Positions 1-64,000 of a stretch of DNA of 64,000 nucleotides are shown piece by piece. The stretch is from positions 17,874-81,873 of the IMG/VR virus record IMGVR_UViG_3300006927_000001, one strand, 5' to 3'. The notes under the pieces are model-generated. The model was not told the DNA's origin. It ran no database searches and saw nothing but the letters and a program-made list of their open reading frames with translations. The stretch is from a virus. A program made the position numbers and the translations under genes. How positions within the stretch are numbered: the first letter of the stretch is position 1; every line of letters begins with the position of its first letter.

Positions 1-1
1 C

Positions 2-277
2 CGTGTCTCCTAATAACAGTCCATCACTTTTGGATACAGGATCAACACCTTTGTTTGTTTCACCGAGTATAAGTCCCTCTGTAAGTGATACATGGTAGGT
101 GGCTTTTGAAGATATAGAATCGCCAAGAGTTATGCCTTCCGCTAAAGATACTGCAAAAGCTGTAATTTGATAAGTTACAGCATCACCTAAGACAAAACCT
201 TCACCCGAGTCAGAAGGAAGTCCAAGTCCTCCTGATCCAGCACCTCCTATTCGATGTCTACAACGAGCATCAACCAT
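2..277 (-). CDS. N-terminal part of a repeat-containing protein, probably virion-associated (runs off the window)
   Basis: Manual translation from ATG 277 (MVDARCRHRIGGAGSGG...) is open to the window edge. It has a recurring (E/D)G..LG(D/E) motif about every 20 aa. Confidence 0.6.
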   Translation of the reverse strand, partial: MVDARCRHRIGGAGSGGLGLPSDSGEGFVLGDAVTYQITAFAVSLAEGITLGDSISSKATYHVSLTEGLILGETNKGVDPVSKSDGLLLGDT

Positions 278-851
278 TCTGTTTACCTAGGGCATCAATA
301 ATTCTTCCACTGATTCGATCAACAACATCTGGATCTTCAATTTCACAACTGATAGATTCAATTACCTCACTTGCAAAAGCCAAACCTGCTGTTCGATCCA
401 TCATTGATCCAGCACCCTTTTCAAGACGTTCAGCAGTTCTGACAAGTTTTTCACAAGAACTAACAAGTTGTTGAATTCTAGCAGACCACATTAATAATTG
501 TTGTGTGTCTTCACATTGATTCAAAATCTGTTCAATCATCAATCTTGTGACACCAATTTCACCACGAAGACTTTTTGCTTGCTCACTTTCAGCAAACTCA
601 TCCATACGTTCTTGCCAAATGCTCAAACGATAATCATGAGTTCTTTCTTTTCGTACAGTTGTTGCTTTCTTTTCACCTCCGTGCCTTGCACATGTATGTG
701 AATTTATATAATCCGTAGGATTTGCAACTTCCAATAGATGACGTTCTACACAAGCAGCCATTGAGAGATAAGGACATTGACCATGTTTCCCACCAGATTG
801 ACATCGACCAGGATCAGCGTCATGTTCTATCCGATGTAACTTTTTATCCAT
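270..851 (-). CDS. terminase small subunit-like protein (HGG motif)
   Basis: C...C...CARHGG motif followed by a helical region (SLRGEIGVTRLMIEQIL), typical of HGGxSTG-type small terminases. The likely start is MDKKL at 851. Confidence 0.55.
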   Translation of the reverse strand: MDKKLHRIEHDADPGRCQSGGKHGQCPYLSMAACVERHLLEVANPTDYINSHTCARHGGEKKATTVRKERTHDYRLSIWQERMDEFAESEQAKSLRGEIGVTRLMIEQILNQCEDTQQLLMWSARIQQLVSSCEKLVRTAERLEKGAGSMMDRTAGLAFASEVIESISCEIEDPDVVDRISGRIIDALGKQNG

Positions 852-926
852 AAAATCCTCGGGGTCTTGACCCGCATCGCAACCCCAAGGATCGAGACCC
901 GAAGGTCCACGCCCAAAGGGCAAAAA

Positions 927-1181
927 TTAATTTCCTTGAAGTTCATCCAGAAATTCTTGGATATCTTCAACATCAGCTGCAGCCATTTCTTTCATGGCTA
1001 AATCCAACTTCTTACGAAGTTTCTTTCCTTTGTGACCATCTTTACGTAAAGTTTTACGTAAACGTGCACGTGCAATATTTGGATGTGACTTCATTACAGC
1101 AGCACGTTCAGCATTGTTGTTTTCCTGACATTTTTCAAAAAGTGTTGTCAGTAAGGGCACGAGTAAAGTAAACCAGTTCAT
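927..1181 (-). CDS. hypothetical protein with hydrophobic N-terminus
   Basis: 84-aa ORF whose start overlaps the peptidase stop (ATGA-type coupling). Confidence 0.6.
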   Translation of the reverse strand: MNWFTLLVPLLTTLFEKCQENNNAERAAVMKSHPNIARARLRKTLRKDGHKGKKLRKKLDLAMKEMAAADVEDIQEFLDELQGN

Positions 1182-1978
1182 AAAGTACCTCCTTTAGGAC
1201 CTGCGGGTTGACTGGGATCATCAGGTGCTAAAGTCTCGGCACAACACCAAGCTCCCCCTGTTGACCAATTAGATTCCGAATCATAAAGACGCCCATTGTC
1301 GCCTCTAGACTTAGAGTACGAATCACAATAACGGACAAGAAAGCGGCGACCATCATGTAAGAGGTCTTCACCGCAAATAGAATGCCCTTTACGTCCATAA
1401 CAGATCGGCATGTCATGAAGTAAAGCAGAAGCAAATTCTTCCTTTGAGCCAATAGAAAACCACCCATTTTTAGCAACACGCAAATGACGGGCTGTGTCCC
1501 TCCACCCTTGTGGCATATTTCGACTAAAGGGTGTATTCTCCTGGTAAGTATGCTTAAAATTAGCATGTTTGTCGCTAAAAAGAATACCTACTTCTGTGAG
1601 ATGTTCCATTGCACCCCAGCACGTTGATCCTGAATTACGGCTTCTGGCTACTTGATTATAGCCAGACATAGGAGAAGGAATGAACATGTATTTTTTGCCG
1701 TATTGAACAGCATACCGAATCGCATAGCAGCGACATGCGGCATTATACACGCAACTTGATTCAGGATTCTGGTTATAAACGTAATCAAAAAAGTTTTGAA
1801 GAGCATAGTTCTTTGATTTACGATCATCAATACGATCTTTCCACTCATTTCGCGGAATGACAAAAGAAGACGGAAAAGATACTCCAAAAGATTCTTCAGA
1901 GTGAATTAACCCACCCAGTTCCTGTCCTGGTTTCCATTCATCTCTAACAATATCAATTAATGCGGGATTTATGTTCAT
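1178..1978 (-). CDS. papain-like (C1) cysteine peptidase
   Basis: YNQ....SCVYNA (oxyanion Gln, catalytic Cys), GHSICG (His), and DSYSKSRGDNG matching the NSWG..WG..G motif. Confidence 0.8.
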   Translation of the reverse strand: MNINPALIDIVRDEWKPGQELGGLIHSEESFGVSFPSSFVIPRNEWKDRIDDRKSKNYALQNFFDYVYNQNPESSCVYNAACRCYAIRYAVQYGKKYMFIPSPMSGYNQVARSRNSGSTCWGAMEHLTEVGILFSDKHANFKHTYQENTPFSRNMPQGWRDTARHLRVAKNGWFSIGSKEEFASALLHDMPICYGRKGHSICGEDLLHDGRRFLVRYCDSYSKSRGDNGRLYDSESNWSTGGAWCCAETLAPDDPSQPAGPKGGTL

Positions 1979-2595
1979 TTAGTAATTGCCTCAACTAATG
2001 CTTCAGTTGTTTCAGGTAAAGGCATGATTTTCAGAACAGTATTATCATTTAACAAAACGAGAATTCGAGAATAGCCAACTCCAGATGCGGCGTCGAGGGC
2101 TGGCTTTAGGTCTAAAGGGACTGTACCTGTTCCTGTTTTTGGAGTTGAATCAGTTATTCTAAGTTCAATTGACCCGATTTCAGATCGTGCTGCAGGAACA
2201 TGTGGTGAAACAGGACTATCAGCAATCACAACAGCTTTGGTTACTTTAAATTCAGGTGGAGGAGGTCTTGCTCCGAGAACCGTTAAATTATAATATTTCT
2301 TTTCTTTTCTGCCTTCATCTCCCATTTTAAATATTAACAGCATCTGAACTTCGTATTCTCCTGGTGCTGCCCAGATAGCGAATGTATTTCCATTATCATA
2401 TTCACGTCCACGTGCTCTCGGTCCCTGTGAAATGTTAATAATTTGCCAATCAATCATGAACAACGTGAATCCGTCAGGTTCTTCATATTGTACAGTAAAT
2501 TCAATTGGTTCATGTTGTTCAAACGTGAAAATTTGTGGAGTTTCTGCTTTCACTGTATCTAAGAAAATAAGCGTCAAAAATAACAAAGTAGACAT
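1975..2595 (-). CDS. secreted or membrane hypothetical protein
   Basis: N-terminal signal-like segment and PPPP linker; translationally coupled to the peptidase. Confidence 0.6.
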   Translation of the reverse strand: MSTLLFLTLIFLDTVKAETPQIFTFEQHEPIEFTVQYEEPDGFTLFMIDWQIINISQGPRARGREYDNGNTFAIWAAPGEYEVQMLLIFKMGDEGRKEKKYYNLTVLGARPPPPEFKVTKAVVIADSPVSPHVPAARSEIGSIELRITDSTPKTGTGTVPLDLKPALDAASGVGYSRILVLLNDNTVLKIMPLPETTEALVEAITK

Positions 2596-2656
2596 AATTT
2601 TTTCCTGTGCGGGTTGTTTGAGCGTGTCAATGATTCAAGATCGTTGAATTTTAAAT

Positions 2657-2689
2657 CCTTGCAGCGATCTTGTCGAGATCGCTGCAAAC
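2657..2689. repeat. 33-bp palindrome, copy 1
   Basis: ccttgcagcgatct-tgtcg-agatcgctgcaa(ac); the centre is in reverse orientation relative to copies 2 and 4. Confidence 0.95.
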
Positions 2690-2703
2690 TGAGAATTATC
2701 CCG

Positions 2704-2714
2704 TATATTATACG
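2704..2714 (-). promoter_or_regulatory. putative promoter -10 element CGTATAATATA
   Basis: The same 11-mer occurs twice in the 46.4-46.5 kb divergent region. Here it lies between palindromes 1 and 2, upstream of the leftward operon. Confidence 0.55.
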
Positions 2715-2734
2715 TGATTCGACCCAAAATAATT

Positions 2735-2767
2735 CCTTGCAGCGATCTCGACAAGATCGCTGCAAGG
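2735..2767. repeat. 33-bp palindrome, copy 2
   Basis: ccttgcagcgatct-cgaca-agatcgctgcaagg. Confidence 0.95.
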
Positions 2768-2852
2768 ATGCTGATTTAGGTAATTTCAGACTTCAAATCA
2801 AACCCAGCAACCCAGAATGAAGTTTTAAAGTTGAGAAAGTCTACGAAAACAG

Positions 2853-2877
2853 CCCACTTCTCATTTGAGGAGTGGGA
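2853..2877. terminator. hairpin, possible terminator
   Basis: cccacttctca-tt-tgaggagtggg, flanked by A-rich sequence on the left. Confidence 0.45.
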
Positions 2878-2904
2878 CTTGTTGAAAGATTCAAGATCAA
2901 AGGT

Positions 2905-3062
2905 TCATGGGCGGTAGTTTGATAAGAATGTAATTGAAATAAGGATCATGGGCGGTGGGTTGATTTAAATGTAATTGAAATAAGAATCATGGGCGGTGGT
3001 TTGATAAGAATGTAATTAAAATAATAAATAAGAATCATGGGCGGTGGTTTGATTTAAATGTA
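2905..3062. repeat. four tandem repeats of about 41 bp
   Basis: tcatgggcggt starts at 2905, 2946, 2987 and 3035, with alternating gataagaatgta / gatttaaatgta variants. Confidence 0.95.
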
Positions 3063-3213
3063 CAGCCTTAGAAAAAATTGACCGTATCAGACCCTACAGA
3101 GCGACAGGGGTACCCTAGTTTACCTATTCGCCCTATTTTACCTATTTGACCCACCCCGCCTAGGTAGCCTGGCCCACCTATCTTGACCAGACTACCTAGC
3201 TTGCCTAGCTTAC

Positions 3214-3720
3214 TTACTTCTCCCAGACAGCCAGCGTTGCCCAAACTATGTCCTTTACCACGGCGTACTCAACTTGCCCAAACTGACTAGCCACCTCAGA
3301 CAGCGTAGCTTCTAGATTCTCCGGAGTTAACCTACTTGGCCCAACTACCGTAGCTTGCCTAGTCCACGCAGGTTCCCCATCTTCTGTAACCAACTCAGCT
3401 TGCTCAGCTTGCTCAGCTAATGCAGCCTTCGCAAATACCTCATTGTCTTCAAGCTGTGCATTCAACCTATATACCGCACATTCCCAAAGTTCCCTAGCTT
3501 GCTTAACCCTATAAAACATCCCATACCCCTCAGCAAACCTAGCCATCCTATTTTGCAATTCTTGCTTATAGAACTCAGCTTCCCTAGCCAGCCTAGTCGT
3601 CACATCTAACCTATTCATTGTAAACCTCCTATTGTACGTGATTACCGGATACTGTGGAGACTTCGCAGCCAATCTAGATACCGCATCCTGCACATCTTGC
3701 CAGCATACTTCAGTCATCAT
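3214..3720 (-). CDS. hypothetical protein with atypical composition
   Basis: 168-aa ORF with GGGAG RBS before the ATG; followed by a hairpin at about 3160-3199. Confidence 0.65.
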   Translation of the reverse strand: MMTEVCWQDVQDAVSRLAAKSPQYPVITYNRRFTMNRLDVTTRLAREAEFYKQELQNRMARFAEGYGMFYRVKQARELWECAVYRLNAQLEDNEVFAKAALAEQAEQAELVTEDGEPAWTRQATVVGPSRLTPENLEATLSEVASQFGQVEYAVVKDIVWATLAVWEK

Positions 3721-3743
3721 AAACTCCCTATCTTACCAAACGA

Positions 3744-3782
3744 AAAACCCCCCTGGCCAGGGGACACCTGACCAGGGGGGGG
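3744..3782 (-). terminator. intrinsic terminator
   Basis: On the minus strand: ccccctggtcagg-tgtcc-cctggccaggggg followed by ttttt, just downstream of the 3796 gene. Confidence 0.75.
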
Positions 3783-3795
3783 TACGTAGACACCC

Positions 3796-5052
3796 CTACT
3801 TGGAGGGGGCTTCTTCCGCGACTCCATCAGTCGAGGGGGTAAAACTGAGAGGGGTTTTGTGCCCCAGTTCGTTGAAGAAGGCGAAATCGTTGGCGATAAT
3901 TGCCGTAAGGCAATCACCCAAAGAGACTTGCACATCCCCCAAAAGGAGGGTCCAGTTCTCCATGTTCTTCCGATCGATAACGGGCGGCTTGTAGCCCGAA
4001 ATCAGGTTTTTGATGACAGCTTCCACCTGATCGGGGGATGCCGGTTTATCTTGCTTCTCCCCCAAAATGGGAACGTATCGTGCTGGAACTTTGCCGTCTT
4101 TTGTCCGACCAAGTAGAACTTGAGCAGTTTCCTTGTCCAGCTTACCGGCAGGAATCCCCCCGTTTGGGGAATACAACATTTTTCCGCCGTCATCAGTGGC
4201 CACCTTGATCTTGATGCGATCAAAAATCTTGAGTCCCCCATTGGCGGGGATACTCGCGACCATCGCCCAACGGTGATACTTTTGGCGATTGCCACGATTG
4301 GCCTGCGTCATCTTGCCGGAAATCGGATCGAAGCGATCAGATAGACCCAATTGTCTACCTAGGTCAAGTTCGGTGATTCCCGGTTGTTCAGCCAAAAAGA
4401 TGATGGCGTTGCGAAGTAACCCGCAAGGCGAGTAACCCGCTTTGCTGTTTTGGGCGTTTTCGTCCGCCAACATCTTGTGAGTGACAGCAATTGACGTGAA
4501 TTCACGCCTTGTGGCATAGAATTCATACTCGCGAGGGGCGTCAATGTGCCCCCTCAATTGGGCTAGCACGACCGTTCCGGGTGCGGCATAATTCCGACGT
4601 TGCCCGCACAAGGCGAAGTCCGTGGGCTTGATCCCTTTGACCGATTCCAGCGAATCCGCCAATTGATCGTAAGTAATGGTTTCCGAATCCCCCGATTCCC
4701 CTTTTGGGAAATTCAAGGTTTTCTCACCCAATTCGCGAAATTCCGCAATCCGTTCTTCACGTTGCAGCATTGCAACCGCGACCGGATCTTCAGCAATTGC
4801 CGCGAACAGATCACAGGGGTTCTCCTCGTTCAAAGCCGCAAACAGCTTCGAGATTTCGTTAACGGTGTACGTTATGATCGTTCCTTTGCTCATATCGTAC
4901 CCATTGGCCATGTCAGGCGGGATTTGACCCAACGGACTTGACCAGGAATCCGAATCGTCGCGTCCAGGATTGTATGCCGGGGATTTAGTCTCGACATTCC
5001 AAAACGCCCACAATTGACCGATTGATACGGTCTGCACTTTCATTTTTGACAT
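3796..5052 (-). CDS. divergent ParB-family protein
   Basis: ALCGQRR (GxRR box), LADENAQ (EN box), then HTH-like PGITELDLGRQLG. Likely start MSKMKV at 5052. GC-richer than its surroundings. Confidence 0.55.
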   Translation of the reverse strand: MSKMKVQTVSIGQLWAFWNVETKSPAYNPGRDDSDSWSSPLGQIPPDMANGYDMSKGTIITYTVNEISKLFAALNEENPCDLFAAIAEDPVAVAMLQREERIAEFRELGEKTLNFPKGESGDSETITYDQLADSLESVKGIKPTDFALCGQRRNYAAPGTVVLAQLRGHIDAPREYEFYATRREFTSIAVTHKMLADENAQNSKAGYSPCGLLRNAIIFLAEQPGITELDLGRQLGLSDRFDPISGKMTQANRGNRQKYHRWAMVASIPANGGLKIFDRIKIKVATDDGGKMLYSPNGGIPAGKLDKETAQVLLGRTKDGKVPARYVPILGEKQDKPASPDQVEAVIKNLISGYKPPVIDRKNMENWTLLLGDVQVSLGDCLTAIIANDFAFFNELGHKTPLSFTPSTDGVAEEAPSK

Positions 5053-5084
5053 GATTCTACTTTCATTAGTGAGGTTTGAACTGT

Positions 5085-5421
5085 GCCAGCATAGGCAAGA
5101 TAGGCCGATTTGAGTCATTCTGTGCATACACAACCAAATGCACCAAGTTTGCGATTTTTTGGTTGCGTACACTTCGGACAATATTTGATTCTATCTTCAG
5201 CGTGTATTCCATCATTCAAGTATCGTAGCAAGTCTATTCCGACTGTACCGAATTGTTTTTTTGCGTGTTCGTCAGTGGTCAAACTTTCCACGATTCCAAA
5301 CAAAAACGCAGAATTAAATTCATTGAGATTCTGTATCCTCTGTTTGAATGCTGCTAGTTGGGTTAGTGTTTCCTGTCTTGACATGATTCTTTCCTATCTA
5401 GCCTATCTTGCCTATGCTGGC
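5085..5421. repeat. perfect 21-bp inverted repeat pair (5085-5105 / 5401-5421) enclosing the 89-aa gene
   Basis: gccagcataggcaagataggc and gcctatcttgcctatgctggc. Confidence 0.95.
5115..5384 (-). CDS. hypothetical protein with C-terminal Cys cluster (CPKC...CVC)
   Basis: 89-aa ORF with AGGAAAG RBS. Confidence 0.65.
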   Translation of the reverse strand: MSRQETLTQLAAFKQRIQNLNEFNSAFLFGIVESLTTDEHAKKQFGTVGIDLLRYLNDGIHAEDRIKYCPKCTQPKNRKLGAFGCVCTE

Positions 5422-5455
5422 GTACCCCCCCACATAGGGGGGTACACTGGTTGCA

Positions 5456-5614
5456 GGAACCAAGCAACCATGGCTAGATTTAGACGCCCACGTGAATACC
5501 GCCCTAGACTGGTTTAACGTCGCCCGATAAGCCTCAAGAGTGACTAGTATACTCAATCGGTTTGAATTCAAAGGCCGTTTAACGAGTCTATGCTAGCCAT
5601 GGCTGCTTGGTTCC
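5456..5614. repeat. 22-bp inverted repeat pair (5456-5477 / 5593-5614) with an inner stem; candidate structured ncRNA
   Basis: ggaaccaagcaaccatggctag vs ctagccatggctgcttggttcc (1 mismatch). The inner arms are tagactggtttaacg / cgtttaacgagtcta. Confidence 0.85.
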
Positions 5615-5617
5615 CTA

Positions 5618-5797
5618 TTCTGAGTCCCTCAGTCGTCGTTTGCCAGTGTTGAAGTCTAGTTGGTTAGAAATCTACTGTGTAGCGTGAAAACGTGCTATAC
5701 GGCCAGTGTGAGGACGTATAACAGCAAGATTGCCATTGCTGCGAGTAGTTTCATGTTTCACCTATCTTTCCGCAAACGACGACTGAGGGACTCAGAA
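5618..5797. repeat. perfect 26-bp inverted repeat pair (5618-5643 / 5772-5797)
   Basis: ttctgagtccctcagtcgtcgtttgc and gcaaacgacgactgagggactcagaa. Confidence 0.95.
5695..5754 (-). CDS. 19-aa hydrophobic peptide MKLLAAMAILLLYVLTLAV
   Basis: Manual translation; AGGTGA RBS just upstream of the ATG. It is below the ORF-track length cutoff. Confidence 0.55.
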   Translation of the reverse strand: MKLLAAMAILLLYVLTLAV

Positions 5798-6250
5798 GAT
5801 AGTACGCTATCAGCGGGTACAGTTTTTATACAGTCTCGGTACGATTGACGACTGCCAGCACGTATGCCGGACTTTAAGTTGTGAGTCTGTTTTGCATTAG
5901 CCTTGCGATTCCTAGTTGGTGATTGTTGCGTCCCTCTACCTATACAGAAATGAGGAAAGGAATAGGGGGACTGCAAAAATCGTCGTAAGTCGTTGCTATC
6001 AAAGGACTTAGGTGCCAGGCGTAAATAAGCATTTTAGTGTACAACTGTTCAGAACACAAAATTTTCATTTTGTTGCAAATATCGACGCAAAGTCTTTGAC
6101 TGTAAGGCTTTAAAATTACTTTTTTTCCTGCAGGCTGTACCATACTTTCAAGGGAGCAGCAATTCCGCACATCCCTCCTGCTAGGTAGTTATAAGGACGA
6201 TATTCGTGAATCAAACGTCCCCACCCGGTCGAGGGGTGCCAGGTTTCCCG

Positions 6251-6324
6251 CAATTACTTGTATTTGCTACAATTACTTGTATTTGCTACAATTACTTGTA
6301 TTTGCTACAATTACTTGTATTTGC
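6251..6324. repeat. 19-bp tandem repeat, about 4 copies (iteron-like)
   Basis: (caattacttgtatttgcta) repeated about 3.9 times, exact. Confidence 0.95.
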
Positions 6325-6344
6325 GAGAGATTCACTTTGATATG

Positions 6345-6425
6345 CCAGCGACCAGGTGGCATATCATTTTGAATCAAGCAGCTACCCACCCGAATAGGGG
6401 GGTAATTACCAGCGACCAGGTGGCA
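6345..6425. repeat. 17-bp direct repeat pair
   Basis: ccagcgaccaggtggca at 6345-6361 and 6409-6425. Confidence 0.9.
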
Positions 6426-6611
6426 ATTCAAAAAACTTTTTATACATTAACAGTAAACTTGATAATCCTCAAGCTGAACCAAGCTCAAACAGCCATGATT
6501 CTAGATCCACAGGTGTTTTGGCCATGAAACAGGGTCGGTGGGTTGGTAGAAATAAACATTCAGATTCAAACTCACTTGACCACTTTGTGATTTGATCTCG
6601 GCCGTCCTATA

Positions 6612-6631
6612 AAACCCCCGCCCATGATCCT
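6612..6631 (-). repeat. inverted partial copy of the 41-bp repeat core
   Basis: The reverse complement aggatcatgggcgggggttt matches aggatcatgggcggtgggtt at 2942. Confidence 0.8.
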
Positions 6632-6795
6632 GAATTATTATGTATTTGACCAAGTGAAAATATACAGATCCTAATAACTAGGTAAATCACAAACCTTGCA
6701 GCACAGAAACATGATTTAGGATACTTATCATCCCAGATCACACAGATCATGGTTGATAGGTTTGAATTAGTTCAACAGATCACCTAAAACACAAT

Positions 6796-6828
6796 CCTTG
6801 CAGCGATCTCGTCGAGATCGCTGCAAGG
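6796..6828. repeat. 33-bp palindrome, copy 3
   Basis: ccttgcagcgatctcg-t-cgagatcgctgcaagg (perfect arms). Confidence 0.95.
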
Positions 6829-7050
6829 AACTTTTCTACCTACAAAAGACACCTATATGCTTTAATATATGTCTGTTTTCACCTTTTTATTTTTTCTGAT
6901 AAACAGTTTACCTCCCAAAAGTAAGTTAGAAAGTTAGTCTTTTATTTTCATATCTCACTTTTTTAAGAAGTTTGCAGCATGAAACCACGATCCATGAACC
7001 ATATTCACGAATATAAGTTGAAAAAGTAACCGTTTCAGCCTTAAAAAATT

Positions 7051-7083
7051 CCTTGCAGCGATCTCGACAAGATCGCTGCAAGG
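7051..7083. repeat. 33-bp palindrome, copy 4
   Basis: Identical to copy 2. Confidence 0.95.
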
Positions 7084-7208
7084 TTCCAGAATAACGTGAT
7101 TTAGCATCCAAGACCAATGGATTCTAACCAAATGGCCTATTATAAAATGGCCTATGAACAAAATCCATCTTATTCATAGACCAAGCAAAAACATAAATGG
7201 ATCTTGAA

Positions 7209-7670
7209 TCACTCTTTATATGTTGTTTGCACACCAGCACCAGGCATAGAAGCACCTGCACCCTTTTCAACTGCACCTACCACCTTGTCTGTAGTAGCCT
7301 TGTCAGCAGCCTTGTCAGCAGCTGCTTTTGTCAGCTGCTGCTTTTTGTCAGCTGCTGCTTTGACTGCAAGTTTGGATTCCACCGTCTGGCCTGGAGCAGG
7401 AGTCGCATTTTCTGCAGCAGCCTTAGAAGGCGATCGACGTTTCAGCCATGATGCCAAATCCTCACCATCAGCCATGAACTCGGTTGCTTCAACATCTCCG
7501 GTGGTTTTTGTTAAAACTTCACCACCCTTACCAAGGAACGTGGACCTTTCCATTGAGTACGTGCCAAACGTACCATCAAGAAACCGAAACACCAAGCCAG
7601 CTAATGCATCTCCACTTAAATTACCAGCCAATGAACGAATTTTTTCCAAAACTTCTTCAGGTTGCGTCAT
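7209..7670 (-). CDS. hypothetical protein with Ala/Lys-rich (KAAADK) tail
   Basis: 153-aa ORF with AAGGA RBS. Confidence 0.7.
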   Translation of the reverse strand: MTQPEEVLEKIRSLAGNLSGDALAGLVFRFLDGTFGTYSMERSTFLGKGGEVLTKTTGDVEATEFMADGEDLASWLKRRSPSKAAAENATPAPGQTVESKLAVKAAADKKQQLTKAAADKAADKATTDKVVGAVEKGAGASMPGAGVQTTYKE

Positions 7671-8101
7671 GTGAAATTTCCTTTATGTTAACTAAAAACA
7701 AACATCCATTACATTCAGTCCATTCATCCTCCAATCTTAATAATTACCACAAACAAAACATTTAGCTTTGAATCTTTTTGACCAAATCTAAATAACTCTA
7801 ACTGAGCCATCATTGATCTCCACATCATGTATGCCATTTTGTCAGATCAGCAACTATCTTTTTTCGCCAAACATGTCCACATGACGGACATTGCCATTCA
7901 CGAAAATCCTTCGTATCACGTGAACTACAAAATCCCGAATCCTTACACTTGGGACACGTTCGTTTGCGATGTGCTAATTTGTCCATTTCAACGACCAATG
8001 ACTTGTATTTATCTGCTCCCCAAACCAACACCCTTGATTCAGGATCAGTGTCTGTTGCTAACAATTGTTCGCCAAATTTTCTTAGAGTCGAGTGTGTTCG
8101 T

Positions 8102-8644
8102 TCAAGAGGCTTCCCAAAAACAAAGAGCATACTCCTGCTCCTCATGCTTCCATTCAATAACTTTTTGACATCCCAAACGTGAAAATATGTCTTTTACATC
8201 CACAAATACTTGTAAATGAGCCACGTATTCATGTTGAATTGGTATAGATGCCCAAATTCGCCCTTTGATTGCGTCCAAAATCCCCAAAGGATCTTCCAAA
8301 TGTTCAATGACATCCCATAGAAACCAGTCCGTAATGTTCTCAGTATCCAAAACTTCTTGTATTATAGAGTACATGAATCCACAGAGCGGATAACGTGAAC
8401 GTGCAACATTGATTCGTACAACTGAGTAATCGATACCAATAGTATGCATTCCACGTTCATTCATATAGTTAACAAACCAGCCGGTCCCGCAACCAAGATC
8501 AACACCTTTACCACCAAATTCAAACTCCAGCAACCCGAGAATAGTTTCAACCGTCGATTCACACATAGGTGAATAATATTCAACATTATGCGGCATCAAT
8601 TTTTTCTCAGCTTCTGGGAGCATCATACCCATATTCCTTTGCAA
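8102..8644 (-). CDS. class I SAM-dependent methyltransferase
   Basis: VDLGCGTG motif I, GIDYS, and DVIEHLEDP. Confidence 0.9.
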   Translation of the reverse strand: MQRNMGMMLPEAEKKLMPHNVEYYSPMCESTVETILGLLEFEFGGKGVDLGCGTGWFVNYMNERGMHTIGIDYSVVRINVARSRYPLCGFMYSIIQEVLDTENITDWFLWDVIEHLEDPLGILDAIKGRIWASIPIQHEYVAHLQVFVDVKDIFSRLGCQKVIEWKHEEQEYALCFWEAS

Positions 8645-9200
8645 TGAAACAAAATTCAGCCCAACGAGTACAACTAGACCAATTTACGGTGGGACGTTCA
8701 CGACTATTGTACGTCTTAGATACGGAATCAAATGCTGGCCTACAATGGCCCGCCCTTATACCTAATCCAAACAGAAAATTAACAAGGAAACCATATGACA
8801 AATCCTCAACATGCCATTCTAACAAACATTCTTCCGTACAACGTGCTGTCCATTGTATCCAAAATTCAAGCACTTGATCACGCTTATCTACTAAAGAATC
8901 CAAAGTACAATGATTATGTAAAAATGCCCCATACACACTCAAATCGTTACCAAACGCTCCAGGAACCGCAAACATTGAATCTACAACTAAGAATGGATTC
9001 CGTATCAAATGTACTTTCACAGCTTCAGGAAATTGTCCCAAAGAAGGTACTGCCATCCAAGATGAATCCGCATCCATACCTGACTTAACACCATAAGGTG
9101 TGAACACAGATTCATGTCCGCATGGTAATCCTAAAGCTGTAATAGCTTTAGCTACGTAACCCGTCCCACAACGTCCTGTTCCTGTCACAATTAATTTCAT
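8607..9200 (-). CDS. sulfotransferase-fold protein
   Basis: VTGTGRCGT (5'-PSB loop) followed by HE, and HLIRNP..VVDS (3'-PB motif). Confidence 0.75.
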   Translation of the reverse strand: MKLIVTGTGRCGTGYVAKAITALGLPCGHESVFTPYGVKSGMDADSSWMAVPSLGQFPEAVKVHLIRNPFLVVDSMFAVPGAFGNDLSVYGAFLHNHCTLDSLVDKRDQVLEFWIQWTARCTEECLLEWHVEDLSYGFLVNFLFGLGIRAGHCRPAFDSVSKTYNSRERPTVNWSSCTRWAEFCFIAKEYGYDAPRS

Positions 9201-10197
9201 CCCTTTGTTCCTTGTGTTACATTAAAGAAAAAAACAAATCATTATCGAAGGTTGCACGTTTTGCCATTACATCTCCAATGTTACACGAGTTAAGTGACGG
9301 TTTTCTGCTGACATTTTACGCCATTTGATCCAACAGCCAAGAACAAGTGATTCAGAAAATGGAAATTCCCATTCCTCAGTCTTTGCATGTACACTCCATT
9401 CTGTGATAATGCGTGCAATTAATTTTGCACACATTACCTTATTTGTGATCCAATGATCAGACCCAGGATTTTCAGTATTTCCATATGTACGAATAATCGC
9501 ACGAGCTAACGACTTTGGTTCACAAATATTTGTAATGGTTCCTAGCATCCTGGTTTCTCCTCTTTGTTTCGAGTTGCAATTTGACGCAATCGTCCTATTG
9601 CAAAATCATGTAATTCTCGTGACCAAGTAAGAGCATACACAACATCTTGTATCAAACTCACATGTTCTTCTGTCAATTCAGTTTCCTTCATTATGTGCTT
9701 GGAAACTGCTTTAGCTACTTTGGCCCGGTGTGCGGACATTTTTTTACCTCATTCAATCTAAGTGTTGGACCATCAGGCAAGTGTGTTACCATAGAATTAC
9801 TCCCCAATAAAAACCATGCCAACCATCATAATAGTACGCATCAGGTGCAACATACAGATAGTTACGTTGATGCATGATCCTGGTATCATTGTTGTATGAC
9901 TGAATTTGACGTTCAACTTCCAGCCAAGGATTAACAGGCTTGTATGCACGCTTTGCCAAACGTGCAGCATAACGTGTTTCCTGTTTCGCTTTCCAGGATA
10001 CACGATCACCGAAACAAGCACCCGTTAATAGTAACCAAACAACCAAGATTCTAAGTATCATCGAACCTACTCCCTTTTAAAGTATCAAAAGTTTGTCAAT
10101 TCCTGTTTCATCTTTAGCAGGTACAACTTCCCAATATGGATCTTTCAAATCCACTTCTGTAGGTTTCGGCCATTTAAAATCATAATAACAAAATAAA

Positions 10198-10422
10198 TCA
10201 TCTGAATTCTCCCAGACATCTTTCTACACCAAAAACCTTGGTCCCCATTTCATGTTCAAGTACAAAGTCTTGAGGATGATGAATCTGTAAGCCACATGCA
10301 ACACGTATTGCCATAATTTCAATTTTTGCACGCGAACCTGGCCTTGCATTTGTTTTTTTACTTGGACCAAAAGGTATAAAATCTTCTGAATCCAACCCAG
10401 CTTCAATTGAATTATTGTACAT
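10198..10422 (-). CDS. small protein with planctomycete-type motif
   Basis: TNARPGSRAKIEIMAIRVACGLQIHHPQD resembles the T.A.PGS.EK..VL..R...G.PLWHP.D motif that I recall from Planctomycetota proteins. Confidence 0.6.
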   Translation of the reverse strand: MYNNSIEAGLDSEDFIPFGPSKKTNARPGSRAKIEIMAIRVACGLQIHHPQDFVLEHEMGTKVFGVERCLGEFR

Positions 10423-10425
10423 TTG

Positions 10426-10935
10426 TCACTCCTTGTAATTGTACAACTCAAAATCCTCGGCACCCCACCGACGAACTTGCTCCTTTATGCATCCATCTAC
10501 ATACCAATCTTGATCATCAACATCACCAATATTCAAATGTGGAATGTTAATAGGTAAACCAGCATTCACCAAACATGTTTCTATATTTTCTACTTGCCAA
10601 TAATCACACGGAGGTTCAAAACCACGCATCATTTCAGAAATTGTAATGTTGAAAAGACCACTACGTAAATGTTCAAAGACAAAAACGTCCCAAGTACATC
10701 CATTATGATATTTGACCCAATGAGCAAATAAAGAACGAGCACGATCATAGGGATTTCGAACAGTTACACAAAAATTACCTTTAAATCCAAAAGGAATGGA
10801 TGTAGTATGTTTGTCAATTTGACCATCTAACTGTGGACCCAATACTAAAACACCTGGCGGACATAAATGACGATGCAAGGACGTCGTATATGTCTTTGGT
10901 GGACCAATGATACAATGATTTCGGATCAATATCAT
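10426..10935 (-). CDS. sulfotransferase family 2-like protein
   Basis: GPPKTYTTSL, VRNPYDRARSLF, PHLN, and C-terminal EDFELYNY. Confidence 0.8.
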   Translation of the reverse strand: MILIRNHCIIGPPKTYTTSLHRHLCPPGVLVLGPQLDGQIDKHTTSIPFGFKGNFCVTVRNPYDRARSLFAHWVKYHNGCTWDVFVFEHLRSGLFNITISEMMRGFEPPCDYWQVENIETCLVNAGLPINIPHLNIGDVDDQDWYVDGCIKEQVRRWGAEDFELYNYKE

Positions 10936-10938
10936 AAT

Positions 10939-11154
10939 TTACTCTTTTGGCATTATTATAAATCTAAATTTGTAAATTTCAGAGAGTGATTGAAGTAATT
11001 CAATCGTTGGATTCCCTTTATCATTTTCAATGTACCATAAATGTTGTCGACCAATACCAGCCCTCTGTGCAGCTTCATGTCGGGACAGTTTCGCTTTTGC
11101 CCGTGCAGCTTTTAATTGATTTCCGATCATCCGTTTCTCCCTTTCATTTACCAC
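10939..11154 (-). CDS. XRE-family HTH transcriptional regulator
   Basis: LKAARAKAKLSRHEAAQRAGIGRQHLWYIENDKGNPTIELL. Confidence 0.9.
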   Translation of the reverse strand: MVNEREKRMIGNQLKAARAKAKLSRHEAAQRAGIGRQHLWYIENDKGNPTIELLQSLSEIYKFRFIIMPKE

Positions 11155-11160
11155 AGATCA

Positions 11161-11835
11161 TCATTCAACAATTCCTGACCAGTAATTCATACATTCAGTA
11201 AGTTCTTTAAATGTGGGACGTGTATCTAGCACACGGTTTAATGTACAAAAATCCATACATTCTATGACACGAAAAACAATTGTAGTTCCTACACGTACAA
11301 TTGGTTTGATATTTTGTCGTAATCTGTAATACCACAAAATACAAAATTCGTATATTCCTTGTTGCATTCCCCACATGAAATCTTGATCCAAAATCAACCC
11401 ACCATGATTCATGTACATAAACCAGTTTTTGATAACATGAGAAGCTGTAGCTTTACATTTAAAAGCATCGATGAACATCAAACGTATGCCACAACCATTC
11501 CACTTGTATTTTTGAATGTCTCCTTCTTGAACATGTAAGCGTACACATTCTTCAGTATTTTTGAGGAATAATTCACGAAAAGATTCACCAACGGTGCCAC
11601 CTTTCATCCATTCTTCCCAAATGAAACGATCATAACAAAAATGATTCTCATTTCTTCGTAAATGTTGATTTAACAAGTCTGTTGAAAGACCTAAATATGT
11701 GCCAAATTCAATTATTTCACCATGTGTGTCACCAAGATCACGTGGAAGACCTTTTCTTAAATAACTAATTTCTGTAGGTGACAATGCCCCTTTAATATCA
11801 GAGAACTCTCGTTGTTTCCAGAAAAGTATGGCCAC
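11161..11835 (-). CDS. class I SAM methyltransferase (Methyltransf_24/TylF-like)
   Basis: IIEFGTYLGLST, CYDRF, LMFIDA, and GGLILDQDF. Confidence 0.8.
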   Translation of the reverse strand: MAILFWKQREFSDIKGALSPTEISYLRKGLPRDLGDTHGEIIEFGTYLGLSTDLLNQHLRRNENHFCYDRFIWEEWMKGGTVGESFRELFLKNTEECVRLHVQEGDIQKYKWNGCGIRLMFIDAFKCKATASHVIKNWFMYMNHGGLILDQDFMWGMQQGIYEFCILWYYRLRQNIKPIVRVGTTIVFRVIECMDFCTLNRVLDTRPTFKELTECMNYWSGIVE

Positions 11836-12861
11836 AATTTTTGCACTCCCATTTTACCAATTCTAATAGACCCACTAACCCTGATTCACATTCAGGGCAT
11901 GAAGGAATCTTCAATGTCGTCAATGTCTTCAAATCCTTCAGGAGGTTTGCTGGCTCTTGTACGACCTGCTGCGGAAACATGCAAGTATTGTTCCAACGCG
12001 TATTCAAGGTTTCTTCGCTCATGTTTCACTCCTTCTTTGTCCACTACCAATTTATTGGTCTGAATTTCCACGCTATTTTCTTGCCAATCCTCTCCTGCAA
12101 GTTTAGTTTCATGAGTTTGTGTGATCCCATTCCCAGATGTTGCGATCCAAGAAGCAATGATATGGGAAATGTTTGCACAATGTCCTTCATAGTTAGGAAC
12201 TTGTGGATTCAAAATCACTTTCATTGATAGACTCTTTCATAATAGTAAATATTAGTGTTAGGTACCCGTCTGTATACATGCACAGGGATAGAACTTGTAG
12301 GTTTTTCAATAAAATCAACAGGTACAGGTACCCTACATTGATACAAAAAAGTGTTGCGATAGTTGCAAACTTTTATTTGCATACCATCTGCAGGTCCGCG
12401 TTTTAGTACAATGATCATTAGCTCACTCCAATTGTTGTATGGCCCTTCTCATCATGTTAATTGTTACTCGACCATCACCTTGGGCGGCTATTTCTTTTGC
12501 TTTTTCCATGATTCGGAAACGTCGTTCGTCTTGCTGTTTTCTTAACCATTCAAAAGTTTCTGGCTCGTAAGTGATTTTTATTTCTGGTTGAGTCAATCTT
12601 CGTGTATGTGCTTCTACTATTTCTCTGATTTCTTCAAGTAAACGTTTATTATCCGCACGTTCCCGTTCAAGATTTTTGAAATGAGGAAAGTAATCCACCA
12701 CTCTTGATTCAGTTATCGAAATACAACCCAAGGCATCAAATGTAGATTTCTCCCAAGGAATACTTGAATCATGTTCAACTGCAATACTAATAGCAGATGT
12801 AATATCAGGAGCAATAACTGTCATACTGTGACCTTTATGGTCAAGCTTATACAAATTCATA

Positions 12862-13458
12862 CTACCATCCCCATTCTTGACGATTTGACATGTAACCCAG
12901 CGTCGAACACCCATCACCCAAATGTTTGACAAGTGTAGGACTGTGACAAAATAACGCAATATTCAACTTTTCCAAAGCTAAACTTAAATAACCATCTATG
13001 TGTTTGTTTTCTGGTACACATGTCGGCATAACTTCAAATAATTGTTTGGCTACATCAACATGCATACAAAAGAACAAAGCACCACACAAACCAAAACCAG
13101 CTTCTACCTGAAACCAACCTTGAATTTCTGATCTATGATGTACAGTAGACAAATATGGACTGTACACATGATCAGGATACAAATTAGAAAGGACATTACG
13201 TAAAACAGGTTTTACAATGAGATCATCTTGAACAATTCCAAACCAATCTGTACAATTGTCACAAGCATACGATAATGCTCGCCTCCAATTAGTGTATGCA
13301 CCTAAAGTTGTTTGATTCTGAATCACTTGACAATCAGGTTCAACAGAATCAGGTTCACAAAAAACTGTAATATTTGTAAAATCCGCAGTTTTCAAACTTG
13401 ATACAGTATTATGTATTACCACCTTTGATCTAGGTGCAGTTGTCATCATCAATTGCAT
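12862..13458 (-). CDS. GT-A fold glycosyltransferase
   Basis: IVQDD (DxD-like), CGALFF, HID, and HSPTLVKHLG; paralog of 43743..44438. Confidence 0.75.
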   Translation of the reverse strand: MQLMMTTAPRSKVVIHNTVSSLKTADFTNITVFCEPDSVEPDCQVIQNQTTLGAYTNWRRALSYACDNCTDWFGIVQDDLIVKPVLRNVLSNLYPDHVYSPYLSTVHHRSEIQGWFQVEAGFGLCGALFFCMHVDVAKQLFEVMPTCVPENKHIDGYLSLALEKLNIALFCHSPTLVKHLGDGCSTLGYMSNRQEWGW

Positions 13459-14297
13459 AACATTTCATCCATTTCAATTGAAAGAACAGGTTTTTGTGAC
13501 ACTTGATGAATCTTTATTGCCTGTAAATGACAACTTTCTACAAATAATACAGCAGTTGATTGTGCGTATACTTGACCTTTCCATTTACCATACGGTCCTG
13601 CAGTTTTTCTACGTTCAGCTGCAATTTTTGCTGGGTACATTTGTATAGAAGTTGCACGTATGTTATGATTCTGTAACCATGCTTCCGTGATTGGACGAAA
13701 ACGTTCCAGACGATGAGTACAAATACTTTGAAAAGATCTTGGACAAAATAAAGGTCTGAGACGACGAATTTCCTCTATGTATGCTTCTTGATCATCATCA
13801 AAGATTGATGGATCTTCACAAATAACACCATCCATGTCTATCATCATACTCGTTGTCAACCAAGATTGATGCCAATTCCAAGCAAAGATCCTTGGATTTG
13901 GGATCACTCGCTCATAAAGTAAAGGTCTATTCAGTATCGAAGCATACAAACATGCAGGCAAGATCGTGTGACCATTAAAATTTTTAAATTTCACATTTGC
14001 ACGACCTTGTGTCAATGTATTAAGTGTTAAAAGAGACTGAACACTGTCATCTAATAGTAATAGTGTAGCTCCTTTTGGTATTTCACTGTCGATCCTACTA
14101 CCGCCGGATTCAAAACCCGCATTAGTGTAATGACTTATGGTGGTAAAAGGTACATTCAAGTGTGTAGCAAGATGAGCAGCAGGAATCACACCACTACGAG
14201 GAATACCTATGACTCCATCAATTTTGGGCAGCTTGCTCGCAAAGGATACTACATCCTTATGCATTTGGGCCCAAGATACATAATTTATTCTTTCCAT
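13449..14297 (-). CDS. phosphoribosyltransferase-HAD fusion protein
   Basis: GIPRSG and LLLLDDSVQS (PRPP-binding loop), followed by the HAD motif MIDMDGVIC. Confidence 0.8.
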   Translation of the reverse strand: MERINYVSWAQMHKDVVSFASKLPKIDGVIGIPRSGVIPAAHLATHLNVPFTTISHYTNAGFESGGSRIDSEIPKGATLLLLDDSVQSLLTLNTLTQGRANVKFKNFNGHTILPACLYASILNRPLLYERVIPNPRIFAWNWHQSWLTTSMMIDMDGVICEDPSIFDDDQEAYIEEIRRLRPLFCPRSFQSICTHRLERFRPITEAWLQNHNIRATSIQMYPAKIAAERRKTAGPYGKWKGQVYAQSTAVLFVESCHLQAIKIHQVSQKPVLSIEMDEMLCN

Positions 14298-14821
14298 GCC
14301 GCAACTCCTAAATTAACAGGTCCATGATCTATGCCTCGTGGCTTGAAAATACTTATTGGTTCTTTGAAACCTACATCCTGTAACAATTTAACCAAAGATT
14401 GGAAAGTGAAACAAGACTTGTGAAAATTTAGACCAGTACCTTCTGTCTCATAAGCAAATAAACGACCATTGATCCATGTCATGAAATCATCATGAGGATT
14501 CATACGTCGCCAATCATCAGGTATTTCTTCCTGAATAAATGCCGAAGTCACAACACGAAAATTCACGGTCCATACTTCAAATGATCCACCAGGTTTTAGA
14601 ATCCTATATACCTCTTTCAAAGCAGCATGTACCCTATACCAAGGAACGTGTTCAATGACATGACTTGCATACACAAGATCATATGTTTCATCTTCAATGG
14701 GAAGAAGATCGTTACCCCAGAAACAATGATACGTGGCTGGTTGATTCAGGTCCGCTGTTAAACTGTCAAAGCCAGCAACAGGATATTCTCCGGGACCGAT
14801 CTCAAGACTTTTCATGTTCAT
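14285..14821 (-). CDS. class I SAM-dependent methyltransferase
   Basis: LEIGPG, YDLVYASHVIEH, and EVYRILKPGG. Confidence 0.9.
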   Translation of the reverse strand: MNMKSLEIGPGEYPVAGFDSLTADLNQPATYHCFWGNDLLPIEDETYDLVYASHVIEHVPWYRVHAALKEVYRILKPGGSFEVWTVNFRVVTSAFIQEEIPDDWRRMNPHDDFMTWINGRLFAYETEGTGLNFHKSCFTFQSLVKLLQDVGFKEPISIFKPRGIDHGPVNLGVAAWKE

Positions 14822-15233
14822 ACTCCGAGTGAATTAATGTAATCAATAAAATCAGATACATAGTTTTCATGGAAAATATGACCGAAAGGAAATTTTTCCA
14901 ACCAAGCATCCACGGATTGTGATGTAAATAAAATTATCAATTTTTCACGAACTATCGCCTTATTCATACCTCAAGTTCCTTCAAGTGGGTAATCACAATC
15001 TTGTATCCATGTATCAAATGAATAACACCAAGATCGCCCAGTGTGTCCTAACACACATTTGTAGCTTTTAAATTTAATACAAATTTCGTGGGTAGATCGT
15101 TCAAAACCTGGGATATGTCCTTTCGCATCTACATGAAATGTGTTAATCATTGCAGTCTTATTGGCTGCGTCACATGCTTTGTCAAAGTTGGTGTTTGTGC
15201 GATATATTCGAATTTCGATTTTTTCGTTCAATT

Positions 15234-16067
15234 TCATACTTCCAGTTCTCCAAAATCAATTGCGGGATGATACTTATACAGAGACAAGTACGCTGTCCAG
15301 GATTCAAAATCCTGATCATCTTTAAACTCTACGTGAACCATTGGTAACTTGTGAGGTGAACGTGAGAGTTGTGTAACAATACCCTCATGTTGGTTCTCAT
15401 AAATGTGAGCATCAGCAAAATTAGCAGACAATCCACCGACACTCAATCCTGACCACTTAGCCAAGAGATGCGTTAACAAAGCATATGATGCAATGTTCGT
15501 TGGAACACCAACAGGAAAGTCACATGAACGTTGATGCCAATGCATATGGATTTTACCACCATATACAACCACGTTCCATAAGACGTGACAAGGTGGTAAT
15601 GCCATACGCTCATGCTCATCTGGTCGCCAGGCTGATACAACCATACGACGATCATCGCCACCCCTTTTCAAAGCAGACAATACGTGATCAAGTTGCCCAT
15701 GAGCATTCCATTGAGCACCGTAGACTGGTCCAAGATCACCTTTTCGGTAGATTTGTTTGGCTTCAGGATCAAAGATTCCGCGATCATTGAGATTGTTTGC
15801 CCATTCTTTCCAAAATGTACAACCATTTTCCTCAAACTCAGCTTGAGTCATCCTCCCTTCAATAAATGAACGAAGTTCACCAGCCATCCCTTTCCACCAC
15901 ATTTGTCGTGTGGTAATGAACGGGAATCCATCAGCCAGGTCATGATCAAACCTGAGATGCGGAAGACCAATCGTTTTGTTCTTTGTTTGACCAGATTCTA
16001 TACGTGTTGGACGTTTTTCCACACCACGTGTATAAATACGACCCAAAAGATCTAAGTAAGCTTTCAT
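15234..16067 (-). CDS. thyA: thymidylate synthase
   Basis: DLGPVYGAQW, ALPPCH, QRSCD...GVPTN, and AHIYEN. Confidence 0.95.
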   Translation of the reverse strand: MKAYLDLLGRIYTRGVEKRPTRIESGQTKNKTIGLPHLRFDHDLADGFPFITTRQMWWKGMAGELRSFIEGRMTQAEFEENGCTFWKEWANNLNDRGIFDPEAKQIYRKGDLGPVYGAQWNAHGQLDHVLSALKRGGDDRRMVVSAWRPDEHERMALPPCHVLWNVVVYGGKIHMHWHQRSCDFPVGVPTNIASYALLTHLLAKWSGLSVGGLSANFADAHIYENQHEGIVTQLSRSPHKLPMVHVEFKDDQDFESWTAYLSLYKYHPAIDFGELEV

Positions 16068-16561
16068 TTTAGTACCTCATTGACCCAAGCAGGTGAACGA
16101 CAAATCTTGTGAGCCAATTCATCGATTGTCATTTGTGGATTACGAGACAATATCTTTACTAAATGTTTCTTGTATTCTTCAGGTTTCGTTTCAATACGTG
16201 GTTGACTTGGAATTAGAACTATCGATTCAGTATCATCTAATTTTACGATATGAATTACAATAGTTTTCCAACCCAGCAACTTTGCCACATGTACCCGAGC
16301 CAAACCATCAATTAAGACGGCATTTGGACCCTGAGCACGACACAAGATTGGATTTTGCTGTCCAACTGACTCCATATTATCTTTCAGTTCTTTTGAACCA
16401 TATTGACAAGATCGAATACTCTCATAAACGATCTTGTCAATTGAAATCGTTTGAAGACCAGGTTTTAATTCACTATCATCTTCCGGGGGTGGAAGTTTGC
16501 TGACAGGTGCAATTAAGCAAATGCCACATGTCTGCAGAAATGATCTGCGTTCAACTTTCAT
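16064..16561 (-). CDS. ParB-family protein with twin-arginine-like N-terminus
   Basis: GQQNPIL, LIDGLARV, and an HTH region paralogous to 45347..46384. Likely start MKVERRSFL at 16561. Confidence 0.8.
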   Translation of the reverse strand: MKVERRSFLQTCGICLIAPVSKLPPPEDDSELKPGLQTISIDKIVYESIRSCQYGSKELKDNMESVGQQNPILCRAQGPNAVLIDGLARVHVAKLLGWKTIVIHIVKLDDTESIVLIPSQPRIETKPEEYKKHLVKILSRNPQMTIDELAHKICRSPAWVNEVLK

Positions 16562-16680
16562 AATATTTCCATGTTCGCCACGCATCCAAGGATGCTTGAT
16601 TCCAAAAAATTCTTGCACGTTCAAGTGAGGATGTACCAGCACATTCCCATAAATTCAATCCACCACATATTCCTACAAAT

Positions 16681-16908
16681 TCACGGAAAAAACGTTTTCG
16701 TATTTCGCGATATTTTTGGTTGGTTCGTTTTGTCTGTTTGTTTGGGGTATCCCCTCCTGTCCAAGCAACTTTCATCCTCAACCTCCTCTTTAGATTCAGA
16801 ATCTTCTTCGTCCCAATCATCCTCAAATTCCTCAAATTCTTCGTCGCCAGCTTCATCTTCATCCTCTTCATCTTCGATCCAGCCATCGTCTTCAAGTTCT
16901 TCACTCAT
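16681..16908 (-). CDS. highly acidic small protein
   Basis: E/D-rich 75-aa ORF. Confidence 0.55.
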   Translation of the reverse strand: MSEELEDDGWIEDEEDEDEAGDEEFEEFEDDWDEEDSESKEEVEDESCLDRRGYPKQTDKTNQPKISRNTKTFFP

Positions 16909-18636
16909 GTAACCACCATTGTAAAAGGATTATTCCAACAAGCATACAAGACAAAACACAAAAAATCCAAAAAAGAAGTACATTGAATTTACGTTTGATC
17001 CAACAAGTTGTACAAGTATCTTCCTCTATCAAAAGAGTTTCTTGATCACATTTTGGACATTTCATTTTACTATTCTCCCTGTAACATTCGATCCGCTTCT
17101 TCCATCTTCCACAATTACACGAAACTTAACACCTTTTTGTTCAACATTCATTTGAATTCCTCCCAAACAAGTTCAAATGCACGAAACGCAGCAGGACGAA
17201 ATGCTGTATTCCCGCGAGCAAAATTGTTCACCAATTTAACAGTCCCTTGTTGATGCTCTTCTTCATACTCAGGATCAAGAACTTCAATTGCCCAAGTATT
17301 GATGGCATCAAGTTCTTGTCCAAGTTTTTTCATTTCAGCTTTGATTGTTTCAACCCGGCGAGCTTTGCGATAGGCAGCAGTCTTAATGTCCATTTTGTCA
17401 TCCTCCATATACGATGTAAATACCAGCGATCACAGTAAATGATACCAAAATCGCTATAAAACTAACCACACCTGTAAGCATGAAACTATCCAAAGTTTCA
17501 GCTTTCATCTTAGCTGGCCAAGGTTGATAAGGGCACCTTCATCACTGATAAATGTATTGTCTTGATCACGTACTAGTCGAATAACGATTTCACTTTTCAT
17601 CGTCCAAGCTCTCCTCAATACATTCACGTGCTTCTTCAGCACCTTTACGAAGTTCCGAAAAACTACGACCGATGTTCTTTGCAACGCTCGGCAAGCGATT
17701 TCCAAAAAACAACAAAGCAATCCCAGCAATAATGAACAATTCAACGTGGCCCGGCATACCGATCATTTGTTAAGCCTTTCAATTTCTTTGTTAGCACATT
17801 TCTCATAAAAGTAACCCATTAAAGCATTATAAGTGTTGAATACTTTATGAGTTGCACATTCTTTACAAATTTCACATGTGCGTCCCATCTTTGTTTTGTA
17901 CGCTGGCATGTTCGACCTCTGAATTTGTACATGATCGTCACTTGAATCAAACATGTTCAATCCTCACCCAACAGGCTAAAAAGGCTTGTTTGCAACCACC
18001 ACTGACATCTTTACTGAAATGTAATTTACGATCCCACCGATCAGCGGCAGCCATACGTATCAATTGATCCTCGATCGATCGCCTAAACTCATGGAATCCT
18101 TCTTCAGAACGTGCAATCTGGATTGCGGCGGCAATGTCTTTCAATGTAAGGGCTTGTGTACCCTCAACATCGATCTCATCCTTGGTCTTCATGCTTTAAC
18201 CTTTGGTATATTCTAAGTAAATTGATGATATTGACACGTAATTGATTCCAATCCAATCACCGGTGCATCAGGTCCAGCAATCATCGCCAATCTTTTCTTT
18301 GCTTAATATTGCGACGAATAGTTTCTTTTTCTGCTACTGTACCAAAAGTACTGTCAAAGTTTTCTTTGTAAGCAAGCATCCAAGCGTCCAACAACCCTCG
18401 CCCCATCAACATTTTTCCTTTCTTGCTTTTAATACTAGACAAATCGATACCTAATTTAATAGCAGTATCACAAACAAAACGACGTGATTCTAGTTTCAGT
18501 TTATGTGGTCTAATTTTGGGACCACGTATCCTTGCCAATTCTTCACAAAGACGTATTATTAGTAAAACGTCCTGTTTATTTGGCATCCTTTTTGGTTCTA
18601 ATTTCTCATTCATCAAAAAATTAGCCCATTTATCAA

Positions 18637-19569
18637 TCATACTCCCCTTCCGGTCATTTTACGCAGATACTTTGCTTTAGGTGAATCACCTTCAAAGATA
18701 GCTGCTTGTGCAGATAAAGTTTCACAACGCTCATCTGATTTTTCACGTGTCATCTGACGGAAGATATGTCCACTTTGAATAATATCCCAAAGAGCCTTAT
18801 ATTCGTTGAACACACTTATTTGAAAGTCTGGAGTGATCTCACATCGATGCTGAGCTACACGTGGCTTATCACCCCATGCAATCTGATCAATAGAAGTCAT
18901 CATTTTTCCACCAACTGGAACACCAGTGATCCAACCGTAGGTTGCTAATTGAACAGCCCAAGTATGTTGTTTGACTTCAAGATTTGGAATCGAATTGTAT
19001 GCAAAGTCACCTTCAAACATGACATATGCATCTTTATGAGGACCATTTACACGTCCAGTAATTGCACGTATGTCAATGTATCCACCAACAGGTGAAGCTT
19101 TAGAGCAATACCCATTGACTTTCCAATCATGTGTTACAGGAAATTGTGGGAGTACATAAGACAAATCAGGTTTTCCAAGCAAAGGAACACCATTGATGTC
19201 TTGTTGAGCAGTAAATTCCATTCGTATGTCTTTGGCTTTACTAAGTGTTGACATCAATGAACGAAGTGCACCACTTGACGTGTACATTTCCATGACTTCA
19301 CGACCAGCTTTCCAAGCAAAATCAAGATTTTGAGATTCCACTTGTGTCGTCATGAGACTATCAAGATCAAATTGTTCATTTCCTTTTCCAAAGATAGCAT
19401 CATGAATATAACACTTGACATAGGCATCAAATGCAGAACCCACCGACATTGGTTCAGTTTGCGGATAACGTGGAGGACGATTATCTGCTAGATACTGAAG
19501 AAAGTATTTCTCAGTGTTAACACGCCAAACACCAAGAGCAGACGGACTCAAATATTCAGGGATTCTCAT
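18637..19569 (-). CDS. PD-(D/E)XK exonuclease-like protein
   Basis: YLSPS, GSAFD, GKPDL, HDWK, and QLATY motifs. Confidence 0.75.
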   Translation of the reverse strand: MRIPEYLSPSALGVWRVNTEKYFLQYLADNRPPRYPQTEPMSVGSAFDAYVKCYIHDAIFGKGNEQFDLDSLMTTQVESQNLDFAWKAGREVMEMYTSSGALRSLMSTLSKAKDIRMEFTAQQDINGVPLLGKPDLSYVLPQFPVTHDWKVNGYCSKASPVGGYIDIRAITGRVNGPHKDAYVMFEGDFAYNSIPNLEVKQHTWAVQLATYGWITGVPVGGKMMTSIDQIAWGDKPRVAQHRCEITPDFQISVFNEYKALWDIIQSGHIFRQMTREKSDERCETLSAQAAIFEGDSPKAKYLRKMTGRGV

Positions 19570-20135
19570 TTTTTTCCACGCCTTACAACGGGTACAAACT
19601 TTTGGTTCACAAACTTCACCTTGTTGGTAGTCATGTACAATGAGACACAACCCATGATCCCTGATCCAATCATACTGTCGTAGGGAAAAAGATCAATGAG
19701 CATTTTTGTATCTTTCACATAAAGATCGATCGGCTGGACCATATACAACTTTCTTACCGTCCCAGACACACCAAACCGGTGACCTATAGACACCGGATCT
19801 GTATCTTGGTTGCGGGTTTCTAGCTCTGACAATCACGAGCATAGCTTTACCTTTCTGTCGTCTGTCATTTCAACAAGTCCTTTGTCAATTAAATCGATCT
19901 AATAATCATTCTTCTGCCTTTGATCTTCAAATTGGATAAAAGGAGATACAACACGTAAAACAGCTACACCGTCAATACAAACCCAGAGCTTATGACCTAA
20001 TGTTCCAATTTGAACACCCACAACTTTAGAAGCAGTGTAATCTTGTAAAATGATCTCTTTCCCATTCTTATCCAACATTATTCAGACTCCTTACGAACAC
20101 GGATCGGTCACAACCACATCGTTCACATACTTCAC

Positions 20136-21152
20136 TCATGAGCGTGCATACCTCGCATCACGTGGAACACCATCATCCGTGAGCCCCTTATAAGCAAACC
20201 TGATCTGCGATCCAATGGGAAAACGTGGATTGTGGCATGAAATTACAATTTCCTCAGGATGCATTCGACCTTCATGGAAAGCATCATCATAACTTTCACC
20301 ACTATGCATCGCACGTTCAGAATCAGTAAAACCACTGATTCCAAATCTTTCACCCTGGAATTCAACAAGAACTGTCCCCATGAGTCCACAAAGTTTACCT
20401 TCACGTCCCCATGTATAGCCAACCACTTGTCCAACATCAAGCTTGAGCTTGGTCACTTTGAGAAGATGCTTAGATCGAACTGTACCATAAAAGGAATCGG
20501 GACTACGAAGCATGAGTCCTTCACCTTCTTTAGAAGTTTCTTGATACAACATCTCATTTAGAACATTTCGAGCCACAGTTTCATTGTCTGGAAGTCGACT
20601 TTGCGAACCACGCATTGGGAGATCACGAATCATGTATTGAAATTGTTGGACAGCAGAATTGACTTTATTTTGAAGAAAAGTCAAACAATCATCAAGAATA
20701 ATGATCTTTTCAAAATTTGGATTATTGATTCGTCCATTTTGAAACAACATCAATGGTGAAGGTTGTTCAAATGTGACAAATTGGATTTTACTCCAACCTG
20801 GACCAGGTAGGAGTGTTGAAACAATTTTTCTTGTTTGTTGAAAGTTTCCACGACCAGACCATAATTCACCATCCAAAAGCATTCCAGTTGGTAAACCATC
20901 TAAAAACCAATCGGGTGCATGGATCACATTACCGTAACGTGACCATAGACCTGTTGCAATTGGACGTTCGAGATAACGCTCATCTTTTTTATTGTTGGCC
21001 CAAGGAACTTCAATCTTTGGAATACCACGAGAAGCTCCGCCATCCCATATGCAGCGTTGGCCATCATACTTTGTTGATACAAACCAGCCACCAATTTTGT
21101 GCTTGCTTGGATTATAAACTTGGGCCAACATAACGAATTCACGGTTGATCAT
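20136..21152 (-). CDS. ATP-dependent DNA ligase
   Basis: KYDG adenylation motif, LDGELW, EGEGLMLR, RSKHLLK, and an OB-fold C-terminus. Confidence 0.93.
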   Translation of the reverse strand: MINREFVMLAQVYNPSKHKIGGWFVSTKYDGQRCIWDGGASRGIPKIEVPWANNKKDERYLERPIATGLWSRYGNVIHAPDWFLDGLPTGMLLDGELWSGRGNFQQTRKIVSTLLPGPGWSKIQFVTFEQPSPLMLFQNGRINNPNFEKIIILDDCLTFLQNKVNSAVQQFQYMIRDLPMRGSQSRLPDNETVARNVLNEMLYQETSKEGEGLMLRSPDSFYGTVRSKHLLKVTKLKLDVGQVVGYTWGREGKLCGLMGTVLVEFQGERFGISGFTDSERAMHSGESYDDAFHEGRMHPEEIVISCHNPRFPIGSQIRFAYKGLTDDGVPRDARYARS

Positions 21153-21466
21153 TTAATAATACTCCCTACTCAACGCCAGTAATTTTCACGTGTAACGTAA
21201 AAATAGAAAGAAATTACGTCAGTTTGATACAAGCAGGTATCAAACCCAACAATCCTAGGAATCCACGTCTTTGCATGGTTATCTCTCCTTGAAGATTTTC
21301 AGAATATCGGATTCAGTATCAACGATCACGGGTTTTCCTTTAGGTGAATCCATGAAAGTTCTAACATTTGCTCCTGAACCAAGTTCAATGAGTTCGTTAA
21401 TACACTCATTACATGTATGATCACACATAATATTGTCACAAGAATTTCTACTACATTGTAGCATAC

Positions 21467-21991
21467 TCATGAGGGCACCTCCAATGAATAATCAAATTGT
21501 TTGAAATCTCTATAAGCCCACCGACAAACAGCCCCAACATTTGCAAGATCACCATAGTAATCTTCATTAAAAGGTTTTGACACATTCAAGTGTTCCATGT
21601 TCATAGGTAGATCAGCATCCTTCAAACATGATTCTATGTACTCAAGTTTCCAATACTGATAAGGGTGTTTGAATTTCTCCATCATTGTACTGATAGAAGA
21701 ATTCCAAGGATTCTGTATCAAAGATGTTTGAACAAAATCCTTCCACATGATATCTTCGTAGTTAGCCAACCAATGCAAGTACAAAGAAATCGCACGTGTA
21801 TAAGGATTACGAACCACAACAAAGTATGGTCCTGTTTCTCCGTATGGTAAATGTATACCGTGTTTCTCAATCGTACCATTTAATTGTGGACCTAAGATCA
21901 CTTGTCCCGGCGGACAAAGGTGACGATGAAGAGACGATGAACCCGTTTTACAGGGTGTCAGTATAATTCTACCATCTGGTAATCGAATCAC
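21467..21991 (-). CDS. sulfotransferase family 2-like protein (paralog of 10426..10935)
   Basis: PCKTGSSSLHRHLCPPG and VRNPYTRAISLY. Confidence 0.8.
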   Translation of the reverse strand: MIRLPDGRIILTPCKTGSSSLHRHLCPPGQVILGPQLNGTIEKHGIHLPYGETGPYFVVVRNPYTRAISLYLHWLANYEDIMWKDFVQTSLIQNPWNSSISTMMEKFKHPYQYWKLEYIESCLKDADLPMNMEHLNVSKPFNEDYYGDLANVGAVCRWAYRDFKQFDYSLEVPS

Positions 21992-22209
21992 GGCTCTACT
22001 GCTCCTGAAAGTTTTTTATTGACTTCCTGAACAATAGGAAGAAAATTTTTGGTAAATGCTTTACCATACTTGCCCGTTTGCTTATATAGCAAATGCCGTG
22101 TGGCTTTTTGATCGTCTTCTGATAAGAGATCATATTGACGAACTAGATCTGAAATCCCCATCAAAGCAATTTTCAATTTGGCGGCAACATCTATCACTTG
22201 TGGCATGTT

Positions 22210-22836
22210 TTATTCCTCATAAAAAGTGCCAATTTTAGCCAAAATCTTGTTACGACGAACACTTGTAAAACGTTCTGAAACTTTAAGTTCAGCTGCAGTT
22301 TCTTTATTCGTGTAACCAAGTAACAAAAAATGAAGAATTCTTTTTTCAACCTCATCCTCAACAGAAAGATCACAAATCTCTCTTACTTCAAGAGGTAAAT
22401 TTGGAACTTTTAAATCTGTTACATCATGTTTCCACCTTTCTGACGCTAGATCAGTAAAACAAACTTCACGATGTTGATCCATGGTTTTTCCTTTAACAGG
22501 ATTTCCACCGACCAATTCTGTACGCATTGCCCAATTTAATCTTACACGAATGTATGCAGTTAAATTGTTATCCCTCGCAATTGAAGGAAATCGAATAACA
22601 GCATCCACAAGTGTTATAAAACCAACTTCAACAAAATCGTCTTCTTTTCTTGGGCAAAATCCCGTAAACAGAGATGCAGTTGAGACTGAAAGACTCATAT
22701 GTCCAAGAATCAAACGATCTCTTTGTGTTTCATCTCCTTCTAAATAAGCATCAACGGATTCAAGATATGTGTTTTCATCTAGCCGCGGCGGAATTGTAAA
22801 AGGAAGTTTGATCGAGTATCCTCTAGCCATTGTCAC
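22210..22836 (-). CDS. sigma70-family RNA polymerase sigma factor-like protein
   Basis: Region 2 (RDRLILGH..L, DDFVEVGFITLVDAVIRF, TAYIRVRL) and region 4 HTH (GYTNKETAAELKVS). Confidence 0.8.
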   Translation of the reverse strand: MTMARGYSIKLPFTIPPRLDENTYLESVDAYLEGDETQRDRLILGHMSLSVSTASLFTGFCPRKEDDFVEVGFITLVDAVIRFPSIARDNNLTAYIRVRLNWAMRTELVGGNPVKGKTMDQHREVCFTDLASERWKHDVTDLKVPNLPLEVREICDLSVEDEVEKRILHFLLLGYTNKETAAELKVSERFTSVRRNKILAKIGTFYEE

Positions 22837-23003
22837 TCCATTGATTTAGGTTCCTTTTTAATTAACTCAGATCGTAATATTTTAACGTTAGAGGGAGCTT
22901 CAATACCTAAACGAATTTTATCACCAGCGATTCTGACTACAGTGATTACAATATTACCATCAATCACAATAGTTTCTTGTTCCTTGCGTGACAATACTAA
23001 CAT
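22833..23003 (-). CDS. csrA: carbon storage regulator CsrA/RsmA
   Basis: Manual translation: MLVLSRKEQETIVIDGNIVITVVRIAGDKIRLGIEAPSNVKILRSELIKKEPKSME (56 aa, missed by the ORF track). Confidence 0.95.
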   Translation of the reverse strand: MLVLSRKEQETIVIDGNIVITVVRIAGDKIRLGIEAPSNVKILRSELIKKEPKSME

Positions 23004-23254
23004 TATTTACAATCCTTGTAAAAGATTTTTTCTTCAACTGTGAAATGTTTTTCTGGATTCAATACTTGTTCAACTTTTGCAAGGGCATCCAAACACCCTT
23101 TAATCGATCTGAAACCTTTTGGTCGACCCATGGCCAATGTCTTACGATTTGAATGCTTCAAGAACCATTGATAGTGTGAAGGTATCTTGTATCCTTCAAC
23201 TTGTTCATCGTATTGTTCCTCAATAAAATGGATCTCGAATCGTGGATTCTTCAT
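23003..23254 (-). CDS. DUF1508/YegP-like protein
   Basis: YQWFLKHSNRKTLAMG..KGF.SIKGC...L..V. Confidence 0.65.
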   Translation of the reverse strand: MKNPRFEIHFIEEQYDEQVEGYKIPSHYQWFLKHSNRKTLAMGRPKGFRSIKGCLDALAKVEQVLNPEKHFTVEEKIFYKDCK

Positions 23255-23844
23255 TCTAATGCCTTCATACGTGTGAGTTCGGGATAATTTACATACGGAA
23301 TCTGACCCAACAATCCTTCATCATCATACAAGGCATATGCACGATCAATCACATCCTTGTCAGAATAGACACTGATAATTTCTGACATCAAACGTGCATA
23401 TTTAGGATATTTTTTCTCCCAAGGTTCACGATTAGTTAAATGTGTACCAATTGTCGTTTTAGGTAGTTGTGTATGACATTGAACACAACAAAATGCCCAT
23501 GAACTTCCACGACAAGGACGATCCCACACATCTTTCAAGTCTTCTCTACCACACAGATCACAGTCTGGTAAAGGATCTCGCACAATAGTTTTCATTCCCA
23601 TCTCCCATCCCTGTGGATATCAGAGTATGATCTAGCGTCTTCTGCTTCAATTTCATCTTCTTGTTCGTCTTGAAAACCCCATCTTTCGTAATCATCATCC
23701 CCATTACGCAAACAACTTACACAAAGTGATGATCTAGAATTAATAGAAACAGTTGCACCACAAATGCATTTCATATTAAGTTGTTGTCCAGATTCATCAA
23801 AATCAGGACAAAGACCTCTTTCGTGACCACAACAAGGCCAATCT

Positions 23845-23937
23845 TCACATTGTTTCATCGTTCTTCTCCTTATAAAAGTACAGACTCCAGACGGCTACGA
23901 CACCGACTAGATTGATCGTGATGATGAAAGCTTCCAT
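23845..23937 (-). CDS. 30-aa membrane peptide
   Basis: Manual translation MEAFIITINLVGVVAVWSLYFYKEKNDETM, with AAGGAG RBS. Confidence 0.55.
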   Translation of the reverse strand: MEAFIITINLVGVVAVWSLYFYKEKNDETM

Positions 23938-23980
23938 GTTTTAGACTCCTTAGTCGGACACGATAACTTGGATTCCGAGG

Positions 23981-24508
23981 TTACTCCTCGATCAGAAAGA
24001 CGGATGCAGCTTCAATCGCTCCTTGGGCATCCGTCAACAATGCAGGACCGACTCGGAGAAAGTTTTCGCCGTCGAGACGAGCCCAGCCAGTTCCGCTGAC
24101 GATGTTTCGGCAGACCGAAAGCGGAGATCGGTTCTCGCCAATGACCGCCACAATCACCAGTTCGGCACCGGCATCGGCTGCAGCCTGGGCTTTTGTGAAT
24201 TCCTCGGTATCGTTCTTGACGTCGTTGTCGGCGAGATAGTCTGCCATAGTGTAGCAAAGCAGACTCTGTTTGGCATATTCGGCGTTGTTGTTCTCAACCA
24301 AGGCGTGGGCAGTAGCCCGGCTGACGGTCGGGATGAAGGCATCGCGGTGATGCTTCATCACCGCTGCAAACGTCAGGTTAGTTTCGATCACCTTGACCTG
24401 TCGCGGTGGAAACATGCTAGGCGGAATCGGGGTGGCACCGGGGGCAGCGAGTGCCGCAAGTTCGTTGGTGATTTCGACGCGACAAACGTTGGAGATATGT
24501 GGTTTCAT
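23981..24508 (-). CDS. hypothetical protein (GC-rich gene)
   Basis: ORF with likely start MKPHIS after GAGG; composition differs from its neighbours. Confidence 0.7.
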   Translation of the reverse strand: MKPHISNVCRVEITNELAALAAPGATPIPPSMFPPRQVKVIETNLTFAAVMKHHRDAFIPTVSRATAHALVENNNAEYAKQSLLCYTMADYLADNDVKNDTEEFTKAQAAADAGAELVIVAVIGENRSPLSVCRNIVSGTGWARLDGENFLRVGPALLTDAQGAIEAASVFLIEE

Positions 24509-26120
24509 GTGGGCCTCGTGGGATTGGTTCGTTCTACTGAGAGTGTCTAAAGTTCTCTTCATTTCAAGAGCATAACTAAGTAAACGTAAACGAAGAATAA
24601 TTTTATCCACTCTCCATGATCATCATACATCTTTCAAAATCATCGGCTGTAGCATCTTGGCCAGACTCACGAAGATCTGGAATCAAACACTTTTCCAAAT
24701 AATCGATCATCAATTGTCTACACTCTTGCCAATTTTGCCATTGCCATGTTTCATTACATTGAGGACAAGTAATCTTATCAGAAGGTCCAGGTGTTTGACC
24801 ATCTTCTAATTCAGGTTCCTCAATACCTTGACCACATCCTGGACAATTATTCGACATGGTGACGTGTCTCCAGTGTTTGAAGTCCTCGACGGCTATTTTC
24901 CCAAAGAACACGTATCATTGTTACTTCATGTAACTTGTTACAAACGGCTTCGATGTCCATGTCTTCCAGCCCTGCTTTTCGCATTACTGAACAAAGATCA
25001 TGAACTAAATCACGATTTTCTTCAACTTCCATACGGATCGTAATAACACCATCTTGTTCTTTAACAAAATTTGCAACAAATGAAAAGTCACGTTCAGTTT
25101 TCATCTTCATATCCTTTGGCTGCTGTTTCAAAAGCCCGGCGAGCTTGATCAACATTTTCACATTTTTCAATAAACCACATGTCCATACTACTTAGCCATA
25201 AAGATTTCGTTTCGGGAATACTTTTACACAATCTTCCCTAGCTGTCTTTCTGTCAATGTGTTTCCAATAATCAACTCCCATGTGTCGTTGTTCAAGATAC
25301 GGGATCATATGTTCAGCAAGATCGATGTCAACCCACTTCCAACCCAGAATTGACACAATTGTGACTGCTAAAGGTTGATCAATCTTTGCTTCCAATTTCA
25401 GAAGAAGCTGTTTCACTTCTGCCAGTTCTTCTTTTAACATCAAGTCTCCTTTGCCAATCTGCACGTGTATCAATAACACGTAAAGGTTTCCAACTGAATA
25501 ATTCACTTAAACGAAAATCATTTTGATGTGGTAAACTATGTGATGGATTCCACATCGTGACTACTCCGACATCAAGTCGAAAATTTGTAAAAATGCACGT
25601 GTGTTCAACGTCACCAGAATAACGTTTAATTTCACAAAGAACCCAATCAGTATCCTTGAATTCAATCATACTTCAACTTCTTCCATAGGTTCAATCACAA
25701 CACTAGAAGGTACATAATTTTCACGTACTTTATCTTCCACAATCAAAGGTGCAACATATTTGATAGGTGCTAAGATTTTATCTATCATTTTCTTTTCAGC
25801 AGATGAAGCAAAATGACGTATATTTTCCAAAACTCTGCACCAATGATCAGTGATCTTGGAATCAACTTCTCGTTCACGTACCATAGTACACAAGCCAGGC
25901 CATTTTAAGTCCCAAACTTTGTGACTAATCTGTTCAACCCAAATAGACCAAGTTTCACCATTTGGATGTTCGATCACAAATTGTGTAGCATTACGTTCTT
26001 GAATGAAACCACGTTTTCGTTCTTTGTGGTGATCCTTGAACTCAACCATCTCACCAATTGTGTATTTGTCTGCCATACGCATACGACGACGTTTCTTTTC
26101 GGCTGTTGTTTCTTTCTTAC

Positions 26121-26501
26121 TCATATTCTATCCAATACATGTGAAGAAATATCCATATATCTACCAGTATGTACATTGACATACCATGTACGACCATCAA
26201 TATAGCAGCACAAAACTGTCATACCAGTACCACGTACAGTGAAATAAGTTCCCCAATCATCATTGTCCCAATCATCGTACCAATCATCGTACCAATCATC
26301 GTACCAATCGTTTTCTTCCCATTCTTGAGTTTGACTGTATTCTAATTGGTCTTCCCAATCATCTTCCCAATCATCTTCCAAAGGTTCAACGATCATGGGT
26401 TCAACGATCATGGGTTGATAATACTCATCAATTGCTTGATTGTGATACTTTTCTAACAAAACACTCACACGAGTATGTGCATTTTTTGATCCACTAGCCA
26501 T
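26121..26501 (-). CDS. acidic/aromatic repeat protein
   Basis: PMIVE x2, EDDW and DDWY repeats encoded by 15-bp and 12-bp tandem repeats. Confidence 0.65.
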   Translation of the reverse strand: MASGSKNAHTRVSVLLEKYHNQAIDEYYQPMIVEPMIVEPLEDDWEDDWEDQLEYSQTQEWEENDWYDDWYDDWYDDWDNDDWGTYFTVRGTGMTVLCCYIDGRTWYVNVHTGRYMDISSHVLDRI

Positions 26502-29500
26502 TCTTATGTTCCTTCAAAGGATCGATTTCACATCTGTGTAAAACACAACTAACATGACCAAACTCCTATAACTGGCATAACATTTCCGCCTCTTTAAGAC
26601 TAATGACTTCTTGATGACTGAAACAAGCTTTTATTGCCTCAGATCGTCTTGACCATTTACGAGCAGATTCCAGATCATGTGATACATTCGACTTTTTACA
26701 TTTGAACCAACGAACACCACAATGCACCCACGTAATGACATACAGTTGTTGACTCACATGTCGATGGTGCTTGGGTTTCATACTACGTTCATCTTTACGA
26801 CGGATCATTTTAATACCCTCGCTCGAATTTCTTCTTCGGTGGGTAATACTTCCTCAGATGGAAATGTAATATCTCCAGCATAGGGAACAAGAAGACCTTT
26901 TTCCGTTAAGTAACTCATGACCCTTGATGCCAGATCCTTGTCACATCGTTCATGATTTTCACGAACAGTGTGCTCGATCATCCTTGAAATTGGCGACCTC
27001 CATCCCGGTGGAATAGAAGATGGATTTTCCTTCCGATCTTCTTCATGTTGTTTGCGATAATGTTCAAGTTTCTTGACTACTTGGCGATACGTTTTCTTAC
27101 TTAGAAGCAATGTTTCGCTTGCTTGATAATCAATCATGTCAACCCTTTCAATCGAACGAAATCCTCATGAGTATGATAATCAACGATCTTCACATCTTCC
27201 AGGGGTTTAGCAATAATAAAAACACGTAGATGATCCAGCGGCAATGGATCTTCATTTCTAATATGAAATCCAGTATCTCTTGTTTTGGATACAGCACCAT
27301 CTTTGTATTCTGTAATTTCAAAGAGTTTTTGATACTCTACAACAGCTTTGTGAGCTTCCATCAAATCTCTCCTTTCAATACGTCCAGTATGTTGTGAAAT
27401 CTTCATTCTTTTTGTTCTCTGCCCACGTAGGACAACTCAAAGATGCTTGACGATGATTGGATTCTCGTTCAACAAAACCTCTTTTTTGTGCCATCAAATC
27501 CATATGGCTAATTGGAACATCACTATTGGGCTGATAACCACGATCCAAGGTATAAAAATCCTTAGAAGGTTCATGTACAATGAGTACATATACGTCAGCC
27601 ATTGAATGTACATAAAGTAAACGATCTGCCATCCATTGACCATCTTCAAAGTGATAGCCACGATCGCAATATGGACAATCCACGTACATTTGATTTTTAC
27701 ATGTACGCTTTACAACAGCATGGAATCTTTCAATATGTTTGTCACACCTGGCTATCATCTGATACTCCTTGTACAGCGGCTTTGAGACATGCCCCTATAA
27801 TACATTTGTCAACTATAGGGTGATGTATGCTTTCACTATTTTCAGGAAACACGAAAGCACTCCATTTACCCTCAACCCAGTTAACACGGAGAACGTAACC
27901 ATGTTCTTTCAACCAAGGAACCAAGATCATTTCAACTTGTTGCCAAGTTCCGACATTTGGAACTTCACCTAATGGGGGCATTTCAAATGTATGCGGTGAA
28001 CCACAGGCTTCCCATACTTTCATCATACCTTCCATAGCCTTTCGTGGAAATCCAGCATAATTAATTTTTACTGCACGTAACCAATCAATAAAGTCACGTT
28101 GATCTTGCATCGACGACAACATAGCAAATTCCTTTCGATCTAAGGTTCGTTTGAGCATGATTCACCATCCACATCTGCAACGAAACCTTTCAAGAACGTC
28201 TGACGAAAACTAATACGTTTAGTGACAGACATCGTAGACAACTGAGCATAACGACTTTCACCACCAAGAAACGTTTTTGTATCCATACGAATACGATTCA
28301 TTTTGGCAGCTAATCTGTTAGCCAAGTTTGACATCCATTTTGCCAGATCCTTGTCACATCGTTCATTTGATCTTTCAGGAATATGCTCAGTCATACAGCG
28401 TAACTGACCAATTACACCGTTAATTGCATCGGCGGCATTGGACAACTGATGCATGGCGTAGGCTTCTTGAGTTGTCACTTCACCTTCATCCGTCGGTGAG
28501 CCACAAGCTTTCCATATATCAAATGTCCAATGAATATTGTGTTCAAGACCTATTTCTTTTGATCTTGCCCATGCAAAGAAACGATTTTCAACTTCCATGT
28601 CTCTGAGATCATTGTCCGTGAGTTCGGTGTCATCGTCAACGAAATCAGTGTCTTCAAAGATAGCCTCAGCTTGTTCTTCGTTGGGTTCCCTTAAAATTTT
28701 AGTTATGTCGAACATAACTATCCCATCCATGGCAATCTGTTCAATCAATAGAAGTGTATCTTCTCCTGATTCAAGATCAAACTTTTGACCATTACACTCA
28801 ACAATTGGATTAGTATGAATGTACCCTCTAGCAAGTACCATTATTTGGTCTAATGGTTTATTAGGCCATTCACATTCTTCTAGTCCTTTGTAAAGTAACA
28901 TCACTCACCATCCTTTCGGAGTTCGTTCCTGAATGCTTGATGAAGCCAGTCGAGAGCTGGTTCAAGATCCTTCAATTCGGTGAGTGTAGTGTCCACGTCA
29001 TCAGGAAGTGAACCTTCATAACCATCTGCAAATTCATCAAGCACACGATGAGCCAGGTTCAATGAACGTGACACAGATGCCCAATGTCGAAGTCTCTTTA
29101 CGTAAGGACATTCAGAGATGTCAATGATCACTGAATCTTTGATACTAATGGCAATTTGCTCAATAGCTAAGAGAGTTTCTTCATCAGATTCAAGATCAAA
29201 TACTTGACCCTGAATATGAATAACATTATCTTCTGTTGAATAACCACGAGCCAACAATGTAATTTGTTGAACAGGATCATCAGACCATTCACAAGTTTCT
29301 TCTCCGTTGAACATTAACATCATGATACTGAATCCTTCCGGGAAAGTGGGGGAACATCTGCACAGCTAGTGCAGGCATAGAAGGTGCCGCGATACTCACG
29401 TATCGTTTCGAGCACACATAATACCCATCCGCGTCGCAACTCCCAGGTTGCACGACGCATGTCTTGTGGACGAGCATGTCTCAATTGTTGTTTTATCGAT

Positions 29501-30218
29501 GTCATGCAATGGATATTTCCAAGCCGTTGCCGCACCATACCTCTGTTAGAACCAGATAGCCTTGTAACTGGTCTCACGATCTTCATTAGACTCTCCTTTT
29601 GATCTCCAGTTCACATTGACGAGCTATACTTTTAGCTTCTTCTTCAACTTCATCATCCACAGCAACAACCTTGCTTCTTGTCTGCAGGATTTTCAATAAC
29701 AGTTCCAAGGTTTTTGTGTCAATGGTCGTGTAGTGGTAGGCAGGGAGGGGTAAGACTCCAAGCCAGAAAATACTCAGCATCCTCAGCTCTAGCTACTTCC
29801 TCTCTCCAGAAGGGTATAAACCCTCCTACTCCATTCACCTGGGGAGTACTCCAGGGGCCATGCCATGGCCTAGGCCACCAGCAACTCATGGTAACTTTCT
29901 TCTCGGCCTTGATCTGAGCAGTCAGCTTCTTGAAACGTCGTTTCTTTGTAGCAATCATGCTTCTTTCTCCTTTGTAATAAAAGGTGACCCGCCCGTAGAC
30001 GGGCACCCACAACTCATTCTCCCACCTGCCTAGATAGAATCACGCTTTCTCCTTCTTATTCTTTCTTTGTCTTGGCATATATCGCATCGATACTTCCATT
30101 GATTCCTTGGTTGTCCGCAATGCATACAGTTTCCATTTTTGAGTTGCTTTGCTTGCCAATCAGTTTGTTTCGACATTTATTTCCTCGGCGGCTGGATATC
30201 GAATCCTTCCCTCTGTGA

Positions 30219-30285
30219 ATCTGAACCAAAGAATTGTGATCAATCAATTTCGCTAATTGCAGCTAATCGACTTTCATATTCTTCA
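30219..30285. repeat. 67-bp direct repeat of 32127-32193 (3' end of nrdJ)
   Basis: 65 of 67 bases identical by eye. Confidence 0.95.
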
Positions 30286-40269: not shown

Positions 40270-41100
40270 TTACAATAAAACATCACTTTTGAAACCAGCA
40301 GCCTTGGCATGTCCTCCACCGTCATGCATTTTTGCAATTGCACTCACATCTATTTCCCCTCGGGATCTGAGTGAATAAACGTAGTAACCGTCTCCATGAA
40401 CAAAGTAAGTTCCACCTACACCTGTCTCTTCAGCCAATTGTCCAGCAAGATCTGAGATCACGTCTCGCATAGTACAATTGACTACGGGAACTGGAACATC
40501 ACAATGTGGAATATTGATCATGACTGCATTTTCTTTAGCACCTTCAACAATGAGTTCCAAGTAACGTGAAAGAATGATACCTGCTTCAAATACATCATCT
40601 GAATACAATTCATTCCAAATTTTGAAATCAAATGGGTATGTACGTAGACCATCATTGACCTCACGACTGCCTGGTAACTCCCACTTCCAAAGATCACGAT
40701 CCTCTGTATAAAGAACTTGCCATGGTGGGACAGCTTCATTTTGAAAATGTTCCCAGGTCAAACGAGCACCGCTCTTGGTCATGTCAAAAACCAAAGTAAG
40801 ATTGTCAAAAGACGTTCTTTCTTGTCCTGTTTCAATATTTTCAAGTTCAGCCTCGGCTGTTTTGTGGTGATCAAGACAAATAACTTGTCTTGCACGATCG
40901 CAGATCCTGTGCATTGTTTCCTTGTTGTACGAAAAATCAAGAATATAGACGACTGCATCCTCTAAATCCAATGGAACTGGTTGACTATATTGAACAGGGA
41001 TAAATTGAATGTCGTCACCAGTAAGATGATTCCATGCAACCCAAGCAGCACAGAAACCATCAAAACAAGACGCATGATACAGAACTCTGATCTTACTCAT
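40270..41100 (-). CDS. DHH/DHHA1 phosphoesterase
   Basis: YHASCFDG, LDFS, LDHHK, SLRS, and GGGHAKAAG. Confidence 0.92.
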   Translation of the reverse strand: MSKIRVLYHASCFDGFCAAWVAWNHLTGDDIQFIPVQYSQPVPLDLEDAVVYILDFSYNKETMHRICDRARQVICLDHHKTAEAELENIETGQERTSFDNLTLVFDMTKSGARLTWEHFQNEAVPPWQVLYTEDRDLWKWELPGSREVNDGLRTYPFDFKIWNELYSDDVFEAGIILSRYLELIVEGAKENAVMINIPHCDVPVPVVNCTMRDVISDLAGQLAEETGVGGTYFVHGDGYYVYSLRSRGEIDVSAIAKMHDGGGHAKAAGFKSDVLL

Positions 41101-41179
41101 ACTACAAATACCTTTTTATCATATTCATCGGGACGAATCAAACGAACAAACACATGCCCTTGTATCTCTGGAACATCCA

Positions 41180-43303
41180 TTAGGCCGCGACTCCATACAT
41201 CTGTTTCAAAGCCCCAAGAGCCATAAGTTCCAAACGACGTGAATTCATCAAGGAATCATATACACGTTTATCAGAAGGCAGATGAAAACAGTCATAAATC
41301 CAACCACCACGCACCATGTCCATCCCAATGCGATGCCCGCGATCAACAGCTTGCGTTCTGTTCTCGGGATTGAAGTCATTACTAAAAAAGAATGTCCCAG
41401 GAGAAGCAGTAAGAGTAATACCCATCCCAGCAGACCCTGGGTTGCCAACGAAGCAAACATATGGAAACCTTTCACGTTGTTGATCGTAAATCATTAATAA
41501 GTCAGCTTTTGAACCTTGGATCACATCACCCTTAGGTGTTTCCATGAACCAACCACGTCCATCACATTTGAACGATGTCCAACCCTGTTGATGACAAATC
41601 TTACATATACGATCAATTGAACCTTGAAAACCTGCATATACATTAAAGCGACCAATCTCTTGGTGCATTTCAAGCAAGTCTGTAAGAACCTTATCTTTAG
41701 GACAAGGAACTTCATCCATTGTTCGATGCATTTCTTGTACAAGTTTTTGTCCTGCACAATTAAAGCATTCAATTTCACGTGTTCCAAGATTGATAGATTC
41801 TTCACCTACGATTTCAGGTATAAATTCCAAAGGATCTTCATCTTCTGGAAGTTTTTCCCAAAGATACCTCACACCTTTCTGAATTTCATCTGGTAATAAA
41901 AAATGATCAGGATCATTTGTGTCGAAATATTCAAGTTGAAAACCTTTTGCTTCACAACCAGGACAATCAATTTTCTTTCCAGTTGGTGTATCTTTGTAGA
42001 TAAAACCATCGCTCAAAGTTCGTAACTTACTAAGAGCATCAACAGTCCTAACTTCGTTTGCAACGATTAATTTAGCGGCACGAAGAATTTCTTCTGTAGG
42101 TTCAACTTCAAAGATTTTGTATCGTTTTTCAGGAAGGTCTAAACAGTCCTTCTTAAATTTAACAAGGACTAATCCTTCTGTTCGATCATTCAACTTTTCA
42201 ATTTCATTGACACCTTTAACATACTTGTGAAGTTTTTCCAAATTGGCAAGATTAACAAAATTCAATGTAGAATCATGAATAGGATTATCTTCTAACTTTC
42301 CACATAATTTACATTTTTCTTCATCATCTCGCCACACTTCTAATTTCTTGTATTTACCTCCAGCGGCACCTTCGTATTCCGCAAGTATACCTAATCGCTC
42401 GCGAAAAAGATACCAATTTGCTTCTGACAAGAAACCTGGTGCTACAATTTCACATTGTTTCCAAATATCTGCTGGTGTTTTTGGTGAAGGTGAACCTGAT
42501 AATTCTGCTATGATACACTCAGTTCCCCAATGCTTACGCATTGCATCCGCAATCATTTGAGCAGCAATTGATCTTTGTGTTTCTGGTGTTTTACAACGTG
42601 AAGATTCATCCAGAACCAAAATACGTGGTGGCGGTCTATTCGGGTCCCAAGTATTAACAACCTTAACTAAACCTTGATAACTATGAAGTTGTGGAGCAAT
42701 AGGTGTATTCCATTTCATGAAATCTACTTGAGCCGCAGCAATAGCTGATAAAGGTGCAGCCCAAACTATATCTGTCCACTTAAAATCCCAAATCTTCTGT
42801 AGCATTTCAACCATGATAATGGCAGCAAGAGTTTTGCCTGTACCCATTTCACATGCCCAAAGAAAATGACGTACAGAAAAACCATGTTGAATCATGTCAA
42901 TTTGATGATCATAAGGTTCAAGAGTTTTGAATACTCTGTTAGCACAATATTCCTTTATTTCTTCTGGTAAAATCAAATTCCTTTCCCATTGTGTATAAGG
43001 AGAAGGTCCAAATTTCCCCATAAAAGCTTCAAGTTGAAAGATATTTCTTTGAGTTATAGGTGCAGACCATACCTTTGTTGGCTCTGTGTATGGAGCCATA
43101 TTATCAGGAAAACCATGATACCTTCGTTTTTCAAACGATGATTTTATATCATCTATCAATTCACGCACGTAACCGAAATGAAAAGCCATTCGATCACCTT
43201 CAATTCTTTTAATACGTACAGGTGTATATTGTCCACCTGCAAGAAAATGCGTATCAAAATGATCTTGTTCTAATAATTCTAGTGTTGACTTCGCAGCGAC
43301 CAT
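41180..43303 (-). CDS. SNF2-family helicase
   Basis: EMGTGKT, LDESS, SGSP, GMGITLT, and QAVDRGHRIG. Confidence 0.9.
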   Translation of the reverse strand: MVAAKSTLELLEQDHFDTHFLAGGQYTPVRIKRIEGDRMAFHFGYVRELIDDIKSSFEKRRYHGFPDNMAPYTEPTKVWSAPITQRNIFQLEAFMGKFGPSPYTQWERNLILPEEIKEYCANRVFKTLEPYDHQIDMIQHGFSVRHFLWACEMGTGKTLAAIIMVEMLQKIWDFKWTDIVWAAPLSAIAAAQVDFMKWNTPIAPQLHSYQGLVKVVNTWDPNRPPPRILVLDESSRCKTPETQRSIAAQMIADAMRKHWGTECIIAELSGSPSPKTPADIWKQCEIVAPGFLSEANWYLFRERLGILAEYEGAAGGKYKKLEVWRDDEEKCKLCGKLEDNPIHDSTLNFVNLANLEKLHKYVKGVNEIEKLNDRTEGLVLVKFKKDCLDLPEKRYKIFEVEPTEEILRAAKLIVANEVRTVDALSKLRTLSDGFIYKDTPTGKKIDCPGCEAKGFQLEYFDTNDPDHFLLPDEIQKGVRYLWEKLPEDEDPLEFIPEIVGEESINLGTREIECFNCAGQKLVQEMHRTMDEVPCPKDKVLTDLLEMHQEIGRFNVYAGFQGSIDRICKICHQQGWTSFKCDGRGWFMETPKGDVIQGSKADLLMIYDQQRERFPYVCFVGNPGSAGMGITLTASPGTFFFSNDFNPENRTQAVDRGHRIGMDMVRGGWIYDCFHLPSDKRVYDSLMNSRRLELMALGALKQMYGVAA

Positions 43304-43742
43304 GTGCCATCTTTCTCTGATATTTTGGACCATCCTTTGAATACTGTGATAAATCCAGCATGTTCAAGATGATTTTGAATCTGATTGGATATATGACGCA
43401 TTTCTATTTCTTCAAAAAACATTTTACAGAAATACGACCACGTAAAAACAGAACCTGTTGCAAGAGTTACAAACATATTCTTATGCTTTTTCGCTTCCTG
43501 TACAGTAAATTTTACTCCAGGAGTAAATGTAAATAAGTGATGTAAATCTTCCCAAGGACACAGAATAATGAATCCTAAATTAAAATGACTCAATATATTA
43601 TCATCAAACATACCTAGACAAACAAATGCTTCACTTGCATCTTTTTCTTGTGTAGAAAGATTGATACCTGATGCTGCATCTACAACTTGACGTAAAGTTG
43701 AAAGATCAAATTCACATTGACTCAAACCAAATACATTTTGTT

Positions 43743-44438
43743 TCATTGAAAAAACTCCGGTGTCCGTGCATCCCCAAGAATTTGACCTTCCTGGTTATTC
43801 ACTTCAGTTGTACTTATTTCACCTTTATGATCTACAAGTGTTGGTGAATGTGTTAAAAGTTTCTTTCCACAAAAAGTTAATACATGACCTATAGCACAGT
43901 CTAAATGTACAGCTGAAGAATGTGGTCCTTGTGCAGCGAGTTTGAAATTTGCTTCATGAACATTTACAATTAAATTGAGATGTTCACGTGGAAATAACAA
44001 ACAACACGCACCACACCAAGACATATCACCAGGCATTTGGGGTTTGTGCCAATTACCTTTTTCAAACATAGCTGAATTGTGCTTAGAACAATAAGGTGAA
44101 ATGAAACCAGGAAGATCATCTTCAAGATCGAGGATCAACTTCCTAGTTTCACGTGAACATCCTTGCATGAATTCAATATCATCCTCACACATCATGATCC
44201 ATGGACTAGCATTTACCTCTAATATTCTTTTGGCCGCATACAACCAATTATGAACAATACCAAGTTGATTAGGACTTTCATAATAGAGAACACGATCTTT
44301 ATACAAGAACGGTGGAGTCTGTGGTTCTGCGAAGACAAATGGGACAATATCCCATTCAGTTAAGAAAGACCTCAACATAGACGTGATGTAATTCACGTTA
44401 TCGGGTCTTGGAGAAGTTATGATCCCGGCGGCGATCAT
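43743..44438 (-). CDS. GT-A fold glycosyltransferase
   Basis: MCEDD, CGACCL, HLD, and HSPTLVDHKG. Confidence 0.75.
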   Translation of the reverse strand: MIAAGIITSPRPDNVNYITSMLRSFLTEWDIVPFVFAEPQTPPFLYKDRVLYYESPNQLGIVHNWLYAAKRILEVNASPWIMMCEDDIEFMQGCSRETRKLILDLEDDLPGFISPYCSKHNSAMFEKGNWHKPQMPGDMSWCGACCLLFPREHLNLIVNVHEANFKLAAQGPHSSAVHLDCAIGHVLTFCGKKLLTHSPTLVDHKGEISTTEVNNQEGQILGDARTPEFFQ

Positions 44439-44458
44439 ACATCAGTCCTTTCAAATAA

Positions 44459-44487
44459 ACTCCGGGAGAGAAATTCTCTCCCGGAGT
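44459..44487 (-). terminator. intrinsic terminator
   Basis: Perfect 14-bp inverted repeat actccgggagagaa/ttctctcccggagt followed by a T-rich tract on the minus strand. Confidence 0.75.
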
Positions 44488-44502
44488 CCACCACCATCAT
44501 CC

Positions 44503-45234
44503 CTATCGACGTGACTCACCTTCTGCTGCTGTTTCCACAGCCCCTTCCGGTGCATTCTCATCCTTTTCCGGTTCTATCTTGGCTGGAGGATTATTGAACT
44601 TGTTAACTTCCTCCACCAATTGTGCTTTTTCAGGCATGTCAATCACAAGATCGTAAAAGGCTGTCCGTGGACCATGCCAAATGTTTGTACCTTTCTCAAT
44701 CAAATGTGCCGTTTGTGTAGCAAACCATTTTTTGCTATCCACAATCGCCACCAAGTTAGGTGCTTCATTTCGACCAGTTGCATTGCCCATGAAATACCCT
44801 GCAAAACACTTTTGCTCAGGCAACCAAACCAAAAATTCGACTCCATGTCCAAAACCACCTTTGATATTTTTGTCCTCAGCTTTGGTAAGACAATCTTGAA
44901 ATTCTTCGGATTCAGGATCAAAGAACGAAGTTGGAGGTGGACCAAAAACCATGGCCTTCGGTCGCCATGCAAAGAATCCTGCGGCAAATTCTTCACTGAG
45001 GTCTGTCACATTGCGTCCACGAACCAAACCAAAATGACCAATGGGAAATTCCCCCTTTTTTACTGGTTTGGATTCACCACCCATCAACTGGATATACGGG
45101 AGCCAGTCACCAACTTTTGTTGCGGCTGCAAGAGCTTTGTCTGTACTATACCTGCTAGGCTCAGTGCCTGCAAGTAAATTGTCGTCTGGTACTGCTAAAG
45201 TATTTTCTTCCGTTGTAGCGATTTCATTACTCAT
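44503..45234 (-). CDS. putative single-stranded DNA-binding protein
   Basis: LPYIQL motif, aromatic-rich core, acidic tail, and location in the replication module. Confidence 0.45.
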   Translation of the reverse strand: MSNEIATTEENTLAVPDDNLLAGTEPSRYSTDKALAAATKVGDWLPYIQLMGGESKPVKKGEFPIGHFGLVRGRNVTDLSEEFAAGFFAWRPKAMVFGPPPTSFFDPESEEFQDCLTKAEDKNIKGGFGHGVEFLVWLPEQKCFAGYFMGNATGRNEAPNLVAIVDSKKWFATQTAHLIEKGTNIWHGPRTAFYDLVIDMPEKAQLVEEVNKFNNPPAKIEPEKDENAPEGAVETAAEGESRR

Positions 45235-45346
45235 TTTTTTCTCGTTTCAAAATCAAAGATCAAAGATCAAAGAACAAATAAAAATAGATGGCAGCCCGCC
45301 CTTACATGACGGACCACCACCGCACTTGCCGCCGGGCAATGTTTCA

Positions 45347-46384
45347 CTACATGTTCACAATGTTGGCAGCATCTTTCGCAGCAGCATCTTGCTTGGCATC
45401 TTCTCGCTCTTTCTTCTTGCGTTCAACCTCGTCCTTTTTCTTCTGTTTACGGACGATATCCGCCTCACGTTGAGCTTGCTGCGAAGCCTCATCGAAATTG
45501 AGAGTCCAAGCTAATGCCAAAGATACGATATCACTCGGACTTGTGAGTCCACCATCTGTGACCAAAGCCAAGATGGCACCGCTACCTTCAGCCACAGCTT
45601 CAAACTCTTCCTTCAACACCGTAATCTTGCGAAGATGCATTGCGGGCTGAAATTCAGCCGGTGCTGCATCTTTGCCAGCTTTCTTTGCGTCTCGAATTTC
45701 CTTGACGCGTGCCTTCATACGTGGCACAAACGTTTGAGGCTGTTCCGTTTGAGCAGCATCCACGTGCTCTGCCTGTTCTTCTTCGGGAAGCTTGGATAGA
45801 GCATAAGCGTTGGTAAGATGGATCTTGCCAGCATCGACAAGTTCTTGAATTCCATCCTGCAACTTGTTGAGTGAAAGTCTTTGTTCCACCCACGTCTTGG
45901 ATTGACACACTTTCTGTGCCAATTGTGTCACAGTCATGAAAGGATTCCGCGAAAGAATGCGGAGAAGGTGGCGACTGTACTCGGCGGGTCGTGTAACAAC
46001 ACGTGTTGCATTGGTGATGATCTGAGCTTCAAGCAACTCACCATCATCCATTGAAACGACGAATGCAGGAATTTCAAATCGACCTGCATCCGTTGATGCC
46101 GTGAATCGTTGCAAACCATCAATCAGTCCATACTTGGTAACACCAAGGCTATCGAGTTCACGAACCAAGATCGGTTGCAAAACACCACGTTCTCGAATGG
46201 AATTGACCAACAACTGATACTCCTCACGTTGACGATCAACGTCACGTAAAGAGATCTCAGATTTCTCGATCAATCCCAAAGGAATGATCTTCGTTACCGT
46301 TCCGGCCTTTTCCTGTGCAGCTGCGATCTCTTCTTTTTCGATCGCATCCACGGACCGTTCTACAGTAGCAGCATCAGTTGACAT
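45347..46384 (-). CDS. ParB/RepB/Spo0J-family protein
   Basis: GVLQPILVR, LIDGLQRF, HTH LAQKVCQSKTWVEQRLSL, and GKIHLTNAYAL. Confidence 0.9.
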   Translation of the reverse strand: MSTDAATVERSVDAIEKEEIAAAQEKAGTVTKIIPLGLIEKSEISLRDVDRQREEYQLLVNSIRERGVLQPILVRELDSLGVTKYGLIDGLQRFTASTDAGRFEIPAFVVSMDDGELLEAQIITNATRVVTRPAEYSRHLLRILSRNPFMTVTQLAQKVCQSKTWVEQRLSLNKLQDGIQELVDAGKIHLTNAYALSKLPEEEQAEHVDAAQTEQPQTFVPRMKARVKEIRDAKKAGKDAAPAEFQPAMHLRKITVLKEEFEAVAEGSGAILALVTDGGLTSPSDIVSLALAWTLNFDEASQQAQREADIVRKQKKKDEVERKKKEREDAKQDAAAKDAANIVNM

Positions 46385-46450
46385 AGTGCTTCTCTTTCAT
46401 CAATAAGGATTTGAAATCATCAGCCGACTACGATTCTTGATCGGCCAAAA

Positions 46451-46513
46451 TACACTATATTATACGAGTTTTAGCTGTAATAATTACGCAAAATAAACGT
46501 ATAATATAGTGTA
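46451..46513. promoter_or_regulatory. divergent promoter pair forming a 16-bp inverted repeat
   Basis: tacactatattatacg (46451-46466) and cgtataatatagtgta (46498-46513); each carries a TATAAT facing outward. Confidence 0.75.
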
Positions 46514-46655
46514 AGTTTGTAAATTGATTTGATTTAGAATTTACAAACTAACTTACTTATGAGGGTTAGATTATTGATCAGAAAAAATATAACTACCCTA
46601 TAAAGTGAGCTATTAGACTTGCCCCCTATTTGTAAGTAATTTTGTAGGAACAAAA

Positions 46656-49352
46656 ATGACCGTATCAAGAATCGCATCTATTTTAAGGATGTTAAATCAA
46701 AACACCCACAACGATCTAGCATCTCTTTATAATAGTGGAATGGAATGTCAGGTCAACGTTGCACAAGATCTTGGTGAAGCTATTCAAGGTAAATTTGAAG
46801 GCAAATCCTGGACAGGATATACAGACGGTGATCAAACTTGGAAACCATTTCGCATCCCTTATAATGCGAATTCAACGCCCGAGTATGATGTTACAACACC
46901 TATGAATTTTGATCTTGCTGAACATGCTGAAGCTATCGGGATGACGGGTTGGGACTGGCAAAATTGTGTTAGCCGTTGGGTCGCTTTTGATTTCGATGCA
47001 ATTGTAGGTCACTCAGATAAGCATAGTTCTAAACTAAGTGTTGAGGATCTTGTACGAGTGAAACAAGCAGCCTGTGATATACCGTGGGTGACTGTGCGTC
47101 ATTCAACAGGTGGACGTGGGTTACACCTGTATGTGTTTCTTGATCCTGTATCTACAGCCAACCATACAGAACACCAAGCTTTGGCACGTTCTATTTTGTC
47201 CCTGATGTCAGGAATTGCACGTTATGATTTCGCATCCAAGGTTGACATTTGTGGTGGCAATATGTGGATTTGGCATCGTAAGATGCAAAAAAGTCCACAA
47301 GCTTTAGACCTCATCAAACAAGGTAAAATACTTAAAGAAATACCTGCAAATTGGCGTGACCATATAGCTGTTATGAAGGGTAATAGAAAGAAGATCAAAC
47401 AACGAATACCAGCATCAGAAGAATTACCAGAATTACATGAAAAATTTGATCAAACAGCTGGTCAACAAAATTTAATTGCTTTGGATCTTATACACAAAAA
47501 GTTAATTGATTATCTTCATCAAAATTGTTCAAGACAATGGTGGTGGGATTCTGATCATCATATGCTTGTCACACATACGTTGGATCTGAAATCAGCACAT
47601 GAGGCTCTTGCCTTCAAAGGTATTTACGAAACAAGTTCACCTGGTAATGATGCTGAACAAAACTGTTTCGCTTTTCCAATGCGACAAGGTGCTTGGTCAA
47701 TCAGACGTTATTCATTAGGTGCAAGTGAACATGCATCATGGGAACAAGATGGTCGTGGTTGGACTAAGTGTTACTTGAATTATGAACCCAATCTTAAGAT
47801 TGCTGCTCTTGCTCATGAAGGACTTGAAAGACCTTCAGGTGGATATGCTTTCAATTCACTTGCTGACGCAAAAGAAGCTGGATTAGCCGTCGGTTCTGAA
47901 ATCAAAACACCAGCAGGCATGGACGGTCGTACTGCGACCATCAAAATGCATAAAGATCGATCTCGAATCATTGTTGAAATTCCAGCAGAACATCATGATC
48001 AACCAGGAGACATGCTCAGTTGGTTACGTGAAAAGAATAAGTGGGTAAGGATCTTGAATGCAAATCTCAGTAACGAAGGTGAAGTTGAAACAGAAAGTGT
48101 TGATGATTTCTGCCGACATATTGTTACACGTGACGGCGGAGATGCAGGTTGGATGATTCGAGGTGATGAATGGTGGAGACAAGAACCTTTGACACATGTT
48201 AAACTGGCTCTCAAGACACACGGATACAATGCACCAGAAGTTGATAAAATTGTTGGTGGAAATGTTTGTAAACCATGGCTCTTGACCGTTGCACCCTTTC
48301 AATCAGAATATCCAGGCGATAGACAATGGAACAAGAACGCTCCACAACTAAAACATGTGCCTAGCAATAATGATACCCTCTCTTTTCCTCATTGGCAAAT
48401 GATCTTAGATCATGTAGGCAAGGGTTTAGACGTTGCTGTAATAGAGTCAAATTGGTGCACAAGCAATAATATAGTCTCAGGTTCAGACTATCTTAAATGT
48501 TGGGTTGCTTCTTTGTTCCAATATCCACTTCAACCTCTTCCGTATCTATTTATCTTCTCTGATAAACAGAATACAGGAAAATCCATCCTTCATGAGTCTT
48601 TGAATTTGCTTTTCAGTCCCGGATACAGGCGAGCAGACCATTCGCTTGGTGGTTCAATTTTCAATGGTGAACTTGAAGGTGCAATTCTTTGTGTAATAGA
48701 AGAAACCAATCTTGCTACAAATAAAACAGCTAATGCAAAGATAAAAGATTGGGTAACTTCACCTATGTTACCTATACACAAAAAAATGTTGACACCTTAT
48801 GAGGTTATAAATACAACTCATTGGATACATTGTTCTAATTTCAAAACAGACTGTCCTATATGGCCAGGTGATACACGTATCACAATGATAAATGTACCAG
48901 AACTTCCTGTTAATCCAATACCAAAACCAGTCTTTATGGAAGTTTTGGCCAAAGAAGCACCAGATTTTCTAGCTGCATTGCTATCACTAGAAATACCAGC
49001 TTCAAACGATAGGTTAAGATTACCTGTTCTCAATACACAACAAAAACTTGAAGCAGCTAAGATCAATGAAAATTTAGTTGAAATTTTCTTACGTGAAGCC
49101 TGTCATGAAGCACCAGGTTACATGATCTCGTTGGCAAAATTTGCAGAAGCATACATTGCATGGTTAGACCCCAGCGAACGTATTGGTTTGACAAAACGTA
49201 AAATTAGTTCATCTATGCCTGATAGAATTCCTAAAGGACGAAACCCTTATAATGCAGCATGGTCCTGGGGTAACATATCTTTCAAAGTTCCTGATGAAAC
49301 TCGATCACCGTTAATTTGTTTTGAAGAAAAACTCGTAAGCAAGGAAATGTAA
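46656..49352 (+). CDS. primase-helicase (AEP primase plus SF3/DUF5906-type ATPase)
   Basis: AFDFD, STGGRGLHLY, QNTGKS (Walker A), CVIEE (Walker B), and DTRI. Confidence 0.85.
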   Translation: MTVSRIASILRMLNQNTHNDLASLYNSGMECQVNVAQDLGEAIQGKFEGKSWTGYTDGDQTWKPFRIPYNANSTPEYDVTTPMNFDLAEHAEAIGMTGWDWQNCVSRWVAFDFDAIVGHSDKHSSKLSVEDLVRVKQAACDIPWVTVRHSTGGRGLHLYVFLDPVSTANHTEHQALARSILSLMSGIARYDFASKVDICGGNMWIWHRKMQKSPQALDLIKQGKILKEIPANWRDHIAVMKGNRKKIKQRIPASEELPELHEKFDQTAGQQNLIALDLIHKKLIDYLHQNCSRQWWWDSDHHMLVTHTLDLKSAHEALAFKGIYETSSPGNDAEQNCFAFPMRQGAWSIRRYSLGASEHASWEQDGRGWTKCYLNYEPNLKIAALAHEGLERPSGGYAFNSLADAKEAGLAVGSEIKTPAGMDGRTATIKMHKDRSRIIVEIPAEHHDQPGDMLSWLREKNKWVRILNANLSNEGEVETESVDDFCRHIVTRDGGDAGWMIRGDEWWRQEPLTHVKLALKTHGYNAPEVDKIVGGNVCKPWLLTVAPFQSEYPGDRQWNKNAPQLKHVPSNNDTLSFPHWQMILDHVGKGLDVAVIESNWCTSNNIVSGSDYLKCWVASLFQYPLQPLPYLFIFSDKQNTGKSILHESLNLLFSPGYRRADHSLGGSIFNGELEGAILCVIEETNLATNKTANAKIKDWVTSPMLPIHKKMLTPYEVINTTHWIHCSNFKTDCPIWPGDTRITMINVPELPVNPIPKPVFMEVLAKEAPDFLAALLSLEIPASNDRLRLPVLNTQQKLEAAKINENLVEIFLREACHEAPGYMISLAKFAEAYIAWLDPSERIGLTKRKISSSMPDRIPKGRNPYNAAWSWGNISFKVPDETRSPLICFEEKLVSKEM

Positions 49353-49533
49353 TGAAATTTATTACACGTTGGAATGGATCATTGTTTCAGGGTGTAGGTT
49401 ACTGCAAAGAACCAGGTTGGTTTAATGTATGGTGTGGACCTTTTGATCTTGATTGTTTTAATTTTGAAACATACAGAAGTGTAAATCTTAGGATCTTCTG
49501 GTGGTGTTTTTACTTGAAAAAGGATAAGAAAAC

Positions 49534-50091
49534 ATGGAAATAATTTACGTAATGGGTGTTACATGTGTAGGTAAGTCTACTTTCATGCAACGTTCAGTCG
49601 ACATCATGGGTAACAAGATCGGACTCGTGGAAGTCGGCAAGGAAATGCGTAAGCGTTATCCTCCAGAACGATTTCGTGGTCAAGCAGCAATGGCTGACAC
49701 AGAAGATGAAATTTTTGAAATTTACACCAAACAATTAAAATCTCAGTTGGATAAAGAAATTATCTTAGTTGACGGTCAACCTCGTTTTGAATCTCAAGTC
49801 CCAAGGATCTGGAATCAACATCCTGAAATTTCGAAAAGTTGTCTTTGGTTGCATATTTCTGATTGTGTGATACAGGGACGAATACGTGAACGGTTCTCTA
49901 TTGAAGATCCAACTGACTGTTTTGAAAAAGGTACACAAGCAGCAAAACGTGATCTCGCACAACAACGTGTGACCAATGACAAGATTCAACTGTTTCCTGT
50001 TCTTTGGTTACTCATAAGTCGTGGTGTCAAGATAACACCACTTGAACATCTTTCCGATTTCAATCATCGACTTTTCTGGAAAGGATACTGA
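49534..50091 (+). CDS. nucleoside monophosphate kinase (adenylate kinase-like)
   Basis: GVTCVGKST and VDGQPR. Confidence 0.8.
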   Translation: MEIIYVMGVTCVGKSTFMQRSVDIMGNKIGLVEVGKEMRKRYPPERFRGQAAMADTEDEIFEIYTKQLKSQLDKEIILVDGQPRFESQVPRIWNQHPEISKSCLWLHISDCVIQGRIRERFSIEDPTDCFEKGTQAAKRDLAQQRVTNDKIQLFPVLWLLISRGVKITPLEHLSDFNHRLFWKGY

Positions 50092-50274
50092 TGATAAGAA
50101 AACCTGATGAAGTCACATGGGCCAACATAGGCAAATCATGTTTGTTGGGTTGGGACAAACAAGAATTTTTTGTTAACCGAATTACTTTGTCCATTTTCCT
50201 TGGTTCTTTGGTTTTAAGGTGGCACTTTGCCTGAATGGTGTAAGAACAACTCAACCAATCAACGGAGAATACAA

Positions 50275-50580
50275 ATGTTGGAATTCACCTACGCAAATGT
50301 TCCACCACCCGCTGCAAGAGCACCCGGAAAACTCAACACCAACCGTATCCGGCTCTGGTGGGACAACGATGTGCTCAAGTATGATCGCCGCTACGTGAGC
50401 AAAGATGGTAGCGTGAGCGATAACCCTATCGAACACACTTTCACCGGAACGTCAGTGCTCCACGTCGCCAAAAATATCCACTGGGGCTGCTGTGGCTGGT
50501 CCGCTGGTGGGCACCAACTCACCCAACTGCAAGACCTTATCAGGGAAACCGTCGAACCGGATGCAAATGGAACTCACTGA
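50275..50580 (+). CDS. hypothetical protein (GC-rich gene)
   Basis: ORF following a GGAG RBS. Confidence 0.6.
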   Translation: MLEFTYANVPPPAARAPGKLNTNRIRLWWDNDVLKYDRRYVSKDGSVSDNPIEHTFTGTSVLHVAKNIHWGCCGWSAGGHQLTQLQDLIRETVEPDANGTH

Positions 50581-50648
50581 ATTTGAAGAAATTTGTATGC
50601 TGAAAATCGTGCAGTACCGATGATTAAAATAACAGTGGAAGGAACAAA

Positions 50649-51545
50649 ATGTCCGATGATTTTCTGAATGATTTATTTGATCTTGGATCAGATAACGATC
50701 TCAAAGACACAACACGTAAGTTTCAAAAGGCTCCATTTGGTTGGGTTGGTGGAAAAGCCAAGAGCCTCCCAACCTTGATTCCAATCTTAAAAAGCCATTT
50801 ATGTAACAAATGGATTGATGTCTTTGGAGGATCTGGTATCGTTTCTTTGAACATGCCCGATTGTCCTTTAATGGTATTCAATGATGCATATTCAGGGATC
50901 GTAGATTTTTATCGTTGCTTACAATTGGGAAGTATGACACAGGATCTTATACATCAACTTGGTAATTTACGACACCCATTATCTCGTGAAGAATGGGAGC
51001 GATGTCGTGCAACTTGGTGTGAAACAGATGATCCTGTTGAACGTGCAGCTAAATGGTATTATATGATCCGTTGCTCGGTCATTGCAAAAGGTCAATGCTT
51101 TGGACGTGCAACGAATGGTATACCACCTTTTAAGATTCCCAAATCACTTGAAGTATTTGAATCTATTCACTGGAACATTCGTCGCTTCCAACTTGAAAAT
51201 TTAGATTTCAAATTGATTCTTCGTGACTATGATAGTGAAGATGCTTTGTTCTATCTTGATCCACCATACGTAGGTACTGATCCTGGAATCTACAAAATAA
51301 AATTCAAGGAAAGTGATCTGCGGGAAATGTTGTCAATAATTGGCACAATGAAAGGCACAGTCATTTTAAGTGGGTATGATAGTCCACTTATTCATTCAAT
51401 GCACTATTGGACAGATCATACTAAATGGTCAGCAAGTGTATATGCTGAACCTCAAGCATACCATGAAGAAAATTACAAAGCTGACAAACAAAATGTCCAA
51501 ACTATTGGTATATCAGAAGAACACCTTTGGATAAAGGAAGCATAA
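50649..51545 (+). CDS. DNA adenine methyltransferase (D12/Dam class)
   Basis: GWVGGK, DVFGGSG, ND, and YLDPPY. Confidence 0.92.
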   Translation: MSDDFLNDLFDLGSDNDLKDTTRKFQKAPFGWVGGKAKSLPTLIPILKSHLCNKWIDVFGGSGIVSLNMPDCPLMVFNDAYSGIVDFYRCLQLGSMTQDLIHQLGNLRHPLSREEWERCRATWCETDDPVERAAKWYYMIRCSVIAKGQCFGRATNGIPPFKIPKSLEVFESIHWNIRRFQLENLDFKLILRDYDSEDALFYLDPPYVGTDPGIYKIKFKESDLREMLSIIGTMKGTVILSGYDSPLIHSMHYWTDHTKWSASVYAEPQAYHEENYKADKQNVQTIGISEEHLWIKEA

Positions 51546-52177
51546 TGGCTGAATCAATGCAACATCTTAACCAGCATCTTCTGTGTTCAATTGATACAGA
51601 ATTAACTGGTTTACGTCCAGGCTATCATGAAATTGTGCAAATATCTATTTGCCCTCTTAATGCAAAACTTGAACCTTCAACAGTTTATCCTGTTTTTGAT
51701 ATTTATCTCAAACCAAACTATCCTGAGCGTATCGACTCCGAAGCTCGTCGTAAATCAGGAGATGTTATTCAAAAAGCTCTTGATACTGGAATGGATCGTA
51801 TGGCTGCTGCGGATCTTTTAGAAAATTGGAATACAGAACTTCATCTTCCTGAAAAGAAACGAATTGTTCCACTTGGTTTCAACTATGCAGCTTTTGATAA
51901 ACCCCACATCCAGGAATGGATTGGTTGGGAACACTATAATGCAATGTTTGACTCCAGGATTCGAGATTTATTTGTCATAGCTTGTATGATGAATGATTTT
52001 GCAGATTTTAATGCAATGGAAATACCATTTCCTAGGTTAATGACACTGACAACCGTGGCTCGTCGTCTTGGTGTTGATGTTGATGATCTCAGAACACATG
52101 ACTCATTATACGACTGTGACATAACACGTCGTGGTTATGTAAAAACTTTAACAACTTTTTTTAATCCGGTGGTATGA
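51527..52177 (+). CDS. DEDDh 3'-5' exonuclease
   Basis: IDTELTG, FNYAAFD, and HDSLYD. Confidence 0.88.
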   Translation: MDKGSIMAESMQHLNQHLLCSIDTELTGLRPGYHEIVQISICPLNAKLEPSTVYPVFDIYLKPNYPERIDSEARRKSGDVIQKALDTGMDRMAAADLLENWNTELHLPEKKRIVPLGFNYAAFDKPHIQEWIGWEHYNAMFDSRIRDLFVIACMMNDFADFNAMEIPFPRLMTLTTVARRLGVDVDDLRTHDSLYDCDITRRGYVKTLTTFFNPVV

Positions 52178-52356
52178 TGGAACATGAAAAACCTTGGTGG
52201 GCACCAAAAATGAAGTCTATAGTGAGAGCTATACTGGCAATCATGCTCACTGGTGCAGCAATTGTGTCAACTTTTTATTCTAGCTTAGCTTCTGAAGCTT
52301 TGTACGGATTAGCTGGATCTGCGATCACATTCTATTTTACTGAAAACGGAGACTGA
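52174..52356 (+). CDS. small two-TM membrane protein (holin-like)
   Basis: Two hydrophobic segments ending in FYF. Confidence 0.45.
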   Translation: MMEHEKPWWAPKMKSIVRAILAIMLTGAAIVSTFYSSLASEALYGLAGSAITFYFTENGD

Positions 52357-52470
52357 GCATGAAATACATCTTCCACAGTCCTGTTAACTTCGGTGGCGGG
52401 GAGTCACTTGAAATCACCTATGATGGAAGTGGTGATCCTATGTACTTTGGTGACAAATAGAAAGAGCAAA

Positions 52471-53007
52471 ATGAGCATCTTAACAGGTCGCGAGATCATG
52501 CTACATGTGCAGACAGGTGCAATAGGAATTGATCCCTACAAAGAAGAAAACATTGGTCCAAATAGTTACAACTTAACACTCTCACCTGTATTGAAAGTAT
52601 ATGAAGAAGTTGTACTTGATTGCAAACACGATAACCGAATTCGTAGAATTGAAATTCCTACAGAAGGTTATATTCTGCAACCAGGAACCCTGTATCTAGG
52701 AAAGACACAAGAATTCACACGTACAGACAAACACGTCCCCATGATAGAAGGACGTTCATCCTTCGCCCGTTTGGGTATGGCCATACATGTGACTGGTGGG
52801 TTCGGAGACCTTGGATTTCAAGGTAATTGGACTTTAGAAATTATCGTGATACATCCCTTACGTGTCTATCCATACATGAAAGTATGTCAGATATTTTACC
52901 ATGAACCAATAGGTCCAACAGACATTACCTATGACGGTAAATATCAAGGTGATCGAGATGTAAGATCAAGTCAGATACATACTGAACTTAATCCTCAGGA
53001 AGAATAG
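52471..53007 (+). CDS. dcd: dCTP deaminase
   Basis: PNSYNLTL, EGRSSFARLG, GDLGFQGNWTLE, and YDGKYQ. Confidence 0.93.
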   Translation: MSILTGREIMLHVQTGAIGIDPYKEENIGPNSYNLTLSPVLKVYEEVVLDCKHDNRIRRIEIPTEGYILQPGTLYLGKTQEFTRTDKHVPMIEGRSSFARLGMAIHVTGGFGDLGFQGNWTLEIIVIHPLRVYPYMKVCQIFYHEPIGPTDITYDGKYQGDRDVRSSQIHTELNPQEE

Positions 53008-53281
53008 GAATATTAAGTTTACCTTCAATTCGAGATAAAGATTTCCGAATCGATGCAAGCTCATTCTCTAATTGTTGCACTCTTCGTTCACCTGATGTAG
53101 CATACATACTTTTTTCACGACTAGCATCTGAAAAAGACTGAGATGCTATTTTTGCAATATGTTCATCTGATATTCGAAAAGCCAAAGCTGTTCCTAGGTT
53201 ACTGATAGCTAATGCTGTCAGTAATGTCGTAATCCATTTCCACATAACTAACTCCTTATTTGAATCTTTATTGGTTGACAT
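52988..53281 (-). CDS. single-TM coiled-coil membrane protein (possibly lysis-related)
   Basis: N-terminal TM segment and C-terminal coiled coil (SLSRIEGKL), at the end of the tail operon. Confidence 0.45.
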   Translation of the reverse strand: MSTNKDSNKELVMWKWITTLLTALAISNLGTALAFRISDEHIAKIASQSFSDASREKSMYATSGERRVQQLENELASIRKSLSRIEGKLNIPILPED

Positions 53282-53824
53282 AAATATCCTTTTCTTTAAT
53301 TTTGAATTTTAAAATAATCCTTTTGGACATTCACGTTTTGCCCTAAAAAGAATTCGAATGTGATCTTCAAAGTCACATCCAATTACTTTACAACTTTTGC
53401 CTGTAAATTTCTCACAAGTTTTACAATACTTAAAACGATCTTGTATCTCAGGATATGTTAAATCTGCTGTTACAGGATTATTCCTATTAAAAGCTGTAAG
53501 CATTCGTTGTGCATAGACACCATTATCCATATTGCCTGAGTCTTTTCATATGAAACCAAGATCGACCACTAGGAAGAGTCACAGGTACAGACTCATCAGT
53601 AGCAACAGGGAATACACGTATTCTAAGAATATCACCTTTTTCAACAGCTAGTACCATACTACCTGTAAGAGTGATAACAGATGCTAAATCTTCAGCATCT
53701 GAATATTCCAAGTCACGTTTCTTCACACCGTTTACTTGGAACTCTATTCTAGCACCACTTGTAGCACCAGCAGATAAACCACAAAAAACTTGTGTGCTTG
53801 GTTTGCCTCGTGTTGTTAACGGCA

Positions 53825-55030
53825 TCACATTCCCTCTACAGTTTTGAGTTTTGCAAAACTGTTAAGTTTAGGTACAGCTTGCTTAATTGGAAGAATTTTT
53901 CCTATTCTTTGTGCTTTGTACCATTTATCAACACATTGAGAAAGAAAAGCTTCCCATTTAGCAGATGCAGCTGGAAGTGTAAATTCAGACCAAGTTACCA
54001 TTTGAGCACGATGCTGCATCGCCAGATTCTCATCTGTGGGTTCAACTGCTTGTACTAAAGCATCTGCTAAAACTTTAGGCTCAGGTCGTTGAGGAACAAT
54101 TGTGGCCAGTTGTCCAAATTGTTTTGTTAATTCGTCCATGACTGGTATGGCTGTTGTGACAACAGGACAACCAGCTAACCAAGCTTCACAAACAGCTAAT
54201 GGATGACCTTCAAAGTCTGTTGGTAAACAAAATACATCTGCCATTGCTAACAAATCACCAACATGGAATTGTGGTTTAAGAAAAGCAACACGTCCTGCTG
54301 CAAGATTAGAACAACTTTTACTAAAATTTTCCTCTAAGTACCCTGATCCAACAACTAAAAGTTTCCATTCATCTGGAAGATGTTGTAAAGCACCAAGAAG
54401 AATTTCAGGATTCTTTTCTTCAACAAGACGACCCATATAAAGAATTATTTTATCATCTTCAGTGTATCCCCAAAGTTTTCTAATTGTTGGTCCACCAAAT
54501 TTCGGAGTTACACGTCCTGGATCAACTGCATTATAAATAACAGCATTGACACTGTTTGGATGATTAAAAACTTGTCTTGCAGCGTGTGAACATGCAACTG
54601 TAAAGTCTACAGTATCAAAATTTGTGTTACAAGTCTCACGTGCATAAGTATCAGTATTTTGAGCTAATTCCACAAGTGGACGTTCAAAAGACCATAAATA
54701 CTGTGCAACATCTTTAACACACCAAGTGATTATAATGTCTGCATCAAAACAAGCAGCACGAACAGCAGATGCAAAATCACCGTGATAATGCATTCCTTCC
54801 ACACAACCTTGATTATAATCTTCCTGATGAATTGGAACCAAAGGTCCACCCATCATTTTCAAAGCCCAATCATAATTTTGGTATATATGTTGATTTCGTA
54901 CTGCAATTCCTGTGAATTCGAGATCATGAGCATAACGGCAAAGTCCTAGCATAAGAGCATCAGCACCACCGACACCAATACAAGGACAAATCCAACCAAC
55001 TTTTAGTCTTTTGATGCTGCGGGACATCAC
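53825..55030 (-). CDS. GT4 (GT-B) glycosyltransferase
   Basis: GVGGAD, IYNAVD, YMGRLVEEK, and DVFCLPTDFEGHPLAVCEAWLAGCPVV. Confidence 0.92.
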   Translation of the reverse strand: MMSRSIKRLKVGWICPCIGVGGADALMLGLCRYAHDLEFTGIAVRNQHIYQNYDWALKMMGGPLVPIHQEDYNQGCVEGMHYHGDFASAVRAACFDADIIITWCVKDVAQYLWSFERPLVELAQNTDTYARETCNTNFDTVDFTVACSHAARQVFNHPNSVNAVIYNAVDPGRVTPKFGGPTIRKLWGYTEDDKIILYMGRLVEEKNPEILLGALQHLPDEWKLLVVGSGYLEENFSKSCSNLAAGRVAFLKPQFHVGDLLAMADVFCLPTDFEGHPLAVCEAWLAGCPVVTTAIPVMDELTKQFGQLATIVPQRPEPKVLADALVQAVEPTDENLAMQHRAQMVTWSEFTLPAASAKWEAFLSQCVDKWYKAQRIGKILPIKQAVPKLNSFAKLKTVEGM

Positions 55031-56502
55031 ATCTCCTTTGGGTTACCTAAACCTTGAGACAAACTTGCACAAGTAGAAAGTGTACATTTAATTCTGGGAT
55101 CAGGATCTTCAAGTTGACCACATGGATCAAAGGGATCAGGATCTTTCCAACAACAATATGTGACGCCAGGTCTTGTAGGATTTTTATCAAATTGTGATCC
55201 TGATCCAATGAATAAACCATTTTGAAATTCTAAAGTGTAACAAGCATGAACAGGTTCTGGACAATACTGAACTTCTTCACCTGGAACGTATGTGTAACAA
55301 TAGTCATAATGATCAATGTCACAACTAAGAACTTTAAATGATCCTGTTTTTCCAGGTCTTCTCCAACCTAATTGAACACATTCACCAAAAACAGCTTGTG
55401 CATATAAGAATCCTGAAAAACTTTGAATGGTACTTACAGTCTCAGGATCTGAACCACAAGGTGGACCAGATGGAAATTTCAATTTTAAACGGCCACCAAA
55501 ACCACCTTTTGACAACCAAACATGTTCCTGTTCTGAACCAATCTTGACCCATCCCTGATGGACTTGTGTACCAATTTGGATACTATTACCAATTTTTGGT
55601 TCATCTGTCCAATAAGGCCATACATTTGGATCTTTTACTCCAACTGATAATTCGGGATACTGTTGATTCAGAATCGTGTCTTCTTTTTCACTGTACAAAG
55701 ATATATTCGCTGTACAGTCTTCTGGATCATATTGTAACCTAAATCCATTCTGTTCGTTGAACCAAATCTTTGGTGACTTGATCCATTTAGCTGCTCTTGT
55801 TGCATCCTCTAATTCTTGAAAACGCCAACAACCTGTCTGTGTATAGATAGCTGAAATAGTTTCAGCAGGATCATCTGTTGTACCAAGAGTAACACCCCAA
55901 TCTACTTCTATTAAAAATTCACCTTCTCCTGTAATTTCAACTGATCCATCCATCTTGGAGGTAAAATCTTTTCTTTCCTGTTTTTCTAAAAATAAATCAT
56001 CAACTGGCCCTTCTGTGTTAATAAAATTATAATCAACATTGAAAGGTACGGTACTGTGAATAGTTCCAAATGCTGTTAAATCCAAGAAACTTAACTCTTT
56101 GGGACGAGTACTCCCAATAATTATGTATTCACCTTGAATTGTTCCTCGTTCAATGGTTACAGGATTTCCAATCTCTAAAACCTGCCGATCAACAACTTCT
56201 GTTGTGAATGCCTGAACAACTTCACCGTCCTGCTTAAGAACATTGTAACGCCTTGGCCAAACGTCAAATTTATCAACAACTTCTATAACAACACCTGACC
56301 AAGAATCCCGTTCCACGGGTTCAGGATTTTCTATCCCTAAATCTGGAATAAAATCATCTTTGGATCTTGTTTGAAAAGATTTAGGATCAGCTAGTGGACT
56401 TGGATCATAATCGATTTCATTGAAACCTGCTAACGGATCACCAGGAGCTTGGTCATCACCGTCACCAGGGAATTGATCCCCAAAATCATTATTTCTAGGC
56501 AT
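55027..56502 (-). CDS. putative tail-associated protein
   Basis: Position downstream of the large tail protein; Cys-rich C-terminus. Confidence 0.45.
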   Translation of the reverse strand: MPRNNDFGDQFPGDGDDQAPGDPLAGFNEIDYDPSPLADPKSFQTRSKDDFIPDLGIENPEPVERDSWSGVVIEVVDKFDVWPRRYNVLKQDGEVVQAFTTEVVDRQVLEIGNPVTIERGTIQGEYIIIGSTRPKELSFLDLTAFGTIHSTVPFNVDYNFINTEGPVDDLFLEKQERKDFTSKMDGSVEITGEGEFLIEVDWGVTLGTTDDPAETISAIYTQTGCWRFQELEDATRAAKWIKSPKIWFNEQNGFRLQYDPEDCTANISLYSEKEDTILNQQYPELSVGVKDPNVWPYWTDEPKIGNSIQIGTQVHQGWVKIGSEQEHVWLSKGGFGGRLKLKFPSGPPCGSDPETVSTIQSFSGFLYAQAVFGECVQLGWRRPGKTGSFKVLSCDIDHYDYCYTYVPGEEVQYCPEPVHACYTLEFQNGLFIGSGSQFDKNPTRPGVTYCCWKDPDPFDPCGQLEDPDPRIKCTLSTCASLSQGLGNPKEM

Positions 56503-56504
56503 AA

Positions 56505-59500
56505 TTAACTTTCAGGACAATCACCAATTGTACCAGTAACAACTGATCCTGGTCCAAAACCACCAGCATTACCTTCTGTGATCTCAGCAGCTGTTGGAAA
56601 TTCATCACTTCCAAGTGCTGGCCAAAAGAATTTGTATTGATCCATCTCTCCTGCACGAATACCTGTATGTAACACGAATTCAACTAGATTAGATACTGAA
56701 TCAAAAACAGCTTCTTCTACAACACATTTCACATCTGCATTAGACACAAAAGTTGAACTAAGTTGTAGTAAAACAGTATCCAAAGTATCAACATTCAAAC
56801 GTGAATGGAAAACAGATACATGAACTTTTTTCCACGTATTTGAATATCGGATCAACCAAAAGGTTGCAGACTTTAAAACCAATTCTCTGTCTGTATAAAT
56901 ATGAAAAAATTCTTCACTTTGATGTGCACCATATTTTTTCACGTTATGACGTAAAATAACTTTGGGATCTTCTTCTCCTTGTTCTAATTCAAGATAATCA
57001 ATCTTGTATGTCGATGTAAGAACTGTTACCAGTTCTTCTGTTCTTGTGTATGCAATTTTCAAAGAGTCTAATTCAAAATCTCCTTCATCTAATGTTGTAT
57101 CTTGTGAAGGTTCCTCAGATAAGTATTTAAGGAACATTTCATCATTTATTAACAAAACACCTAAACGTGCTTCCCAAGCTGTACGACGTATTTCTTCTAG
57201 TGCATCTGGTCGTTCAAAAGTACAAAAATCCACAGGATAAAGTTCTTCTCCGCCATTTTGTAACTTTGCTTTGATCGCTGCAAAATTAGAAGCATTAACC
57301 GTTTTGTCAGTATAGGTCTCAACAATATATTGAATGTAATCAACAACACTTGGACCAACAGGTGAAATCAATGAAACATAGACAACTTCTTCCCAATTTT
57401 CACCAGGAATCAAAACTAACGAAGTTGGAAATGTTAAAGATGTTACATCAATTGAACCTAAGTTTGCACTTTCATTTTTGATATAATATCTTGAAGGTAC
57501 AGGTGCCAAAAATCGAAGACCATCTTCATTTGTTCGATAAGCACTCACAGACTTAACTGTGGATGGGAGAATATTTGCAATATAAATGTCACAATCTGGA
57601 CCGTCTTCTTCGATTCTAGATCCAGAATCAGCTTTCCAGAACATACTTTCAGGTAATTCCTCATAAGGAATACTATATCGAGTTAACCAATTTTCAGGGA
57701 TGAGACCAGAAACTTCAACAACTTCTCCAACATCTGAACCTATTATTGTATAAATATCACGAAGTCCGGGTGCTACAGCAAAAACTGTATCTCCCAGAAT
57801 ATCATTTGGAAGCAAATAGACCAATTTTGTTAAAGTTGTCAATTCATCTTTACTGACAGGACCAGTTGCTCGTAAAATTGACAAAAGCATTTCTGCTTCA
57901 GGTCTATTCCAGATATTTGGGTCATAGTCACCAGTGAAGAAACCTTCAGGGTACCAATAACCAAATGGCCCAGGATACAATGGTGTATCAACAATTTCCC
58001 GTACAATGTTAGCCAAATTCATTCCACGTGGGAAACCACCTGAACCACCTTTGTCCCATTCAACCAGTTCAAAATAAATTTTCAAACCAACTTGTTTTGT
58101 GACTTTCAGTATGTGACGATCTTTTGATCCATCTGAGTCATCAGTACCACGTTTCTTTACCAAGATCCATGTGTCTTCTAGCTGAGGAATAGATTCAGGA
58201 TCACCATTAACATCAATAGTTGCTTCTAACCAAAATAGGTTAGCACCATCGATGTCCTCAATACCTGAACAAGGATCATCATCTGGTTTCCAAGCATCTA
58301 CTGCAATGTCTTTATCATAAGCTAATGGTCCTGCTACATAACACATTACATCATCTGTATCAAATTGAACACGAAATCTAACCTTGTGTATTATGACATC
58401 AACATCTGCACCTGCACCAAAGATTTCTGCTCCATCTTTAGTTTTGACACATGTTTTCAACAACTGAGATTGTCTACAAATTTCTTTCCACACAGCTAAG
58501 TAATCTGCATGAATTTCACGCATTTTATTATACGTGTTAATTTGATTCTGAGCTGCTCTTTTCTTTTGCTCATATTCAAATTCAGCCAAACGACACATTT
58601 CTTGAAGAACTTTTTTACGTATAAAAATTGCATTTGCAGCAGCTGCCATAATTTGCAAAGCATTTTGTATTTGACGAATTTGTGTACGAATACCACGTGC
58701 TACTGCACCCGCATTCGCAAATCGTTGTGCTACTCTACGAACACGTGTTAAAAGTGCAAGTAAAGCTAAAACTGTTGGACGTATTCTATCTTCATTTATG
58801 ATTGCTTTAACATACTCATTCAAGATCCAAGACACATCAGGTGCAATTGCATTAGCACCACGCATAACGAGTATCCAAAAATGAAGCATGAAACTTTCAC
58901 GTCCATAATCAGCTTCTAAGTCTCTTAGACGTTGATACAATGTAATGTCAACACGTCCAAAAGCTTCAAGAAGAAATGCAACTTTTTTCTGTGAAACTTT
59001 CTTTGCAGGTACATGTTTCACACGTCCAATAGCTAATGGCCAAGATTGACCTTCCAAATCAGATGCAACAAAATCAAGTTGACCTTCTTCAGGTGAAAAA
59101 CCTATTTGATAAGATTCAACTTGAGATAAAATAGTGAAATCAATCGAACGAGCTTTTTCTTTCCATTCAAAAGGTGTACTAATTTGACCTTTGAACACAA
59201 CAAACTTGTCAGCATCTACTAGACCGCCATACCATTGGTAGACAGTGGCAAGTTTCTTATGTATGTCTGTTTGATCCAGTATCCTTTTAATCTCACCACT
59301 TGTATCATCAAGTGATATAGGAACTTGGGCTGTTTGTGCTTTCTGAATTGTTAAAGCAGACTCAAGATTACCAACACTAAGAATTTTACCATCAATTCCT
59401 AGAATCGCTTTATCCGCATACTGCGATACACTTCCCGCAACCCATTCTATTTCAACAATAGTAACAGGTTCAGTTGCGTACTGTTTTGCAATCTCTGTTA

Positions 59501-59525
59501 ATGCATTAGTTGTTAATGTTTTCAT
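56505..59525 (-). CDS. putative tail hub/baseplate protein
   Basis: 1006 aa; N-terminal hub-like region (VVFKGQI, WPLAIGRVKHVPA); position after the tape measure and distal tail genes. Confidence 0.6.
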   Translation of the reverse strand: MKTLTTNALTEIAKQYATEPVTIVEIEWVAGSVSQYADKAILGIDGKILSVGNLESALTIQKAQTAQVPISLDDTSGEIKRILDQTDIHKKLATVYQWYGGLVDADKFVVFKGQISTPFEWKEKARSIDFTILSQVESYQIGFSPEEGQLDFVASDLEGQSWPLAIGRVKHVPAKKVSQKKVAFLLEAFGRVDITLYQRLRDLEADYGRESFMLHFWILVMRGANAIAPDVSWILNEYVKAIINEDRIRPTVLALLALLTRVRRVAQRFANAGAVARGIRTQIRQIQNALQIMAAAANAIFIRKKVLQEMCRLAEFEYEQKKRAAQNQINTYNKMREIHADYLAVWKEICRQSQLLKTCVKTKDGAEIFGAGADVDVIIHKVRFRVQFDTDDVMCYVAGPLAYDKDIAVDAWKPDDDPCSGIEDIDGANLFWLEATIDVNGDPESIPQLEDTWILVKKRGTDDSDGSKDRHILKVTKQVGLKIYFELVEWDKGGSGGFPRGMNLANIVREIVDTPLYPGPFGYWYPEGFFTGDYDPNIWNRPEAEMLLSILRATGPVSKDELTTLTKLVYLLPNDILGDTVFAVAPGLRDIYTIIGSDVGEVVEVSGLIPENWLTRYSIPYEELPESMFWKADSGSRIEEDGPDCDIYIANILPSTVKSVSAYRTNEDGLRFLAPVPSRYYIKNESANLGSIDVTSLTFPTSLVLIPGENWEEVVYVSLISPVGPSVVDYIQYIVETYTDKTVNASNFAAIKAKLQNGGEELYPVDFCTFERPDALEEIRRTAWEARLGVLLINDEMFLKYLSEEPSQDTTLDEGDFELDSLKIAYTRTEELVTVLTSTYKIDYLELEQGEEDPKVILRHNVKKYGAHQSEEFFHIYTDRELVLKSATFWLIRYSNTWKKVHVSVFHSRLNVDTLDTVLLQLSSTFVSNADVKCVVEEAVFDSVSNLVEFVLHTGIRAGEMDQYKFFWPALGSDEFPTAAEITEGNAGGFGPGSVVTGTIGDCPES

Positions 59526-59914
59526 TCAATGATTTCAAATTCAACTAAGAGATTAACCTTTTCACGACTATCAGAAATCTGACTAATTTTATCCATACTA
59601 AGAGTCAAGGGATTTGGTTTAACATACCCTATCCAAGAATCACTACTTGATTGTTCTTCAACTTTCCAAAGATCAGCTGCATGAAGTTGAAAAAAAGCTT
59701 TGTACTCCAATGCTTTCATACGTGTAACTTGAAAATTCCAACTATGTACAGCTTTAGCTGAGTGTGAATTTTTATGTGTACGTAAATCTCCATTAAAAGC
59801 ACGTAATACTTGTAATTGAGATTGTGCCATACGTGTATCACTAAAATCAAACATAGGCAAAATAATTGCCGCAGTTGATGTAGGATACGGAGCGTATATA
59901 ACTATGAATTTCAT
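59522..59914 (-). CDS. putative distal tail-like protein
   Basis: Position in the tail module; resembles the C-terminal domain of 60119..62002. Confidence 0.45.
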   Translation of the reverse strand: MKFIVIYAPYPTSTAAIILPMFDFSDTRMAQSQLQVLRAFNGDLRTHKNSHSAKAVHSWNFQVTRMKALEYKAFFQLHAADLWKVEEQSSSDSWIGYVKPNPLTLSMDKISQISDSREKVNLLVEFEIIE

Positions 59915-60114
59915 TTATTTTCACGCTTATTTGTCCAATTAGCTATTTGTCGCTCGATAAATTTTGAACCACATAATGCAATAGCCATCCCCCCAATAAC
60001 TTTCAATTCAGTTGCATCAAATTCAGATGCATTATAATACAATAAACCCCATAAAAATAATAAAATCATACCCAAACGTACTAAATCATAAATAGGATGA
60101 TTAACATTTGACAT
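59911..60114 (-). CDS. small two-TM membrane protein
   Basis: Two hydrophobic segments. Confidence 0.5.
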   Translation of the reverse strand: MSNVNHPIYDLVRLGMILLFLWGLLYYNASEFDATELKVIGGMAIALCGSKFIERQIANWTNKRENK

Positions 60115-60118
60115 GAAA

Positions 60119-62002
60119 TTATACCTCCGCTACAGGTTGAAACCAAAACTGTGCAGAATGTCCACATTCATTGAAAACTTCTGCAAATTCTCCATTCGGA
60201 TTCACTATCAAACCGTCCCAAGTTCTATTTTCATGATCGCGTACCCTAACTAGATCACCAAGAGATAAATCAATCAAATTTAAAAGTGCGTCTTTTTGGG
60301 CATCTGACAATGTTTGGAAAGAAAATTGCCTAATTTCAAAAGTTGGCCATTGTGTTGCTTTGTAACTTATAGCATCCCCTCCACGAGATTTTCTTTGAAT
60401 ACGTGTAACAGTTAATTCTTCAATATCCCCCATTACAGGAGCAGGCAATGTAACAGTTGCTGTTGGACTGGTAGTTGGATAATCGATCTTGAAATCATAT
60501 AACAAGGTAATTGCTGGTTTTGTAGGTGTATCACCTTGTGGTTGATACTCATAAATTCCAGTACCACAAACAACAGTTGTACTAGGACCACCACCTGACC
60601 AAAGAATACCTAAAATAGTTTGTTCAAATGTAATTGTATCCTCAAGATCAAAATGCAAACAAAAATTCAAATCAATTGTCTGTGTGATCTCTAACGTGTG
60701 CACAATTTGATGTGCTTCACCACCAACAAGTTCCACACCAATTTCTTGAATAAGCCATAAATGATCAGTGATACTTTGTTCAAACTGCATCACTAAATGT
60801 GAAAGTTGATCAATGAATAAAGAATGTTCTATTGACTCACTATGACATTTAACAACAGTTATAGTTTGAACCCAAGTCAATTCATGTTGAATCTCTTTAT
60901 ACAAACCTACATCAGCTAATACAAATTGAGTAATACCTAGTGTATGTGTAACTGATTTTCCATACGAACCTAAAGTTGCAAATTCTTGTTCCAATACCAA
61001 AACATGTTCAACAGTTGCATCAAGAATAAAGGTTCCTGATACATCTTGATCAATAAGAAGAACACTTGTAATTGATTTGTTAAAAACACGTTGAACAGTA
61101 AACTCTTGCAAAATAACAAGTTCATGTGTAGGACATTCAGAAATAGTTATCTCATCCCATTCATGAATTATAATAAGATCGTGGATCACCTGTTCATCAT
61201 ACGTATCAGGTGCAGGCATATCCGTAGTGTATTCAACAACTAACAACGGAGATGTTGAATGTTCACTACTATTATTTTCTGCATTCCAAGACCAAGATCG
61301 AAAATGCCATTCACGTGTCATTTGACGTGTAACAGAAAAAAGATCAACATCCAATAAAAATGTTAAATGATCTCCAGGAGACCATGTACCATTTGGATGA
61401 ATATTTTCTGCATTTACCGTCATATCAAATAATTCTTGCGAGAAATCTGGTGTTGTTACTACCCCAACATTTGTACCAAATTCACAACAAGTGGCATTAT
61501 CATCCCAATCAATAGTTCGCCCATTCGTACCTGCAAAATTCCATATATTGTTTCCATGCGGAGATGAAGCCGGAATAGGAGCTTGTTGAAAATTAACGTG
61601 CCAATTTGGAACAATACGTATTCTGGGAAAACCTGGATGACCTCTGTTCACATTAGCATCTCTATCTGGATGTCCTAATGGGACAGCTAGATTAGGATTC
61701 CAATGAAAAACAAAAAAGGCACGTACAAAACGAATAAAAGGTTCTTGAGTAATTGAAGGAAAAGGTAAATTAAATCGCAACCAACTGATAGATGTTGCTG
61801 TCATGGCACCACCGAAAGGTGGCATAATATTAATGAAACCTGGACGAAGATCGTGAATCGTCCAATAAACAGATTCATTCTGCCAAGCAGCCGCGGGTGC
61901 AAGACCTGTGAGAAACCGCCCATCTCGGGAACCGTCATCATCGGTTCCAGGCGAGCCATCAGGTTTTAAGATTAGTTGTTGATTCAATGAAACAGTTGGC
62001 AT
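60119..62002 (-). CDS. tail protein with about ten HxLxIxQ repeats
   Basis: Repeats with a period of about 22 aa; located in the tail module. Confidence 0.55.
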   Translation of the reverse strand: MPTVSLNQQLILKPDGSPGTDDDGSRDGRFLTGLAPAAAWQNESVYWTIHDLRPGFINIMPPFGGAMTATSISWLRFNLPFPSITQEPFIRFVRAFFVFHWNPNLAVPLGHPDRDANVNRGHPGFPRIRIVPNWHVNFQQAPIPASSPHGNNIWNFAGTNGRTIDWDDNATCCEFGTNVGVVTTPDFSQELFDMTVNAENIHPNGTWSPGDHLTFLLDVDLFSVTRQMTREWHFRSWSWNAENNSSEHSTSPLLVVEYTTDMPAPDTYDEQVIHDLIIIHEWDEITISECPTHELVILQEFTVQRVFNKSITSVLLIDQDVSGTFILDATVEHVLVLEQEFATLGSYGKSVTHTLGITQFVLADVGLYKEIQHELTWVQTITVVKCHSESIEHSLFIDQLSHLVMQFEQSITDHLWLIQEIGVELVGGEAHQIVHTLEITQTIDLNFCLHFDLEDTITFEQTILGILWSGGGPSTTVVCGTGIYEYQPQGDTPTKPAITLLYDFKIDYPTTSPTATVTLPAPVMGDIEELTVTRIQRKSRGGDAISYKATQWPTFEIRQFSFQTLSDAQKDALLNLIDLSLGDLVRVRDHENRTWDGLIVNPNGEFAEVFNECGHSAQFWFQPVAEV

Positions 62003-62004
62003 TC

Positions 62005-62619
62005 TTAAGTCCGTATACCGTAAGTGATTTTCAATTCATCTGTATTAACAACATTCAAAGAAGAATCAAATGAACCACTTGCCCAAAGAATACCAGCAGT
62101 AGTCGTTGCAAGACTATCAATAAAAATACCATGAATCTCTGCTGTAGTATCAATAACAAAGGTTGAAACAGTATTCGTACCTTTGACCTTGGAAGCAGAA
62201 TTGGTATCATCCCATTCTTTACGATTACCTGCGTAATCAGTATTTTCCGCCCAACCCGCATGAGATGCTGATGTGTCATTTTCACTGGTTGTAGGTGTTG
62301 GTGATTGGTCAATTAGACCAACATACCATGGATCAATTTGAGTAACTGGAGTAGAATTGCCAAATACCACATCCAACAAATGATTTTTCCCAACAATGGT
62401 GATCTCATTGTAACCTTGTGTCGAAAAAACCATCTTACGTTCAGGTACCCAAATACCATTGATCTTTACATGATCAACGATACGCATGACCTTGGCTGTA
62501 AATCGATTTCGAAAAGTGATTGTGTCTTTAAAAGGCACAATACCTCTTTTAGGCTGTATAACTTCACCAGCCCGTACAAGTTGATTTCCGATCATTTGTC
62601 GGAGACTAATTCCGTGCAT
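62005..62619 (-). CDS. putative virion/tail protein
   Basis: GKNHLLD..F, WYVGLI, and SHAGWAE...YAGNR pattern that I recall from phage tail proteins. Confidence 0.5.
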   Translation of the reverse strand: MHGISLRQMIGNQLVRAGEVIQPKRGIVPFKDTITFRNRFTAKVMRIVDHVKINGIWVPERKMVFSTQGYNEITIVGKNHLLDVVFGNSTPVTQIDPWYVGLIDQSPTPTTSENDTSASHAGWAENTDYAGNRKEWDDTNSASKVKGTNTVSTFVIDTTAEIHGIFIDSLATTTAGILWASGSFDSSLNVVNTDELKITYGIRT

Positions 62620-64000
62620 TATATTCTTCTCCCTAAACCAAGTCGTAAACGACGTTCGAGACCGTTCGCGATCTCCGTAATTTGTTGCTCTGTTGTTCCA
62701 GCAGCGGCAGTTATGTGTGTATCCCCAAATGTGACATTGGTTCCACGTGCACCTGCAATATCTCGTGCACCATTGAAGTTGCGAATGTTCGGTGCTGCTT
62801 GATTGGAAGGAAGAATGTGTGGATTGCCCGAAAACACTGGACCTCCCCCTCCTCCTCCACCTCCCCCACCTCCCCCACCTCCCCCACCTCTGTCTCTCAA
62901 ATTTATATTTTGAACAGTTACTTGAAGTTGTGCATATGCTGCTTCAAGAGCTTGCACACCTTTTATCATTTCATCTGTCACATTAACAGATGTGTGTTTC
63001 AAATTTTCAAGAGTTGTTTCAAGATTGGTAGTTGTTTCATTCATTGCTGCCAAACTATCAGTCATAGTAGCAACAGCAAGATTTGCATCTTCAGTTTCTA
63101 TAACAGTTTTTTGATATTTTTTAAATGCTTCATTCATATCATTCAATAAACTAATTGCTTTACGTCCCTGTTCATCTCCACTCGATAAAACCAAACTTCC
63201 ATCACGTGCTTCAACAGGACCTCTATCTGTAAAATTCAGTAGGCCTTCCGGTTTAACACGTAAATTCAGTTTAGCTATTTCTTTTTGAGTAGCTAGAACT
63301 TTTTCCCACGCTTTAGTAACTCTTTGAAGACGTTCTTCTGTGAAATCATCAGCTTGTACTTCACGGTCTAAAGCACGTAATTGTGTTCTTAAACTGAGTA
63401 TCTGTACTTCAGCGTTTCGTACTTTTTCACGTGCTAAAAAATCTTCCTTACTCGGGGCGAAATTTCCTATTCGCCCAGGTATACTTTTATTTGTTGGATC
63501 CAATTGTGTTGTAAAATCAAGTAAAGCTTTTACGCGTTCTTCAGACACATCTAAGAACTGTAATAAGGCTTGTTGTCGTTTAGCCTGACTATCAGTTCTT
63601 AAATCATTAAGTCGTTCTAATGCAACTTTTTCAGCTTCAACACCTTTACGTACATTTTCAAGCCTTAAACGTAAAGCATCTGCTTGTTCTTTCCGTTGCA
63701 ACAATACTTCAGCCGCACGAGCTTCGCGTAACAATTCAAATGCAGCCCTTGGATCTAATCCCGCAGTCTTTGCTTCTTCTCCAGCTTTTTTAATCAAGCC
63801 TGCTAATTTAGCACTACCTGATTCAGGATCAAAAGTATCAATTGCCGTGACAGTTTCTTTTAATTTTTTAAGAGCATCTGTACGTTTCTTAAGAATTGCT
63901 TCCTCTTTAGCAGCTTCAGCTTCCTTGAATTTAGCATGTTCTCTTTCCATACGAATCTTAAATTCAAGAATATCTACCCGTGCTTGTTCCAATCTCTTAA
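62619..64000 (-). CDS. C-terminal part of tape measure protein
   Basis: Long helical Ala/Glu/Lys-rich ORF entering from the window edge, with a poly-Gly linker and C-terminal VTFGDTHIT. Confidence 0.65.
   Translation of the reverse strand, partial: KRLEQARVDILEFKIRMEREHAKFKEAEAAKEEAILKKRTDALKKLKETVTAIDTFDPESGSAKLAGLIKKAGEEAKTAGLDPRAAFELLREARAAEVLLQRKEQADALRLRLENVRKGVEAEKVALERLNDLRTDSQAKRQQALLQFLDVSEERVKALLDFTTQLDPTNKSIPGRIGNFAPSKEDFLAREKVRNAEVQILSLRTQLRALDREVQADDFTEERLQRVTKAWEKVLATQKEIAKLNLRVKPEGLLNFTDRGPVEARDGSLVLSSGDEQGRKAISLLNDMNEAFKKYQKTVIETEDANLAVATMTDSLAAMNETTTNLETTLENLKHTSVNVTDEMIKGVQALEAAYAQLQVTVQNINLRDRGGGGGGGGGGGGGGGGPVFSGNPHILPSNQAAPNIRNFNGARDIAGARGTNVTFGDTHITAAAGTTEQQITEIANGLERRLRLGLGRRI

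What the first reader, a model, noticed from the sequence alone, without database searches (positions are those of the whole stretch)
5085..5811. Back-to-back long inverted repeats, each enclosing its own small gene or RNA module
Seen, reading the minus transcript: hairpin 5811-5798; perfect 26-bp IR (5797-5772 / 5643-5618) around a 19-aa ORF; 22-bp IR (5614-5593 / 5477-5456) around a structured segment with no clear ORF; hairpin 5446-5422; perfect 21-bp IR (5421-5401 / 5105-5085) around an 89-aa ORF. The linkers are only 0-9 nt, so about 730 nt is completely tiled. Each pair has a different sequence, which argues against a single invertase site. Established: long stems bracket 16S/23S rRNA, and T7 early mRNAs are cut at hairpins by RNase III. 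Inference: a precursor transcript is cut into end-paired or circularised mini-mRNAs and an sRNA, or ssDNA folds during entry. I know of no described system with this gene-in-a-loop tiling.
Basis: partly seen in the sequence, partly recalled or inferred. Interest (0 to 1): 0.85.

Follow-up and report, generated by a model that had tools for sequence, protein, structure and literature searches.

The report
Tiled gene-enclosing inverted repeats in phage
In an uncultured 82-kb marine phage, three neighbouring units (a tiny membrane-type peptide gene, a non-coding stretch and a small zinc-ribbon gene) each sit between their own perfectly matching flanks. On the messenger RNA these flanks most likely pair into long stems that let the units be cut out, but this could not be tested here.

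Summary
Three private inverted repeats (26/26, 21/22 and 21/21 bp; loops 128, 115 and 295 nt) plus two hairpins tile 5085-5811 with 0-9 nt linkers. They are far beyond chance and stand collinear in independent marine metagenome runs.

All arms lie between coding stretches on the sense (minus) strand. The 5' arms end 16-17 nt before the two start codons. The only imperfect pair is G.U on the sense RNA.

DNA-level rivals got no support. The phage has no serine or tyrosine recombinase, and no inverted form was seen. No target-site duplications flank units A and B. No further arm copies turned up in this genome or in the collections I scanned.

My best reading (0.45) is that long-range RNA helices enclose each unit at the head of an operon that ends at a strong terminator. 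These helices would be substrates of a host double-strand RNase (RNase III).

What is missing: no relatives' DNA could be fetched, so covariation of the stems is untested. No RNA run was listed. The loop interiors are not unusually folded.

This scan has noted the same layout in other phages, by other agents (unchecked AI notes). My limited paper searches listed no description of it for phage mRNAs.

The parts
5823..5848 (-). Candidate promoter-like stretch (TCAA-N12-TGTATAAAAA) about 7 nt upstream of hairpin 1, with a twin at 6437-6462. Not established.
   Evidence: Direct repeat D2. The pattern search finds only these two copies, which is the number expected by chance for that loose pattern. 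The sigma-70 scan did not list it.
5798..5811 (-). Hairpin 1: 5-bp stem, 4-nt loop, abutting unit A.
   Evidence: -2.4 kcal/mol. Strain variants 5800 T>C plus 5809 A>G keep the pair; 5807 C>T loosens the top pair. A 4-bp stem is kept.
5772..5797 (-). Unit A, 5' arm (26 nt). Ends 17 nt before the ATG of the 19-aa ORF.
   Evidence: I1, 26/26. Mean pair probability 0.987.
5695..5754 (-). 19-aa very hydrophobic ORF with an AGGTGA ribosome-binding site. Resembles a type I toxin; unproven.
   Evidence: hydropathy 2.35; the site region 5765-5760 is mostly paired, P unpaired 0.23. Codon score -0.12 bits per codon, uninformative at this length.
5618..5643 (-). Unit A, 3' arm. Starts 51 nt after the stop codon.
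   Evidence: I1.
5593..5614 (-). Unit B, 5' arm (22 nt).
   Evidence: I3, 21/22. The odd pair is G.U on the minus-strand RNA and C.A on the plus strand (read).
5478..5592 (-). Unit B interior, 115 nt, no credible ORF. Candidate non-coding RNA.
   Evidence: the only ORF is a TTG-started 57-aa frame that runs through the arms, and it scores -0.34 bits per codon. Fold z -0.13. No Rfam match.
5456..5477 (-). Unit B, 3' arm.
   Evidence: I3.
5422..5446 (-). Hairpin 2: 10-bp G+C stem, no T run after it, abutting unit C. A similar copy lies at 6383-6404.
   Evidence: D4; -19.0 kcal/mol. One run shows a one-letter length variant in the homopolymer at 5425.
5401..5421 (-). Unit C, 5' arm (21 nt). Ends 16 nt before the ATG of the 89-aa ORF.
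   Evidence: I2, 21/21. Pair probability 0.998.
5115..5384 (-). 89-aa ORF with a C-terminal CxxC...CxC motif. No homologues found.
   Evidence: Only itself in 5.8 billion proteins. No Pfam or PHROG match. Atlas gave nothing usable. Frame 0 is the best of three but weak (0.10 bits per codon, against 0.33 +/- 0.11 for phage core genes).
5085..5105 (-). Unit C, 3' arm. Starts 9 nt after the stop codon and ends 32 nt before the ATG of the 418-aa gene.
   Evidence: I2.
3796..5052 (-). 418-aa gene of an uncharacterised, metagenome-only family: the large gene of the same putative operon. Its start region shares 13 identical bases with that of the 89-aa ORF.
   Evidence: 30 proteins at E<=0.001. No Pfam or PDB match by sequence. 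ParB_N matches three other genes of the phage but not this one. D6.
3748..3780 (-). Strong terminator-like hairpin (14 pairs, 11 G-C, then TTTTTCGTTT) just after the 418-aa gene: the likely operon end.
6795..7083 (-). Two copies of a 33-35-bp palindrome, each followed by a T-rich tract on the minus strand. They look like terminators upstream of the unit. Two more copies lie at 2655-2769.

Best explanation
The three repeats are long-range helices in a minus-strand transcript. It starts somewhere between the upstream terminator-like palindromes (6795-7083) and 5812. It runs through hairpin 1, unit A, unit B, hairpin 2, unit C and the 418-aa gene, and ends at the terminator at 3780-3748.

Each helix (21-26 bp) closes one unit: ribosome-binding site, ORF and stop codon for A and C, and a non-coding RNA for B. 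Perfect duplexes of this length are the natural substrate of the host's double-strand RNase, RNase III. Cutting would release a 19-aa-peptide mRNA, a roughly 160-nt RNA and an 89-aa-protein mRNA, and would separate them from the 418-aa mRNA. Each product would keep its two ends paired, as pre-16S and pre-23S rRNA do.

Shown: the repeats, their tiling, their placement relative to the ORFs, and their presence in independent samples. Inferred: transcription, pairing in vivo, cutting, and any effect on stability or translation.
For: (1) The repeats are real, private and far beyond chance, and they are confined to this one region. Five of the genome's 6 long-range inverted repeats lie in 2655-7083.

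(2) Geometry on the sense strand. All arms lie outside the ORFs. The 5' arms end 17 nt (A) and 16 nt (C) before the ATG, leaving the ribosome-binding sites free of the arm. The 3' arm of C starts 9 nt after the stop codon and ends 32 nt before the next ATG.

(3) The only imperfect pair in 69 is G.U on the minus-strand RNA and C.A on the plus strand. This is worth about 2:1, not more.

(4) In a modelled 5816-5030 RNA the arm pairs have mean probability 0.987, 0.995 and 0.998.

(5) Loops of 115-295 nt are too long for cruciforms in double-stranded DNA (established knowledge). The pairing can therefore matter only in RNA or in single-stranded DNA.

(6) DNA-level rivals were tested and got no support. 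No Resolvase or Phage_integrase match. No strand-changing joint in the contigs of 4 runs. No target-site duplication at A or B. The arms are unique in the genome even at 5 mismatches or fewer. They are absent from IMG/VR. The I1 arm is absent from GTDB genomes.

(7) Operon frame: terminator-like palindromes upstream and a strong terminator right after the 418-aa gene.

(8) Precedent. B. subtilis RNase III cuts long-range intramolecular duplexes, 73 sites on 45 mRNAs (PMC11780869, passages). RNase III cuts mRNAs at the inverted repeats of Correia elements (PMC10969869, passages).

(9) Lead only, not support: other agents of this scan report the same layout with compensating changes in other phages.
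Against: There is no evidence of transcription: 0 of 20 listed runs are on record as RNA, which says nothing either way.

There is no covariation test. No relative's DNA could be obtained, and the four laid runs show no variation at all inside 5085-5797.

The stems are almost perfectly Watson-Crick: 68 of 69 pairs, with one G.U. Old RNA helices usually carry more wobble pairs, so the arms may be young or made by a DNA-level copying event.

The plus strand folds nearly as well (z -11.6 against -13.6).

The loop interiors are not unusually structured.

The hairpin-1 variant 5807 C>T is G.U on the plus strand but C.A on the minus strand.

No convincing promoter was found. No boxA-like site lies near the units.

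The host is unknown, so whether it has RNase III is unknown. The phage itself has none.

The layout occurs only here, not throughout the genome's operons.
Confidence: 0.45

Rival explanations
1. DNA-level cassettes: each unit is a small mobile or swappable element bounded by terminal inverted repeats. It could be MITE-like, or like the ultra-small mobile elements of mycobacteriophages. The units would have landed next to one another in a non-coding hot spot of a horizontally acquired island, and any RNA pairing would be a by-product.
For: The sizes (180, 159, 337 bp) and the 21-26-bp perfect terminal repeats fit the MITE definition quoted in PMC11602168 (passages).

MITEs can cluster and insert into one another, and their repeats can be RNase III sites (PMC10969869, passages).

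Near-perfect Watson-Crick arms suggest a recent DNA-level origin.

The region is a compositional island: about 50% G+C at 3000-6000 against 40% for the genome. The island genes have atypical codon scores, and composition is mixed between units: the 89-aa ORF has GC3 0.33 and the 418-aa gene 0.58.

Thirteen identical bases stand at the starts of the 89-aa ORF and the 418-aa gene (D6).
Against: No target-site duplication at A or B, and only 2 bp (GT) at C, which has a chance of 1 in 16.

Each arm pair is single-copy in the genome at 5 mismatches or fewer.

There were 0 exact matches for all three arms in IMG/VR. The 20-mer of I1 had 0 matches in 185,579 species genomes. It had one match in JGI metagenomes, in an unrelated contig with no partner arm there and no other similarity.

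Units A and C carry ORFs with their own ribosome-binding sites, whereas MITEs are non-coding by definition.

No transposase, Resolvase or integrase was detected.

MITEs are rare in viruses: 0.2% of 5170 viruses analysed (PMC11602168, passage).
Confidence: 0.15
2. Unit A alone is the functional core: a type I toxin-like mRNA kept inert by pairing of its 5' and 3' ends, as in hok mRNA fold-back inhibition. Units B and C would be unrelated neighbours.
For: The 19-aa peptide is extremely hydrophobic (2.35) and has a good AGGTGA site.

That site region is mostly paired in the model (P unpaired 0.23, against 0.63 for the 89-aa ORF's site). Its partner is a stretch just after the stop codon.

The ends of the unit pair over 26 bp.
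Against: This does not explain why B (no ORF) and C (a soluble-looking zinc-ribbon ORF) have the same closing stems.

No antisense promoter was found by the scan. No Rfam toxin or antitoxin family matched. Unit B shows no significant complementarity to A (z 0.72).

The inside of A is not significantly folded (z -1.26).

The peptide is too short for the family tools. The hok fold-back comparison is recalled, not from a call.
Confidence: 0.1
3. The repeats act in DNA. Either they are hairpins in single-stranded DNA (replication origin, priming site, packaging or entry), or they are paired binding sites for a protein of the island.
For: The surrounding 4.4 kb is dense in DNA-type signals. There are 4 x 19-bp tandem repeats at 6244-6338 (D1). 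About four direct repeats of roughly 41 bp lie at 2905-3062 (read). Four copies of a 33-35-bp palindrome are present.

The fold is about equally good on both strands. The arms are almost purely Watson-Crick.

Two arms hold small internal palindromes: CTGAG-TCC-CTCAG in I1 and AGCCATGGCT in I3 (read).
Against: Loops of 115-295 nt rule out cruciform extrusion in duplex DNA (established knowledge).

The three arm pairs share no sequence, so one protein cannot read them all.

The arms are placed with respect to start and stop codons, which a DNA-level role does not predict.

The 418-aa protein has no recognisable DNA-binding or ParB domain.
Confidence: 0.1
4. Invertible segments (invertons): each repeat pair is a recombination site and the enclosed segment flips.
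For: Arm lengths and spacings are in the range I recall for invertons. Three adjacent switches would give combinatorial states.
Against: No serine or tyrosine recombinase is in the phage.

Only the reference orientation appears in the contigs of 4 of 4 runs, and no strand-changing joint is listed. Contigs drop rare variants, so low-frequency flipping is not excluded.

Three unrelated arm sequences would need three specificities.

Flipping units A or C would put their ORFs on the antisense strand of the operon.
Confidence: 0.04

Closest known systems
Leader-trailer processing helices around 16S and 23S rRNA in bacterial rrn operons, cut by RNase III (recalled; not from a call)
   Same: A long helix forms between the sequences just before and just after a functional unit. 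Several such units stand in a row on one precursor. The helices are long enough for RNase III. The products keep paired ends.
   Different: Here the enclosed units are a 19-aa ORF, a non-coding stretch and an 89-aa ORF, not rRNAs. No boxA-like signal lies near them. The stems are perfect and short (21-26 bp). No processing is shown.
Long-range intramolecular RNase III targets in B. subtilis mRNAs (PMC11780869; abstract and passages read; its supplementary tables not seen)
   Same: mRNA segments hundreds of nucleotides apart pair into duplexes, and RNase III cuts them on both strands.
   Different: Those are scattered single duplexes in cellular mRNAs, mapped by experiment. Here three abutting duplexes each enclose a whole unit in a phage, and they are predicted only.
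RNase III processing of phage T7 early polycistronic mRNA (recalled; not from a call)
   Same: A phage operon transcript is cut between cistrons by host RNase III into separate, stabilised messages.
   Different: T7 sites are local hairpins between genes. Here the two strands of each helix lie on either side of a gene, so the gene sits in the loop.
Correia / NEMIS repeats of Neisseria (MITEs whose terminal inverted repeats are cut by RNase III in mRNAs; PMC10969869, passages)
   Same: They are co-transcribed with genes, and the repeats form RNase III substrates.
   Different: Correia elements are multi-copy (>120 per genome), non-coding, and (recalled) flanked by a TA duplication. Here every arm pair is single-copy and private, two units encode proteins, and A and B have no duplication.
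5'-3' end pairing within single bacterial mRNAs. S. aureus icaR: PMC3868564, search listing and start of abstract only. B. subtilis hbs: seen only as a reference entry in PMC11780869. hok fold-back inhibition: recalled.
   Same: The two ends of one message pair, which controls translation or decay. The hok case concerns a small hydrophobic toxin, like the 19-aa ORF here.
   Different: In those cases the pairing is shorter and imperfect, it involves the ribosome-binding site itself, and it occurs once per message. Here the arms spare the site and are tiled in threes.
Ultra-small mobile elements of mycobacteriophages (MPME; recalled, not from a call)
   Same: A phage-borne unit of a few hundred bp with terminal inverted repeats and one small ORF, like unit C.
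   Different: As I recall, MPMEs recur in many phages with about 11-bp repeats. Unit C is unique, and its ORF has no homologue.

Membership tests
RNase III long-range processing helices (rRNA-type or mRNA-type) | Uninterrupted duplex of about 20 bp or more, formed by the transcribed strand | tested here: met
   26, 22 (one G.U) and 21 bp, pair probabilities 0.99-1.00 in silico. The sense strand is inferred from gene orientation.
RNase III long-range processing helices (rRNA-type or mRNA-type) | Pairing kept by compensating changes in relatives | not testable with these tools
The four laid runs show no variation in the arms.
RNase III long-range processing helices (rRNA-type or mRNA-type) | Transcript ends or cleavage within the helix | not testable with these tools
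   No RNA run was listed. Only contigs were laid.
MITE | Terminal inverted repeats of at least 10-15 bp and a size of 50-800 bp | tested here: met
   Definition from PMC11602168.
MITE | Target-site duplication of 2-10 bp | tested here: not met
   None at A or B. A 2-bp GT at C is within chance (read).
MITE | Several copies in a genome or in related genomes | tested here: not met
   Arms are single-copy at 5 mismatches or fewer. There were 0 hits in IMG/VR for 3 of 3 arms. I1 had 0 hits in GTDB genomes and one chance hit in JGI metagenomes. I2 and I3 were not searched in cellular genomes or metagenomes.
MITE | Non-coding interior | tested here: not met
   Units A and C hold ORFs with ribosome-binding sites. 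Unit B is non-coding.
Inverton (invertible DNA switch) | A site-specific recombinase is present | tested here: not met
   PF00239 and PF00589: 0 matches in the complete phage record. A host enzyme is not excluded.
Inverton (invertible DNA switch) | Both orientations present in sequence data | tested here: inconclusive
   Only the reference orientation appears in the contigs of 4 runs. Contigs drop rare variants, and no raw reads were available.
Type I toxin-antitoxin | Small hydrophobic peptide with a membrane-spanning stretch | tested here: met
   19 aa, mean hydropathy 2.35.
Type I toxin-antitoxin | Antisense or nearby complementary antitoxin RNA | tested here: not met
   No plus-strand promoter-like site in 5600-5800. 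Unit B is not complementary to A beyond chance. No Rfam family matched.
Retron non-coding RNA | Reverse transcriptase next to an RNA whose ends are inverted repeats | tested here: not met
   RVT_1: 0 matches in the genome.
Bacterial Y RNA (YrlA-type) | Ro60 (TROVE) partner gene and a match to the Rfam model | tested here: not met
   TROVE: 0 matches. No Y RNA family among the Rfam matches up to E=5.
ParB family (for the 418-aa gene, as another first-stage note proposed) | ParB_N domain | tested here: not met
   PF02195 matches three other genes of the phage but not 3796-5052. No Pfam family matched 21 of 21 family members convincingly.

The most novel reading that the evidence does not exclude
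Phages use portable, end-clamped RNA cassettes. Each private long-range helix defines a unit that is cut out of an operon transcript by the host double-strand RNase. At the DNA level the same unit can be swapped whole between phages.

In this marine phage the cassettes carry a toxin-like 19-aa membrane peptide, a roughly 160-nt non-coding RNA and an orphan zinc-ribbon protein. They stand at the head of a horizontally acquired, terminator-insulated island. This would be a general, undescribed layer of phage gene organisation.
Probability: 0.3. Interest if true: 0.75.

Novelty: new variant of a known kind. Interest (0 to 1): 0.55.

Why it matters
If the stems act in RNA, a phage is using the ribosomal-RNA trick on protein-coding messages and a small RNA. 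That trick is to loop each product out with a long helix and let a double-strand RNase release it. It would give a simple, sequence-readable rule for how some phage operons are divided into separately stable messages. It would also flag tiny genes (here 19 aa) that gene callers miss. The three units are short and self-contained, so the idea is directly testable in vitro and with end-mapping RNA-seq.

Tried and rejected
Relatives. The following found no relative's DNA:
- blastn of 4000-7000 against 50,697 phage records;
- tblastn of the 418-aa protein and of the DNA polymerase;
- The search for related loci with the 418-aa, 89-aa and 206-aa proteins and with alignments A1 and A3.

The 418-aa family has 30 remote members as proteins only. 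The 89-aa ORF has none.

Expression: no RNA holder was listed.

Known RNA families: Rfam gave 0 matches at gathering score. At E up to 5 it gave only six weak matches, none of which reaches its family's gathering score. No tRNA or tmRNA was found.

Rejected readings:
- Retron.
- Y RNA.
- Phage-encoded RNase III.
- RNA circularisation by a phage ligase.
- boxA-type antitermination signal near the units (motif recalled).
- Unit B as an antisense partner of neighbouring start regions (z 0.72, -0.39, 0.02, -1.61).
- ParB identity of the 418-aa gene.

The candidate promoter motif TCAA-N12-TGTATAAAAA occurs only at the two places it was derived from. A first try used the wrong spacing and gave four chance matches.

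The high-depth 39-nt stretch 5975-6013 could not be identified.

Supplementary files of papers were not opened.
Full report
WHAT IS THERE. The window is bases 17874-81873 of an 81,873-bp IMG/VR virus record with a 123-bp terminal direct repeat. It has 40% G+C, and 20 public runs hold it, labelled marine, seawater or hydrothermal-vent metagenome. Genes around the finding all run on the minus strand.

Reading that strand from 5811 down to 5085:
- Hairpin 1 (5811-5798; 5-bp stem).
- Unit A: arms 5797-5772 and 5643-5618, 26 of 26 paired, with a 128-nt loop.
- 3 nt of linker.
- Unit B: arms 5614-5593 and 5477-5456, 21 of 22 paired, with a 115-nt loop.
- 9 nt of linker.
- Hairpin 2 (5446-5422; 10-bp G+C stem, -19 kcal/mol).
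- Unit C: arms 5421-5401 and 5105-5085, 21 of 21 paired, with a 295-nt loop.

Unit A holds a 19-aa ORF (5754-5695, MKLLAAMAILLLYVLTLAV, hydropathy 2.35) behind an AGGTGA site. Unit B has no credible ORF. Unit C holds an 89-aa ORF (5384-5115) with a C-terminal CxxC...CxC motif.

IS IT MORE THAN CHANCE. Yes.
- An exact scan of the whole genome finds 10 inverted repeats, against 0-2 in 10 shuffles.
- A scan that allows mismatches finds 6 long-range pairs. Five of them lie in 2655-7083 and three are the units. Nine of 10 shuffles gave none and one gave one.
- The 781-nt stretch folds with z -13.6 on the minus strand and -11.6 on the plus strand.
- All of this excess lies in the arms. The loop interiors alone give z -1.26, -0.13 and -1.81. 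Unit B is therefore not a notably 'structured segment'.
- The arms are private. They share no sequence with each other and have no other copy in the genome at 5 mismatches or fewer.

IS IT AN ARTEFACT. No. I laid Logan contigs of four runs from four studies (2017-2021) on 2500-7300. All four cover the region. One 2431-nt contig spans 3850-6280 collinearly with four differences.

No strand-changing joint is listed. Contigs drop rare variants, so this excludes only a dominant inverted form.

Inside 5085-5797 no difference is listed in any of the four runs. Diversity is too low (about 7 single-letter variants in 4.8 kb) for that to mean anything.

Three of the four differences of the long contig fall in the 14-nt hairpin 1. 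The changes 5800 T>C and 5809 A>G turn a T:A pair into C:G. The change 5807 C>T loosens the top pair. Both forms keep at least a 4-bp stem. Such clustered changes in a small palindrome can also arise in one template-switch event, so I count this as weak evidence for selection on pairing.

SURROUNDINGS. The units lie in a 4.4-kb island (about 2655-7083) that differs from the rest of the phage.
- G+C is about 50% at 3000-6000, against 40% overall.
- Island genes score 0.03-0.10 bits per codon on the phage's own codon table, against 0.33 +/- 0.11 for 27 long phage ORFs.
- Four copies of a 33-35-bp palindrome bound the island, each followed by a T-rich tract on the minus strand. They look like terminators.
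- Between the right-hand pair (6795-7083) and hairpin 1 lies about 1 kb without credible ORFs. It holds four 19-bp tandem repeats (6244-6338), further hairpins, and a 26-nt stretch (5848-5823) that has a twin at 6462-6437 and could be a promoter. That last point is unproven.
- After unit C comes a 418-aa gene (5052-3796), followed at once by a strong terminator-like hairpin (3780-3748, 14 pairs, then TTTTTCGTTT).

The simplest operon is therefore: hairpin 1, A, B, hairpin 2, C, 418-aa gene, terminator.

The 418-aa protein belongs to a rare family known only from metagenomes (30 proteins at E<=0.001). It has no Pfam or PDB match by sequence. The ParB_N model matches three other genes of this phage but not this one.

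The 89-aa ORF has no homologue among 5.8 billion proteins.

The phage has no match among 50,697 cultured-phage records, even with its DNA polymerase.

HOW IT MOST LIKELY WORKS. Loops of 115-295 nt cannot extrude as cruciforms from duplex DNA (established knowledge). The pairing can therefore only matter in RNA or in single-stranded DNA, or else the arms are recombination or transposition ends.

The placement of the arms speaks for RNA on the sense strand.
- All six arms and both hairpins avoid the ORFs.
- The 5' arms end 17 nt (A) and 16 nt (C) before the ATG, so the ribosome-binding site sits just inside the loop.
- The 3' arm of C begins 9 nt after the stop codon and ends 32 nt before the next ATG.
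- The only imperfect pair of 69 is G.U on the minus-strand RNA and C.A on the plus strand. For a single transition that is a 2:1 hint, no more.
- In a modelled 5816-5030 RNA the arm pairs have probabilities of 0.99-1.00.

Perfect duplexes of 21-26 bp are the classical substrate of RNase III. I therefore commit, at 0.45, to this reading: the operon transcript folds into three abutting long-range helices, and the host enzyme cuts them. The cuts release a peptide mRNA, a roughly 160-nt RNA and a small-protein mRNA with paired ends, and free the 418-aa message.

Precedents that I read:
- B. subtilis RNase III cuts long-range intramolecular duplexes, 73 sites on 45 mRNAs (PMC11780869; abstract and passages).
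- Neisseria RNase III cuts mRNAs at the inverted repeats of Correia elements (PMC10969869; passages).

The rRNA leader-trailer helices and T7 early-mRNA processing are recalled, not from a call.

AGAINST THIS READING.
- Nothing shows transcription or cutting.
- Covariation is untested.
- The stems are almost purely Watson-Crick, which fits a young or DNA-made repeat better than an old RNA helix.
- The plus strand folds nearly as well.
- The hairpin-1 variant at 5807 would be a G.U pair on the plus strand but a mismatch on the minus strand.
- No clear promoter and no boxA-like site were found.
- The phage has no RNase III of its own, and the host is unknown.
- The layout is confined to this island.

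RIVALS.

(a) Mobile or swappable DNA cassettes (0.15). Sizes and terminal repeats fit the MITE definition (PMC11602168, passages), and the island looks foreign and mixed in composition. Against this:
- No target-site duplication at A or B, and only 2 bp at C.
- No second copy in the genome.
- 0 exact matches for 3 of 3 arms in IMG/VR.
- 0 matches for the I1 20-mer in 185,579 species genomes.
- One match in JGI metagenomes, which is a chance hit. It lies in an unrelated A+T-rich contig, the contig has no other similarity to the phage, and it has no partner arm.
- Two units carry ORFs.

(b) A type I toxin-like module for unit A only (0.10). The peptide fits. Its ribosome-binding region is mostly paired in the model (P unpaired 0.23, against 0.63 for the 89-aa ORF). 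Against this, no antisense promoter, no antitoxin RNA and no known family were found. It also leaves B and C unexplained. It is compatible with the main reading as the cargo of one cassette.

(c) A DNA-level role in single-stranded DNA or in protein binding (0.10). The neighbourhood is rich in tandem repeats and palindromes. Against this, the three arm pairs are unrelated in sequence, and they are set by codon positions.

(d) Invertons (0.04). There is no Resolvase or Phage_integrase match in a complete genome, and no inverted form in the contigs of four runs.

Also rejected: retron (no reverse transcriptase), Y RNA (no TROVE protein; no Rfam match), and circular RNAs made by a phage ligase.

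COMPARISON WITH WHAT IS KNOWN. The layout works like the processing helices of rRNA operons and like the long-range RNase III targets of B. subtilis mRNAs. It differs in that whole small genes and a non-coding unit are enclosed, one after another, on a phage message.

It is not a member of the MITE class: three of the four defining features I tested were not met.

Three paper searches (listings and abstract starts only) listed no description of tiled gene-enclosing helices in phage mRNAs. I cannot claim more than that.

EARLIER NOTES OF THIS SCAN. Other agents' notes, which are unchecked AI notes and so leads rather than support, report the same 'gene in a loop' layout in many other uncultured phages. 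Several notes say that relatives keep the pairing through compensating changes. The scan has therefore found this before on other DNA.

These notes raised my prior for the RNA reading. I could test none of their claims. The one exception is a lead that such cassettes can be preceded by boxA, which is not the case here.

VERDICT. This is a real, non-random and reproducible feature. It is most likely a set of RNA helices that delimit expression units at the head of an acquired operon. It is a new variant of a known kind (RNase III-type long-range processing helices). Interest is 0.55: the anatomy is striking and directly testable, but in this window every functional step is inferred.

Noticed in passing
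window 5975-6013: This 39-nt stretch lies 160 nt upstream of hairpin 1. Summed contig depth there is 27-50 in three runs, against 5-10 for the flanks, and many contigs diverge on both sides. In three runs a contig carries two copies of the stretch, about 60 nt start to start with 31 other letters between them.

The stretch is single-copy in this phage. Exact 21-26-mers of it are absent from IMG/VR and from GTDB genomes.

It may be a conserved regulatory or repeat element shared with other marine genomes. A solitary CRISPR-repeat-like unit was considered but is not shown.
   Followed up: partly
window 2655-2769 and 6795-7083: Four copies of a 33-35-bp palindrome (arms TCCTTGCAGCGATCT), each followed by a T-rich tract on the minus strand. 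They bracket a 4.4-kb island that is richer in G+C and atypical in codon use. They look like reused terminators that insulate an acquired module.
   Followed up: partly
window 6244-6338: Four head-to-tail 19-bp repeats (TTTGCTACAATTACTTGTA). On the plus strand they give overlapping TTGCTA-17-TACAAT promoter-like sites with a TG extension. They could be iterons, operators or a stacked divergent promoter.
   Followed up: no
window 2905-3062: About four direct repeats of roughly 41 bp (core ACCACCGCCCATGAT) in the non-coding gap upstream of the 206-aa gene at 1975-2595. A first-stage note calls that gene the small terminase subunit. PHROGs gave no match for it.
   Followed up: no
window 5046-5058 and 5378-5390: The start regions of the 89-aa ORF and the 418-aa gene share 13 identical bases (AGAATCATGTCAA on the minus strand, D6). 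The motif GATAGG precedes the starts of the 19-aa, 89-aa and 168-aa ORFs.
   Followed up: no
window 3796-5052: The 418-aa protein belongs to an uncharacterised family known only from metagenomes (30 proteins; invariant RR at 152-153, N199, Q257, R279, Y294). It has no Pfam or PDB match by sequence. ParB_N matches three other genes of the phage but not this one.
   Followed up: partly
window 6329-6375 and 6345-6430: An imperfect 19-bp-stem hairpin (I4) and two copies of a 22-nt direct repeat (D3, 6345-6366 and 6409-6430) flank a copy of the G+C hairpin (6383-6404), downstream of the second promoter-like stretch. This may be a second small structured transcription unit.
   Followed up: no
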